Assembly (NCBI GenBank): GCA_016201405.1
Contig: JACQCZ010000017.1
Location: 89,227-153,226 of the forward strand
Source of the DNA: Candidatus Acetothermia bacterium
Lineage (GTDB): Bacteria; Bipolaricaulota; Bipolaricaulia; RBG-16-55-9
Length of the DNA: 64,000 bases
Direction of reading: 5' to 3'
The notes under the pieces were generated by a model that did no database searches, was not told where the DNA came from, and saw only the letters and a list, made by a program, of their open reading frames with translations. Positions 1-64,000 of the stretch are shown here, piece by piece (within the stretch, counting starts at the first letter, position 1; each line of letters starts with the position of its first letter). A program made the position numbers and the translations under genes.

Positions 1-2
1 TC

Positions 3-389
3 AAGATCGGAATTCTGATCTGTTTTGATCACATCTTTCCAGAATCGGCGCGCACGCTTGCGCTTCAGGGGGTGCAGATTCTTTGTTACCCTTCCAATCT
101 CGTTCTGCCTACGTATGGGCAGCTTACCACGCGAGTTCGCGCAATTGAGAATCATCTCTTTACGATCTTGGCCAATCGCTGTGGCACCGATGATCGCGGC
201 TCGAAACAATTGAGCTATACGGGCGGCAGCCAGATTGTCGCTCCCGATGGCCTTGTGCTGGCAAGCGCCCCCGAAGAACGCGAACAGCTTAGCGTGGTCG
301 AGATCGATCCGAGCCAAGCTTGTGGCAAGGGAGTCTCATTGCGCAATGATCTCTTTGCAGATCGGCGACCTGATCTCTACAAGCTCTAA
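3..389 (+). CDS. Carbon-nitrogen hydrolase (nitrilase family), C-terminal part; 5' end outside window
   Basis: Frame from nt 3 reads KIGILICFDHIFPESARTLALQG (catalytic Cys motif), then ANRCG, GGSQIVAPDG and a DRRPDLY end. Confidence 0.85.
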   Translation, partial: KIGILICFDHIFPESARTLALQGVQILCYPSNLVLPTYGQLTTRVRAIENHLFTILANRCGTDDRGSKQLSYTGGSQIVAPDGLVLASAPEEREQLSVVEIDPSQACGKGVSLRNDLFADRRPDLYKL

Positions 390-397
390 AGCCGCGC

Positions 398-1609
398 TTA
401 TTTTGTAATCTTGTATACGGCGCCACCAAGATCAACAATGTAGAGCTCGCCCTCTTGATCTTCACCCAATGAGCTGATGTTGAAGCCCAGATCTCGAAGC
501 TGGGTCATTTGCCACTGGCCAGTGCTGTCTTGAACGAGCGACCAGAGATGTCCGGTGCAGTAGTCTGCGAATAGATAATGTCCATCGAGGTCTGGAATCT
601 CTGTGCCGCGATAAACATATCCACCAGTCACGGCGCAATCGCCAGCGGAATGATCATATTCTGCGATGGGCAGGGTCAGGCCAGTCCGGTTGCAGCCAGA
701 CGAGGGATGAAAGCAGTGAGTGCCTTCCATAGTGTTCCAGCCATAGTTGCCACCTGAATCGATCAGATCGATCTCCTCATAATTTCCCTGGCCCACATCG
801 GCCAAGAAGAGGCGTCCGTTGCAGCGGTCAAAGGAATAGCGCCAAGGGTTACGGAGTCCATAGGCGTAGACTTCTTTTCCGGCGACAGTTGTGTTGATAA
901 ACGGGTTGTCAGCAGGGATGGCATAAGGCTTGCCATCAGTGTTGTCCACATCAATGCGCAAGAGTTTTCCCAATAATACAGAGAGATTCTGCCCATTCCC
1001 TTGGGGGTCGCCACCCGATCCGCCATCTCCCATGCCGATGTAAAGATAGCCATCGGGGCCGAACTTGACGAGTCCGCCATTGTGATTGCTAAAGGGCTGG
1101 CGAATGACGAGCAAGACGTGCTCGCTAGCGAGATCGGCCAGGTTCGGATCAGAGCCGACGTGAAACTCGGCAATGATGGTTGCGCCATCTCCGGCTCGCG
1201 TGTAATCCACGAAGAGGCGGCCATTCTGAGCATAGTTAGGATGGAAGGCGACGCTGAGCAGACCTTGCTCACCGCCTCCTCGAGTGCGGTTGCCAAGATT
1301 CAAGAACGGGGCTGCCAGAGGCTTTCCATCTTGCAAGATGCGAATCGTTCCAGTCTGTTCGACGATAAAGAGTCTGCCGGAATTATCTCGTGCGCTTGTC
1401 ACATAGAGCGGGGATGAGAGACCGCTGGCGATCTGGACAAGATTGAAGTCCGGTTTTTGCACGATGGGATTTGGTCCGGTGCAGGGGTCTGCTGTCTGTG
1501 GGTCCGAAGCGTGAACGATGGCATTTGGCATTCCGAAACAGCCCGTTGCAAAGAGAGATGTCATAAGAATGAGAACCAGGCTTCGAAGAGTCGTGCAAAA
1601 ATGATGCAT
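398..1609 (-). CDS. PQQ-dependent glucose/sorbosone dehydrogenase family, probable lipoprotein
   Basis: GEQGLL, NHNGG..FGPDGYLY, YAYGLRNPWR and NYGW motifs; FATGC lipobox; start moved to ATG 1609 behind GAGGTG. Confidence 0.85.
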   Translation of the reverse strand: MHHFCTTLRSLVLILMTSLFATGCFGMPNAIVHASDPQTADPCTGPNPIVQKPDFNLVQIASGLSSPLYVTSARDNSGRLFIVEQTGTIRILQDGKPLAAPFLNLGNRTRGGGEQGLLSVAFHPNYAQNGRLFVDYTRAGDGATIIAEFHVGSDPNLADLASEHVLLVIRQPFSNHNGGLVKFGPDGYLYIGMGDGGSGGDPQGNGQNLSVLLGKLLRIDVDNTDGKPYAIPADNPFINTTVAGKEVYAYGLRNPWRYSFDRCNGRLFLADVGQGNYEEIDLIDSGGNYGWNTMEGTHCFHPSSGCNRTGLTLPIAEYDHSAGDCAVTGGYVYRGTEIPDLDGHYLFADYCTGHLWSLVQDSTGQWQMTQLRDLGFNISSLGEDQEGELYIVDLGGAVYKITK

Positions 1610-1690
1610 TTCCATCACCTCGCTCAAAATTTTAGCATCTTTTAAAAAAATCTGATTGAATTGGCCGCTTGGAGAGAGGAAAATAGAGAT

Positions 1691-3094
1691 GTGCTTGAGA
1701 AGAAGATTGAGCAAACAATCAAAAAATATAAGATGCTTGCTCCTGGAGACCGGGTGCTGATCGCCGTCTCTGGTGGAGTAGATTCTGTTGTGTTGTTTAG
1801 AACTCTCTGCGAATTGGCCAAGGATTGGGATTTCAAATTGGCCGTCGCGCACCTCGATCATCAGATGCGAATGGATTCCCACAAAGACGCAGAGTTTGTG
1901 AGCAAGCTGGCGAAAGAGCTTGGTGTTCCGGTCTTTGTGAAGGCTGTCGATGTACCCCAGTTGATCAAAAAGATGAAGCGTTCCCCGGAAGAAGTCGCAC
2001 GTGAAGCACGCTATGCGTTTCTGAAAGAGGCTGCACGAAAATTCAAGGCTAACCCAATCGCATTAGGACACCATCTCAATGACCGGGTTGAGACCTTTCT
2101 GCTCAATCTGCTGCGCGGCTCCGGGCTGCAAGGGCTGGCAGGGATGCCACCAGTTCGCAGCCAAGCTGCTTTAAGGTTCATTCGGCCTTTGATTGATTGC
2201 ACCCGTGATGAGATTGAAGAGCTGGCTCATTCAGGGAAATGGAAGTACCGAAATGATCCAAGCAATCAAAAGTCAATCTATACCCGCAACCGGGTGAGAC
2301 AAGAGCTTCTTCCAGTCATCATGGGATTCAATCCCAATGCACTAGAGACGATTGCTCGCGCCTCAGAGACTTTGCACAAAGCCAATCGCTTTGTGGATCA
2401 AATCGCGAGTGAGTTTTTAGAAAAAGTCCTTTTATCACAAAATAAAAATGAGATCGCTCTTGATAGAGAGATGCTGCGAAGCCACGATGAGTTCTTGCTA
2501 GAGTCTGTTTTGCGAGAGGCGATTCGCAGGGTGAAAGGCAATGTGCATGGCATCGAATCTGCGCATATAGAGCGTGCACTTCATGAGCTTGACAAGAAAA
2601 GCTCTGGGTCGTGGATTCCGCTAGGCAGTGGTCTCTTCATCGCGTTTGAGTCCAGCAGAATTGTGATCACAACAAGCGAGCCTTCAACAAAGCGCACCAA
2701 GAGTTTCTGCTTTGAGTTAAGTCTGGGGGGGAATCTGGTATCTTCCGCCATTGGCTGGCACTTTGAGGTCGAGGTTCTGGCAGGCAGAAGGACTCGTGTT
2801 GCTGACTGTTGGGAAGCGCTCTTTGATTTCGATAAGATTAAGCACCCCCTGGTGGTGAGGAATCGCCGTCGCGGTGACCGTGTTAGGACGTTAGGCCTTA
2901 AGGGGGAGAAGAAGATTCAAGATATCTTGGTAGATGCCAAAATTCCAAGAGGAAATCGGGATCTGATCCCGATTATCTGTGATTCAGATGGAATCTTATG
3001 GGTCGTTGGATTGCGAATGAGCGAGCGCGCCCGGGTGACCGCCAAGACCCGCAAAATCATGAGAATCCGGGCTATCCCGCGTGAACAGGAGTGA
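1691..3094 (+). CDS. tilS: tRNA(Ile)-lysidine synthase
   Basis: AVSGGVDS PP-loop, EEVAREARY, GHHLNDRVET, RNRVR and C-terminal TilS_C (RNRRRGD...KKIQDIL); GTG start after GAGAGGA. Confidence 0.95.
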   Translation: MLEKKIEQTIKKYKMLAPGDRVLIAVSGGVDSVVLFRTLCELAKDWDFKLAVAHLDHQMRMDSHKDAEFVSKLAKELGVPVFVKAVDVPQLIKKMKRSPEEVAREARYAFLKEAARKFKANPIALGHHLNDRVETFLLNLLRGSGLQGLAGMPPVRSQAALRFIRPLIDCTRDEIEELAHSGKWKYRNDPSNQKSIYTRNRVRQELLPVIMGFNPNALETIARASETLHKANRFVDQIASEFLEKVLLSQNKNEIALDREMLRSHDEFLLESVLREAIRRVKGNVHGIESAHIERALHELDKKSSGSWIPLGSGLFIAFESSRIVITTSEPSTKRTKSFCFELSLGGNLVSSAIGWHFEVEVLAGRRTRVADCWEALFDFDKIKHPLVVRNRRRGDRVRTLGLKGEKKIQDILVDAKIPRGNRDLIPIICDSDGILWVVGLRMSERARVTAKTRKIMRIRAIPREQE

Positions 3095-3106
3095 CAGCCA
3101 CCTGAG

Positions 3107-4717
3107 ATGAATATTTCGCTGGATTCAATCCTCTCATTTTTGACAACCCTTCTCACATTCGGCTTTACGATCAGCTTATTGGTCTTTATTCATGAGGGGG
3201 GCCATTTTCTGGTTGCCAAATGGTCGCGAGTCTGGGTGCATGAGTTTGCTATCGGCTTTGGCCCGGCGATCTGGCGCAAGAAGAAGGGTGAGACTCAATA
3301 TACGTTTCGCCTCCTCCCGCTTGGCGGATTCGTCCGCATGGCTGGAGAAGATGCCCAGACAGAAGAAGATGACCAAGTTCCACAAGAGCGCCTCTTCAAT
3401 ACAAAGCCGCCGCTCTCACGAATTGCGATCATCGTAGCTGGGCCGGTAGCCAACATTATCTTTGCTGTCATCTTGATGATCATTTACATCAGCTCCTTTG
3501 GCGTCCCCTTTGTCGAGGTTGGGGAGGTGAATCCGGGCTCGCACATCGTGGGTGTGCTCCAGAGCGGCGACAAGATCAAGCAACTGAATGGCGAAGACAT
3601 CTATTTTAGCGATCAGATCCAGACGATTGTGCAGAAGGCCAAAGAGAATCCCATTTCTGCCGTGATCGAGCGGGATGGAAAAGATCTCAATGTCACGATC
3701 CAGCCCTATTATGACAAATCCGTAAGTCGCTATGTCATCGGCATATTCTTCAATTTCCCCACTAACAAGATCGCCGTCCTCCCGCAAGATGCCTCATTCG
3801 TCAAACAAGGAATTCTCAAAGAGAATGACGTAATTTTGGCCGTCAATGGCACACCGACCCCAAGCAGCCCAGAAGTGACTGCGGCGATGGATGATGCTCT
3901 GGCCCAAGGGATTCCCATCAAATTGAAGATTCAGCGAGGTCAAGAGGTGTTGCCAGAGGCGCAGATTGACCCAGCCAGCACGAGCAAAGAAGAGATTGAT
4001 AAGATTCAAGGACTATCTCTTGGAATCACGTCCACCTTGCCTGTGGTCGAGAGAGTCGCTAAAGACTCATTCATGTATCAGCAGGGTCTGCGTGCAGGAG
4101 ATGTGCTCGTATCTGCCGATGGCAATCCTGTCGGCACCATCACCAGTCTGCTGCGAGTTGTGCTAACCGCCCAGGCGACTAGTGGCTCTATGACGCTAAT
4201 TCTCAATCGAAGTGGCCAGTCTCAAAGCCTCACCCTTGATGTTTCCGGAAAAGATTTTGTCGATATTCTTTTAGGAATACAGCTCAAATCGGCCCAGAGA
4301 AAGCCTGCAGGGATCTTTGCAAGCATCTTCATCGGCTTCAAGAGGATTCTGGATACGATCAATCTTCTTTATCAAGGCATATTGAACGTCATACGGGGGC
4401 AGGTGAGCGCTGGCGAAGCCTTCCGAGGCCCAGTGGGAATTGCAAACATCCTTGGCGTCAGCATCATGCAGGGCTTTGACCGCTTCTTCCAGCTTGTAGC
4501 CCTGCTCAGCCTTGTGCTTGGAATCTTCAACCTAGTCCCCTTCCCGGCGCTGGATGGCAGCCGCATTCTTTTCATTTTCGTGGAGTTGGTACGAGGCAGA
4601 CCCATTCCACCCGAGAAAGAGGGTTGGGTACATTACATCGGATTTATCTTTCTTATGGGACTCATTCTGATCATCACCTGGCAAGACATTCAGCGATTGT
4701 TCAGAGGCGGTTTATAA
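3107..4717 (+). CDS. rseP: Site-2 membrane zinc metalloprotease RseP with PDZ domains
   Basis: HEGGH, PLGGFVRM, AGPVAN and NLVPFPALDGSR motifs. Confidence 0.93.
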   Translation: MNISLDSILSFLTTLLTFGFTISLLVFIHEGGHFLVAKWSRVWVHEFAIGFGPAIWRKKKGETQYTFRLLPLGGFVRMAGEDAQTEEDDQVPQERLFNTKPPLSRIAIIVAGPVANIIFAVILMIIYISSFGVPFVEVGEVNPGSHIVGVLQSGDKIKQLNGEDIYFSDQIQTIVQKAKENPISAVIERDGKDLNVTIQPYYDKSVSRYVIGIFFNFPTNKIAVLPQDASFVKQGILKENDVILAVNGTPTPSSPEVTAAMDDALAQGIPIKLKIQRGQEVLPEAQIDPASTSKEEIDKIQGLSLGITSTLPVVERVAKDSFMYQQGLRAGDVLVSADGNPVGTITSLLRVVLTAQATSGSMTLILNRSGQSQSLTLDVSGKDFVDILLGIQLKSAQRKPAGIFASIFIGFKRILDTINLLYQGILNVIRGQVSAGEAFRGPVGIANILGVSIMQGFDRFFQLVALLSLVLGIFNLVPFPALDGSRILFIFVELVRGRPIPPEKEGWVHYIGFIFLMGLILIITWQDIQRLFRGGL

Positions 4718-4735
4718 ATTAAGGTTGTGCATGTG

Positions 4736-4781
4736 AATAGAGAGGGCGCTGGCACGCGATGTGCTTTGCGCCCTCTCTATT
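4736..4781. terminator. Hairpin, probable bidirectional terminator
   Basis: 14-bp perfect inverted repeat AATAGAGAGGGCGC / GCGCCCTCTCTATT between convergent genes. Confidence 0.75.
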
Positions 4782-4794
4782 TAATCTACCTGAT

Positions 4795-5367
4795 CTAAAT
4801 TAACTCTTCTGCTCTCCATTGGAGCTTCAATTGCCGGCGGCGCCTGGCTTCTTCGTAACGTTGCTTCTCCTGCTCTGTCGTTGGAACGACCTTTGGAATT
4901 GGAGTTGGCTTGCCCCGCCCATCGAGGGCAACAAAGGTCAAATACCCGCTTAAGGTGTGGTGGCGTTGCCCTGTTTGTGGATCTTCCGATTCGATAGAGA
5001 CTCCAACTTCCATGGATGTCGTGCCTGCATAGTTGACGGCAGCCTTGATGATGACAAAGTCTCCGACATGGATGGGTGCGAGAAAGCTCAAGTGATCGAC
5101 AGAGGCCGTAACGACTGGGCGCCGGGCATGGCGCGTTGCGGCTACTGCGCCTGCCAAATCCATCCATTGCATCACCTTACCGCCAAAGGCCACGCCCATT
5201 GGGTTGGTATCTTCTGGCTGGACCACTTGTATCACTTCTGTCTGAGACTCACTCACCAGCTTGGAATTGAGTCGCTTATCTTCCTCCGTCTTAGACTCGC
5301 GTTCGGCTACTTCAAGTGTCAATGTCGTGCTCCTTGCATATAAATATGGCTTCAGACTCTCAGCCAA
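4795..5367 (-). CDS. Acyl-CoA thioesterase (hotdog fold, YciA-like)
   Basis: PEDTNPMGVAFGGKVMQWMD, VVTASVD and YLTFVALD motifs. Confidence 0.9.
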   Translation of the reverse strand: MAESLKPYLYARSTTLTLEVAERESKTEEDKRLNSKLVSESQTEVIQVVQPEDTNPMGVAFGGKVMQWMDLAGAVAATRHARRPVVTASVDHLSFLAPIHVGDFVIIKAAVNYAGTTSMEVGVSIESEDPQTGQRHHTLSGYLTFVALDGRGKPTPIPKVVPTTEQEKQRYEEARRRRQLKLQWRAEELI

Positions 5368-5718
5368 TGAGCAGAGAGACTTTGATCGATGTTCGATGAG
5401 ACTGAGGCCACTAGCGCCCTAGTGCGCCGACAACTTGTTATGAATTTACAGAGACAGCTTTTGAATTATTGAGCTTATCGCCAACAGGAAGCTTTGTGTC
5501 GCATATGACAGGAGGGTTTATAGGTGGGGAATAGGGAAGGGGTGAGGCTGAAAGAGAATCCTATGCGTTTTGTAAAGACGCTGTCTTGCAAGACTTCAAC
5601 GACAAAAAACTGCTGCACTTGAATCACCCTCCAAATAAATAGTATGCGAATTATACAGTGGGACGGAGACTTCGTCAATGGGAAAGTAGAATGGATTGGA
5701 CGGATTCAGTAGGATTTC

Positions 5719-6647
5719 TTGAAGGATTTTATGCAAAACAACTATGGAAAGAAAATTAATGATGAAAGACGTAAAGCGATTGAGAAATTGCGAGGTTTGG
5801 GTGGCCACTCTGAACCATTGATCTCATACAGTAGTGAGATAAAGGCATTCTTATCGGCAATATCTGAGGACCTTGAAGACACAGAACAAATGATGATTCT
5901 TTTAGAGGCTCATCCAATGTTGCCTTTCGGCAAGGGATACTCTTTTGGCGCTGATCTCTTAGATTTAAGAAGAGCTCTTGTCTATGAATGCATTCTTAGA
6001 ATTTTAGGACATACGCGAAGCTTAATTAGCAATGTCAATATAAGAAATCATATTGGAACTGCCACTTCGGTACGATGCTTATTGGAAATTGTTTTTTTCT
6101 TAAATACGTGCAGGAACAACTCTTAGATGACGAAAAAACCTTAGATAAACTTTTGCATGGAAGAAATTTTCATGGGAAAGGAAATTGGTACGACTTTGAA
6201 CAGGCATGGTTTGAAAAGCACGGAGGACAACTGTCAGATGAAACCAAAGAATTTTTCACTAAACTATTGCAAACACCAAGAACTGAGAAATATCTAAAAC
6301 ACATAACTAAAGAAGATGAGGGTTTTCCATATATTTATTCAGTTTATAGCGAATATATCCATACGGGGTTTGCGCGTCCACGAGACGATCTTCTTTCGGA
6401 TTTAGGGTTTAAAGGAGAATTTGGGACAGTATTTAACATCCCGACCCCTTACTTCACAGAAGGGCAGAAAACACTTGCTCCTGAGATGACATTAAAGCGG
6501 CACATTTCATTGGCAAACTTTTGTCTAGAGTTATCAATTAGATCAATCTTCGAAATCGATCCATTTTTTGATGAAGCTATTCGCGCTGGGTACATTAGAA
6601 CTTTAACAGAACGTGGAAGTGTTCCTCCAGACATTAACATCTCTTAA
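5719..6647 (+). pseudogene. AT-rich hypothetical gene (DUF5677-like) split by a -1 frameshift at a T7 tract
   Basis: ORFs 5719-6126 and 6075-6647 join at GTTTTTTTC (6091-6099) into ...RCLLEIVFFLKYVQE...YSVYSEYIH. Confidence 0.55.
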
Positions 6648-6728
6648 AATCTCAAAACGGAGACTCTCCTCTGGAAGCAGACTGACGTGTACTTGACTCT
6701 ATCCTCATTCTTGAAGACGATTAAGCTT

Positions 6729-7538
6729 ATGAAAATGTCAGACTTCAAGCCAAAGCACTTCCGCTGGGAGATGCGTGAAAATATTGCGGTAATCACACTC
6801 AGCATCCCTGCGAAGAAAAACCCCCTCACGTTTGAATCGTATGCCGAGCTTCGAGATACATTCAGGGATCTGGTCTATGCAGAAGATGTGAATGGTGTTG
6901 TAATTACTGGAGCTGAAGGCAACTTCTGCTCTGGCGGCGATGTCAATGACATCATTGGCCCACTCACCAAAATGGGCATGGATGGTCTACTAAAATTCAC
7001 GCGCATGACTGGAGATCTGGTCAAGGCAATTCGTAATTGCCCGCAGCCAGTCATCGCTGCCATCGATGGTGTCTGCGTCGGAGCCGGAGCGATGGTCGCT
7101 ACCTTTTCGGATATTCGCTTTGCAACTCCTAACACGCGCACGGCCTTCTTATTTGTCAAAGTCGGGCTCTCGGGCTGCGACATGGGAGCCTGCGCTATGC
7201 TGCCACGAATTATCGGCCAAGGACGTGCCGCAGAATTGTTATTCACTGGTCGAACAATGAGTGCCGAAGAAGGCTTTCAGTGGGGATTCTTCAACAAGAT
7301 TTGCCCTTCAGAGAAAGTTTTAGAGGAAGCGGTGGCTTTCATGCAGGAGATCACAAAAGGCCCGAATTTCGCTCACTCGATGACCAAGAATATGCTTAAT
7401 CAAGAATGGAGTATGAGCTTGGATACGGCCATCGAGATGGAGGCTCAGGCGCAAGCCATCTGCATGCAGACCGAAGATTTCAAGCGGGCTTACAACGCAT
7501 TTCTGAAAAAAGAGAAGCCTGTATTTGAGGGCGATTGA
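6729..7538 (+). CDS. Enoyl-CoA hydratase family protein
   Basis: [21 protein letters not shown] and [10 protein letters not shown] motifs. Confidence 0.92.
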
Positions 7539-7549
7539 TCATAAAAGCC

Positions 7550-8722
7550 ATGAGTGATCTGACCTTTTTAGAGTGGCCTTTTCTAAGTGGAGAGCACAAA
7601 GTGTTGGCTAAGAATTTGCGTTCTTGGGCAGAACGAGAGCTTGCTTCTATTGCGGACGAAGATGTGGATGAGGCTTGCAAAGAACTGGTCAAGAAACTGG
7701 CAAAATCAGGGTGGCTCAGGTTTTGCGTGCCATCTGAATTTGGCGGCGCTCATGAAAAATTGGACGTGCGATCGCTTTGCATCATCCGTGAAACCTTGGC
7801 CTATCACAATGGCTTGGCAGACTTCTCATTTGCGATACAGGGCTTGGGGAGCGGATCAATCTCACTTTTCGGATCAGATGAATTACAGAAAAAATATCTG
7901 CCAGCCGTCTGTTCAGGCAAAAAGATCGCAGCCTTTGCGCTCTCTGAGCCTGACGCAGGCTCAGATGTTGCCGCAATCTCTACGAGTGCCACGCTAGACA
8001 AAAATGACTTTGTGCTCAATGGCACGAAGACCTGGATCTCCAATGGTGGCATTGCCGATTATTACATCGTCTTTGCGCGCACTGAAACGACTCCAGGAGC
8101 CAAGGGTCTATCGGCCTTTGTTGTCGATGCGGACACTGCGGGATTGAAGCTCAAAGAGCGCATTCACGTGATTGCTCCACATCCTTTGGCGACTATAGAA
8201 TTTCATGGCTGTAGGGTGCCAAAATCATGTCTGATCGGACAGCGAGGCGACGGATTTAAGGTCGCAATGGCCACGCTCGATGTCTTTCGAGCTACGGTGG
8301 GGGCGGCGGCATTGGGCTTCGCGCGGCGCGCGCTGGATGAGGCACTCAGTCGCGCTTCCACACGCAAGATATTCGATGGAACTCTGGCCGATCTTCAACT
8401 GACACAAGAAAAGTTGGCCGAGATGGCACTCAATATTGATGCCAGCGCTCTATTAATTTACCGGGCTGCCTGGTGCAAAGATTCCCGTGGCGAGCGCGCC
8501 ACAAAAGAGGTCGCAATGGCCAAGCTTTACGCCACAGAGACGGCGCAAAGCGTCATCGATAAGGCGGTACAAATACTGGGCGGGCTGGGTGTTGTCTCGG
8601 GCAATCCTGTCGAGAAATTGTATCGAGAGATCCGCGCACTTCGAATTTATGAGGGGGCGTCTGAGGTCCAAAAAATTGTCATTGCCCGCCAGCTTCTGGC
8701 AAACTTCTCTAAACCGGGTTGA
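7550..8722 (+). CDS. Acyl-CoA dehydrogenase
   Basis: [29 protein letters not shown] and [11 protein letters not shown] motifs. Confidence 0.95.
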
Positions 8723-8731
8723 AGAGGATTT

Positions 8732-10384
8732 TTGAAAGTGATGGCGTACACAGCGCACAAAGATACGTTCGCCAAAGATAATTTGCCACCGCGCGATCAG
8801 TGGCCGCATTTCAAATTTGATCTGCCTGAGCTCCAGTATCCAGATAAATTGAATTGCGCGGCAAGTCTGCTCGATGCGCGAATTGCAGAAGGACTGGGCG
8901 AAAAGGTCGTCTTTTACACACCCAACGAGGCGTGGAGCTATCAGGATTTGTTAGATAAATCAAATCAGGTTGCGCGTGTGCTGACAGAAGATTTTGGGCT
9001 CGTCCCCGGCAATCGCGTTCTCATCCGCTCGGCTAACAATCCCATGTTTATGGCCTGCTGGTTTGGCATTGCCAAAGCGGGAGGGATTGTGGTGGCCACC
9101 ATGCCTCTGCTCCGCGCCAGAGAGCTCTCTGTTATGCTAGAAAAGGCACAGATCCAGTTTGCTCTCTGTGACGAGCGCCTGGATGAAGAGATGAAGAGAT
9201 CCCAAGGCTCTGCCTTGAAAAGAATCTGCTATTTCAATGGCTCCGGCGCGACAGGATCAGGTGCGGAGCTGGAAGAGCGCATGGCCACAAAGCCCGTTGA
9301 ATTCAAGAATGTTTTGACAGCAAGCGATGACACAGTGCTGATTGCCTTTACATCCGGCACGACTGGAAAGCCCAAAGGGACGATGCACTTTCACCGCGAC
9401 ATCTTGGCCATGTGCGACTCGTATTCTAATAAGATTCTGCAGCCCCATTCTGAAGATGTCTTCATCGGGAGTCCGCCCATTGCCTTCACATTTGGGCTCG
9501 GAGGACTTGTGACATTTCCAATGTGCGCGGGGGCTTCTTCAATTCTTCTTGAGATGGCTTCACCAGAATTGCTGATCAATGCTATTCAGGATTTCAAAAC
9601 TACAATCTGCTTTACGTCCCCCACGGCCTATCGCATGATGTGCGACAAGACAAATGGCATCAATGTCTCAAGCCTGCAGAAGTGCGTCTCGGCAGGAGAG
9701 ACTCTTCCGCTGCCGACATTTGAAGCTTGGAAGCGTGCCACAGGCATCAAGATCATGGACGGCATTGGCTCTACTGAGATGCTTCACATCTTTATTTCTG
9801 CTACTGAGAATGAGATTCGTCCCGGCGCCACCGGAAAGCCTGTGCCAGGATATGAAGCTATGGTGGTCGATGAAAACATGCAACCTTTGCCTGCTGGACA
9901 AGTTGGGCGTCTGGCAGTGCGCGGCCCGACAGGCTGCCGCTATCTTGCCGATGAGCGTCAGCGGGATTATGTGGTGGATGGCTGGAACCTCACCGGTGAT
10001 GCGTACACCATAGACAAAGATGGCTACTTCTGGTTCCAGGCCCGTGCTGATGACATGATCATCTCCAGTGGCTACAACATCTCTGGCCCCGAAGTGGAGG
10101 AGGCCTTGCTGGAGCACAAAGCCGTGAAAGAGTGCGCCGTGGTCGCCTCACCCGATGAGACTCGCGGACATATCGTGAAGGCATTTGTGGTTCTGCGAGA
10201 TGCCACTCAAAAGAGCCAGGAGCTTGGTGAGGAGCTTCAAAGCTATGTAAAGAATTCGATTGCGCCCTACAAATATCCACGCGCGATTGAATTCATTGAT
10301 GCGCTTCCGCGCACCGAGACTGGAAAGATTCAGCGCTTTAAGCTGCGTCAGCTTGAGGAAGAGAAGTTTAAGAATAGATTATGA
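8732..10384 (+). CDS. 2-aminobenzoate/benzoate-CoA ligase family (AbmG-like)
   Basis: FTSGTTGKPKG, SAGETLP, DGIGSTEMLHIF and TETGKIQRF motifs; N-terminal HKDTFAKDNLPP typical of anthranilate-CoA ligases. Confidence 0.85.
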   Translation: MKVMAYTAHKDTFAKDNLPPRDQWPHFKFDLPELQYPDKLNCAASLLDARIAEGLGEKVVFYTPNEAWSYQDLLDKSNQVARVLTEDFGLVPGNRVLIRSANNPMFMACWFGIAKAGGIVVATMPLLRARELSVMLEKAQIQFALCDERLDEEMKRSQGSALKRICYFNGSGATGSGAELEERMATKPVEFKNVLTASDDTVLIAFTSGTTGKPKGTMHFHRDILAMCDSYSNKILQPHSEDVFIGSPPIAFTFGLGGLVTFPMCAGASSILLEMASPELLINAIQDFKTTICFTSPTAYRMMCDKTNGINVSSLQKCVSAGETLPLPTFEAWKRATGIKIMDGIGSTEMLHIFISATENEIRPGATGKPVPGYEAMVVDENMQPLPAGQVGRLAVRGPTGCRYLADERQRDYVVDGWNLTGDAYTIDKDGYFWFQARADDMIISSGYNISGPEVEEALLEHKAVKECAVVASPDETRGHIVKAFVVLRDATQKSQELGEELQSYVKNSIAPYKYPRAIEFIDALPRTETGKIQRFKLRQLEEEKFKNRL

Positions 10385-10773
10385 AAATACTACAGCCGAA
10401 AGAGTGGTTGAGACCCAGCGGTTACTCTAATGGAATTGAAGCAGAAGGCAAAGTTATCTTTGTGGCTGGTCAGGTTGGCTGGAATGCGAAGCAGCAATTT
10501 GAATCGGACGACTTTGTGGATCAAGTGAGGCAGACTCTCAAGAATGTACTGGCTGTGCTCAAGGAATCACGAGCAGGACCTGAGAATATCACGCGCCTGA
10601 CCTGGTTTATTGTTGACAAAAGAGAGTACAAGGCTCGCTCCCGAGAGGTGGGGGAGGTCTATCGAGAGCTGCTTGGAAAACACTTTCCAGCGATGACTCT
10701 GGTTGAAGTCTCCGCCCTATTGGAAGATGGAGCCAAAGTGGAGATTGAAGCCACGGCGGTGCTATCGAAATAA
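10381..10773 (+). CDS. RidA/YjgF family protein
   Basis: PSGYSNG, VAGQVG, FPAMTLVEVSAL and KVEIEATA motifs; ATGA overlap with the ligase stop. Confidence 0.92.
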   Translation: MKILQPKEWLRPSGYSNGIEAEGKVIFVAGQVGWNAKQQFESDDFVDQVRQTLKNVLAVLKESRAGPENITRLTWFIVDKREYKARSREVGEVYRELLGKHFPAMTLVEVSALLEDGAKVEIEATAVLSK

Positions 10774-10789
10774 GTCTTCCATTCTAATA

Positions 10790-11250
10790 ATGCAGACCTC
10801 AAAAGCTGTTCGACCAATTCCAATCTGTGTCTTCCGCAATGGCACGAAGATCTTGGTAGGTAGTTATCACGATCCAATAAAACGAGAAGTAGTCTATCGC
10901 CCTCTTGGTGGCGGAATTCACTTCGGTGAATCGAGTGAAGCGGCACTTCATCGAGAAATTCGAGAAGAGATTGGCGCTGAAATTGAAAAGCCCAAACTTC
11001 TTGGAGTGTTGGAAAATTTATATACTTTCAAAGGAGAATTGGCTCATGAGATTGTCTTTGTCTACGATGCGCGGTTTTTAAAGACAGCTCCCTATATTCA
11101 GTTGAAAGATTTGACGCACAGGAAGATGGTGGACGACCTTTTAATGGTCATTGGATTGATCTTGGCTCAATTAATTCCAGCCCTTCGCTGATTAACCCAG
11201 ATGGATTGGCGGATCTTCTCGCAACAGCCAAAATTTTCGACGAAGAGTAG
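10790..11250 (+). pseudogene. NUDIX hydrolase with a -1 frameshift at 11077-11083
   Basis: Nudix box GGGIHFGESSEAALHREIREEIG; the -1 frame continues DSSLYSVERFDAQEDGGRPF...W...NPDGLADLL to TAG at 11250. Confidence 0.75.
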
Positions 11251-11415
11251 CAGTTTCTGCTACAAGCTTCCGTGCTAATCGCGATTGACGTGGGAATTCC
11301 ATCGAGTCAAAAGATAACCTACCTCGACAAAACTCGGAATGAAACGAACACCACAGGATCTCAACATATTTGCGCTATTGATAAGAGGAGGGTTTTCTTA
11401 CGTGTACTATTAAAG

Positions 11416-11456
11416 CTGGGCACTGACCGGAGATTTTCACTTCAGCCAGTGCCCAG
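11416..11456. terminator. Hairpin between convergent genes
   Basis: CTGGGCACTG / CAGTGCCCAG inverted repeat. Confidence 0.5.
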
Positions 11457-11482
11457 GCTAGGTTCATCTAGAAGAGGGTCTC

Positions 11483-12664
11483 TTATTTCTTCAGGACCGC
11501 AATCCCATGTGGGTCGTTTGGCGAGTCTGTCGAGAGGGCTCCGATATTGTAGAAGCCCCAGAACTGGCCATCTGCCCCATCATCGAGCACCTGAATTACA
11601 TCGACTCCTGGCGTCTCACCTTGGCCATTGTGAGTGGCCGTCATGCTGTTTGGGCCTTGTAGCGTCGCGTAGACCCATTGCCCATCGGAAGATGCGGACA
11701 GCATGCCTGAAGCTGCTCCGATGTCATCAATCTCGCTGACAATAACTTGATTGACAGTGTCGAAGACGATAATGCGGTCTTCAGAGCCTTCCATTGCGAT
11801 CCAGAGATACTTTCCAAGACCAACTTTGATTACCCCATGAGCCGTTGTGCCCCAGTGGCTTATATCTTTGCATAGGACCAGCTGATCAGTCTTGGCATCA
11901 AAAACATAGAGTGTGGCCCCCGCGGTGATGTAGACTTGCCCGTTGGCATAGACTCCTCCGCATCCTGCAGGCGCAATTTCAGACTTGCTAAAAGCTTTGA
12001 TAATGTGCATCGGCTTGCTGGCCGTGTCCACAATGTAAAGACCGCCGCCTCGCAAAGCGACATACGCCTTGCGCCCCACTAGCAGTGGGCAGGAGGGTGC
12101 GTTATCAGGGTTGTAAATATTCTCATATGCAGCCAGATCTAAGTCTTCCTTGGAGTCATAGCTGTACATATCAAAGACATAATCCGTTCGGATCAGGCCC
12201 AGCTTCTTCTCGTTCTCTTTGGCGACCAGGATCACTTGGTCATCCCAGGTTGGCAGAGCGTGGTGCGCTGCATCCCCAACATCGATGCTGGCGACAATCT
12301 GGTGATCAGAAGTGTGCATGATATAGACGTGGCCACTTCCCATGTTGGGGATGATGGCATCGCTGCCCGAGCGGTTGAATGTGATCATGTGCGGAATGGA
12401 GCCGGCCCCATCGCCGATCCCCTGGGCAGCAACCCCGAGGTCTATCATCTCATCATGCTGCAGCTTACCATCCGGAATTGCCGAGTAGATGTGAAGCTCT
12501 CCTGCATTCTCCTCGCCCACATTGCCCTGATCCAGCACCCAGACTTCATTCCCTGTGGTTGCCTGGCTGGAGTTGAGAGGTCTGGAGATTGCATTCCCCA
12601 CTGATAATAGGGTGAAGAGGCCCAATACCAACAGACTCAAAAATAGTTTAAAGTTCGCTTTCAC
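11483..12664 (-). CDS. Secreted YncE-like beta-propeller protein
   Basis: Signal peptide; repeated blade motifs (IVASIDVG, VFDAKT, VFDTVN) and terminal PHGIAV. Confidence 0.7.
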   Translation of the reverse strand: MKANFKLFLSLLVLGLFTLLSVGNAISRPLNSSQATTGNEVWVLDQGNVGEENAGELHIYSAIPDGKLQHDEMIDLGVAAQGIGDGAGSIPHMITFNRSGSDAIIPNMGSGHVYIMHTSDHQIVASIDVGDAAHHALPTWDDQVILVAKENEKKLGLIRTDYVFDMYSYDSKEDLDLAAYENIYNPDNAPSCPLLVGRKAYVALRGGGLYIVDTASKPMHIIKAFSKSEIAPAGCGGVYANGQVYITAGATLYVFDAKTDQLVLCKDISHWGTTAHGVIKVGLGKYLWIAMEGSEDRIIVFDTVNQVIVSEIDDIGAASGMLSASSDGQWVYATLQGPNSMTATHNGQGETPGVDVIQVLDDGADGQFWGFYNIGALSTDSPNDPHGIAVLKK

Positions 12665-12788
12665 AGTCGCTCCTTTTCCTCATTCATTGATGAAACTTCG
12701 CTCAGAGGAATGGTAGTCCTGTAAAAGTTTGGTGAATATAACTCTAATTACATTCGGTAGGAGTCCGGTTCGCCTCGGGAAGTGGCGC

Positions 12789-13862
12789 TTACTGAGGCCG
12801 GATCAGCTCATAGGTCATGTCGGTGTGACCCGTGATCGGAATCGCAGTCTGCTGAAATCCCAACTGATCGATCTTCATCGACATGTGGCCTTTAAAATCC
12901 TGGGTGACCGTTTCTTTGACGATCCAGCCAGTCTTTTCATCAATCTGAAGCTCTGCTGATTGAGTTCCTGAGAGATCTTGGTAGCTTGTTTCTACAGGTC
13001 CAATCTTTAATGGGGCTGCATGAGGATTGGTATTCAATGTCGTTTGGATGCTAATGGTAGCCACTCCAGCCTCCCGCTTTTTTAGAGTCATGGTGTTCTC
13101 CATGACTAGCGGAACACCCGAGGAGACTGTGGTCGTGCTCTGCCAGGAATCTCCGACGGCTACCAGGTGATCTGGCAAGGGAGCAAAGTAATCACTCATC
13201 TGGTCCTTGAAATACTGATCACTGAATGTGCTTCGCAGCGTCGGCTCTATGAGTTTGCGCTTTGCATCATCGTATTGCTTCAAGACATGATCGAGAACAT
13301 CGGATACACCCTGGACCTCTTGGACTTGGCCTTGTCGTGAGAGCACCATGGTGATTGGAGCAGCCATGACGGCATCCCACATCTTAGCCTCAGGGTCTTG
13401 GGAGGCTGATGGATTCGTCGAATCATAAGCGCTTGCTTGGGTGCCACTGTGCGATTGGGTATTGACCGATTCATATTTTGAAACCACGGTCATGAGCCCC
13501 ACTGCATCCACACCACTCACATCAAATTTCATCACGGCATCCATCGTGCTGTCGGAGTTCTGCGTCTGCCCATCCATGACTACCGTGGTTGTCTGGCTGG
13601 TCGTCATCTTGGAGCGATAGGACTGCCCGGTTTGCACATTCAACTTGAGCGAGACTTTGGTGGCATCAGCTGCTGGCGACGTTGGAGTGGAAGCTGGGGA
13701 TGTCGTATTGGGTGGCGTCGAGCCTGTTGGGTTGCTGGAGGAGCTAGACGAGTTCTGGTTGCCCGGCTGTGTGCTTGTGCTCGGCGATTTGCCACAACTG
13801 GTGACGAAGATTACCGAAAGGACAAGCAATAGCGATAGAATGAAAATATTTCTTCTGTTCAT
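12789..13862 (-). CDS. Lipoprotein, DUF6263-like
   Basis: VTSC lipobox, S/T/P linker, YDST, LPDHLVAVGDSW and IDEKTGWI motifs. Confidence 0.7.
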   Translation of the reverse strand: MNRRNIFILSLLLVLSVIFVTSCGKSPSTSTQPGNQNSSSSSSNPTGSTPPNTTSPASTPTSPAADATKVSLKLNVQTGQSYRSKMTTSQTTTVVMDGQTQNSDSTMDAVMKFDVSGVDAVGLMTVVSKYESVNTQSHSGTQASAYDSTNPSASQDPEAKMWDAVMAAPITMVLSRQGQVQEVQGVSDVLDHVLKQYDDAKRKLIEPTLRSTFSDQYFKDQMSDYFAPLPDHLVAVGDSWQSTTTVSSGVPLVMENTMTLKKREAGVATISIQTTLNTNPHAAPLKIGPVETSYQDLSGTQSAELQIDEKTGWIVKETVTQDFKGHMSMKIDQLGFQQTAIPITGHTDMTYELIRPQ

Positions 13863-14071
13863 AATTGATCTCATTTCTTCCGACACTATACGGACAGCTC
13901 AACGAAGAAGCAAAGTAGGAGCTTGCCTAAATTTTCTCCATCATTTGTCCTAGAAGCTCATAAATTCACCCCGTCAAATGTCTTGGCCAAATCGCATCAT
14001 TGGTCGGATGGATTGAGCCACTCTTTCATTTAGGCTTTTCACAGATCGCAGAAAAGAGAGGAGTGAGCAAA

Positions 14072-14251
14072 ATGATGGAAAGCAGCATGACACTCGAAAA
14101 GATCGTCAAAGAGCGGCACTCCACACTGATACGCGATGCAGAAGAGAAGCGAATGTTAAGCCTCCTTGCACCGGCTAGAATCGATACCAGGAGTGGCCTG
14201 CTTAGCCGAGTATTTCAGCGCCTGATGCACCAAGTCAGGATGATCATCTAA
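14072..14251 (+). CDS. Small hypothetical protein
   Basis: GAGGAG RBS; helical ERHSTLIRDAEEKR pattern. Confidence 0.4.
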   Translation: MMESSMTLEKIVKERHSTLIRDAEEKRMLSLLAPARIDTRSGLLSRVFQRLMHQVRMII

Positions 14252-14469
14252 GCAAAGGGCATACGGACCTTCCACATTGTCTTCTGCCATCAGTTCAATC
14301 AAAAACCCTCGTCCAGGCGACGATTTCCTCAGGATTTCCAACCTTCAATAAATTAGACATTAAAAAGCTCCGATATTTCATATATAATCCAGATAAGCTG
14401 ATCTCGATCAAAAGATCACGAGATCGTGCGGAGCATGTATTTACACAATCAAGAAAATGGGGGTATGGC

Positions 14470-16740
14470 ATGACGTTCAAGCGATGGGGTCTCTTTGCTT
14501 TACTTGTAGTATTTGGCCTGTTGACAGTGGGATTGACGGGCTGTGGCGGAAATAAGACAGGCACATCTTCGAATTCTTCAAGCAATAACAACTCAAATAA
14601 CGACGCCAACAAACCTGCTACAGCACCCAATACCAACGCAAACACTGCTCAGCAAAACCCAACAACGCCTAATACTTCGAGTACACCCGGCACACAGACG
14701 CAAAATCCACCGACTTCAACCACTCTTCCTGCTACGACTACTCCAACGACTCCACCCACCACCCCACCTGTGACCACAACTCCGACGACTCCCACCACTT
14801 CGCCACAGAACCCGGCTTCGACTCCTCAACCGCCGGCATCAAGCCCGCCAACCAGCACTCCTCCGCCTGCTTCAGCCGCAGTGGTCAAGAACCCCGATAC
14901 ATTGGTGCTCACGCTCACAGCTGACCCTATCGAGACGCTTGATCCGGCCTATGCATATGACAGCGGCAGCGGATGGATCATCTTCAATATTTACGAGACG
15001 CTCATCTTTTGGGATGGCGATAAACCAGACAAGTTCGTTCCCATGCTCTCCACTGCTGTCCCGAGCCTGGACAACGGGCTGATCAAAGACGATGGCAAGA
15101 CCTACGTCTTCCCCATTCGAAAGGGAATCAAGTTTCATGCTGGACCCGTAAAAGATGCTCAGGGGAACGTCATCCCTGGCAGCGGCGAGCTCACCCCCGA
15201 CGACGTCGCTTATTCCATACAACGCCTGTTGCTTGAGGATCGCTCCGGTGGGCCAAGCTGGCTGATGATGGAGCCACTTCTTGGATCAAGCTCCATCATG
15301 GACTTTGGCTATGCTCTTCAGCCTTCGGCCAAAGCTGGCGCAGCGAAGTTGAGTGAAAAGTTGAGCGCTGCAGAGAGACTGAGGACCATCTTTAGTCCGG
15401 AGACGTTGAAGTCCATCTGTGATCAAGTCAAATCAGCTGTGACTGTGGATGGAGACAACGTTGCTTTCCATCTCAAAGAGTCCTTCGCGCCATTCCTTCA
15501 GGTCGTTGTCGGCTACTGGGCTTCGATTCTGGACAAGGAGTGGGTAATGACGGATATCCACAATGACGCGGGAGCTTTGGTCAAGAAGGCGGGCTGGGAT
15601 GGCAATTGTGCGAGCTGGCCAGACTTCTACGACCCTGACCAAAGCGCCTCAAGTCTCTATAGCATTGCCAATGGAACGGGCCCGTATAAGTTCGTGCGCT
15701 GGAGGCCGAACGAGGAGATTTATCTGGAGAGAGATGAAGGGTATTGGCGTGAGCGCCCTGCCAATCTCAAGTATGTCTCCTTCAAGTTTAGCCCTGAGCT
15801 CTCTACCCGGCTTTTGATGCTGCAAAACGGGGATGCAGACATCGTCACCATCCCTCTTGCCAGTCAGGATCAAGTCGAGCCCCTGGTTCAGAGAGAGCTG
15901 GTCTCAAAATATGAGAATCAGCCCACTGGCAGTGCCTATTTCTGGATCTTCAACCAGAAGATCAGCATGACAGACAACCCCTATGTGGGCAGTGGCAAGC
16001 TTGATGGCGATGGCATACCAGCCGACTTCTTTAGCGACCTCGATGTTCGTCAGGGCTTTGGCTTCGTCTTTGACTGGCAGTCTTATTTGCAGAATGCCAT
16101 CCATGGCGAGGGCACGCGTTTCCGTGGTGCGATTGAGAGCTCGGTCTTTGGCTACAACCCCGAACAGCCTGTCTTTGACATCGATCTCGACAAAGCTAAA
16201 GAACACTTTCAGAAGGCTTTTGGGGGCCAGCTTTGGGACAAGGGCTTCAAGTTCATCGTCCCCTATGTCCAGGGCGGTCAAGCCGTCAAGATCACTACCC
16301 AGATCATGGCCAAGAACTTGGCTTCCATCAACCCCAAATTCCAATTGATTTCCCAAGACTTCCAGAGCAACACGATCAGCCAGGACGGTGATTTGGGGAA
16401 GATTCCGATGGACTATAACGGCTGGGGAGAAGATTACCATGACCCCAATAACTGGGTCTTCCCGATCTTGGACAGCAATGGCTATTACGCCCGCAACATG
16501 GGTATGGATCCCGAGCTCCAGAGCCAGCTGGATGACATGATTGTCAAGGCCAGGCGTGAGCTCGACCCAGAGAAGCGCAAGGAGACCTATTTCGAGCTGC
16601 AAAAGATCGTCTATGACAAAGCGCTGATCATCCCATTGGAGGAATGGCACCGGCGCCGCTATACCCGCAGCTGGCTGCACGGGTATCTGAACAACACGGC
16701 ATTTCCCGACTACTATTTCTGGTACTTCTCCAAGAGCTAA
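14470..16740 (+). CDS. Peptide ABC transporter substrate-binding lipoprotein (family 5)
   Basis: LTGC lipobox, long N/T/P linker, TLDPAYAYD, IYETL and NGTGPYK motifs. Confidence 0.92.
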   Translation: MTFKRWGLFALLVVFGLLTVGLTGCGGNKTGTSSNSSSNNNSNNDANKPATAPNTNANTAQQNPTTPNTSSTPGTQTQNPPTSTTLPATTTPTTPPTTPPVTTTPTTPTTSPQNPASTPQPPASSPPTSTPPPASAAVVKNPDTLVLTLTADPIETLDPAYAYDSGSGWIIFNIYETLIFWDGDKPDKFVPMLSTAVPSLDNGLIKDDGKTYVFPIRKGIKFHAGPVKDAQGNVIPGSGELTPDDVAYSIQRLLLEDRSGGPSWLMMEPLLGSSSIMDFGYALQPSAKAGAAKLSEKLSAAERLRTIFSPETLKSICDQVKSAVTVDGDNVAFHLKESFAPFLQVVVGYWASILDKEWVMTDIHNDAGALVKKAGWDGNCASWPDFYDPDQSASSLYSIANGTGPYKFVRWRPNEEIYLERDEGYWRERPANLKYVSFKFSPELSTRLLMLQNGDADIVTIPLASQDQVEPLVQRELVSKYENQPTGSAYFWIFNQKISMTDNPYVGSGKLDGDGIPADFFSDLDVRQGFGFVFDWQSYLQNAIHGEGTRFRGAIESSVFGYNPEQPVFDIDLDKAKEHFQKAFGGQLWDKGFKFIVPYVQGGQAVKITTQIMAKNLASINPKFQLISQDFQSNTISQDGDLGKIPMDYNGWGEDYHDPNNWVFPILDSNGYYARNMGMDPELQSQLDDMIVKARRELDPEKRKETYFELQKIVYDKALIIPLEEWHRRRYTRSWLHGYLNNTAFPDYYFWYFSKS

Positions 16741-16755
16741 GCGAAGGGTGGTACG

Positions 16756-17808
16756 ATGCTGGCTTATATCATCCGGCGCGTTGCTTTGCTGCCTCTGATG
16801 TGGCTAGCAGCCACGCTCATCATCTTCATTGTGATGAGCTTTCTCGGCCCATATCAGCGGCTCAGCCTCTATCTGCGCAGTGACCCGGAGATGATCGTCA
16901 GCGCAAAGCACCTCAATGATGAGCAGCGCCAGCGCATCTTTGAGAAGTACGGGCTTAATGACCCATTTTATGTGCAGTACTTCAACTGGCTGGGACAAGT
17001 CTTTCAGGGCAACTTTGGTTGGTCAAAGACGGCTCAGAAGCCCGTGCTCGACGCCCTTGTTGAGCGCCTTCCTGCTACGCTAGAGCTCACGCTGCTCTCG
17101 ATTGGCCCCTTGATATTTCTGGCAATATGGATGGGAGTGAAGTCTGCCGTCTACCAAAATAAATTTCTTGACCATGTTACGCGCTTTGTAGCCATCACTG
17201 GATATTCGCTTCCCAGCTTTGTCTTTGCCATATTCGCGCTTGTCATCTTTTACGGGTTACTGGACTGGCTGCCGCCGGGTCGCCTCTCACTCTGGGCAGA
17301 GCATATTGTCTATTCGAGTGAGTTCATCCGCTACACCGGCCTCAATCTCGTCGACTCGATTTTGAATGAGCGCTGGGATATCTGGTGGGATGCCTTTAAG
17401 CACTTGATCTTGCCGGTCGTCAGCCTCTCCTATCTCAGTTGGGCAGGGCTGTTGCGCGTCACCCGCAGCAGCATGCTGGAGACGCTGCAACAAGATTATG
17501 TTGTGACCGCGCACGCCAAAGGTCTGCCCGAAAAGAAGGTCATCAAGAAGCATGCGCGGCGTAATGCACTCATTCCCGTCTTGACTCTCTCGGGCTTTGT
17601 GATTGTGGGTTTATTGACGGGCGTATTTATCATTGAGACCGTCTTCAACTATAGAGGCGTCGGTTTTTGGGCTGTCGATGCGACCCTCAAGTTTGATGTA
17701 CCCGCCGTGATTGGGATCACGCTCTTCACCGCGACTCTGATTGTGCTAGCCAACCTGATCATCGACATTCTATATACCATCTTTGATCCGCGGGTCCGGT
17801 ATGACTGA
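16756..17808 (+). CDS. Peptide ABC permease, DppB/OppB-like
   Basis: GLNDPFYVQY, PATLEL and the EAA loop (QDYVVTAHAKGL). Confidence 0.93.
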   Translation: MLAYIIRRVALLPLMWLAATLIIFIVMSFLGPYQRLSLYLRSDPEMIVSAKHLNDEQRQRIFEKYGLNDPFYVQYFNWLGQVFQGNFGWSKTAQKPVLDALVERLPATLELTLLSIGPLIFLAIWMGVKSAVYQNKFLDHVTRFVAITGYSLPSFVFAIFALVIFYGLLDWLPPGRLSLWAEHIVYSSEFIRYTGLNLVDSILNERWDIWWDAFKHLILPVVSLSYLSWAGLLRVTRSSMLETLQQDYVVTAHAKGLPEKKVIKKHARRNALIPVLTLSGFVIVGLLTGVFIIETVFNYRGVGFWAVDATLKFDVPAVIGITLFTATLIVLANLIIDILYTIFDPRVRYD

Positions 17809-18802
17809 CGAGATTAAGCCAGCGCCCAGTATTTGGAAACGCCTCAAGAAGAACAAGCTCTCTTTCGTCGCGATTGGGTTGCTCATCTTCTTTATTGGGG
17901 TCATGTTTGCAGCGCCCTGGCTCGCTCCCCCTGAACAGACTTGCCCATCTTATATCTATTACATCTTTCCCGATTGGCTCCTCTCGCCTTTTATGAAAGA
18001 TATCCCATGCAAGCCGCATGAGATGCCGCGTGATGGCTTTACGACCACCCCTCTGCCACCCAATGCCGCGGCCTGGGCAACATTCCCACCGGATTGGCAC
18101 TTACATCCACTGGGCACGACAGAGAACCGCTATGACATCTGGTATGGTCTCGTCTGGGGGACTCGAACAGCACTATTTGCTGGTGCGTTGATCGTGCTCT
18201 TCAGCTTTGTCATTGGGCTTCTGGTTGGTGGGATGTCTGGGTATTTTGGTGGCTGGGTGGATGCCATTGCGATGCGCTTTGTTGACTTCATGCTGGCTCT
18301 TCCCGGGTTCTTAGTGACCCTGGTGCTGGTCTCAGTCATTGGCCGTGGTCTTGACAAAATTATTCTTGCGTCAATTATATTTGGCTGGACGACCTATGCG
18401 AGGCTCATTCGCGGTGACATTCTCTCAGTTCGAGAGCGAGAGTACATTCAAGCAACTCGCGCTTTGGGAGCGGGGCACGCTCGAATTCTCTTTCAGCATA
18501 TTGTTCCCAACATGATCTATCCTGCGCTCATCCTGGCTTCGCTGGATATTGGCACGGTGGTCTTGGGGCTTTCAGCCTTCAGCTTTTTGGGACTTGGGTC
18601 AGGAGAGAATTATGCGGATTGGGGGCAGATGATCGCATTGGCTCGCAATCGCATTGCAGGCGTAGCGGGTGGCAGCTCACTGGAATTCTGGTACACCTAT
18701 ATCTTCCCGGGGTTGGCCATCTTCTTCTTTGTGCTGGCCTGGAACCTCATTGGCGACACTGTGCGAGATATCCTGGATCCGAGACAACGCGGAAATCGAT
18801 GA
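17801..18802 (+). CDS. Peptide ABC permease, DppC/OppC-like
   Basis: HPLGT, GYFGGWVD, REYIQATRALGA and NLIGDTVRDILDP motifs. Confidence 0.93.
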   Translation: MTDEIKPAPSIWKRLKKNKLSFVAIGLLIFFIGVMFAAPWLAPPEQTCPSYIYYIFPDWLLSPFMKDIPCKPHEMPRDGFTTTPLPPNAAAWATFPPDWHLHPLGTTENRYDIWYGLVWGTRTALFAGALIVLFSFVIGLLVGGMSGYFGGWVDAIAMRFVDFMLALPGFLVTLVLVSVIGRGLDKIILASIIFGWTTYARLIRGDILSVREREYIQATRALGAGHARILFQHIVPNMIYPALILASLDIGTVVLGLSAFSFLGLGSGENYADWGQMIALARNRIAGVAGGSSLEFWYTYIFPGLAIFFFVLAWNLIGDTVRDILDPRQRGNR

Positions 18803-18834
18803 AGATAGATAAATTTTCGTGGAAATACGGGGTC

Positions 18835-18908
18835 TGGCTGGGAGAGGAGGATTCGAACCCCCACTAACCGGTCCAGAGCCGGTTGTCCTGCCTTTAGACG
18901 ATCTCCCA
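18835..18908 (-). tRNA. tRNA-Gln(CTG)
   Basis: Minus strand TGGGAGA...ACCGG-CT-CTG-GA-CCGGT...GGTTCGAATCC...TCTCCCA-GCCA; 74 nt with encoded CCA. Confidence 0.96.
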
Positions 18909-18919
18909 AAGGGTGTCGT

Positions 18920-18948
18920 ATCTTAATTCACGCCTCTAAAGCTGTCAA
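18920..18948 (-). promoter_or_regulatory. Sigma70 promoter of tRNA-Gln
   Basis: TTGACA-17 nt-TAAGAT on the minus strand. Confidence 0.7.
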
Positions 18949-19000
18949 ATGAATTGCTGCCTTTCAGATTGCCAATGAATGGAATTGCATGACAAAATCA

Positions 19001-20212
19001 TCAACACGATACCCAGTTGACTCGGCTGCCCCTTTTTATCACTGCATTTCCTTCGGCTATTCTGGCAAGCGCATTACACTCAGCAAAATTTGTGATCATG
19101 TGAGATGACTGGTTGGGGAGCGGATTGAGCCAAATCTCACCCGACTCTGAAATAGAGGTCGAACTGCGCATAAAGAACTCACGATCTGGGCTCTGCTTCA
19201 CAGCTTGGGAGATTCGCCCAATCACCGGGCATGGTCTTGGATGCGCGTCTCTTTCCAGAAGATCAAGCACGCGAATGGCGTGAAGATTGAGACAGACAAA
19301 TACAGAACCGGGATTGCCCGGTATTCCCAGTACAATCTTTTTGCCGCGCATTCCAAAATAGAGCGGCTTGCCTGGCCTCTGACGTACTTGCCAGAAGATC
19401 TCCTTGACCCGCAGCTTCTGGGTTGCGCGCAGAATAAAGTCCCGGTCTCCTACTGAAATTCCGCCACAGGTAAGAACAAGATCAGAGCTTTTAAGAGCAT
19501 CACTCATCGCGCCGGCTGTGGCTTCCAGGCTGTCCAGCACGGGATAAGTCTCCACCTGGGAATAGCCCAGGTTTTTGAGCCAGGAGTTCGTCAAAATCTC
19601 ATCGCCATCGTAGACTTCGCCGGGTCTCAGCCTCTTACCAGGCTTGACAACCTCATCTCCGGTAGTAAGCACTGTAATTCTCGGCTCTCGAATCACTTTT
19701 ACGGAGTCAACACCTGCTATTGATAGGACAGTAAGAAGACCGGGAGTCACACGCGTTCCAGCCTTGGCTAGTGGTCCCCCCACTAGGATCTCTTCTCCAC
19801 GATGGCGCATATTTTCGTGTAGCGGAATCGGCCTCGAGATGATCAGAAAATGCCCTTCCACTCTTGCATCTTCTTGGCGCAGCACAGCGGTCGTCCCTTC
19901 TGGAATATGCGCCCCGGTGAAGATACGCATAGTCTCTCCAGATCCTATTCCCGGGATTTTTCCCAGGCCCCCCGCGGGAACTTCGCCTACAATACGCAGC
20001 TTGACCGTAATTTTTTCTGAAGCTACCTCAACATCTTCGGCCCGAAGGGCATAGCCATCCATTGCGCTCTGAGGAAATGGGGGGAGGTCAATCTTGGAAG
20101 TAGCATCTTGAGCCAGGACTCGTCCCAATGCCTCTTTTAATGGAACTTTGCTGGAAGGAAGCGCTGAAATAAAGCTGGCATAAAGCTCCCAAGCCTCTTG
20201 GACCGAGATCAT
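19001..20212 (-). CDS. moeA: Molybdopterin molybdotransferase
   Basis: SAMDGYA, RIFTGA, TGDEV, GGISVGDRD, PGKP and PGNP motifs. Confidence 0.95.
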   Translation of the reverse strand: MISVQEAWELYASFISALPSSKVPLKEALGRVLAQDATSKIDLPPFPQSAMDGYALRAEDVEVASEKITVKLRIVGEVPAGGLGKIPGIGSGETMRIFTGAHIPEGTTAVLRQEDARVEGHFLIISRPIPLHENMRHRGEEILVGGPLAKAGTRVTPGLLTVLSIAGVDSVKVIREPRITVLTTGDEVVKPGKRLRPGEVYDGDEILTNSWLKNLGYSQVETYPVLDSLEATAGAMSDALKSSDLVLTCGGISVGDRDFILRATQKLRVKEIFWQVRQRPGKPLYFGMRGKKIVLGIPGNPGSVFVCLNLHAIRVLDLLERDAHPRPCPVIGRISQAVKQSPDREFFMRSSTSISESGEIWLNPLPNQSSHMITNFAECNALARIAEGNAVIKRGSRVNWVSC

Positions 20213-21136
20213 TTAGCTGTACCCGTGCTTGTGCGGTATTTTTCTTAAGACTTGGAAGATGTGCAGCACGGCAGGAAAGAGGGCATCGAAAGTCTCCTTG
20301 GCTCCTTTTGTGCTGCCTGGCATAGTGATGACTAGCGTGTCGCCAATCATGCCTGCGATGCCGCGTGAGAGCATGGAGTAGCGCGTTCTCTTCTGCCCAT
20401 GGTTTCGCGCTGCCTCCATCAAGCCTGGGATCTCGCGCTCGATGAGCGGTTGCAAGGTTTCAACCGTGATGTCGGTATGAGAGAGACCCGTTCCGCCCAC
20501 CGTGAGCAGCAAATCCGCCCCTTCGTTTACCAACTCTTTGACACGTTTTGCAAGAGCCTGTGCATCATCGGGCAGAATCTCATAGCTCAAAATCTCGACA
20601 TTTTTGTCTGCTTCCAATCTAAATATAACTGCCTCGCCGGCTCTGTCCTCTTTCTTGCCCGATGCCACAGAATCCGAGAGCACGATCACGGCTGTCTTGA
20701 TCGGAGGCTCAATCTTTTCACGATAGTCACTCTTGCCACCAGTCTTGGAGACCAGCTTCAAATAGCCGATTTCAATCTCTTGGTTGTAGGGCTTCAGCAT
20801 GTCATAGACTGTGAGGGCAGTGATACTGGCTGCCGTGAGAGCCTCCATCTCAACTCCTGTGCTGGCAATGCTTTTGACTCTGACCTGGATGCGCAGCCCA
20901 CCCTTTTCAAAGTGATATTTGATCTCCACATGAAAAACAGGGATAGGGTGGCAGAGAGGAATCAGCTCCCACGTCCTTTTGGCAGCCATGATGCCAGCAG
21001 CGCGAGCAATTTCGAGCGCATCCCCTTTTTCTGTCTTGCCTTGTTCTAGGAGCGGCTGAAGCTCACCGGGCACGCTGATCCATGTCTCGGCCAGAGCCTC
21101 ACGCAGAGTCTCGACTTTATGGGAGATATCTCTCAT
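20213..21136 (-). CDS. moaCB: MoaC-MoaB/MogA fusion protein
   Basis: LIPLCHP and TGVEMEALT (MoaC); GGTGLSHTD and PGS (MoaB/MogA). Confidence 0.92.
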   Translation of the reverse strand: MRDISHKVETLREALAETWISVPGELQPLLEQGKTEKGDALEIARAAGIMAAKRTWELIPLCHPIPVFHVEIKYHFEKGGLRIQVRVKSIASTGVEMEALTAASITALTVYDMLKPYNQEIEIGYLKLVSKTGGKSDYREKIEPPIKTAVIVLSDSVASGKKEDRAGEAVIFRLEADKNVEILSYEILPDDAQALAKRVKELVNEGADLLLTVGGTGLSHTDITVETLQPLIEREIPGLMEAARNHGQKRTRYSMLSRGIAGMIGDTLVITMPGSTKGAKETFDALFPAVLHIFQVLRKIPHKHGYS

Positions 21137-21570
21137 TTCCGCTCTTTCACTGTCATGGGGACGCCAGCCTGAAATTCGCTATCTCCCGTCTTGTAGTGCT
21201 CCTCTTTCCAGATGGGAACGCGCTTCTTTAGCTCGTCAATGCCATAGCGGGCCGCCTCGAATGCCTCAGCACGATGCTTGGAGCGCACCACAACGTAAAC
21301 ACTCGGCTCGCCCAATTCGAGCCTGCCAATCCGATGTTGAAGTCTGCACTGCTTTACAGGAAATTTCTCCAAAATCTCCAGCTCAAGCTCTTTGAGGACA
21401 TTCTCAGCAATCTCGATATGGGCGTCGTATGTAATCGCTTCCACAGCCTTTCCTTCATTTTCATTACGCACGATCCCGGAGAAGATGACAAGACCTCCAC
21501 AGCTTGGATCTTCAGTCTCTGACAAGAGTCTGTTCAAATCCATCGGCTTCTTTGCAATCCAGCACCCCAT
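21133..21570 (-). CDS. moaE: Molybdopterin synthase catalytic subunit
   Basis: FSGIVRN, HRIG, HRAEAF and KKRVPIWKEE motifs. Confidence 0.93.
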   Translation of the reverse strand: MGCWIAKKPMDLNRLLSETEDPSCGGLVIFSGIVRNENEGKAVEAITYDAHIEIAENVLKELELEILEKFPVKQCRLQHRIGRLELGEPSVYVVVRSKHRAEAFEAARYGIDELKKRVPIWKEEHYKTGDSEFQAGVPMTVKERK

Positions 21571-21572
21571 CT

Positions 21573-21821
21573 TTACCCCCCACTCACAGGCGGCAGGAGC
21601 GCAATCTCGTTGCCATCTTGGATCTGCGAATTGCTTGGAACAATCTGGTTGTCCACAGCAAAGACCACGGATTGCAGATGCGGCATCAGCTCTGGAGTTC
21701 TTTCGATCAAATATTCGGAGAGCTTTTGGAGATTGAGAATTTGTGCCGGAAGATTGAGGGAAATATCTCTTGAGCCGACCACTCGTTGAAGTCCGCCATA
21801 AAAGACGACACGAACCTGCAC
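21573..21821 (-). CDS. moaD: Molybdopterin synthase sulfur carrier
   Basis: Ubiquitin-like, C-terminal PPVSGG. Confidence 0.93.
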   Translation of the reverse strand: MQVRVVFYGGLQRVVGSRDISLNLPAQILNLQKLSEYLIERTPELMPHLQSVVFAVDNQIVPSNSQIQDGNEIALLPPVSGG

Positions 21822-21824
21822 GGC

Positions 21825-22811
21825 TTAGCCCCCCAGGCTCGACATCAGCGTCTGTGTCACTTGGCCCACTTCCCAATGATGGCCTTCGGGCTTCATGTCT
21901 GCTGCCTCCAAAAAACCTGCGCGAATAGCATCCTCATCGCCAGCTCTGATAACATCGAGCAGTTTCACATGCACGTCATAGGCCAGACAAGGACGAATCT
22001 CGCCATTGGCCGTGAGACGAAAGCGGTTGCAGGTATCGCAATATTTTTCAGAGATGGGCAGAATAAAGCCGATCATCCCTTTGGCGCCAGGCACTTTCCA
22101 GTAACGCGCCGGGCCATTGCCGCGCCCCGGTTTGGCAGGCACAAGACCGAATTTTTCAATCAGCTCATTACGGATTTCAGAGAGGTTGGCGAAGCCTCCC
22201 AGATGTGTGAGGTCGGCTCCCTCTCCGATTGGCATCAATTCCAAAAACCGCACCACAAACTCATTGTTCATGGTGAGATCGAGCCAATCTTCCACCTCGT
22301 CTTCGTTGAAATTCTTTAATACAAGCGTATTAATTTTGATGGGCTTTAAGCCAACTTCGGTCGCGCGCCTCAGCCCTGCCCATACAGTCTCCAAGAGCCC
22401 AAAGCGTGTGATTCTTGTAAAGCGGTCGGGTCTTAATGAATCTAAGCTCACATTAATCCAGTCCAAGCCACTAGTGGCAAGCTCCTCAGCCAGCCGCTCC
22501 AGAAGGAGGCCGTTGGTGGTGAGCGAAAGCTCTTTCAAGTCCGTCTCATTGCGAAGCATTTTGATGAGAACAGGCAGATCGCGTCTGACGAGCGGCTCTC
22601 CACCGGTGAGCCTGGCGCGGTCGATTCCTAGGCGATTGGCGATTTGGACCGTGTGGACGATCTCTTCAAAGCTGAGGATCTCCTCTTTCTTATGAAACTG
22701 AAGGCCATGGAGAGGCATACAATAATGACAGCGCAGATTGCAGCGGTCTGTCACCGAGATTCGCAGGTAATTGACCCTGCGTCCGTAGCGATCCTTCAGG
22801 AATTCCATCAT
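21825..22811 (-). CDS. moaA: GTP 3',8-cyclase
   Basis: CNLRCHYC radical-SAM motif, CDTCNR...C and C-terminal LGG. Confidence 0.96.
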   Translation of the reverse strand: MMEFLKDRYGRRVNYLRISVTDRCNLRCHYCMPLHGLQFHKKEEILSFEEIVHTVQIANRLGIDRARLTGGEPLVRRDLPVLIKMLRNETDLKELSLTTNGLLLERLAEELATSGLDWINVSLDSLRPDRFTRITRFGLLETVWAGLRRATEVGLKPIKINTLVLKNFNEDEVEDWLDLTMNNEFVVRFLELMPIGEGADLTHLGGFANLSEIRNELIEKFGLVPAKPGRGNGPARYWKVPGAKGMIGFILPISEKYCDTCNRFRLTANGEIRPCLAYDVHVKLLDVIRAGDEDAIRAGFLEAADMKPEGHHWEVGQVTQTLMSSLGG

Positions 22812-23455
22812 TGAGAATTATCAGACATATTGTGTCCACTTTCAATAGCGTTGAGCAGCCGCTGAAGCTCATCGGGTCTATTCACGTCTGTGAAGTTCTC
22901 TCGAATCCCCCATCGTTGCCAGACTGAAGGAGTGAGGGTCGCAATCCCCTCTGGGTTTTTTTCGATCCAGCGATAGAGAGAGAGCTCACCACTCTCAAAA
23001 GCATCTTTTAGCTCTGAGTAGAGCGATTTATGATAAAGAGCGCAAGTCACTTGCAGATTCTCTTTATCAATGGGAATGAGCGCTCTGGGCTGAGGTTGCA
23101 GCCCTTGAAGATATTCTTGCATCTTCGACAAAAAATCGCTTGTCAATAATGGAAAATCTACCGCAAGCAACAGACCATAATCACCGCTCATCGCCTGCAA
23201 TCCACCGATCAGCGCCCCCAGCGGGCCTGAGTTTGGATTCTCATCGATGAGAAAGCGATGCTCTGATCCCAAGAGCTCTATTATTTTTTGTTGATCTTCG
23301 CTTTTTGCGACTAGAATGAGTACTTCAGCAGCAACTTTTGTCGCGGCCTGAAAGGTTCTTTCGATGAGAGGCTGCCCCTGAAGTTTAAGAAATCGCTTGT
23401 CTTGCCCCATGCGCTGGGACTCTCCGCCTGCCAGAATGAGTGCTGAGACACGCAT
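22808..23455 (-). CDS. mobA: Molybdenum cofactor guanylyltransferase
   Basis: ILAGGESQRMGQDK, GPLGAL and AVDFP motifs. Confidence 0.85.
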   Translation of the reverse strand: MRVSALILAGGESQRMGQDKRFLKLQGQPLIERTFQAATKVAAEVLILVAKSEDQQKIIELLGSEHRFLIDENPNSGPLGALIGGLQAMSGDYGLLLAVDFPLLTSDFLSKMQEYLQGLQPQPRALIPIDKENLQVTCALYHKSLYSELKDAFESGELSLYRWIEKNPEGIATLTPSVWQRWGIRENFTDVNRPDELQRLLNAIESGHNMSDNSQ

Positions 23456-23458
23456 CGA

Positions 23459-24061
23459 TCAGCCTGCTCTTAGCTTCGGATTCCAAGGATATTCAATATA
23501 GCGTGCCGTTTCTGCAGCGGCCCTCTTCCCCAAAATCTTGGATACGACATAGAATGACATATCGATCCCAGCCGAGACGCCTGCCGATAAGATAATCTTT
23601 CCGTTGTCTACCACGCGCTCTTTATCCAGGACCTTAGCATCGGGAGCGAGCTCTTTGAGCATATCTAGTGCCATAAAATGAGTTGTCGCTTTTAAGCCTT
23701 TGAGCAGCCCTGCCTCGGCCAAGACCAATGCTCCCGTGCAGACAGAGAGCAGATATTCACAACTCTCTGATTTCTCGCGTATCCAGTTTAGAACGTTCTC
23801 ATTCTGTAGAAGCTTCCGCGTTCCGAATCCCCCAGGCACAACAATGATATCGGGCTCGGGGCATTGATCAATCAGATAACGCGGGTTGATGCTGAGAAGA
23901 TTTCTGGCCAGCACGGGCTTTGGTCTCTCTGCGACTGTGTAGACGTTGAAAGGCTCTAAATTATCACGTTTGCCAGTTACGGAAAAGACTTCAAATGGAC
24001 CGCAAAAATCAAGAACCTCAACCTCGTCAAAGATGAGAATGGCCACATTACGACTCTTCAT
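23459..24061 (-). CDS. DJ-1/PfpI family protein
   Basis: EVLDFCGPFEVF, SVCTGA and SAGVSAGID motifs. Confidence 0.9.
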   Translation of the reverse strand: MKSRNVAILIFDEVEVLDFCGPFEVFSVTGKRDNLEPFNVYTVAERPKPVLARNLLSINPRYLIDQCPEPDIIVVPGGFGTRKLLQNENVLNWIREKSESCEYLLSVCTGALVLAEAGLLKGLKATTHFMALDMLKELAPDAKVLDKERVVDNGKIILSAGVSAGIDMSFYVVSKILGKRAAAETARYIEYPWNPKLRAG

Positions 24062-24690
24062 CCCAAGCTCCTTTTATCAAAGTCTCTTTTGATCAGCTCA
24101 TACTCTTCTGGTGTGTCCATATCCCACTGGGTCACTTCTTCTCCAGATTCTAGAAGAATCTTTTCGGAATCTGCCCAGTGAGTTTTGACCAGACTCATCG
24201 CACTCGTCTCGCCCTGCAGCTTCATTACTTCTGGCCAAAGCTCACGGGGAAATAAAACTGGATGCCCCTTTTCGTCGTTCAGAACTGGAAACGTCAATTT
24301 ACCCAGCTTAGCAAATTGCTCAATGACTCGATTGATAAGCGCACTTGTCATGAGGGGCATATCTCCAGGGAGGAAGAGCGCACCCAAAGCATTGCTTGGC
24401 ATCTTTTTGATGGCTGTTCGAACAGAAGAAGCCCTTCCGGTCGGCCAATTCGGATTCTCGATCACACTCAGTTTTGAATGACGCCCAAGCTCTTCCAATG
24501 CTCGAATGATCTTTGGTCTCTCAAATCCAGTGATCAAAAAGATGCTCTCAAGCTGAGACTCAAGCATCGCTCTGGTCGTGTGATAAATTACAGCATGCCC
24601 GCAGAGAGGCATCAAAAGCTTGTTTCCGATCTCAAAACGGCTGCTATCTCCGGCGGCCAAAACTACACCGGGAATCTTATCGCTCATCAT
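24058..24690 (-). CDS. mocA: Molybdenum cofactor cytidylyltransferase, MocA-like
   Basis: LAAGDSSRF..NKLL, GDMP, GHPVLF and DMDTPEEY motifs; adjacent to xdhC. Confidence 0.8.
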   Translation of the reverse strand: MMSDKIPGVVLAAGDSSRFEIGNKLLMPLCGHAVIYHTTRAMLESQLESIFLITGFERPKIIRALEELGRHSKLSVIENPNWPTGRASSVRTAIKKMPSNALGALFLPGDMPLMTSALINRVIEQFAKLGKLTFPVLNDEKGHPVLFPRELWPEVMKLQGETSAMSLVKTHWADSEKILLESGEEVTQWDMDTPEEYELIKRDFDKRSLG

Positions 24691-25801
24691 GGATTGGAGA
24701 ATTTCGCTCGCGTAAAAAGCCGCCGAGCCGCCCATTCTGGTAGGCCAGAATCTCGCTGAGGATGCTGAGTGCAATCTCTTCAGGGGTCTCTGCGCCGAGG
24801 TCAAGCCCAATTGGGGCATGCAATCTTGCTAATGTTTTTTTACTTGGCTTGCCTATCTCTTTCTCGATCTCGGCCAGCAACTCTTCCGTCCGTGATCGCG
24901 GACCAATTTGCCCAATGTACTGCACATCACTTTTGATGACATTCTTCAAAATCTCAAGATCATAGAGATAGTTGTGCGTCATAATAACAACAAACATTCT
25001 GGAATCGAGTGAAACTTTGTCTGGGAATTCTGTAGGATGGGCATAGATGAGCTTCTCGATATCAGGAAATCTTTCTCTTCTTAAATATTCCGCACGGTGA
25101 TCGACAACTGTGACTTGGAACCCCAATTGGAGCGCCATCTGGGCGAGCGGCTGGGCATCAAAACCGGCTCCAAAGATGACAAGTCTTTCTGACGGCTCTA
25201 TTCTCTCAGCATAGATTCGGATCTTCTCTTTCCCAAGAGAGAGTGACTTTGTAAAGGTTCTCGTTTTTTCGGGAAACTTTTCTAGCTCTGCAAAGATGGC
25301 TTCATCCCATTTTGATGGGTCTGAAGTCATGCCAACAAGTTTTTCTGGAATAAAGAGCCAGTGCTTCCCAGTCGACAAGTCGGTTGACTGACTCTCGATT
25401 GCCACAGCGAGAGTGCAAGAGACTTCATTCTGCAGCAATCCAAGCAGCGATGAATAAAGATGAGTTTCTGATTTTTTTTGTACGACAGGTTCAATAAAAA
25501 CCTCAATGGTGCCCCGGCAACCTAGACCCGTGCCGGCGATGATGTCCATCTCTTCTCTCGTATCAAAGTGAAGAAGGTTTGATTTACCCGATGCGATAAC
25601 TCTCTTTGCGGTGGAGATGACCTCGTCTTCAAGACAGCCTGCGCTAACAGCACCAAACTTCTCTGACTTGGTAACAAGAAGACGAGCGCCTGGTTTGCGA
25701 TAGGTCGAGCCGCTGGTGGCAACGACGGTCGCCAACGCGATGGGAGTCTTGGGCTGAAGAAGCGAATCTAATCGTGCGAAGATTTGGTGCTTCTCATACA
25801 T
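24677..25801 (-). CDS. xdhC: XdhC/CoxI family Moco chaperone
   Basis: GSTYRKPGA, GCLE, FGAG, MTHN and PIGLDLGAETPEEIA motifs. Confidence 0.9.
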   Translation of the reverse strand: MYEKHQIFARLDSLLQPKTPIALATVVATSGSTYRKPGARLLVTKSEKFGAVSAGCLEDEVISTAKRVIASGKSNLLHFDTREEMDIIAGTGLGCRGTIEVFIEPVVQKKSETHLYSSLLGLLQNEVSCTLAVAIESQSTDLSTGKHWLFIPEKLVGMTSDPSKWDEAIFAELEKFPEKTRTFTKSLSLGKEKIRIYAERIEPSERLVIFGAGFDAQPLAQMALQLGFQVTVVDHRAEYLRRERFPDIEKLIYAHPTEFPDKVSLDSRMFVVIMTHNYLYDLEILKNVIKSDVQYIGQIGPRSRTEELLAEIEKEIGKPSKKTLARLHAPIGLDLGAETPEEIALSILSEILAYQNGRLGGFLRERNSPIHDER

Positions 25802-26840
25802 TACTGCCCATTGTAGCGAGTTCTGTGAGCGCTCGCTTTAGATAGACTGGAGCCATCCGCTTGCGATAGAAGAGATGAAAGTCAGTATTGTCAAGCGGAC
25901 GGGCAGGATTAAAGACAGATTGAGATGCAGCTTCAATCTGATTCTCTGTCAGCCTCTTCCCAGTCAGAATATTCTGAGCCTCTGCCATCTCAAAGGGACA
26001 GGAGCCAATACCACCCAGAACTACTTTTGCATGTTCCACTGTGCCATCCTTTGCCTGCTTCAGTGCCACGGCAACTCCAAGCACAGGGAAATCAAACGAC
26101 TCACGCCGTCGCAGCTTCCAATAGGTGCTCTTGATGCCGTCCGATGGCGGCAATTGAATCTCAGTGAGGATCTCATCATGAGCTTTGCTGAGATAGAACA
26201 TGCCATCGTCGTTGTACAAGTCTTTTACTGAAATGACACGCTCACCTTTGCTGCCGATGAGCTTTAGTTTTGCGCCAAGTGCAATTAACATCGGTGCGCT
26301 ATCGGTCGATGAGACGGCCCAGCAGCGTGAGCTTCCTGGTGCCACCCGGCATGGGACTCCACTCTGGTTGAGCTTTGAGTCTTGCAGAACGGGCCAGCCC
26401 TTGCCGCTTGGAGCCTTCATACACCATCCAATCGCTTGTCGCCAGTGATGAGTCTGATCGTAATAATTGCACCTCGTATCGAGACAGAGATTGCCGCCAA
26501 TCGTGCCCATGTTTCGTAGTATCGGTGTCGATACGGCTCCTGCTGCTTTGGCAAGTCCTGCATAGCTCTCCTGAACAACAGAGTGACTACTGACCTCCGT
26601 AAGAGTCGCACTTGCGCCCAGTGTGAGCCCAGATTTTGCACTGCCCGAAATCCTATCCAGATCATCAATTTTGCGCAGTCCGATGAGTGTCTTGGGAAGG
26701 AACTGGCGGCGCTTCATCTTCGGGTAGATATCGGTTCCGCCAGCTACAATCATGGCCGCAGGTCCTTGATCTGCCAGAATCTTGCAGGCATCATTGATGT
26801 TTTGAGGGGTAAGGTATTGAAACTTAGGGAGTCGTAGCAT
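25794..26840 (-). CDS. Mo-hydroxylase FAD subunit, HcrB-like with Fe-S insertion
   Basis: AGGTD and RNMGTIGGN motifs; Cys-rich insert RCNYY...WCMK...CRV...RCWA. Confidence 0.85.
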   Translation of the reverse strand: MLRLPKFQYLTPQNINDACKILADQGPAAMIVAGGTDIYPKMKRRQFLPKTLIGLRKIDDLDRISGSAKSGLTLGASATLTEVSSHSVVQESYAGLAKAAGAVSTPILRNMGTIGGNLCLDTRCNYYDQTHHWRQAIGWCMKAPSGKGWPVLQDSKLNQSGVPCRVAPGSSRCWAVSSTDSAPMLIALGAKLKLIGSKGERVISVKDLYNDDGMFYLSKAHDEILTEIQLPPSDGIKSTYWKLRRRESFDFPVLGVAVALKQAKDGTVEHAKVVLGGIGSCPFEMAEAQNILTGKRLTENQIEAASQSVFNPARPLDNTDFHLFYRKRMAPVYLKRALTELATMGSNV

Positions 26841-26843
26841 GAT

Positions 26844-29228
26844 CTATCTTTTCCACTCGGCCGGAACTTCCACTTTGACGGGCTCCGGAAAGTTGTAGCT
26901 GGGGATGCCCTTGGGGCCGACTCGCGGCGGATTACCCTTCTTCTTCTCTTCCAGAGCTTTGAGGACCTTTTCTGGAGTGATCGGAATCTCGTCAATGTGG
27001 ATTCCCAGCGCATTATAGACGGCATTGGCCACGGCAGGAATGACCGGGCTGAGTGGGCCTTGCCCTGCTTCCTTGGCACCAAACGGGCCATTTGGCTCAT
27101 CGGTCTCGACCAGAATTGTCTCAACCGGAGGCATCTCTTTGAAAGTGAGGCTCTTATAGTCCAGAAGCGATGGAATTTTGTGCAAATTTTTCCTGAAATC
27201 TTGTTCTTCCATCAAGACCTCGCCAAGCCCCATATAGACGCTGCCTTCGACTTGGCCAATGACCGAGAGAGGATTGAGTGCCCGGCCAATGTCATGCGCG
27301 ATCCAGATCTTTTCCACCTTGACCTCGCCCGTCTCTGCATCACAATCAACTTCTGCCACACAGGTCGAAAAGCTGTAAGCGGGTGATGGCCCAACGCCCG
27401 AGCCTTTGTACTGGCCTATTTTGGGGGCGGGCTTGTAGCTCCCTACGGCGCCTATGGGTCCAAATTTGGCTTCAGCCAATTGTGCTGCATCTTTGAATGA
27501 AAGCTTGTTTTCAGGGTTTTCTTTATCAAAAATGACTCGGTCTCGTGCTTCTAATTTCTCAATGGAGACATCCATCTCTTCGGCTGCCGCCTCGAAGATC
27601 GGCTCTCGCACTTTCATTGCGGCATCGATCGCTGCGTGCCCCATCATCATGGTCACGCGGCTTGAATAGGTCCCCAGATCGATCGGCGTCAGATCCGTAT
27701 CTGCAGTCACAAGGCTGACATCCGTTTGGTAGAGTCCGAGGACTTCTGCTACCAGTGAGGCCAGCACGGTGTTTGAGCCCTGGCCAATATCAATCGCTCC
27801 TGAAAATGCCGTCACCAAGCCAGAGCGGTCGACCTGAATCTGGACTTCAGACTGAGGCAGCTCGTTCCAGTAAATAGGAAGCCCAGCGCCGCAAATATAA
27901 GTGCTGAGCGCAAAGCCGATTCCTTTGCCTTTGGGAAGCTTTCCAAATTTTGTCTTCCAGCCTGATGCCTTGAGTACTTCCTCGGTGCACTCTTTTGAGC
28001 CATTGCTGTTGATCTTGAGCCAGTTGACCGTGACATGGTTTGGTCCGGTCATGTTCTTCTGCCGGATAGCGATGGGGTCGAGCTTCAGATCCTCGGCCAG
28101 TCTGTCGAGCTGGCGCTCGATCGCAAATCGCGGCTGTGGAGTGCCGTGAGCTCGCTTTGGTCCGCAGGCAGGTTTATTGGTGAAAGCCCGAATCGCCTGG
28201 AATCTGTAATTGGGAATTTTGTATGTGACGGTTTGTAATGCTCCTGTGTAATATATGCTCGCGGGCCCGTATGAGCCATAGGCGCCGCCGTCAAGAAAAG
28301 ACTTGAAGTGCATTGCGGTGATTTTCCCATCTTTCGTCACACCCGTTTTGACCCACATCAGAACCGGGTGGCGCCCACGATGGGCATAGAAGACCTCTTC
28401 ACGGGTCAGCGTGATCTTGATGGGTCTGCCAATCAGCATACTCAGCTTGCAGGCGCAGATTTCGTGTGAGAAGGGATCATCTTTGCCGCCAAAGCCGCCG
28501 CCAACAGGAGCAGCGACCACCCGAATCTTGTGATCCGGAAGCTCTAAGACTTTGGCCAACGCCCGATGCACATAGTGAGGGGTCTGTGTTGCGCTCCAAA
28601 TCGTCATCTTCTCCTCTGATGGATTCCAGGATGCAACGGCAGAGTGCTGTTCCATGGGAAGGTGCGTATTTCCCTGATAGAAATAGACATCTTCTCGGAT
28701 GTGATCGGCCTCTCCAAACCCGCCATCCACATCTCCAAAATCGATCGAGACAATTTTGTGAAGATTGCCCTCCGGCCCATAGTCATGAATGCGAGGCTCT
28801 TTGATATTGATCGCATCTTCAAGCGACATGACGGCCTTGAGTGGCTCATATTGGACGTCAATGAGCAAGAGAGCCTCTTCGGCAGTCTCTTCATCCAGCG
28901 CTGCAACCGCAACAACGGGCTCGCCGACATAGCGAACTCTGTCCAATGCCAATGCATGCTCGTCCTGGCTGGTCGGCATGATTCCGAATTGTATTGGAAG
29001 ATCTCTTCCAGTAATCACTCCCAAAACGCCAGGCAGCTTTTCGGCTCTGCTCACATCGATCTTTTTGATGAGCGCGTGGGGGTGAATGCTGGGAAGAATT
29101 TTCCCATAGACCATGCGGGGCAGACGAAGATCATCGGCATATTTGGTGCGACCAGTGCATTTATCTCCGGCATCCACTCGTGGCAAGGACTTTCCAATGA
29201 CTGAGAATTCGCTCTTTGCTTTGGCCAC
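26844..29228 (-). CDS. Mo-hydroxylase molybdopterin subunit (xanthine oxidase family, HcrA-like)
   Basis: VGGGFGGK, RAHGTPQ, DIGQGS, GQVEG and GAKEAGQG motifs. Confidence 0.9.
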   Translation of the reverse strand: MAKAKSEFSVIGKSLPRVDAGDKCTGRTKYADDLRLPRMVYGKILPSIHPHALIKKIDVSRAEKLPGVLGVITGRDLPIQFGIMPTSQDEHALALDRVRYVGEPVVAVAALDEETAEEALLLIDVQYEPLKAVMSLEDAINIKEPRIHDYGPEGNLHKIVSIDFGDVDGGFGEADHIREDVYFYQGNTHLPMEQHSAVASWNPSEEKMTIWSATQTPHYVHRALAKVLELPDHKIRVVAAPVGGGFGGKDDPFSHEICACKLSMLIGRPIKITLTREEVFYAHRGRHPVLMWVKTGVTKDGKITAMHFKSFLDGGAYGSYGPASIYYTGALQTVTYKIPNYRFQAIRAFTNKPACGPKRAHGTPQPRFAIERQLDRLAEDLKLDPIAIRQKNMTGPNHVTVNWLKINSNGSKECTEEVLKASGWKTKFGKLPKGKGIGFALSTYICGAGLPIYWNELPQSEVQIQVDRSGLVTAFSGAIDIGQGSNTVLASLVAEVLGLYQTDVSLVTADTDLTPIDLGTYSSRVTMMMGHAAIDAAMKVREPIFEAAAEEMDVSIEKLEARDRVIFDKENPENKLSFKDAAQLAEAKFGPIGAVGSYKPAPKIGQYKGSGVGPSPAYSFSTCVAEVDCDAETGEVKVEKIWIAHDIGRALNPLSVIGQVEGSVYMGLGEVLMEEQDFRKNLHKIPSLLDYKSLTFKEMPPVETILVETDEPNGPFGAKEAGQGPLSPVIPAVANAVYNALGIHIDEIPITPEKVLKALEEKKKGNPPRVGPKGIPSYNFPEPVKVEVPAEWKR

Positions 29229-29232
29229 GCTC

Positions 29233-29721
29233 TTACTCCTTTGAAGCGCCCAGCCGGGAGGCTGTCAATTCGACGGCTTCAATAATCTTCCAGTAGCCAG
29301 TGCAGCGGCAGAGATTTCCAGAGAGCGCCTCTTTGATCTCATCTTGGCTTGGATTCTTATTCTCATCAAGCAATGCTTTGGAGCTCAGCAGCATTCCCGG
29401 AGTGCAGTAGCCACACTGAGCCGCTTGCAGCTCGATAAATGCCTGCTGAATGGGGTGAAGCTTTCCGTTCTGCTCAAGTCCTTCAATGGTGGTGATCTTC
29501 TGCCCCTGGATCTCAACTCCTAATGTGAGGCATGAAAGAATGGGCTGGTCATTGATCAGCACTGTGCAGGTCCCACACTCACCCACTTCACAGCCGTGCT
29601 TCGTTCCGGTCAGGTCTAAATCTTCACGCAGAATCTCTAATAGGGTCTTGTTGACTGTAACAGCAACCTCATAACGCTCGCCATTGATTTGAAGAGTGAT
29701 CAGAGTTTTTTGAGATTCCAA
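29233..29721 (-). CDS. Mo-hydroxylase 2x[2Fe-2S] subunit (HcrC/CoxS-like)
   Basis: GCEVGECGTC, QCGYCTPG and NLCRCTGY motifs; TTG start chosen by RBS (the ORF could extend to 29775). Confidence 0.92.
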   Translation of the reverse strand: MESQKTLITLQINGERYEVAVTVNKTLLEILREDLDLTGTKHGCEVGECGTCTVLINDQPILSCLTLGVEIQGQKITTIEGLEQNGKLHPIQQAFIELQAAQCGYCTPGMLLSSKALLDENKNPSQDEIKEALSGNLCRCTGYWKIIEAVELTASRLGASKE

Positions 29722-29830
29722 CAGGCCCCCCTTAGTCTTCGCTGTGCCGACCGCACCAGTATAGAACATAATCAAGGAGCCTTACAAGAATCTTGGGGGT
29801 GAGACTCTGTCAGACTATTTTTCGATCTAC

Positions 29831-32800
29831 TTAGCTGAAGTTGGGAAATTTACGCAATTGCTCTACAAGCCCCTGATATAAAGCCTCGCTCTCTAGAGCG
29901 GAAGTGAGCTTCTTATGAAGAGTTCTTGCGCTGCGCGGATGAATCTCCAGGCGGTCGATCAGCGTATCTCTTGCACCCTCATTGCTGCCTAAATCTGCGA
30001 TCAGCAAAAGACCTTGAAAGAGCTTGGAGATAGGCAGATTGCTGTTGGCAAAGATCGTCCCTGTGCGGTCGGCAAAGGTCTTTTTGCAATTCGTGCAGAG
30101 ATAGCGCTTCTCTCTTGAGCTGCTTACATGGCCATGAATTCGCACCTTTTGCCCCTGGCAATAGGGACAAATCACTCCATTGGCCCAACGGATCCGCCGC
30201 AGCAGCTCATAGCATTCCGGGTCGTCGCGCTGAATAGATCGCACAGAATCCTCCAGACTCTTGGCAATCTCGCTGTGAATAGGGACATTCTTGAGGTAAC
30301 TCGAGCGCAGCCGCTCATTGCATATTTTTGCAGCCTGCTCCATCAGAATGTGATAGGCTTTGCGGAGCGAGGCCTTCGCCTCCTCGGGGCGGTCCATGCC
30401 CGACAAGACCTGATAGCTGCGAAACCAGACCCACGGTCCATACAAAGTGTGGTTCAGCACGCCCAAGATCTCTAAAGCCATTTCTGAGCTCTGAAAGGCG
30501 CCTGTGAGATTCCCCAGAATTAGATGGCTGTGACTCTCATCCATGTGAAGAAGCATCTCTTCACCCTTTTGTTTCATGGCGCGGCTGATCACCAATGCTT
30601 CTCGATAATGATCTAAGGCGAGTTGTGGGTCTCCAGAATCATGCAGCATCTCTCCTACGTTTCTCAGCACCACACCCATGTTCCTTTGATCGTTGTTCTG
30701 CCGATGCAGGCGAATGGCCTCTCGCCCTATTTGAATAGCCTGTTGCATCTCGCCAAGACGCCAATAGATTATGCTCAGATTTCCCAATGCCAGTGCTTCG
30801 CCCTGCTGTGAGCGAACTTCACAAAATGTGGTCAAAGAGTCGCTCAGGCACTCTTGTGCCTTTTTGTGCTCACCCAAAAACCAATATACCGCCCCCAGAT
30901 TATTGAGATCGCTGGCACAAGCTCTCCGGTCACCGATCTCTTGGTGAATGCGAGCGGCCTCTCTCATATGTTCGATGGCAACTTCAAATTGCCCGATATT
31001 GTGAGAGGCCAGGCCTAGATTTCCTAAAGAGCGGGCCTCCCCCCGGCGGTCTCCAATCTTGGCCGCTAGCTCCCGAACCTCGCTCAAGATCTTAATGGCC
31101 TCAGAATAATTCTCCTGCGTCCAGTGCATAGCTCCTCTAGCCAGCAGTGTCAGCGCCTTGCCGGGCAAGTCGTTGAGTCTCTCCCGTAATGCCAGCGCTT
31201 CGCTAAGCTGTTTCTCAGCCCTTTCAAAATCTCCTCTGCGCCACGATATACCAGCGAGATAATGCAGAGTTTCGGCGCGACTCTTATCATCGCCAAGCCT
31301 GATTTGCAGCTTGTATTCATCGTTCAGATAACTTAGAGCTGAGTCATAATCGGTCGTATACCAATAAATGAGAGCGATGCTGTGGAGGGAGCGGGCTTCC
31401 AGGGGTTCATCCGATATTGTCTTAGCGATTTCTAGAGCTTTATAACTCTCAAGCTGGGCCTCGGGGTACTTCGTCATGTCAATACAATATTTGGCTCTGA
31501 GGAGATGGGCATGTGCACTTTTAGCAGGATCTTGCAGACTCGCAGAAACCGCCAATACATCCTCGATATCTTTAGCTTGTGCCTCGCGATTGGCCAGGAT
31601 CTCATGGAGCTTTATCCGCTCACAAAGAACCTCAAATTTCATTTCGTCTAGATGAGAATTGGCCTTGTCTTCTGAGGTTAAGCGGGCTAGATGCTCCAAT
31701 GCCCTTTCGGCGAGCGAGAGCCCTTCTGAATTGCGAAAGCCGCGAACTGCGCGTTTCAATGAGGGAAGAATGTCACGGAGTGCCTGCTCATGCAGACCGG
31801 CCAATCCATAGTGATAGGCAAAGAGCTCATAAGGGCGCTGATCGCCGTCTTCCAGGGAGTCTTCTAGAGATGCAGCCCAAATTCCGTGTAGATATGCGCG
31901 GCGATCTTGAGGAATCTCTTGATAGACCACCTCACGGATTTTGTCATGGGCGAAGTTGTAGCCCCCAGGATCTGAGAAGATTACCTGCATCTTCTCGAGG
32001 CTCTCTAGCTTTTGTCTGAGATCCTGCTCATTCTCGCCCAGATCCAATTGCTGACAGAACGTGGAAAGAAGTTTCGGGTCAGCATTCGACCCGATCACAC
32101 TGATGGCTTGTGACAACGTGAGTAGTGGTGGATCCAGCCGGGCGATGCGCGTCCGGATGACTTGCTGAATCTCTTTGGGCAGGCGGCCTTCTCTCTGGTT
32201 GTCAATTTGGCTAATGTGATGCGCCCATCCTCCATCCGGAGCCATCTCGATCCTCTTCTCTTCAAACATAGATTGAAGCAAAAAGACGACAAAGAGCGGG
32301 TTGCCTCCGCTCTCTCTATGCAGAAAGCGCGCTAAGAGATCCAGATGAGGGGTCTGCGGAGCCGTTTTTTGCAATAAATCATCCATCTCTATCCGCGTCA
32401 GGCGGTTCAATAAAAGACTTTTTGTATTCTTCTGGCGCGTTGGATGATCGGCATAACGGACCAGACGCCTGACTGGATGGGATTCATGCACTTCCTCACC
32501 TCGATAGGTGGCCATCAAAAGGACGCGGCTTTGGGACAGGCGTGCGCTGGCATAGTCCATCCAGTCAAGAATGGAAGAGTCTGCCCATTGGAGATCATCC
32601 AGAAAGAGCAAGATAGGAGACTGAGTCTCGCTAAGCCGTAAAAGAAGCTGAGTGACTGCCTCGAAAAAACGCAACCGCTCAAGCTCTGGACCGAGCGTAG
32701 GAATAACTTCTGGGGTTTGGATCAGACCTTCAACACCATGCAGCCAGGGGCGCAGAACAGATAGGCTAAACGCAGGTAGCTCCTCAAGCTGCAGTCGTGA

Positions 32801-33883
32801 GAGCTGGGCAAGCTGATTTCTGATGGCCATCATCAGCGCCTGATAGGGTGTGAGGCTGGCCGACTCGCTGCATCGCCCTTGAAGCACTGAAAAACCGAAT
32901 TCCTGTCGAGCGATTTGGATTACCTCTTGAGCCAGCCGGGTCTTGCCAATGCCCGCCTCTCCTCCAATTAGCACCAGTCTTCCGCTTCGCTCTCGCGTCT
33001 TTTGAAGGCACTCCAGCAAGCTTTCCCATTGGTGTTGACGCCCAGTGAAGGGTAAGCGGCTGAATGAATGGTGGATGGGATGACGCACCAAAGCAGGCGG
33101 GCGGTATTCCGGATCGACACCAGGGACATAGCCAGCGGAAATCTGCTCTCTCAGCCTGCGGGTCTGAGAGTCTGGAAGTCGGTCAAACTCTCTTTCTAAG
33201 AAGCTCTCGCAGTCTTGATAAATCTTGAGCGCCTCGTTGGAGTTTCCCATCAAATAGCAGTAGAGCATCGCTTGCCGGTAGAGGTCTTCGCGAACGGGAG
33301 ATGCGAGTATTGCCTCTCGGCACCGCTCTAGGGCTTGACGATAGTGCCCAAGTTTCGCCAGACAGTCGGCCAGCTCTAGCAAAATAGAGACATGGATCTC
33401 ATTCCAGCGCTGGGAATCGGTAAAGGCCCACGCTTCGTACCGATCTTCAGGCAGATATTCACCTTGAAAGAGACCAAGAGCCTTCTCAAACCACTCAGCA
33501 GCCTGTTCGAGCCTCTTCTCATGCAGAAAACTTCTGGCTCTTTTGGCCGTGTCAAGCAGCTCAAGAATGTCGATCGCACAATTGGGCTGCGGATTAAAGC
33601 GATAGCCTCCTGGGCAGGTCTGCACATATTGATAAGTCGAGCCCGCATGGGGCTCCAGGACTTGACGAAGAGAATGAACCCGTGCGCGCAAGAATTGGAG
33701 GGCTTTCTCAAGATTGACGTCAGGCCAGATATGCTCAATTAGCTGTTCATGCAAAAAGACGCGTCCAGGCTCAGAGAGCAGAATCTTGAGCAAAATCTTG
33801 GCTTGCTCTGAACCCCATTCCTCAATGACAACACCATCTCGATAGACAGTAAGCCCCCCAAGAAGTCTGATGCGGAGTCCCAT
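29831..33883 (-). CDS. SARP wHTH-BTAD / STAND ATPase / TPR regulator with C-terminal IS1595-type Zn-ribbon-HTH
   Basis: LRIRLLGG, PVREDLY (BTAD), GEAGIGKT, LFLDDLQWAD, TPRs, then IRWANGVICPYC...YLCTNCKKTF..RTGTIF. Confidence 0.85.
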   Translation of the reverse strand: MGLRIRLLGGLTVYRDGVVIEEWGSEQAKILLKILLSEPGRVFLHEQLIEHIWPDVNLEKALQFLRARVHSLRQVLEPHAGSTYQYVQTCPGGYRFNPQPNCAIDILELLDTAKRARSFLHEKRLEQAAEWFEKALGLFQGEYLPEDRYEAWAFTDSQRWNEIHVSILLELADCLAKLGHYRQALERCREAILASPVREDLYRQAMLYCYLMGNSNEALKIYQDCESFLEREFDRLPDSQTRRLREQISAGYVPGVDPEYRPPALVRHPIHHSFSRLPFTGRQHQWESLLECLQKTRERSGRLVLIGGEAGIGKTRLAQEVIQIARQEFGFSVLQGRCSESASLTPYQALMMAIRNQLAQLSRLQLEELPAFSLSVLRPWLHGVEGLIQTPEVIPTLGPELERLRFFEAVTQLLLRLSETQSPILLFLDDLQWADSSILDWMDYASARLSQSRVLLMATYRGEEVHESHPVRRLVRYADHPTRQKNTKSLLLNRLTRIEMDDLLQKTAPQTPHLDLLARFLHRESGGNPLFVVFLLQSMFEEKRIEMAPDGGWAHHISQIDNQREGRLPKEIQQVIRTRIARLDPPLLTLSQAISVIGSNADPKLLSTFCQQLDLGENEQDLRQKLESLEKMQVIFSDPGGYNFAHDKIREVVYQEIPQDRRAYLHGIWAASLEDSLEDGDQRPYELFAYHYGLAGLHEQALRDILPSLKRAVRGFRNSEGLSLAERALEHLARLTSEDKANSHLDEMKFEVLCERIKLHEILANREAQAKDIEDVLAVSASLQDPAKSAHAHLLRAKYCIDMTKYPEAQLESYKALEIAKTISDEPLEARSLHSIALIYWYTTDYDSALSYLNDEYKLQIRLGDDKSRAETLHYLAGISWRRGDFERAEKQLSEALALRERLNDLPGKALTLLARGAMHWTQENYSEAIKILSEVRELAAKIGDRRGEARSLGNLGLASHNIGQFEVAIEHMREAARIHQEIGDRRACASDLNNLGAVYWFLGEHKKAQECLSDSLTTFCEVRSQQGEALALGNLSIIYWRLGEMQQAIQIGREAIRLHRQNNDQRNMGVVLRNVGEMLHDSGDPQLALDHYREALVISRAMKQKGEEMLLHMDESHSHLILGNLTGAFQSSEMALEILGVLNHTLYGPWVWFRSYQVLSGMDRPEEAKASLRKAYHILMEQAAKICNERLRSSYLKNVPIHSEIAKSLEDSVRSIQRDDPECYELLRRIRWANGVICPYCQGQKVRIHGHVSSSREKRYLCTNCKKTFADRTGTIFANSNLPISKLFQGLLLIADLGSNEGARDTLIDRLEIHPRSARTLHKKLTSALESEALYQGLVEQLRKFPNFS

Positions 33884-33976
33884 AGTATATCGTTTCCGTT
33901 GACTGACATTTTATTCTATGGTAACTCGAAGAGTCTACAAGTGACAATCTCATTGATTTGGGGGATTCTCAAAGCT

Positions 33977-34010
33977 AGAAAGAGCAGATTGCCTCGAATC
34001 TGCTCTTTCT
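33977..34010 (-). terminator. Intrinsic terminator
   Basis: 14-bp perfect stem AGAAAGAGCAGATT / AATCTGCTCTTTCT downstream of 34039-34395. Confidence 0.75.
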
Positions 34011-34038
34011 GAGTCTATGTCAATCTTTAGCTGCAGAA

Positions 34039-34395
34039 CTAGCTTTGGGGTTTAAGATTCAAGATAACATGACAACTCCCGCTCGATTCAAATTCCAATT
34101 GCACGCCGTCGACACGGAGCTGTGTAAAGCTGAGGCTAGAGGTCGTTTGATCTGCAAGAGAGGTCTTATTGCCATCCGCATTGACCAAATAGAACTCACT
34201 GGTGCAGGTGCTGAGGCTCTGGAAACTGAGATTGGCAGGTTGTACTCCTTGGAACTGGCCCCAATGGGGGTCTGTCGTTTGGGCTTGGGTAGCAGGATAG
34301 AGAAGGCCGAATGCTGCAATAAATAGCCCGACTCCGAAAAGAATTGTCACGCCACGAATGGCCTTGCGATATGTTGAAAATTCCCTGTTCAACAT
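34039..34395 (-). CDS. Small exported hypothetical protein
   Basis: GAGGTG RBS, signal-like hydrophobic segment, two Cys, followed by a terminator. Confidence 0.6.
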   Translation of the reverse strand: MLNREFSTYRKAIRGVTILFGVGLFIAAFGLLYPATQAQTTDPHWGQFQGVQPANLSFQSLSTCTSEFYLVNADGNKTSLADQTTSSLSFTQLRVDGVQLEFESSGSCHVILNLKPQS

Positions 34396-34905
34396 CGCTA
34401 CACACCTCCTTAGGTGTAAATAGACTCATGTCGCTTCTATTCGAGTAGCGATTTGAGGAGCCCGTTGGGACTAGATGGCAATGAATCGTCGGGTAACCTT
34501 GCTACTCGGACAGTTCGGGACCAAGGTCTGCTGTCAAGCTGAGCCCCAGTCTTGATCTCTCTTCCGCCCGTATTGCTTTGTTAGCGCCACTGAACTTCGT
34601 TTTGCCCGCCCACGCGGCTGGAGTGCCGGACTTCGTTTTCAAAGCACAAAGGGCAATGTAGGAGAAGAGCGTTAAAATGAGTGAAATGATGGAAAATTGA
34701 GACTGAAAGCGATCTCAAGTGAAGCAAAGCCATTGAATAGAATCAATGTTGTGTTAAAAGTGGTCCAGCTTCGTTTGGCAGGCACTTGTGACGAATGCTG
34801 TGGTGAGTATTGCGACGTAAGACGGACAACGTTGAGTCAGTCTTATCTATGGATAGGCAATTGAATCGGACGCCTGAGCTGCCTCTTTGCAGACTGCGGA
34901 AGTGT

Positions 34906-35370
34906 CTAAGGGATTGGGGGATTCCCGAATATTTTGGTCAATTGCTGTTGCCGATGGGCAAAGAGTCGCCTTAGATCCGGCTGGACAAACCAGCGCTGAA
35001 TGAGAGAGCCACCATGCACGGCATATTCCACGTCGTCACGCGTCAATGTTCCGCCTTTTTGTGATTCAAACGTGTGAGTGTGAATCCAGAGTCTATAGGG
35101 CCCCTTCCGCTGTTCGTCGACAAAGCGATATGGAGGCTCCCAAGCTGTGATCTCACTCTGCCAGCGAAGCGGTATTCCATGTAACTTGAGCCGATAATCG
35201 ATGACAGCCCCCTTTTGCAGGACGATGGGACTGGGAGTTAGAACCCTAAAGCCAAGCCAGCGTGGCGTGAGAGTCTCTAGATTGTGGGCATCAGAGAAGA
35301 AACGAAAGATTTCACTAGCAGAAGCTGGAAGCCTCTGCTCCATATGCAGATGAAATCGTTTCATTGTCAA
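34906..35370 (-). CDS. SRPBCC family protein
   Basis: NLETLTP, FVDEQRKGPYRLWIHTHTF and DDVEY motifs. Confidence 0.9.
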   Translation of the reverse strand: MTMKRFHLHMEQRLPASASEIFRFFSDAHNLETLTPRWLGFRVLTPSPIVLQKGAVIDYRLKLHGIPLRWQSEITAWEPPYRFVDEQRKGPYRLWIHTHTFESQKGGTLTRDDVEYAVHGGSLIQRWFVQPDLRRLFAHRQQQLTKIFGNPPIP

Positions 35371-36281
35371 TTATTGACCAAAATCTCTCGCACGGCAGAT
35401 TCAAGCTCAGGATATTGAAACTTGAATCCAGCCTGAAGAGCTCGCTCTGGACTTACGCGCTTGCTGGTCAGTAGCTCTGAGGAGAATTCACCCAAGAGCA
35501 GCTTGATGGCAAAAGCAGGCGCAGGCATAAAGGCTGGGCGTCTCATCACTCTGCTTAGGATTTTGGCAAACTCTCTTTGTGGAAGCGGGTTTGGAGAGGT
35601 AGCGTTGATTGCCCCTTCAAGCTGATTCTCCAACGCAAATTGAATCAGCCCCACAAGATCATCCCGATGAATCCACGACCACCACTGCTTTCCGGATCCC
35701 ATCGGCCCGCCCAGCCCTAGCTTGAAGGGAAGCAGCATGGCAGAGAGAGCTCCGCCATTTGGGCCAAGCACGACTCCAATCCGCACATGGGCCACGCGAA
35801 GACCAGACTCTTTTGCGCGAGACGCCTCTCTCTCCCACTCTTGACAGACTTGAGCGAGAAAGTCTGATTGGGACCCTGATTTTACATTCAAGGCTTCATT
35901 GCCTCGATCACCGTAATAACCGATCGCAGAGGCCGAGATCATGACCTTGGGGCGATTCTTCACATTAGAAATTTGCTGGACGAGGTGCCGGGTTCCTAGG
36001 ATGCGGCTCTCTCGAATGGCGCGTTTCTTCGCCTGCGTCCAGCGGCCTGAGACACTCTCTCCGGCCAGATGAATGACGGCATCGACGCCATCCAATGCCG
36101 CGGCTGGCGGAAGGGTCTTTTCGGGCTCTGCCCACAGATAGGCCTTTGTTAATTGAGGTATATTTTTTTGAGCTGAAACTGGATCTCGTGAAAGGGCAAC
36201 AAGAAGATGCCCATGTCCTGCGAGCGCTTCACACAGACGACTCCCAATGAAGCCTGTTGCGCCTGTCAATAGGATTTTCAT
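35367..36281 (-). CDS. TIGR01777 family NAD-dependent epimerase/oxidoreductase
   Basis: TGATGFIG, HLAGE, SASAIGYYG and GSGKQWWSWIH motifs. Confidence 0.93.
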   Translation of the reverse strand: MKILLTGATGFIGSRLCEALAGHGHLLVALSRDPVSAQKNIPQLTKAYLWAEPEKTLPPAAALDGVDAVIHLAGESVSGRWTQAKKRAIRESRILGTRHLVQQISNVKNRPKVMISASAIGYYGDRGNEALNVKSGSQSDFLAQVCQEWEREASRAKESGLRVAHVRIGVVLGPNGGALSAMLLPFKLGLGGPMGSGKQWWSWIHRDDLVGLIQFALENQLEGAINATSPNPLPQREFAKILSRVMRRPAFMPAPAFAIKLLLGEFSSELLTSKRVSPERALQAGFKFQYPELESAVREILVNN

Positions 36282-36336
36282 CTCTTTATCATCCAATCTG
36301 CGATATTTGTTTATCTAGTATGACATATCCCATTAT

Positions 36337-36345
36337 GATTTAGGC
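36337..36345 (+). repeat. Left 9-bp target-site duplication GATTTAGGC
   Basis: Identical to 41823-41831; abuts the left TIR. Confidence 0.92.
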
Positions 36346-36366
36346 GGCTTTGCCTCAAATCTATCG

Positions 36367-36825
36367 TTACACGCCGACTTCTGAGGCAGAGTTGGGACAT
36401 TTGGGGCAAGGGTTTTTTGTTTGTATTGTCTCGGAACTTATTCTTTCAGTTATTTCGTCCAAATCGTGTAGAGAATGCTCCCAAAATCTTAAGACTTTCC
36501 ATCCCTGTTCTATCAAAATGCCATTTATCCTTTTATCTCTTAAAATATTTGAATCGATTTTGTTCGACCAGTACTTCCGGTTCGACTTTGGCCTTCGATG
36601 ACATTGAGGGCATCCATGCCAAAAGCACCCGTCTACAAAAACCGCAACTTTATCTGCTTCAAAAATGAAATCGGGGCAACCTGGAACCTCTTTCATGTGC
36701 ATTCTCCATCCTCGAAGTTTCGCCCTCATCAAAGCGCATCTTAGTCTTCGTTCAGTGGAGACGTTACCCGTTGATCGAACTCGGCTCATTATAGCCGAGC
36801 GTTTTGACCTGCTAACTCTATCCAT
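36367..36825 (-). CDS. vsr: Very-short-patch repair endonuclease
   Basis: RSAIMSRVRS, PGCPD, FVDGCFWHGC and GWKVLRFWEH motifs. Confidence 0.95.
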   Translation of the reverse strand: MDRVSRSKRSAIMSRVRSTGNVSTERRLRCALMRAKLRGWRMHMKEVPGCPDFIFEADKVAVFVDGCFWHGCPQCHRRPKSNRKYWSNKIDSNILRDKRINGILIEQGWKVLRFWEHSLHDLDEITERISSETIQTKNPCPKCPNSASEVGV

Positions 36826-37934
36826 TCTGTTTTTCTCTTGCTGTCAGGCGATATGGGCGGCAGACCATGAAATGCTTCAGCTACTGTTAAATATCTGTTG
36901 GGGACGAGTAATCCAGGGGATTCCGCATGCGTGGGTGTAGGTAGAGTAGCTTTACCCAACTCTTTCTTTGTGCCTATGAAAATGATCCGTTTTCTGAGTT
37001 GCGGAGTTCCGAAGTCCGCGGCGCTCAGTACTCCATAATCGACATTGTATCCTAGCCTTTCCATTTCTCGGAGAATTTGGCGCAAAAAAACGCCCTCTTT
37101 AATTCCTTTTAGTCCCTTCACGTTTTCCATAACGAAATACCGTGGGCAGATTGTGGCCACAAAACGCAAAAACTCTCCAATGAGTTGACCGCGAGGATCG
37201 TCCTCCCCTTTTTGTTTACCCGCTTGGCTGAAAGATTGGCAAGGTGGACCACCATAGATTAACCATATGTCGCTTCTGTCCAATCCTGCCTGTTTAGAGA
37301 ATTCGACCGGATCGTCTACGCCTCGAATATCTCCCAGAACAACTTTTGTGCCTCTGCCTAAATAATGATTTAAGGACTCGCAACAATCTTTGTCGTTGTC
37401 AAGGGCAGATCGGGTGCGAAACTGTGACCCGTCGAAATTGGCCTTGGCCGCGCCGATGTCCATCCCACCCGCTCCGCTGAAAAGACTTATCGCGTCAAAA
37501 TGCTTGAGATTGGGCGCGACTGTAGATGCGTGTGACAGCACAGATCGGAATATCGCTTCCGCCAAGGGAATCGGAACAGCGTTTCCCACTTGTTGTTGGA
37601 CGCTAGTTAGAGTTCCCTTAAATTCCATTTCATCAGGGAAGCCCTGCAAGCGGGCGGCCTCCCGAGGCGTAATAAATCGATTTTCAAAAGGATGTACAAA
37701 CTTGTTAAAAATATATGCGGTAACTGTCAAAGACGGCTTATTGGGGTCTAGTCGAATCATTCTTAAATTCGGTCCGCCTCGTCTTGTGGGGTCTTCCTTT
37801 ACATAAAACCGAAAGCTTTTGTGCCATAGGTGTTCTGGTAGGTCTTGCATTCGCTCTCCGATGCCGAGCGCCGTTATCCGCTCCTGAACTTCTGGACCGA
37901 CTTTTCTCGTTTGGTGATTTAATACTATGCTCAT
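36789..37934 (-). CDS. DNA (cytosine-5)-methyltransferase, circularly permuted
   Basis: Order is TRD, IX (REAARLQGFP), X (QVGNAVP), I (LFSGAGG), IV (GGPPCQSFS), VI (ENV), VIII (QLRKRIIFIG). Confidence 0.93.
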   Translation of the reverse strand: MSIVLNHQTRKVGPEVQERITALGIGERMQDLPEHLWHKSFRFYVKEDPTRRGGPNLRMIRLDPNKPSLTVTAYIFNKFVHPFENRFITPREAARLQGFPDEMEFKGTLTSVQQQVGNAVPIPLAEAIFRSVLSHASTVAPNLKHFDAISLFSGAGGMDIGAAKANFDGSQFRTRSALDNDKDCCESLNHYLGRGTKVVLGDIRGVDDPVEFSKQAGLDRSDIWLIYGGPPCQSFSQAGKQKGEDDPRGQLIGEFLRFVATICPRYFVMENVKGLKGIKEGVFLRQILREMERLGYNVDYGVLSAADFGTPQLRKRIIFIGTKKELGKATLPTPTHAESPGLLVPNRYLTVAEAFHGLPPISPDSKRKTEWIELAGQNARL

Positions 37935-37943
37935 GGTCTTATC

Positions 37944-39242
37944 CTAGAAAGTAAAGATGGATTTAACCCAAGGGTCTCGCGCCGTCGTCTCCGTTAAAGA
38001 GATTATGCCGTCGAATAGATTGAAAAGCTCAGTGCCTGGTGGTAGTTGTGAGGCTATCTTGACGTTGCCAGTTTCGTCTTTAGTCCAAATAATATCTTTC
38101 AATGGTTTAAGAAATTCGTCAAAATGTCGGACCGCGTGAATATTAGACACAACGCCCACTAAATATCGATATTGTGACGCTGGCTTACCCTCCGCGCCCA
38201 GCTTTAAAACTTGGTAGGCGCTCTTTTTAATGTCATCAGTTCTGTCCATCCCGACACTCGTTTTCCCGTCGGACACGGTTTCATACCCTTCGCCCGATGA
38301 GCGTAGAGGCCAAGAGGCAGGTCGCGGTCTTGGGGGGCCACATGCGTTTGTAAGCCAATAAACTGGTGTATTTTCGCGCCCCGCGTAAGAACCAAAAGCG
38401 TGAAGCCAGAACGAGCAGTAGGCGGGAAAGAAAGATTTATCGTCCTTTAGTAATTGGGTGATTCCGCGATATGCCCAATCGCCGTCGCCAGGGCCTTGTT
38501 TTTTGCCTAGCGGGAACTTAGCAATACTCCAATGAAGGGAATCTGATCTGGCTAACATTGGGATGCAAATGGAAATTTCAGAATTGTAAAGATTTACGCT
38601 TACTTCCTCATGGGTCGCAACCGTTATCGATGTATCGTTTTCCTCGACGGTTAATACGTCTGTTCTTACAGCAAGCGGGGAGGTGGTCAGTGGGGCAGAT
38701 TTTATTTCGGCAAAGAGCGCAGTGGGCTGCTGCATATCTCTTTCGATAAATATAACATCTACCGGCTCTGAGGCTTTTAGTATTTCTACGGATTTGTCTG
38801 AGCGAGTCATGAGCTCCCCAAAAAACAAGGCGAGCAACCTAGAGGTCGCCACTCCAATAGTGCCTGATTGTGGTTTTTTGGCCTGGGAATAGTGGAAATC
38901 GCCGGACATGACGCAGTGAGGGCAAACGTTTGTATAAGGGTAATAGCAAGTTGGATCGTCGAGATTCGATGGGCAGTAAATCCATTTTAAGTGGGAAACT
39001 GATCGATAATATTCTGCCGCGACAAGCAAATCGAAGGCGGCGGCCAACAAATATCGACGATCCCTATAGAACTCACTCTCTGTGGCGTTCCCCGGAAGTT
39101 GTGTTGCATTTGTCGCGTCAATAACGGCCCTCAACAGTTCATGCTCCGATGGAGTTATGGGGAAAGGCGATGCGGACTGGATCGCCCTCTCAATCCAATC
39201 ATGATTTTCTAAGTTTGCTTGTTTTTCGATGGGAGCGTCCAT
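37944..39242 (-). CDS. Putative type II restriction endonuclease
   Basis: VDVIFI...FAEIKS PD-(D/E)xK-like motif and CPHC; first gene of an operon with a C5-MTase and vsr. Confidence 0.7.
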   Translation of the reverse strand: MDAPIEKQANLENHDWIERAIQSASPFPITPSEHELLRAVIDATNATQLPGNATESEFYRDRRYLLAAAFDLLVAAEYYRSVSHLKWIYCPSNLDDPTCYYPYTNVCPHCVMSGDFHYSQAKKPQSGTIGVATSRLLALFFGELMTRSDKSVEILKASEPVDVIFIERDMQQPTALFAEIKSAPLTTSPLAVRTDVLTVEENDTSITVATHEEVSVNLYNSEISICIPMLARSDSLHWSIAKFPLGKKQGPGDGDWAYRGITQLLKDDKSFFPAYCSFWLHAFGSYAGRENTPVYWLTNACGPPRPRPASWPLRSSGEGYETVSDGKTSVGMDRTDDIKKSAYQVLKLGAEGKPASQYRYLVGVVSNIHAVRHFDEFLKPLKDIIWTKDETGNVKIASQLPPGTELFNLFDGIISLTETTARDPWVKSIFTF

Positions 39243-39248
39243 AGACTC

Positions 39249-39277
39249 ATTCTAGGAGTATGGTAATAAGCAGTCAA
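39249..39277 (-). promoter_or_regulatory. Sigma70 promoter of the R-M operon (leaderless geometry)
   Basis: TTGACT-17 nt-TAGAAT, then 6 nt to ATG 39242. Confidence 0.6.
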
Positions 39278-39285
39278 TATTTCCC

Positions 39286-47847: not shown

Positions 47848-49080
47848 TTATGCTCCAAATTTCGGAAGCCAGTTGTTGAGGCTGGCCAGCATGGGCAGGA
47901 CATTTCCTGAGATTCGTCCCAGCCCGCCGTATTGAGCGCTCTTCTCATCCAGTTTATCAACATCATCGGACATCACCGCTGGCCCCGCGAGAAGCAGTGG
48001 CACGGGCTCGGCGGTGTGATCGCCGTAGTCAATCGGTGTGCAGTGATCGCCCGTAAATGCGAAATGAGTCTCCTCCCAATCTAGCTTCTCATCAAGAATA
48101 CCTATAGCTGTGTCTATCTTTTCAATAAAGCTGATCTTGGCTTTGGCATCATGATCATGGCCGGCGGTATCCGTGCCCTTCATATGGATAAACACAAAAT
48201 CTTGCGTTTTCAATGCCTTGAGAGCCGCTTTGATTTTATTATTCAAATTGGAATCGAGACCGCCTGTAGCCCCTTCGACTTGAATGGGCATTAAGCCCAC
48301 GATTTTTCCAATGCCGCGATAAAGTGCCCCTCCTGCGATTACACATCCGCGCACGCCGAACTTCTCATTGACCGAAAGCAGATTTGGCATGCTCGATGCG
48401 CCTCGGGGGAGCAAGATGTTGGCTGGCGGCTTTCCACTCTTCTCGCGCCGCACGTTGAAGGGGATTTTCTTCAATTTTGTATGAGACTCCTCAATCAGTT
48501 CATTCAATAACTTTGCAGTCTTCCTGGATTCTATGCAGTTGTCCAGGGGATGAATCTCCAAGACTCGTTTCCCCTTTTTGTGTGGATCTGCTTCTGAAAC
48601 ATTGGCCGAAAGACCTTCTCCGCGCAGAATGAGGGCACCGCGATGTTCAGTGCTCACTCTGAACAAGATCTTTACATCTGGATCGGAGACTAGCTGAATC
48701 TCTTGAAGCGCGGCCTCCAGCTGATCTTGACCAGATTCAATGCGCCCCGCACGGCGATCGAGCACAATGAAGTCTTCATCAACTGTGGCAAAGTTCGTGC
48801 GGAAGCAGATATCCCCACTCTGGACGTCGAGCCCGGCACCTGCTGCTTCGAATACGCCTCGCCCTGGATATTCGCAATAGGGGTCGTACCCCAGAATTGA
48901 AAGATGGGCGACATCACTTCCTGGGCGCACTCCTGGCGTGACGGGATCGAGCAATCCCGTTGCTCCGCGATGAGCCAGCGCGTCAAGATGAGGCGTGCGC
49001 GCCGCTTGAAGACAGGTCTTCCCTTTGTAGTCCGTTGGGCGGCCGCCCAGGCCATCGGCGATCACCAGGATACCCTTCAT
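47848..49080 (-). CDS. apgM: 2,3-BPG-independent phosphoglycerate mutase, archaeal ApgM type
   Basis: DGLGG, PGSDVAHLSILGYD, DRRAGR, DTAGHD and TGDHCTP motifs. Confidence 0.9.
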   Translation of the reverse strand: MKGILVIADGLGGRPTDYKGKTCLQAARTPHLDALAHRGATGLLDPVTPGVRPGSDVAHLSILGYDPYCEYPGRGVFEAAGAGLDVQSGDICFRTNFATVDEDFIVLDRRAGRIESGQDQLEAALQEIQLVSDPDVKILFRVSTEHRGALILRGEGLSANVSEADPHKKGKRVLEIHPLDNCIESRKTAKLLNELIEESHTKLKKIPFNVRREKSGKPPANILLPRGASSMPNLLSVNEKFGVRGCVIAGGALYRGIGKIVGLMPIQVEGATGGLDSNLNNKIKAALKALKTQDFVFIHMKGTDTAGHDHDAKAKISFIEKIDTAIGILDEKLDWEETHFAFTGDHCTPIDYGDHTAEPVPLLLAGPAVMSDDVDKLDEKSAQYGGLGRISGNVLPMLASLNNWLPKFGA

Positions 49081-49089
49081 TGAAGTGTA

Positions 49090-49710
49090 TTAGCCGACGG
49101 CATTCTTGTAGCGATCGGCTACATCCGCCCAATTGATCACATTCCACCAGGCTCCGACATAGTCAGCCCGGCGATTCTGATATTTGAGATAGTATGCATG
49201 CTCCCAGACATCCAGACCCAGCAAGGGAACTAGCCCGTCGGTGCGCGGGCTAGTCTGGTTGGGCATAGTCTTGATCTCGGCTTTTTTGGCGGAGGGATTA
49301 TAGACAAGCCAGCCCCACCCGCTTCCCTGGATGCCGACTGCCGATTTTGAAAATTGCTCCTTAAACTTTGCAAAGTCTCCAAAGGCTTTCTTGACGGCAT
49401 CCGCAAGCGGACCGCTTGGCTCGCCGCCTCCCTTGGGATTCAAATTGGCCCAGAAGATGTTGTGGTTGTCGAAGCCGCCGCCATGAAAATTGACGGCGCC
49501 ACGAATATTCTCGGGCACCGCTTTGATATTCTTCAAGATCTCTTCGACAGGCTTTGATTGCAGATCAGGAGCGCTCTCAAGCGCAGTATTGAGTCCGTTG
49601 GTGTAGGCCAGATGATGCTTGTCGTGATGGATCGTCATGGTTTGAGCGTCAATGTGGGGCTCCAGAGCTTTGTAGTCATACGGAAGAGGCGACAATTCAA
49701 ATTTTCCCAT
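49090..49710 (-). CDS. sodA: Mn/Fe superoxide dismutase
   Basis: HHDKHH, NHNIFW, GSGWGWL and DVWEHAYY motifs. Confidence 0.95.
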   Translation of the reverse strand: MGKFELSPLPYDYKALEPHIDAQTMTIHHDKHHLAYTNGLNTALESAPDLQSKPVEEILKNIKAVPENIRGAVNFHGGGFDNHNIFWANLNPKGGGEPSGPLADAVKKAFGDFAKFKEQFSKSAVGIQGSGWGWLVYNPSAKKAEIKTMPNQTSPRTDGLVPLLGLDVWEHAYYLKYQNRRADYVGAWWNVINWADVADRYKNAVG

Positions 49711-49854
49711 CTTGGATCACTCCTTAGGTTGGCTGATGTGAAATGAGAATCTCCATTCCTTGCTCATCATAAGTCGTTTTATAGAGCCTTTCAAGTTTAT
49801 TTTTATGGAATTTATGGGTACACTCCTGCTGAAATTTTAAGTCGAGGTGCATCC

Positions 49855-50595
49855 ATGAGATTGAGTGAAAGAGTCGCACTAATTACAGGAGCTGGGCAAG
49901 GAATAGGCAAAGATACGGCACTCCTCTTTGCACGCGAAGGCGCAAAGGTCGTGGTTGCGGATCTCAATGAAACGACAGGTTCAGAGACTGCAAATGAGAT
50001 CACGGAATCAGGAGGCACGGGAGTATTCATCAAAGCCAATATTGCCAAACAGGCGGATGCCAAGCGCCTCGTTGAAGAGACAAAAAAGCGCTTTGGGCGC
50101 ATTGATGTTTTACTGAACAATGCCGGGATCATGCGCGATGCGACTCTGCTCAAAATGACGGAAGAGAGCTTCGATCAAGTGATTGAAGTCAATCTGAAAG
50201 GGACCTTTAACTGCACGCAGGCCGTTGCGCCCATTATGATCGAGCAGGGCAAGGGCAAGATCATCAATGTCAGCTCGATTGTAGGACTGTATGGTAACTT
50301 TGGTCAGACCAATTATGTTGCCAGCAAGGCTGGAATTGTCGGCATGACCAAAGTCTGGGCTAGGGAGCTTGGCCGAAAGAATATCTGCGTCAACGTAGTA
50401 TGCCCAGGTTTTATCGAGACTGAGATGCTTCAATCTGTGCCAGAAAAGATTTTGCAGATGATGAGAGAGAAGGTGCCTCTCGGAAGATTTGCTCAGCCAT
50501 TGGATGTTGCCAAAGTCTATCTCTTCTTGGCGTCGGATGATTCAAATTATGTCAATGGGGCAGTCATCAGTGTTGATGGGGGAGTTGTCGTTTAG
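49855..50595 (+). CDS. fabG: 3-oxoacyl-ACP reductase family SDR
   Basis: TGAGQGIG, NNAGI and GQTNYVASK motifs. Confidence 0.85.
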   Translation: MRLSERVALITGAGQGIGKDTALLFAREGAKVVVADLNETTGSETANEITESGGTGVFIKANIAKQADAKRLVEETKKRFGRIDVLLNNAGIMRDATLLKMTEESFDQVIEVNLKGTFNCTQAVAPIMIEQGKGKIINVSSIVGLYGNFGQTNYVASKAGIVGMTKVWARELGRKNICVNVVCPGFIETEMLQSVPEKILQMMREKVPLGRFAQPLDVAKVYLFLASDDSNYVNGAVISVDGGVVV

Positions 50596-50603
50596 ATTCT
50601 GCT

Positions 50604-50705
50604 CGTCATTCGGGCCAAGCCCGTTAGGGCACGAGCCGGAATCCAGTAGTTTTATTGAAACTTTACATGGAAGATTCTTGACTTCCCGCGAAAGCGGGAA
50701 TGACG
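50604..50705. repeat. REP-like extragenic palindrome (GTCATTC...GAATGAC type)
   Basis: Ends CGTCATTC / GAATGACG; inner TTCCCGC-GAAA-GCGGGAA hairpin and GGAATCCAG. Confidence 0.65.
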
Positions 50706-50715
50706 GACAATTTGA

Positions 50716-51585
50716 TTAGCTATTCTCTCGAAGCTCTCGAATCGTAGCGTTCAGAAATCTCTGATGTTGCTTCTCGCTCAGAAAGCTCGTTCGCTTAAAT
50801 TTCTCATCGAAGGGGATGGCCAGAATCTCTTGCTCAGCTGCTCCATCTTTTAGCAGCTCATTAACGCGTTGAATTAGCTCTTGGCAATATTCATGAAGTC
50901 GTTCAAAGACAGCATGATCATGTGCTCGCTCATGTCCCGGCACAAATGCCTCTACATCATATTGAGTAACCAGCTTGAGAAGATCTGGCAAGCGAGTAAA
51001 TTTTCCTTCAGGGCCTTCTAGCAGATAGAAGGCATCGCCGAGAAAGAGCGTCTTCCCATCTGGCAGATAGACTCCAATGCTGTCATCACTGTGGACCCCA
51101 TCTAACAAAAACATCTCAATCTTGGTGCCCCCAACAGTGAGCTTTTTCTTTGCTGAAAAACTCTCGCTGGGCGGGATGACACGAAGATCCTGAAAGTCTC
51201 TATCTGAAAGAGTGGGGATGCGTGAAAACATATCTTTTCGCAGCCAGTCGAGAACACGCTCGGATCCCCAATCATCCTGTATATTGGCTTCCATGCGCTC
51301 TTTGCAGCGCTGACTGGCCAGCACCGGGGCGTTGTAGGCCTGATTCCCAAATGAATGATCAAAATGACGATGGGTATCAACTACTAACACGACTGGTTTT
51401 GCTGAAATAGACTGCATCGCATCAAAAACATGTTTTCCATGAAGGGGAGAATTTCCTCCATCCACAGCGATCCAGCCGTCATCGGTGAGAATCATGCCAA
51501 TGGCTGGCTCTACGCGCTCCCAGTCGTGGCGGTAGCTCCAAATCTTCTCTGCGTGTTGAACTACTCGTGAATCGTGATTACTCAT
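50716..51585 (-). CDS. MBL-fold metallohydrolase
   Basis: THRHFDHSFGN, HSDD, GDA and PGH motifs. Confidence 0.9.
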   Translation of the reverse strand: MSNHDSRVVQHAEKIWSYRHDWERVEPAIGMILTDDGWIAVDGGNSPLHGKHVFDAMQSISAKPVVLVVDTHRHFDHSFGNQAYNAPVLASQRCKERMEANIQDDWGSERVLDWLRKDMFSRIPTLSDRDFQDLRVIPPSESFSAKKKLTVGGTKIEMFLLDGVHSDDSIGVYLPDGKTLFLGDAFYLLEGPEGKFTRLPDLLKLVTQYDVEAFVPGHERAHDHAVFERLHEYCQELIQRVNELLKDGAAEQEILAIPFDEKFKRTSFLSEKQHQRFLNATIRELRENS

Positions 51586-52423
51586 AGCGACAGATCTTTC
51601 CTGGGGGCACAAGGAAGATCTTAAAACCCACACTCAACTTTGCAAGCTCTGATTCATACTTCTGCAGCTCAGTTCGATAGCGTGACGAAAGATGAAAGAT
51701 ATAGAGCTCGCGCTTCACATGCGCCTTTTGGGCAACATCGATCGCTTCTAACAGAGTCGAGTGGGTCTGGTTTTCGCGATCGGCTTCATCCAAAAAAGTC
51801 GCTTCGTGGCAGAGAATTTCCGTATCTTTTACATCTTCTGGATCAATCGGCATGCAATCTCCACTGTATGAAAAGAGCTTCTGCGGATAGGTCTCTGTAA
51901 TCGCCTCGCGTCCCTCTTTTTTTACGACATTATGAATCTCGACTTCATTTAGACCTTGATATTCGCCCTTCAGACGGCGGCGAGTCTCAATGATGTTGTA
52001 GCCCAGCGAGATCTCGCTCTTGGTGTGGTGAGTCGAAAAGGTCTCTGCATACCGCCCATGCTGTCCTTCAAAGAGTTGAACCCGCTCTCCCACTTTCAGA
52101 GGAGTCCAAAAGAGGTCATAACTCAGATTGGGGTTGGTCTTGGAGATGTAAGTCATCAGCTCAACCACTCGCCAGTTACCCTCGGGATAATAGATGTGCA
52201 GCGGTTTTTCAGTATCGCCCATCCCGCTATTGCGAATATTGATCAGCCCAATCAGCCCTGAGATGTGGTCGGCATGGCCATGCGAGAGAAAGACGTGCTG
52301 GATGGCAAATGCTTTATTGCCCAAGATTGTGCTCATCCCCTCCCCGGCATCAAAGGCGATGCGATCGGGGGCGTAATAGAGCCAGGTCGAATAGAGGCCT
52401 TTTGAATAAAAGAGCAATTTCAT
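51578..52423 (-). CDS. rnz: RNase Z, Thermotoga (TM) type
   Basis: SKGLYSTWLYY...FDAGEG, SHGHADH, YSGD, HEATFL and FHLSSRY motifs. Confidence 0.85.
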   Translation of the reverse strand: MKLLFYSKGLYSTWLYYAPDRIAFDAGEGMSTILGNKAFAIQHVFLSHGHADHISGLIGLINIRNSGMGDTEKPLHIYYPEGNWRVVELMTYISKTNPNLSYDLFWTPLKVGERVQLFEGQHGRYAETFSTHHTKSEISLGYNIIETRRRLKGEYQGLNEVEIHNVVKKEGREAITETYPQKLFSYSGDCMPIDPEDVKDTEILCHEATFLDEADRENQTHSTLLEAIDVAQKAHVKRELYIFHLSSRYRTELQKYESELAKLSVGFKIFLVPPGKICRYE

Positions 52424-52537
52424 GGGTTCGATTCCTTGCGTATTTTCACGAGAGCGCAAGGGCATTCTATTCTTTCGCTAAGAATTCTTCAATTGCTCTG
52501 AGAAAGAATCCAGACTACTCTAGGACTTGGTGATAGT

Positions 52538-53182
52538 GTGACTTTGATTCTGGGAATTGATGAAGCGGGCCGAGGTCCGGTCATCGGCCCCATGGTCGTC
52601 GCGGGCGCCCTCTTTGATTCATCTACTCTGAAGGCTCTTCGGGAGATTGGAGTCAAAGACTCTAAACAACTTTCCCGCGGTCAGCGTGAAGAGCTGTTTG
52701 CCCAGATTGAGACCATAGCGCATAGCGTGCACGTTCTTCTCTTCCATCCCCATGAGCTGGAAGAGAATCTGACTCAGATCGAGCTGCGAGCCATGTCTGA
52801 AGTGATTCAAAAGAGCAGGCCAGCCACTGCCGTCCTTGACGCGCCTGTTCCTCCCGGTGGAATTCCGGCATTTGCGAATAGACTCCACAAAATGACTGGC
52901 ATGACAAACTTAAAGATGATTGCCGAGAACAGAGCCGATGCCAATTACGAAGTCGTCTCTGCCGCTTCGATTGTGGCCAAAGTTCACCGCGACCGGGCGG
53001 TTGAAGAGCTTTGGAAAGAGTACGGTGATTTTGGCTGGGGATACCCCGCCGAGCCAAGGACGCGTGAGTTCCTCAAAAAGTGGTATGTGACTCATCGAAG
53101 ATTTCCCGACTGTGTCCGCCACCGCTGGGCTACTGTCCAAAAGATCATCTATGAGTGCAATGCGGGAGTCCTTCCGCTTTAA
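52538..53182 (+). CDS. rnhB: Ribonuclease HII
   Basis: GIDEAGRGP, DSKQL, SAASIVAKV and GWGYPAEP (archaeal/eukaryotic-like GxGYPxDP). Confidence 0.92.
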   Translation: MTLILGIDEAGRGPVIGPMVVAGALFDSSTLKALREIGVKDSKQLSRGQREELFAQIETIAHSVHVLLFHPHELEENLTQIELRAMSEVIQKSRPATAVLDAPVPPGGIPAFANRLHKMTGMTNLKMIAENRADANYEVVSAASIVAKVHRDRAVEELWKEYGDFGWGYPAEPRTREFLKKWYVTHRRFPDCVRHRWATVQKIIYECNAGVLPL

Positions 53183-53192
53183 TGGCAGCGGT

Positions 53193-53492
53193 ATGACCAC
53201 AAACAGCGATCATGACCAGCATGGCATTCCTACAATCCTGCATGATCAGATCAAGCGGCAATTGGCCCGATCAGGTCAGGCCTTTCCAGAGTTGGATGGA
53301 CTGATTCTGAGGCTAGGTCCACATCACATTGCGCACTTCATTGCAACCACCCAGGACCGCGACTCTGCAGAGCGCCTCAAACTCTATCTGGAACGATACT
53401 GGCCTGCGTATTTTGTCCTGATTGAGCGCATGCTCCACGCTGCCAGCCGGGATCGGAACGAAGAGTTGATGAGTGACTTCGGGCAGTCGTAG
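53193..53492 (+). CDS. Hypothetical protein
   Basis: Fills the gap between rnhB and the metG promoter; no motif recognised. Confidence 0.45.
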   Translation: MTTNSDHDQHGIPTILHDQIKRQLARSGQAFPELDGLILRLGPHHIAHFIATTQDRDSAERLKLYLERYWPAYFVLIERMLHAASRDRNEELMSDFGQS

Positions 53493-53510
53493 ACCTGTGA
53501 CTCTTGGGAT

Positions 53511-53538
53511 TTGACAAGCCTCTAATACCATCTATAAT
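53511..53538 (+). promoter_or_regulatory. Consensus sigma70 promoter of metG
   Basis: TTGACA-16 nt-TATAAT. Confidence 0.75.
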
Positions 53539-53562
53539 CATTCAACTTTAATATATAGAAGG

Positions 53563-55215
53563 GTGATTCAGACCAAGAACAAAGTCTTAATCTGCAGCGC
53601 GTGGCCATACGCCTCGCGGATTCCCCACCTGGGAAATTTGATTGGCTCTCTCCTCTCTGGAGATGCCTTTACGCGGTATTACCACCTCAAGGGCTGTGAT
53701 GTACTTCATGTCAGCGGCTCCGACACGCATGGAACCAACATTGAGTATGAAGCCTTCAAGCGGGGCACAACTCCCAAGATGCTCTCTGATGAGGTTCATG
53801 AGCGCATTGTAAAGATTCTACATAGCTTTGAAGTCGATATGTTCTACACCACGACCGAATCGCCCACGCATTACCGCTTTGTCAAAGAGATTTATTCAAA
53901 CGCTGAGAAGAATGGCTTCATTCTTTCGAGCGAAGAAGAGCAGGCCTTCTGTACCAATGACCAGAAGTTTCTTGCCGACCGCTTCATCCAGGGAACCTGT
54001 CCACGATGCGGGTCCGATCTTGCTTATGGAAATCAGTGTGATCATTGTGGCGCGTTGTTAGAGCCAGAAGAGCTGCGAGACCCGGTCTGCCGCATCTGCG
54101 GCAAGAAAAGCATTGAGTTTCGCAAGACCCGTAACTGGTATCTCGATCTGCCCAAGCTTGCGCCGCAGCTCAAGACATTTATTGCCTCGCGCTCGTTTAG
54201 CGGAAATGTGGCCAAGTTTACCGAGAACCTGATCAACGAAATGAAGCCACGTGCCGTGACGCGAGATATTGAGTGGGGCATTCCGGCCCCCTTCAAAGGC
54301 GCTGAGGGCAAAGTTATTTATGTCTGGGCCGAAGCCGCCCTTGGCTATGTCTCAGCAACCATTGAATACTTTGAGAAGAGTGGCCATCCCGAAGGCTGGA
54401 AAGAGTTTTGGCTCACGGATCAGAATATCAAACACATCTACACGCAGGGCAAAGACAATATTCCATTTCATACCGTCTTCTTTCCGGCACAACTGCTTTC
54501 ATCAGGAACTCGCTATCATCTGCCAGACCAGATTGCCGCTACGGAGTATCTCAACTGGATTGGCGGCTCGCAGTTCTCCAAGACTCGTGGTGTTGGGATC
54601 GATTGTGAAGATGCATTGAAGCTTCTCCCGGCGACATACTGGCGCTTCTATCTCTTCTCCAACCGGCCTGAGCAGCGTGACATTGATTTTAGCTGGGAGA
54701 ATCTGGACAAAGCGCTCAATGGCGTCTTTGCCAATAATATTGCCAATCTCATTCATCGCGTCGCCACACTGACGCAACGCGGCTATGGCGGCGTCGTTCC
54801 CAATGTGGCTGTTGCTCCCGAGATCGAGCGCGCCGTACGCGAGACCAAAGAGGAGTACGAGCGTGTCATCGAAGCGGGCTTCTTGGGACCCGCATTCCGC
54901 AAAGCCACCGATCTGGCCGTTGTCGGGAACGAGTACATTCAGCGCGAAAAACCCTGGGAGAGCTCCAAGCCAGAGGCCATTGCCTCTACCTATCATCTGG
55001 TAAAGGCGCTGGCCATTCTGCTAGAGCCCTTCGTCCCTTCCTTCTCTGAGAAGGCCTATCGTGTGCTTCAGATTACTGCGCCCAGCCTGGACGATGTTGT
55101 AAGAGTGGACACTCATGAGGTTAGACTAGAGAAGCCCGAGCGATTGCTGGAAAAAGTCGAGATTGCGGAGATTCGGGCGCAGCAGGAGGCGACGTCTGGT
55201 GCCGGAAATCCTTGA
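53563..55215 (+). CDS. metG: Methionine-tRNA ligase
   Basis: SAWPY..PHLGN, Zn knuckles, YVWAEA, GKDNIPFH and QFSKT (KMSKS equivalent); no C-terminal Trbp domain. Confidence 0.95.
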   Translation: MIQTKNKVLICSAWPYASRIPHLGNLIGSLLSGDAFTRYYHLKGCDVLHVSGSDTHGTNIEYEAFKRGTTPKMLSDEVHERIVKILHSFEVDMFYTTTESPTHYRFVKEIYSNAEKNGFILSSEEEQAFCTNDQKFLADRFIQGTCPRCGSDLAYGNQCDHCGALLEPEELRDPVCRICGKKSIEFRKTRNWYLDLPKLAPQLKTFIASRSFSGNVAKFTENLINEMKPRAVTRDIEWGIPAPFKGAEGKVIYVWAEAALGYVSATIEYFEKSGHPEGWKEFWLTDQNIKHIYTQGKDNIPFHTVFFPAQLLSSGTRYHLPDQIAATEYLNWIGGSQFSKTRGVGIDCEDALKLLPATYWRFYLFSNRPEQRDIDFSWENLDKALNGVFANNIANLIHRVATLTQRGYGGVVPNVAVAPEIERAVRETKEEYERVIEAGFLGPAFRKATDLAVVGNEYIQREKPWESSKPEAIASTYHLVKALAILLEPFVPSFSEKAYRVLQITAPSLDDVVRVDTHEVRLEKPERLLEKVEIAEIRAQQEATSGAGNP

Positions 55216-55240
55216 AAGAGTGAAGGTCAGTCGGTACAAT
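55212..55240 (+). promoter_or_regulatory. Sigma70 promoter of the rplU operon
   Basis: TTGAAA-17 nt-TACAAT. Confidence 0.65.
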
Positions 55241-55272
55241 AAACGAAAATTATTCAGAAGGTGAATGCAATC

Positions 55273-55593
55273 ATGTCCAAATATGCAGTCATCGAGACGG
55301 GCGGAAGACAGTACCGCGTAGAGAAGAACGAAGAGATCACAATCGAGAAATTGCCTGGCCATCAGCCGGGCGATTCCGTGACCTTTGACCGTGTGCTGAT
55401 GGTTCGCGATGGGAAGAAGCTCAAGGTTGGGCAGCCCTTCCTTGATGGCGCAGAGGTCAAAGGAAAGATTTCTGACGTCTTCAGAGGCGACAAGATCACT
55501 GTCTTCTTTTACAAGCGCAAGACCCGCCGTCAACGCAAGATGGGCCATCGCCAGACGTATATGAAGGCCCAGATCGAGGAGATCAAGGCATGA
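55273..55593 (+). CDS. rplU: 50S ribosomal protein L21
   Basis: YAVIETGGRQYRV and GHRQ motifs. Confidence 0.96.
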   Translation: MSKYAVIETGGRQYRVEKNEEITIEKLPGHQPGDSVTFDRVLMVRDGKKLKVGQPFLDGAEVKGKISDVFRGDKITVFFYKRKTRRQRKMGHRQTYMKAQIEEIKA

Positions 55594-55931
55594 TTGAAGT
55601 GGAAATCCGGCGGGATCCGGATGATCGCGTGTTGGAGATTCATTGCTTTTCATCTGAGCTGGCCGAAGAATCCGAGGAAGGAAAGCTGGTAGAGGTCAGC
55701 CTCTCCACGCTGATGAAAGCTGCCTTTATTGGACTCAAGGGCTACCTGAGGCTCTCTCCCTTTTTTGAAGATGAAGATGGGCGCGTGATCCTCAAGCTCA
55801 AGCGCGATCACTTGCTCAACCGCGAGATTGATGCAATTCTTGAGACGGTTCTGCTCAGTCTCAGAGCGATGCAAGAGCAGCACCCAGGCATTGTTGAGAT
55901 CAAAGATGCCGCTACCAAAGTCAACGTCTAG
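55590..55931 (+). CDS. Prp (YsxB/DUF464)-like protein, catalytic residues apparently lost
   Basis: Position between rplU and rpmA, size and MIEVEIRR...QHPG outline; lacks GHA and VCAxxS. Confidence 0.7.
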   Translation: MIEVEIRRDPDDRVLEIHCFSSELAEESEEGKLVEVSLSTLMKAAFIGLKGYLRLSPFFEDEDGRVILKLKRDHLLNREIDAILETVLLSLRAMQEQHPGIVEIKDAATKVNV

Positions 55932-55986
55932 TCTATAATTAGCAATTTAAATATATCTAATAAATAATTGAAAGGAGGAAGAGGAT

Positions 55987-56232
55987 ATGGCGCATAAGAC
56001 CAGTGGTGGCAGTACTAAAAACGGGCGAGATAGTAATCCCAAGATGCTGGGGATTAAGCGCTATGGCGGTCAGGTTGTAAAGACGGGTGAGATCATCCTG
56101 CGGCAGCGCGGCACGCGCTTTAAGCCAGGGGATGGAGTCGGCATTGGACGAGATCACACGCTCTTTGCCATGACAGCAGGGGAGGTCACCTTTAGCGGGC
56201 GCTTTGTCAGTGTTGAGCCCATCTCTGCATGA
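55987..56232 (+). CDS. rpmA: 50S ribosomal protein L27
   Basis: [21 protein letters not shown] and GRDHTLFA motifs. Confidence 0.97.
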
Positions 56233-56272
56233 AGTCAAATCTGCCTGCCTGTCCAACTCTTTTTAATTTCCT

Positions 56273-57562
56273 ATGTTTATAGATGAAGCTAAGATTTGCC
56301 TCGTCGCCGGTCGGGGTGGCGATGGCTGTATCAGTTTTCTCCGGGAGAAATTCCGTCCCTATGGTGGCCCGGATGGCGGTCATGGAGGCCGAGCTGGAAG
56401 CATCATTTTGCAGGCTTCGCCCCGCATCCGAACCCTAATTCACTTCCGGGATCAGATTCATTGGAAGGCCGAGAATGGTGGACACGGAAGCTCCAACAAG
56501 AAGTCCGGCCGTAAGGGTGAAGACTTGGTCATCAAAGTGCCGGTTGGGACTGTTGTAAGAGATCTTCATTCACAAGAGGTTTTGGCCGATCTCACCGAGG
56601 CTGACCAGAAAGTCGTGCTGGTGCGTGGTGGAGAGGGCGGCCGGGGCAATGAGCATTTTAAGAACTCGACCCGTCAAGCACCGCGTATTCGGGAGAAGGG
56701 TGAGCCGGGTGAAGAGCGCTGGGTGAAGCTGGAGCTCAAATTGCTGGCCGATATCGGGCTGATTGGCTGCCCCAATGCTGGGAAATCCACTCTTTTATCT
56801 CAGATCTCTGCCAGTCGCCCCAAGATCGCTGCTTATCCATTTACAACCTTGGAGCCCAATCTTGGGGTGGTCTGGGTCGATGAGGACGCCAGCTTTGTGG
56901 CTGTCGATATCCCAGGACTGATTGAAGGTGCTCATGAAGGCAAGGGTTTAGGCGACCGTTTTTTAAAGCATATTGAACGAACACGAATTTTAGTGCATCT
57001 GGTAGATATCTCCGGTTGGGAAGGGCGCGACCCGCTCGATGACCACACGACAATTAACCACGAGATGTCTTCGTTCTCAGAAAAGCTGGCGCATAAAAAG
57101 CAGATTGTCGTTGGCAACAAGATGGATTTGGTGGATGAAAAGAGTCTCAAGGAGATCTCAAAACGATTCAAAAAGATCGGTGTAGATATTCTGTTTATCT
57201 CAGCGGCCACAGGCGAAGGCGTTCCGGATCTGGTCAAACGCTGTTATCAGGAGTTTTTGAGCATTGAAGAGATTGAGGTCTCACCCGAGATCGCTCCAAA
57301 TAAAGAAGAGAAGACCTTCCGCCTCTACCGCCCGGAGGGGGATGCCAAGGACTTTTCAATCGACCAAGAAGAGGACGGCTTTCACGTTGCGGGGGTCGTC
57401 GTCAACCGGCTGAGCCGGCTCTCACTTGAGGAGCCGGATGCGCAAGAGTATTTACAAGAACAGCTCGAGCAATTGGGTGTCTTTGCTGAGCTTCGGCGGC
57501 GGGGAGCCCAAGCAGGAGATCTGATTATCATGGGCAAGAAAGAGTTTGAGTATGAGCCATAA
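56273..57562 (+). CDS. obgE: GTPase Obg/CgtA
   Basis: Gly-rich Obg fold, GCPNAGKS, YPFTT, DIPG, NKMD and C-terminal OCT domain. Confidence 0.96.
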   Translation: MFIDEAKICLVAGRGGDGCISFLREKFRPYGGPDGGHGGRAGSIILQASPRIRTLIHFRDQIHWKAENGGHGSSNKKSGRKGEDLVIKVPVGTVVRDLHSQEVLADLTEADQKVVLVRGGEGGRGNEHFKNSTRQAPRIREKGEPGEERWVKLELKLLADIGLIGCPNAGKSTLLSQISASRPKIAAYPFTTLEPNLGVVWVDEDASFVAVDIPGLIEGAHEGKGLGDRFLKHIERTRILVHLVDISGWEGRDPLDDHTTINHEMSSFSEKLAHKKQIVVGNKMDLVDEKSLKEISKRFKKIGVDILFISAATGEGVPDLVKRCYQEFLSIEEIEVSPEIAPNKEEKTFRLYRPEGDAKDFSIDQEEDGFHVAGVVVNRLSRLSLEEPDAQEYLQEQLEQLGVFAELRRRGAQAGDLIIMGKKEFEYEP

Positions 57563-57564
57563 TC

Positions 57565-57593
57565 TTGACAGATGGCAAGCCATTTGCTATCTT
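57565..57593 (+). promoter_or_regulatory. Sigma70 promoter of the infC operon
   Basis: TTGACA-17 nt-TATCTT with extended TG. Confidence 0.65.
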
Positions 57594-57630
57594 CCTCTTC
57601 ATAACCCCAGTTCTCTATAGGAGGTAAGTT

Positions 57631-58182
57631 ATTACAAGTCGTCGCATAAAGAAGAACGAAGCCATTCGTAGCAACACAGTACGCGTCATTGACGAAAAAG
57701 GGGAACAGATGGGGGTTTTGTCTCTTGCAGATGCTATCGCAGAGGCCAAAAAGCGGGGTTTCGATCTGGTAGAAGTTGCCCCGCAAGCTGAGCCAGTGGT
57801 CTGTAAGTTTCTCGATTTTGGAAAGTACAAATATCGTCAGGAGAAGCTGGAGCGAAAGCGGCACAAGACGACGCAGAAGTTAAAAGAGATGCGCCTCACC
57901 TCGCGCATTGACGAGCATGACTTTGAGACGAAAGTGCGCCGGATCAAGCAATTCCTGGAGCACGATGATAAAGTAAAGGTGACAATCGTCTTTCGTGGAC
58001 GCGAGATCGTCCACGTAGAGCGGGGACGGTCGCTAATGGAGCGGATGATCAAAGAGCTCCTGGGGGTTGGCAAAGTTGATCAGCCGCCCTTGCAGCGGGG
58101 TCCATCGCTTCAGATGGTGCTGGTTCCGACACGGGCAACGAAGGAGCATGAAAACAATGCCAAGGGGCGGGAAGAATCATAA
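57631..58182 (+). CDS. infC: Translation initiation factor IF-3 (ATT start)
   Basis: GGAGGT-5 nt-ATT; the frame extends NEAIRSNTVRVIDEKGEQ upstream of the ORF-track start; DLVEV, DFGKYKY and FRGRE motifs. Confidence 0.95.
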   Translation: MTSRRIKKNEAIRSNTVRVIDEKGEQMGVLSLADAIAEAKKRGFDLVEVAPQAEPVVCKFLDFGKYKYRQEKLERKRHKTTQKLKEMRLTSRIDEHDFETKVRRIKQFLEHDDKVKVTIVFRGREIVHVERGRSLMERMIKELLGVGKVDQPPLQRGPSLQMVLVPTRATKEHENNAKGREES

Positions 58183-58354
58183 AGGAATAGCCAAGCGGTT
58201 TACGCTCTCGAAGAATGACAAGATGCGAGGCAAGAAGTGCGGCTATCACCACAAGCAGGTGAAGAAGAGCGGGAAACGAACCCGATTTGCCCGCCTAGGC
58301 GTGCGCGTGAAGGGCAAGACTCGCCGCAACTTCTTGTACTTGCTCTCTCGATGA
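58157..58354 (+). CDS. rpmI: 50S ribosomal protein L35
   Basis: MPR..KNHKGIAKRF...HH..KKS.KR.R; located between infC and rplT. Confidence 0.88.
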   Translation: MPRGGKNHKGIAKRFTLSKNDKMRGKKCGYHHKQVKKSGKRTRFARLGVRVKGKTRRNFLYLLSR

Positions 58355-58389
58355 CGTTTCGATTGAGGCTTGAAAGGGGATTGTAAAAG

Positions 58390-58755
58390 ATGCGTGTCAA
58401 GGGCGGCATGGTACATGCCAAGCAGCGCAGAAAGATTCTGAAGCTGGCCAAGGGCTTTGGGGGCAAAAAGAGCACGAGTTACCGGATTGCCAAACAGCGC
58501 GTGATGAAGGCTCTTCGCAATGCTTACTACAGCCGAAGACTGCGGCGGAGAGATTTCCGTAACCTTTGGATTATCCGTGTCAATGCGGCCAGCCGGGCGC
58601 GCGGGATCGTCTACTCGCGCTTTATGGAAGGTCTGCACAAGGCAGGCATCGGCATCAACCGCAAGATGTTGGCCGATATTGCTGTGCGTGATGGCCAGGC
58701 CTTTGACGAGCTCGTGGAGCTGGCCAAGAGTCACAGCACTGCGCCTGCCAATTAA
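58390..58755 (+). CDS. rplT: 50S ribosomal protein L20
   Basis: MRVKGG, RDFRNLWIIRVNAA and NRKMLADIA motifs. Confidence 0.97.
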   Translation: MRVKGGMVHAKQRRKILKLAKGFGGKKSTSYRIAKQRVMKALRNAYYSRRLRRRDFRNLWIIRVNAASRARGIVYSRFMEGLHKAGIGINRKMLADIAVRDGQAFDELVELAKSHSTAPAN

Positions 58756-58788
58756 TTCTTCTGCTTTGAGAGTGCGCGCCAAAGCCTC

Positions 58789-59673
58789 ATGAACTTTCAA
58801 GAGCTGCTCCTTGGCCTTCAAGTTTTTTGGCAGAAGCAGGGATGCGTTCTTGAACAGCCATATGATATTGAGGTAGGCGCAGGCACATTCCATCCGGCCA
58901 CATTCTTTGGCGTGTTGAGGAATAGCCCGTGGAAGGCGGCCTATGTTGAGCCATCCCGCCGCCCCACCGATGGGCGCTACGGTGATAATCCAATCCGCAT
59001 GCAAATCTTTTATCAATATCAAGTTATTTTAAAGCCTGCTCCAGATAATGTTCAAGACTTATATTTACAGAGCCTTGAATCTGTCGGAGCCAAGCTGAGC
59101 CATCATGATGTGCGCTTTGAGAAAGATGACTGGAAGAGCCCGACCTTGGGTGCTTCGGGGCTGGGCTGGCAAGTGGTCCTGGATGGGATTGAGATCTCGC
59201 AGTTCACCTATTTTCAGCAGATGGGTGGCTTTGAGCTGCCCCAGATTCCATGTGAATTGACCTATGGGACCGAGCGCATTGCGATGGCCCTGCAAAATGT
59301 GAGTCGAGTCTGGGATCTAAAGTGGAATGATGAGCTGACTTATGGTGAGATCAAGCTGCAACAAGAGCGCGAAGGCTGCACACATAATTTTGAGAAATCG
59401 GATGCGCAGACCCTCTTTCAGCTCTTTGATATACACGAAGCTGAATCGAAGAGGCTTTTGAGCGAGCGCCTGATCTTCCCGTCCTATGAGCATTTGCTGA
59501 AGTGCTCGCATACATTCAATTTGCTGGACGCACGCCGCGCCATTAGCACGACGGAGCGAGAGCGCTACATTTATCGCATACAGACGTTAGCCCGAGGCTG
59601 TGCAAAGGCTTTTGTAAAGTCACAAAAAGAGGCTGAGAAGACGACAGCTGAAGGCGCAGAAGTCACTGGATAA
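58789..59673 (+). CDS. glyQ: Glycine-tRNA ligase alpha subunit
   Basis: GAGTFHP, RRPTDGRYG, QFTYFQQ and ELTYGTER motifs. Confidence 0.97.
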   Translation: MNFQELLLGLQVFWQKQGCVLEQPYDIEVGAGTFHPATFFGVLRNSPWKAAYVEPSRRPTDGRYGDNPIRMQIFYQYQVILKPAPDNVQDLYLQSLESVGAKLSHHDVRFEKDDWKSPTLGASGLGWQVVLDGIEISQFTYFQQMGGFELPQIPCELTYGTERIAMALQNVSRVWDLKWNDELTYGEIKLQQEREGCTHNFEKSDAQTLFQLFDIHEAESKRLLSERLIFPSYEHLLKCSHTFNLLDARRAISTTERERYIYRIQTLARGCAKAFVKSQKEAEKTTAEGAEVTG

Positions 59674-59716
59674 TTTTCAGTCGAGCAAAGAGTGAGCGAG
59701 CACGTATTGTTATTAT

Positions 59717-59742
59717 TGGATTACCGCTTTCGCAGGAATGAC
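59717..59742. repeat. Half copy of the REP-like palindrome
   Basis: TGGATTACCGCTTTCGCAGGAATGAC resembles the right arm of the 50604-50705 element. Confidence 0.45.
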
Positions 59743-59771
59743 TGCTAAATGCAACACAAAGGACGTTCATC

Positions 59772-61871
59772 ATGGGGCAAGACCTCTTATTTGAGATTGG
59801 CGTAGAAGAGATTCCTCCTCGTGAATCTCCCATGCTTGCTCGGCAGTTATCCGCAGCTGCCGAAGACCAATTTCGAGCAGCACGTCTCGGCTATTCTGGG
59901 CTTGAGGTCTATTACACCCCGCGCCGGCTCGTTCTATCTATTGGCAATTTAGATGAGGGTCAGAAAGACATCACCCAAGAAGTTAAGGGCCCTTCAAAAA
60001 AGATCGCCTTTGATGCTGATGGCAAGCCTACAAAAGCCGCTCTTGGATTCTGCAAAGGGCAGGCCGTAGAGGCCGAAAGTCTTTATGTCAAAGAGATCCC
60101 AGAAGGCGAATATGTCTTTGCCAAGAAGAAAGTGACTGGACGCCTCACCAGCGGGCTATTGCCTGATATTTTGCCTAAGCTCATCGAAGGACTCGCGCCA
60201 TCAGAGACGATGCGTTGGGATGACTCCGGCATTCGCTTTATTCGCCCCATCCGCTGGCTGCTCTGCTATCTGGATGACCAGCCTGTTGAGATTGAGTTTG
60301 GCAGACTCAAGTCGGGCAAGAGCACGCGAGGCCACCGGCTGCTCGGTGAGCCGCAGATCGAGATCAAAGATGCCCATGATTATTTTAAGAAGATCAAGAG
60401 CAATGGGGTGGTGCTTGAGCCTGATAAGCGCAGAGCCAACATTAAAGAGGCCCTTAGAAAAGTCACTGGCGAGATCAAAGCTCAACCAAATCTATCGCCA
60501 GAGCTTCTCGCGGAGATCGCAGACAATCTGGAGAATCCTTCGCCCATTCTCGGTAAATTCCCGGATGAGTTTTTGAAACTGCCCCGAGAGATTTTGGAGA
60601 CGACCCTGATCGAGCATCAGAAGTTCATTCCATTTGTGGTCAATGAAAACCCATCGCCCTATTTTGTCGGCTTTCGTGATGGCACAGTTGGCTCCGATGA
60701 GCTGGTGAATAGCGGATATGAGCGGGTTGTGGGAGCACGGCTCACAGATTCTCAGTTCTTCTTCAACGAAGACCGAAGAACAACGCTCTCCGAGCGTGCG
60801 AAGATGCTAAAAAGCGTCGTCTATCAAGAGAGACTGGGTACGATCTCGGACAAAGTGGAGCGAATGCGGAAGTTTGCCTCGGAGATTGGCAGCCGCCTCA
60901 ACTATGGCCGCGCAGAAGAGATTGATCGCACAGTCTCTCTCTGTAAGGGTGATCTGCTTACAACCATGGTGGGGGAGTTCCCAGAGCTTCAAGGCATTGT
61001 CGGCGGAATCTACGCCAAGCTGGAAGGCGAGCCAGAACTCGTCAGCAAAGGCATCTACGAGCACTATCTCCCTGATAAAGCGGATGACCCCGTACCGCAG
61101 ACCCTTGCTGGGATCGCCACCAGTCTCGCCGATAAGCTTGATACTCTTGTAGGCTCATTATTACAGGGAGCAGAAGTGACCGGGTCACGCGATCCCTTCG
61201 GACTTCGCCGCAAGGCCAACGGCATCATCAGAATTTCTCTGGAGCATAGACTCAATTTGGACTTCTTTCAGCTGATTGATGATCTGAAAGGTCTCTACTC
61301 GTTCTTAGCAAGCAAAGCTGAGACGCAGAAAATCAAAGACTTTTTGATCGAGAGACTTTATCAGGAGCTTCGCACGGACTACGAGATTGCCTATGACATT
61401 GTGGATGCCGTGACGGCCGCACGAGATGGGAATTTTAATCGCGTCCTTTTTCGAGCCCGTGCATTGGAGAAGATCCGAGAAGAGGCGGACTTTCAGTCGC
61501 TGGTCATCGCCTTCTCACGGGTTTGCAACATAACCCGAGGCCAGCCGAGCGCCGGGAGCTTTGATCCACAGCTCTTTGAAGACGAGGCCGAGCGCGGGCT
61601 GTGGAGGGCTTACCTGAAGGCCGAAGGACAGATCGGCCAGCTGGCTCACGCAGCTCAATATGAGAAGATCATCCAACATCTCATTGAGCTGCGTGAGCCG
61701 ATTGACCATTACTTTGATAAGGTGCTGGTGATGGCCAATGACCGCGATGTGCGCCAGAATCGCCTTGGCTTTCTGACAAAGATTGTCGAGCTCTTCTTTA
61801 CGGTTGGGGATCTGTCGAAGATTGTCGTTGAGGGGAACCAGGCCGATCCATCAACGACTCAAAAGAATTAG
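59772..61871 (+). CDS. glyS: Glycine-tRNA ligase beta subunit
   Basis: LLFEIGVEEIP, TPRRL, FIRPIRW, EFPELQG and GSRDPFGLRR motifs. Confidence 0.97.
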   Translation: MGQDLLFEIGVEEIPPRESPMLARQLSAAAEDQFRAARLGYSGLEVYYTPRRLVLSIGNLDEGQKDITQEVKGPSKKIAFDADGKPTKAALGFCKGQAVEAESLYVKEIPEGEYVFAKKKVTGRLTSGLLPDILPKLIEGLAPSETMRWDDSGIRFIRPIRWLLCYLDDQPVEIEFGRLKSGKSTRGHRLLGEPQIEIKDAHDYFKKIKSNGVVLEPDKRRANIKEALRKVTGEIKAQPNLSPELLAEIADNLENPSPILGKFPDEFLKLPREILETTLIEHQKFIPFVVNENPSPYFVGFRDGTVGSDELVNSGYERVVGARLTDSQFFFNEDRRTTLSERAKMLKSVVYQERLGTISDKVERMRKFASEIGSRLNYGRAEEIDRTVSLCKGDLLTTMVGEFPELQGIVGGIYAKLEGEPELVSKGIYEHYLPDKADDPVPQTLAGIATSLADKLDTLVGSLLQGAEVTGSRDPFGLRRKANGIIRISLEHRLNLDFFQLIDDLKGLYSFLASKAETQKIKDFLIERLYQELRTDYEIAYDIVDAVTAARDGNFNRVLFRARALEKIREEADFQSLVIAFSRVCNITRGQPSAGSFDPQLFEDEAERGLWRAYLKAEGQIGQLAHAAQYEKIIQHLIELREPIDHYFDKVLVMANDRDVRQNRLGFLTKIVELFFTVGDLSKIVVEGNQADPSTTQKN

Positions 61872-62974
61872 CGTTTCACAACCAGTTTCTTGATCTCACT
61901 CTTTACAACCTTGCCATCTCCATTTCGTGCTGTGACCCAATAGAGATAGACGCCATTCGCAAGTCTGCGGCCACTTGCATCCAGTCCATTCCAGCTCAAG
62001 CGCGATCCAGGCTGGAAGTCGCCGTTATACACCAGGCGTCCGTGCGAATCAAAGACCTGCAAACGAGCACTCTCATCGCCCTTTCCATCAATCGAGAGGA
62101 TGTACCGAGAAGAGTGAGCACCGAGCGAGCTCAGAGTGACGTTCTGGATAGAAGCTGGCTGGATCGAGGCAGCGCTTGCGGCCGCGATTGTAAACGTATC
62201 TTTGAATTGAAGCTGGCCATTGACATAGAATTCCGTGGACCACTGGCCGCCGCGTGCCGCAGCAGGATGGCCAGAGAGATTGAACCAGGCCCAGTGGTAC
62301 CGGCTGATAGCATCAGCCTCTGTTGTGGCATAGAGATTGCCGGTGGGGTCATAAAACTCCCACTTCAGCCGCTTTCCTTGATAGCTTCCACTGAGTTCAA
62401 TAAACGAGATGGCCCGGCTATCTTGCGACGAGAATGATGTGGTAGTAAGGGGGGTGCAGCAAGGGCTCTTGGTCACATCGCGCGCCATCACATGCCGAAC
62501 GATGCGAAAGCCATTTGGGCTGGGAGTGACTGAATCGGAATCAGCAGCTGATGTAATAGTAAAGGGATCCGAGAAGAGCATGCTTCCGCCGTACCAGAGC
62601 TGGACGGACCATGGTCCTGGCAGCTTGGCAGCAGCCTTGCCTGCAATGGTGATGCAGGACCAAGCGCCGTTAAAGCCAATCGAGATTGTCACGTTCCCTT
62701 GCATATAGAGAGCATTCTGCGGAGGATTGATAAATTTCCAGGTGATCTGCTGTCCATTTGCGCGGGACGAGAGCTGAACATAGGAGCAGACTTTGGGAGC
62801 TTGGGATGTGAAGCTGGTGGCTGCCGTGCCTGGGCTTCCGTTGCTGGATATGCTTCCAGTGACAAAATGCTTCGTTACAGCCACAGTGGAGGTAGACACA
62901 GCAAGGGCAGCGCTCTGGATCAAGACAACCACAAAGATCGCAATGAATGATGAGGCAATGGCATGAAGACGCAT
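61868..62974 (-). CDS. Secreted protein with two Ig-like repeats and a FlgD-Ig/T9SS-like tail
   Basis: Signal peptide; two repeats of TSF.SQ...WxFxxP...GxWSxxx; tail VFDSHGRLV...WNGLDASGRRLANGVYLY. Confidence 0.75.
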   Translation of the reverse strand: MRLHAIASSFIAIFVVVLIQSAALAVSTSTVAVTKHFVTGSISSNGSPGTAATSFTSQAPKVCSYVQLSSRANGQQITWKFINPPQNALYMQGNVTISIGFNGAWSCITIAGKAAAKLPGPWSVQLWYGGSMLFSDPFTITSAADSDSVTPSPNGFRIVRHVMARDVTKSPCCTPLTTTSFSSQDSRAISFIELSGSYQGKRLKWEFYDPTGNLYATTEADAISRYHWAWFNLSGHPAAARGGQWSTEFYVNGQLQFKDTFTIAAASAASIQPASIQNVTLSSLGAHSSRYILSIDGKGDESARLQVFDSHGRLVYNGDFQPGSRLSWNGLDASGRRLANGVYLYWVTARNGDGKVVKSEIKKLVVKR

Positions 62975-63135
62975 GACAATCTCCTTTCAGTTCTCAATGT
63001 CAGAGTAATCTGGAGTACATACGCATCCGATGGAATGAATCACTGGAAGGAAAGACATCAAACACCGCACCCTTGCCCCTCCACCTCAAAACTCGCTACA
63101 CTGTGGCTCAGAATAGTTGGAGGAGGCGTCTCACC

Positions 63136-63504
63136 ATGTCGTTTGTGATCACGCAAGGGTGCATCGGGACAAAGGCCACAGAATGCGAAAAAGTCTGCCC
63201 TGTGGATTGCATCCACCCCAGAGAAGAAGAAGTCGGCTTTGATAGAGTCGAGCAGCTCTATATTGACCCCAAACTCTGCATCAATTGTGGAGCCTGCATG
63301 GCTGTCTGCCCTGTTCTGGCCATCTATCCAGAGGAAGCTGTTCCAGCCCCCTTGCGTATGTTTACCAAGAAGAATGCCGATCACTTCCGGGTGGGGTTTG
63401 ACGAATTTCACCAAAAATATCCAGAAGGAAGATCGAAAGAATTGATCAAAGCCTTTAACCTGAAAGAGGCCGAAAAACAGAAAGCCAATGCAGCCGCCCG
63501 CTAA
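63136..63504 (+). CDS. Dicluster (7Fe-type) ferredoxin with C-terminal extension
   Basis: CIGTKATECEKVCPVDCI and CINCGACMAVCP; AGGAGG RBS. Confidence 0.9.
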   Translation: MSFVITQGCIGTKATECEKVCPVDCIHPREEEVGFDRVEQLYIDPKLCINCGACMAVCPVLAIYPEEAVPAPLRMFTKKNADHFRVGFDEFHQKYPEGRSKELIKAFNLKEAEKQKANAAAR

Positions 63505-64000
63505 ACTCAAAATCGAGATCCGCCACTTCACTGAGCGTGACTACGACGTATTTGCCAGCGTCCGCCAGCGTGTCATGCCTGAATACCCCATGACAGCCAG
63601 CGAACTGCGCTTCTACGATCAGCAGCTGCCAGAAAAATGCAAATCAGAGCGCTTTTTTGCCTGTGTGAGACGCGAAATCGTCGCCTTTGGTGATTATCAC
63701 CAATCGCCATTTGCATACCACCCGCAAAAATTTGATGTCGGCGTCTTTGTGCTCCCCGAATTCCAAAGCAAAGGAATTGGTACAGAGCTGTACGAATATG
63801 TAGCGCAGAAGCTTCAGCCCTTTGATCCGATCACGCTGCGCTCCTTTGCCCGCGAAGATTATCAGCAGAGCTTGCGCTTCCTTGCCAAACGCGGTTTTCA
63901 TGAGACGATGCGCGCCTGGGAGTCTCGGCTCGATATCAAATCCTTTGATTTCTCCCGCTATGCAGGTCATGTGGGGAAAGTAGAAGCGAGCGGCATCAAA
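63488..64000 (+). CDS. GNAT acetyltransferase, runs off the window (absent from the ORF track)
   Basis: Open frame from ATG 63488 with VLPEFQSKGIGTELY (acetyl-CoA motif) and FLAKRGF. Confidence 0.85.
   Translation, partial: MQPPAKLKIEIRHFTERDYDVFASVRQRVMPEYPMTASELRFYDQQLPEKCKSERFFACVRREIVAFGDYHQSPFAYHPQKFDVGVFVLPEFQSKGIGTELYEYVAQKLQPFDPITLRSFAREDYQQSLRFLAKRGFHETMRAWESRLDIKSFDFSRYAGHVGKVEASGIK

Follow-up and report, generated by a model that had tools for sequence, protein, structure and literature searches.

We identified a gene encoding a 1350-aa regulator, P0001, in which an intact SARP/STAND reading frame ends in the head of an IS1595-type transposase, with no DDE domain. This fusion of a SARP-STAND protein with Zn_ribbon_IS1595 defines a conserved family, which excludes an accident. 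On balance, we lean towards the view that P0001 is a functional large SARP/STAND regulator that stably gained the C-terminal head as a second DNA-contacting module. The gene lies in the window that we analysed, a 64,000-nucleotide stretch of contig JACQCZ010000017.1 from a Candidatus Acetothermia bacterium, and its features and those of the adjoining operon are as follows.

29831..33883 (-): whole gene P0001, 1350-aa SARP-NOD-TPR-Zn-ribbon/HTH regulator (ORF list, translation, Pfam)
33596..33793 (-): Trans_reg_C, OmpR-type winged-helix DNA-binding domain, residues 31-96 (Pfam PF00486)
33140..33571 (-): BTAD, bacterial transcriptional activation domain, residues 105-248 (Pfam PF03704)
32516..33052 (-): AAA_16, P-loop NTPase of the NOD, residues 278-456 (Pfam PF13191)
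31604..32515 (-): remaining NOD/arm region, residues 457-760 (collinear alignment with family members; limits approximate, placed by analogy with the part of PMC10936776 that describes AfsR)
30314..31603 (-): TPR sensor-type region, residues ~761-1190 (Pfam TPR models)
30227..30313 (-): junction between TPR region and tail, residues 1191-1219 (low conservation, alignment)
30077..30226 (-): Cys4 zinc ribbon of IS1595 type, residues 1220-1269 (Pfam PF12760)
29849..30076 (-): FxDRTGTxF motif and four-helix HTH-like segment, residues 1270-1345 (alignment, AlphaFold2)
29831-29833 (-): stop codon of P0001 (ORF list)
29776..29830 (-): spacer between P0001 and the downstream operon (sequence; the next gene is 55-61 bp from the stop)
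24058..29775 (-): Mo-enzyme operon with 2Fe-2S, Mo-cofactor and FAD subunits, XdhC and a MobA-like protein (Pfam)

According to both the ORF list and the translation, 29831..33883 on the reverse strand is one unbroken ORF, of which 29831-30226 encodes residues 1220-1350 and the stop codon. The strings on which the original prediction was built are present in the translation, RLRSSYLKNVPIHSEI at the end of the TPR region and then ECYELLRRIRWANGVICPYC...RYLCTNCKKTFADRTGTIFANSNLPISK in the C-terminal tail, and the frame is open beyond the TPR end as described there. GC content in 400-bp windows was 0.48-0.54 across the tail vs 0.46-0.56 across the gene, and no GC break marks off the tail. The host genome is a draft of 1.99 Mb in 19 contigs, 90.8% complete, and also encodes a paralogue without the tail, a BTAD-bearing frame of 1066 aa.

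The N-terminal effector of P0001 is a SARP unit, consisting of an OmpR-type winged helix (PF00486, 36.2 bits vs a cut-off of 26.2) directly followed by BTAD (PF03704, 82.8 bits). Each Pfam domain that defines the architecture exceeds its cut-off. In the NOD (PF13191, 94.4 bits), Walker A (GGEAGIGKTRL) and Walker B (LLFLDDLQWAD) are both intact, and the invariance of the Walker residues G308, G311, G313, K314 and D429 across the 11 aligned family members makes an ATP-dependent switch likely. The region that follows matches TPR_12 at 149.4 bits, with further TPR models over ~870-1100 and a weak TPR_MalT match (28.5 bits, below the cut-off of 45), and is net acidic in nine of the 11 members. P0001 is not an AfsR orthologue by the NCBIfam equivalog NF053617, which covers residues 3-337 alone at 161 bits vs a cut-off of 1430. 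A GerE/LuxR-type HTH was absent from P0001 at E <= 0.01 among the best 25 of 28 Pfam matches, and from the four families matched by the tail when scanned by itself. We also considered an anti-phage STAND protein of the Avs/NLR-like defence type and rejected it: PADLOC gave P0001 just a generic TPR model and the tail nothing, and the effector is a transcription unit (Pfam), as opposed to the nuclease or toxic domain of defence STANDs.

The tail is set off from the TPR region by a junction (residues 1191-1219) of low mean pairwise identity (0.26) and model pLDDT of 64-80, which carries insertions in the G029/P0013 lineage. Beyond it, the match to Zn_ribbon_IS1595 (PF12760) reaches 34.9 bits with the whole protein and 39.1 bits with the tail alone, above the cut-off of 25.4, bearing out the IS1595 signature that had been recognized from the sequence. 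The ribbon cysteines C1239, C1242, C1263 and C1266 are invariant in all 11 members, as are L1228, R1229, R1232, W1233 and R1260 of the ribbon and F1270, D1272, T1276 and F1278 of the following motif. Modelled with AlphaFold2 (pLDDT 90.7, pTM 0.81), residues 1195-1350 form a helix, a three-stranded ribbon and four helices, the latter at model positions 91-104, 108-118, 122-138 and 140-151, corresponding to P0001 residues 1285-1345. The proposed HTH-like segment is thus upheld in its predicted helices, while structural matches to winged-helix and homeodomain proteins are weak: a wide VIA-align search with the tail model gave a best Z of 5.0 (FabT, MarR and homeodomain proteins), and because this is under the tool's trust level the resemblance is a weak hint. 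Foldseek against the PDB found no match to the model at E <= 0.001, and a tail profile search against PDB sequences returned C2H2-finger and L37Ae zinc-motif matches alone, which we judged spurious, and no solved structure is related to the tail by sequence. All 11 members have a net basic tail (+1 to +10). Complex prediction between the SARP unit (residues 1-270) and the tail scored 0.01 vs a mark of 0.32, which speaks neither for nor against an interaction. We infer that the tail binds nucleic acid as a second DNA-binding module of P0001.

The likeness to transposases extends beyond the ribbon. In phmmer alignments, tail positions ~9-133 match positions ~10-131 of IS1595 transposases, in which DDE_Tnp_IS1595 starts at ~121-132; the DDE domain is present in 13 of the 16 transposase-length rows among the tail matches, P0030, P0100 and P0113 being among the DDE-bearing partners. 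Cys4, FxDxTGTxF and a TA-helix signature are common to the tail and the transposase heads, and by these alignments the tail is homologous to the entire ~130-aa N-terminal Zn-ribbon and helical head. The DDE domain itself is lacking, as first reported: PF12762 has no Pfam match in P0001 or across its genome (a 90.8% complete draft), and with 55-61 bp between the stop and the next gene there is therefore no room for a DDE remnant. The survey of IS1595 copies called for in the original prediction yielded none beyond the P0001 tail, with no second PF12760 match in the 19 contigs. Where an IS1595 transposase would be expected to have terminal inverted repeats and multiple copies, we found, in this draft genome, a single PF12760 locus flanked by an operon.

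In a domain tree of 143 of 153 sequences (quick LG+G4 search; the 10 dropped had an extractable domain of <90 aa), the fused tails adjoin short proteins without DDE, as well as short fusions of SARP with the Zn module, and fall outside the DDE transposases. The fused-tail group has an SH-aLRT support of 80, which is compatible with a single origin. Because the nearest tree neighbours have no DDE domain, descent of the tail from a transposase, and with it the exaptation that had been proposed, is not supported by the tree. Fused tails share 24-38% identity with the transposase heads of the phylum, the exception being a partial match of 45 residues at 40%. Within the phylum, 23 other genomes encode IS1595-type frames of 280-340 aa, and such frames coexist with the fusion in G002 and G022. 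P0141 joins the module to FTCD and P0083 to DUF7347/DUF7351, both unrelated partners.

The full architecture of P0001 is common to 11 diverged full-length proteins, so the fusion is neither unique to this assembly nor decaying. Among the nine proteins of at least 1000 aa within the best 150 matches of an exhaustive tail search, eight carry the complete set of BTAD, AAA_16, TPR and Zn_ribbon_IS1595, and seven of these also have Trans_reg_C, P0016 lacking it at E <= 1e-4; P0009 has its N-terminus cut off. P0002 aligns with P0001 gap-free at 45% identity over 1343 aa, and intact relatives of 1351, 1401, 1373 and 1349 aa are found in L009, L010, L011 and L056. The tail is the best-conserved segment, more constrained than the remainder of the protein: mean pairwise identity is 0.45 in the ribbon and in the following 30 residues vs 0.26-0.38 in all other segments, and 13 of the 54 invariant columns in the 11 members lie within residues 1228-1278. 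Substitution rates in the tail, a check suggested with the original prediction, gave dN 0.31 and dS 2.2 for G022 vs L056 and dN 0.43 and dS 2.6 for G000 vs G002, values resembling those of other domains; since dS is saturated (2.2-3.1) or undefined in both gene pairs, the comparison says no more than that dN is far smaller than dS. The family is sporadic in the phylum, the long fused form occurring in four of 184 reference genomes, all of one order. The module is also found in the short wHTH/BTAD proteins P0010 and P0011, which have neither NOD nor TPR, and in L055, a standalone 582-aa TPR protein with no SARP domain and a TPR_MalT score of up to 72 bits.

These observations refute the reading of the fusion as an assembly artefact or a recent, decaying IS-fragment insertion at the 3' end of a regulator gene, to which we allow next to no chance. 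A draft assembly of 19 contigs makes such an error conceivable a priori, but the same junction and intact frame recur in independent genomes and metagenomes at overall identities of 26-45%, and no segment of the family is better conserved than the tail, which also shows no compositional break.

We hypothesize that the OmpR-type winged helix and BTAD, the P-loop NOD and the TPR sensor of P0001 would work as in AfsR, with activation driven by ATP and a signal, and that a SARP dimer would engage the promoter at the -35 region. The tail, which would occupy the position of the LuxR DNA-binding effector in MalT/LAL-type STAND regulators, may then engage a second DNA site, which would add specificity, anchoring or looping, with local genes that differ by lineage as the probable targets. 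This dual-module reading is supported by the short wHTH/BTAD and Zn-module proteins (P0010, P0011) that neighbour the tail clade. A second DNA-binding domain is not required for function, as P0001 already has one, and the tail-less 1066-aa BTAD paralogue in the same genome counts against the reading, as do the sporadic family, the weak structural matches and the unconserved neighbourhoods.

An unlikely alternative, though one with evidence of its own, is that the tail extends the TPR end as a regulatory or sensor element rather than serving as a promoter-binding domain, acting by binding a protein partner, as an intramolecular lid that holds the STAND protein off, or as a redox or metal switch through the Cys4 zinc. 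The part of PMC10936776 on STAND architecture describes the C-terminal region as the sensor and the effector as autoinhibited by NOD/TPR; L055 joins TPR and the Zn-module without a SARP domain, the four ribbon cysteines are invariant, and the resemblance of the tail to DNA-binding folds is weak. Against this stand the end-to-end homology of the tail with the pre-DDE transposase head, the retention of FxDxTGTxF and the TA-helix signature, the net basic charge in 11 of 11 members, and the placement of the module directly after wHTH and BTAD, with no sensor at all, in P0010 and P0011. We regard it as far less probable that the tail still recognizes IS1595 terminal repeats, so that P0001 would sense or repress IS1595 elements. 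The module corresponds to the head with which IS1595 transposases are presumed to bind element ends, and the 23 other genomes of the phylum carry IS1595-type frames, as do G002 and G022 together with the fusion. However, the genome of P0001 has no further PF12760 and no PF12762 (at 90.8% completeness, with repeats often unassembled), the fused tails group apart from the DDE transposases, and their identity to the phylum's transposase heads is low (24-38%, or 40% over the 45-residue partial match). The earlier suggestion that IS1595 ends are the target is accordingly unlikely for this incompletely assembled genome.

A more speculative possibility, which we consider improbable, is that the IS1595-type head, lying at the sensor end, turns DNA into a part of the switch, with a STAND/NLR-type ATPase assembled on DNA and the SARP unit activating polymerase. 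Here the tail would dock the inactive monomer at a specific site, or would sense repeat or incoming mobile DNA, and this docking would license oligomerisation of the NOD on DNA, such that one DNA-binding domain assembles the ATPase and the other, the SARP unit, activates RNA polymerase. If true, this mechanism, together with the short SARP+Zn, TPR+Zn and other fusions, would make the transposase head a general and undescribed output or anchor domain of bacterial one-component regulators.

For P0001 as a regulator with two DNA-contacting modules, the adjacent Mo-enzyme operon would be the obvious candidate target in its own genome. The best model for the large subunit of this operon is 4-hydroxybenzoyl-CoA reductase alpha (844.8 bits vs a cut-off of 994.55). 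That P0001 is a cluster-situated SARP controlling the operon is compatible with our preferred reading, and we hold it as a tentative possibility, somewhat doubtful on present evidence. The operon lies on the same strand, 55-61 bp off, and a pattern scan found no terminator-like site between 29776 and 29830; local control is moreover customary for SARPs, which are cluster-situated according to the portion of PMC10972967 dealing with them. Plausible local targets also sit beside relatives: L010 neighbours Crp, ABC and RamC/LanC-kinase genes (a lanthipeptide-type cluster), and L011 and L056 an Opp-type oligopeptide ABC transporter, while L009 is surrounded by PD-(D/E)XK and PIN genes. Against control of the Mo-enzyme operon, it adjoins none of L009, L010, L011 and L056, and the claim advanced from the sequence comes down to local adjacency, with the relatives in unrelated neighbourhoods. 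As the neighbourhood varies between lineages, there is no common target set to back a regulatory role of the tail.

To activate transcription, SARPs bind direct repeats of a heptamer that overlap the -35 element. Near the P0001 gene we identified no convincing SARP-type direct repeats, which also weighs against control of the adjacent operon. The heptamer TAGACTC, a motif picked post hoc, occurs in 11 copies in the window vs 4.8 expected, three of them at 33931-34427.

The P0001 family adds a strongly constrained transposase-type module opposite the SARP end, and provides a testable case of a mobile-element DNA-binding head reused in bacterial regulation. A full-text literature search found no description of the SARP-STAND and IS1595-head architecture, and a review of recruitment from mobile elements (PMC8987985) covers, in the sections available, Xre and RHH domains with zinc unmentioned. 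PF12760 serves as a transposase marker in the annotation of mobile elements (e.g. PMC13639185), and proteins like P0001 would therefore be miscounted as transposases. The biological effect is probably local, concerning a few operons in an uncultured lineage.

Among known systems, AfsR and the large SARPs of Streptomyces share with P0001 the order of wHTH, BTAD, P-loop NOD and TPR, as set out in the relevant parts of PMC10936776 and PMC10972967, and in the former the SARP domain of AfsR is inhibited by NOD and TPR until ATP binding. AfsR stops after the TPR at ~990 aa, whereas P0001 runs ~130 residues further into a Zn-ribbon/HTH-like module; AfsR-type large SARPs belong to Actinobacteria, and the lineage of P0001 is that of Bipolaricaulota-type MAGs. 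In the passages of these two sources on large SARP/STAND regulators, the proteins are described with a single DNA-binding unit. The original prediction named a LuxR HTH as one of the usual ends of SARP-STAND regulators, which is contradicted by the account of SARP-LALs such as PimR in PMC10972967, where, in the section concerned, the C-terminal LuxR HTH is missing. BguR, which we rejected as a precedent, has a GerE-like HTH, and the portion of its preprint that describes it (bioRxiv 10.64898/2026.01.10.698779) contains no zinc or transposase module.

MalT/LAL-type STAND regulators consist of a NOD, a TPR-like sensor and a C-terminal LuxR HTH. P0001 resembles them in having a DNA-binding-type module at the extreme C-terminus behind a TPR-like sensor, with TPR_MalT matches that are weak in P0001 (28.5 bits) and stronger in relatives (up to 72, L055). 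It differs from them in that this module is an IS1595-type zinc ribbon with helices, not a GerE/LuxR HTH, and in its additional N-terminal SARP effector. With IS1595 transposases, P0001 shares PF12760, Cys4, FxDxTGTxF and alignment over the ~120-aa head; unlike them, it lacks both a DDE domain and inverted repeats and is present once in the genome, and its tail falls in a tree group of its own next to proteins without DDE. The module is N-terminal in the transposases and C-terminal in P0001.

The regulator P0001 is encoded by a single uninterrupted open reading frame of 1350 aa (window 29831..33883, minus strand; ORF list and translation), and the sequence strings quoted in the original prediction are present in its translation. 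Pfam assigns the following domains to this protein:

Residues 31-96: Trans_reg_C (OmpR-type winged helix)
Residues 105-248: BTAD
Residues 278-456: AAA_16
Residues about 870-1100: multiple TPR models
Residues 1220-1269: Zn_ribbon_IS1595 (PF12760)

With 34.9 bits in the entire protein and 39.1 bits for the 141 C-terminal residues scanned on their own, the PF12760 match exceeds the curated cut-off of 25.4 bits. Both Walker motifs, A (GGEAGIGKTRL) and B (LLFLDDLQWAD), are preserved in the translation. A Pfam scan of P0001 did not find DDE_Tnp_IS1595 (PF12762). The first gene of a molybdenum-enzyme operon begins 55-61 bp past the stop codon, therefore leaving no room for a catalytic (DDE) remnant, and the tail is not set off by any change in GC content. 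The observation of a SARP-STAND/TPR frame that ends in an IS1595-type zinc ribbon without a DDE domain thus holds; the interpretation placed on it is supported in part.

We searched 1.84 billion representative proteins exhaustively with the last 141 residues of P0001 (phmmer), obtaining 3066 matches at E <= 0.001. In a classified set of 153 sequences (the best 150 of these matches and three genome-derived relatives), 110 were short proteins of <250 aa, 16 were of transposase length with the domain N-terminal, 12 were at least 1000 aa long with the domain C-terminal, and 15 were of other types. All 16 transposase-length proteins were scanned with Pfam, and 13 carry DDE_Tnp_IS1595 (the exceptions being P0082, P0097, and P0132). 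The phmmer alignments pair tail residues about 9-133 with residues about 10-131 of the transposase-length proteins, in which the DDE domain starts at about 121-132. Since the alignment covers the whole pre-DDE region, the tail is homologous to the complete head of IS1595 transposases, beyond a mere CxxC...CxxC motif.

In a confident AlphaFold2 model of residues 1195-1350 (alignment of 71 sequences; mean pLDDT 90.7, pTM 0.81), a first helix is followed by a three-stranded ribbon and then by four more helices. The tail has no sequence relative among solved structures, and a Foldseek search with the model returned nothing at E <= 0.001. A structural search against representatives gave a best Z of 5.0, under the tool's own trust level; most of the best matches (Z <= 5.0) are to DNA binders of the MarR, ArsR, and homeodomain types and cover the helical portion. 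Because such values are too low to trust, "HTH-like" is a reasonable label for the modeled helices and no stronger one.

The original prediction would have been refuted by a fusion unique to this assembly or decaying; instead, the family recurs and its tail is conserved. P0002 (1347 aa) is 45% identical to P0001 over 1343 residues with zero gaps. The best 150 of the 3066 matches include nine proteins of 1000 aa or longer, eight of which have the full set of BTAD, AAA_16, TPR, and Zn_ribbon_IS1595 domains. Trans_reg_C was also matched in seven of these eight, with P0016 lacking a match at E <= 1e-4; P0009 is a fragment that starts inside AAA_16. Intact genes with the same domains, encoding 1351, 1401, 1373, and 1349 aa, lie in loci L009, L010, L011, and L056, respectively, and the L056 product and P0021 are probably the same protein, as their Pfam scores are identical.

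An alignment of 11 full-length members (26-44% identity to P0001) contains 54 invariant columns, of which 13 fall within residues 1228-1278 and include all four cysteines and an F-x-D-x-x-x-T-x-F motif. Mean pairwise identities across these members were as follows:

Zinc ribbon: 0.45
30 residues after the zinc ribbon: 0.45
wHTH: 0.38
AAA_16: 0.37
BTAD: 0.35
TPR: 0.30
Arm: 0.29
Last 50 residues: 0.27
Junction (TPR to tail): 0.26
Linker from wHTH/BTAD to the nucleotide-binding part (NOD): 0.26

In two gene pairs, tail dN was 0.31 and 0.43 against dS of 2.2 and 2.6, far lower and much like the other domains, although dN/dS proper is not measurable because synonymous sites are saturated. Together, the segment identities and low dN indicate that the whole protein is constrained, and the tail more than any other part of it.

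Of the reference genomes, 5 of 35 in the order and 27 of 184 in the phylum gave a match to the tail query. Among those 184 genomes, it lies inside a long frame (1359-1408 aa) only in the Candidatus Acetothermia genome itself (G000), G002, G029, and G022, all of the same order; the remaining matches are frames of 116-341 aa, transposase-like or shorter. A scan of JGI metagenomes added a C-terminal fragment (L053), the L056 gene, and the L055 frame. The P0001-type fusion is so far restricted to a small clade. G000 (1.99 Mb, 19 contigs, 90.8% complete) has six BTAD loci, a high number for a 2-Mb genome, including a second large SARP-type frame of 1066 aa without the tail (L047; contig C7, 54629-55045) and four smaller loci.

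The same module is found in other architectures. The metagenomic proteins P0010 (413 aa) and P0011 (442 aa) join wHTH and/or BTAD directly to Zn_ribbon_IS1595, with no NOD or TPR. A complete frame of 582 aa in L055 (640-2388, plus strand) comprises only TPRs (TPR_MalT, 72 bits) and the Zn_ribbon_IS1595 tail, with no SARP unit or NOD; it has a stop codon upstream and a subtilase gene nearby, and constitutes a third architecture with this tail beside the fused STAND and short SARP forms. Two further metagenomic proteins fuse the zinc-ribbon module to DUF7347 and DUF7351 (P0083, 453 aa) and to a complete formiminotransferase (FTCD_N and FTCD; P0141, 460 aa), the latter an odd setting for a transposase-type head.

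We inferred a quick maximum-likelihood domain tree from 143 of the 153 sequences (131 columns, most forks weak), leaving out ten from which <90 aa of domain sequence could be extracted. All 16 fused tails fall in one group of 18 (SH-aLRT 80). Its other two members are fragments of such fusions: P0004 opens with 33 residues similar to the final part of the TPR region, and P0020 starts mid-domain. This grouping is compatible with a single origin of the fusion. The neighbors of the group are P0010, P0011, and stand-alone proteins of 137-168 aa, and DDE transposases are scattered elsewhere. The proposed exaptation of a transposase module is therefore upheld as far as homology to the head, but not as direct capture from an active transposase; the picture is one of a promiscuous small domain common to transposases and regulators.

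Two targets had been proposed, the adjacent operon and IS1595 ends. The former is

Window 24058-29775, minus strand (same as the regulator): five-gene molybdenum-enzyme operon (Pfam)

and encodes a 2Fe-2S subunit, a Mo-cofactor subunit, a FAD subunit, an XdhC-type chaperone, and a MobA-like nucleotidyltransferase. The best NCBIfam match of the Mo subunit is 4-hydroxybenzoyl-CoA reductase alpha (844.8 bits, under the cut-off of 994.55), with xanthine dehydrogenase models ranking behind, a result that suggests a hydroxylase/reductase of aromatic or heterocyclic compounds, encoded by a genome of only 2 Mb. A pattern scan of the sequence found no terminator-like site between regulator and operon, and this downstream, same-strand position therefore makes the operon a natural local target candidate. 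No comparable operon adjoins the relatives at L009, L010, L011, or L056, and we consider control of the operon by P0001 possible but tentative. The L009 relative is flanked by PD-(D/E)XK and PIN genes and those at L011 and L056 by an oligopeptide ABC transporter. In L010 (5733-11417), the G029 relative adjoins genes for a Crp-family regulator, for an ABC exporter, and for a lanthipeptide synthetase split into RamC_N and kinase-LanC parts; this neighborhood, from a Bipolaricaulota-type MAG, is similar to a lanthipeptide cluster of class III/IV. Targets, if local, would therefore differ by lineage. Targeting of IS1595 ends is unlikely: in the 90.8% complete draft of G000, the P0001 gene is the only PF12760 locus and no PF12762 locus was detected, with the reservation that MAGs lose repeats.

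Other features were observed around these genes. In G022, a 603-aa BTAD and TPR "medium SARP" gene (L011 12825-14636, minus strand) lies directly upstream of the fused regulator, placing two SARP paralogs in tandem. For the heptamer TAGACTC, a motif chosen post hoc, the window contains 11 copies where 4.8 are expected, a count reached in none of 100 shuffles; three copies lie in the ~500 bp upstream of the P0001 gene (33931, 34011, and 34421; span 33931-34427). Just past a small ORF (34039-34395), at window about 33985-34010 (minus strand), a T-rich stretch follows a perfect inverted repeat of 10 bp, AGAGCAGATT ... AATCTGCTCT. Absent from the terminator pattern-scan matches, this element looks like a terminator of that ORF, dividing the ORF from the promoter region of the regulator.

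Over its N-terminal three quarters, P0001 follows the plan of AfsR. As reported for that regulator, two adjacent SARP units bind direct repeats that overlap the -35 element and make contact with RNA polymerase, and NOD and TPR prevent this until ATP is bound (PMC10936776). Because all parts are homologous and the Walker residues are invariant, the same core switch (inhibition by NOD/TPR, release by ATP, and SARP binding at -35) probably operates in P0001. The tail is net positive in all 11 members, 9 of which have an acidic TPR region. MalT/LAL-type STAND regulators carry a LuxR-type DNA-binding domain at the far end, after the sensor, and the P0001 tail occupies the same position. Head homology, this position, basic charge, and recurrence behind sensor-less SARP units lead us to favor, as somewhat likely, a role for this conserved tail as a second nucleic-acid-binding module that would act together with the SARP unit, by making an additional operator contact, by anchoring, or by looping. 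The main rival, which would assign the tail to sensing or autoinhibition, as a lid that binds protein or as a Cys4 switch, also fits the stand-alone TPR and zinc-ribbon protein of L055; we regard it as rather unlikely. The functional consequence of the tail is probably local.

The full-text literature, apart from subscription journals and domain-database pages, yielded no description of a SARP-STAND regulator with an IS1595 head, and the available part of a review of MGE recruitment discusses only Xre and RHH domains, without the word "zinc" (PMC8987985). P0001 cleanly exemplifies a theme that seems to extend beyond one gene. It matches no defense-system model and, lacking a LuxR HTH, is not a MalT/LAL regulator. 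Of the three features that define an IS1595 transposase, P0001 lacks two, the DDE domain and the combination of repeats and further copies. It has the features of a SARP and of a large SARP/STAND regulator and is not an ortholog of AfsR (model score 161 bits against a cut-off of 1430). P0001 is a large SARP, on a known SARP/STAND plan, with an extra conserved transposase-type C-terminal module.
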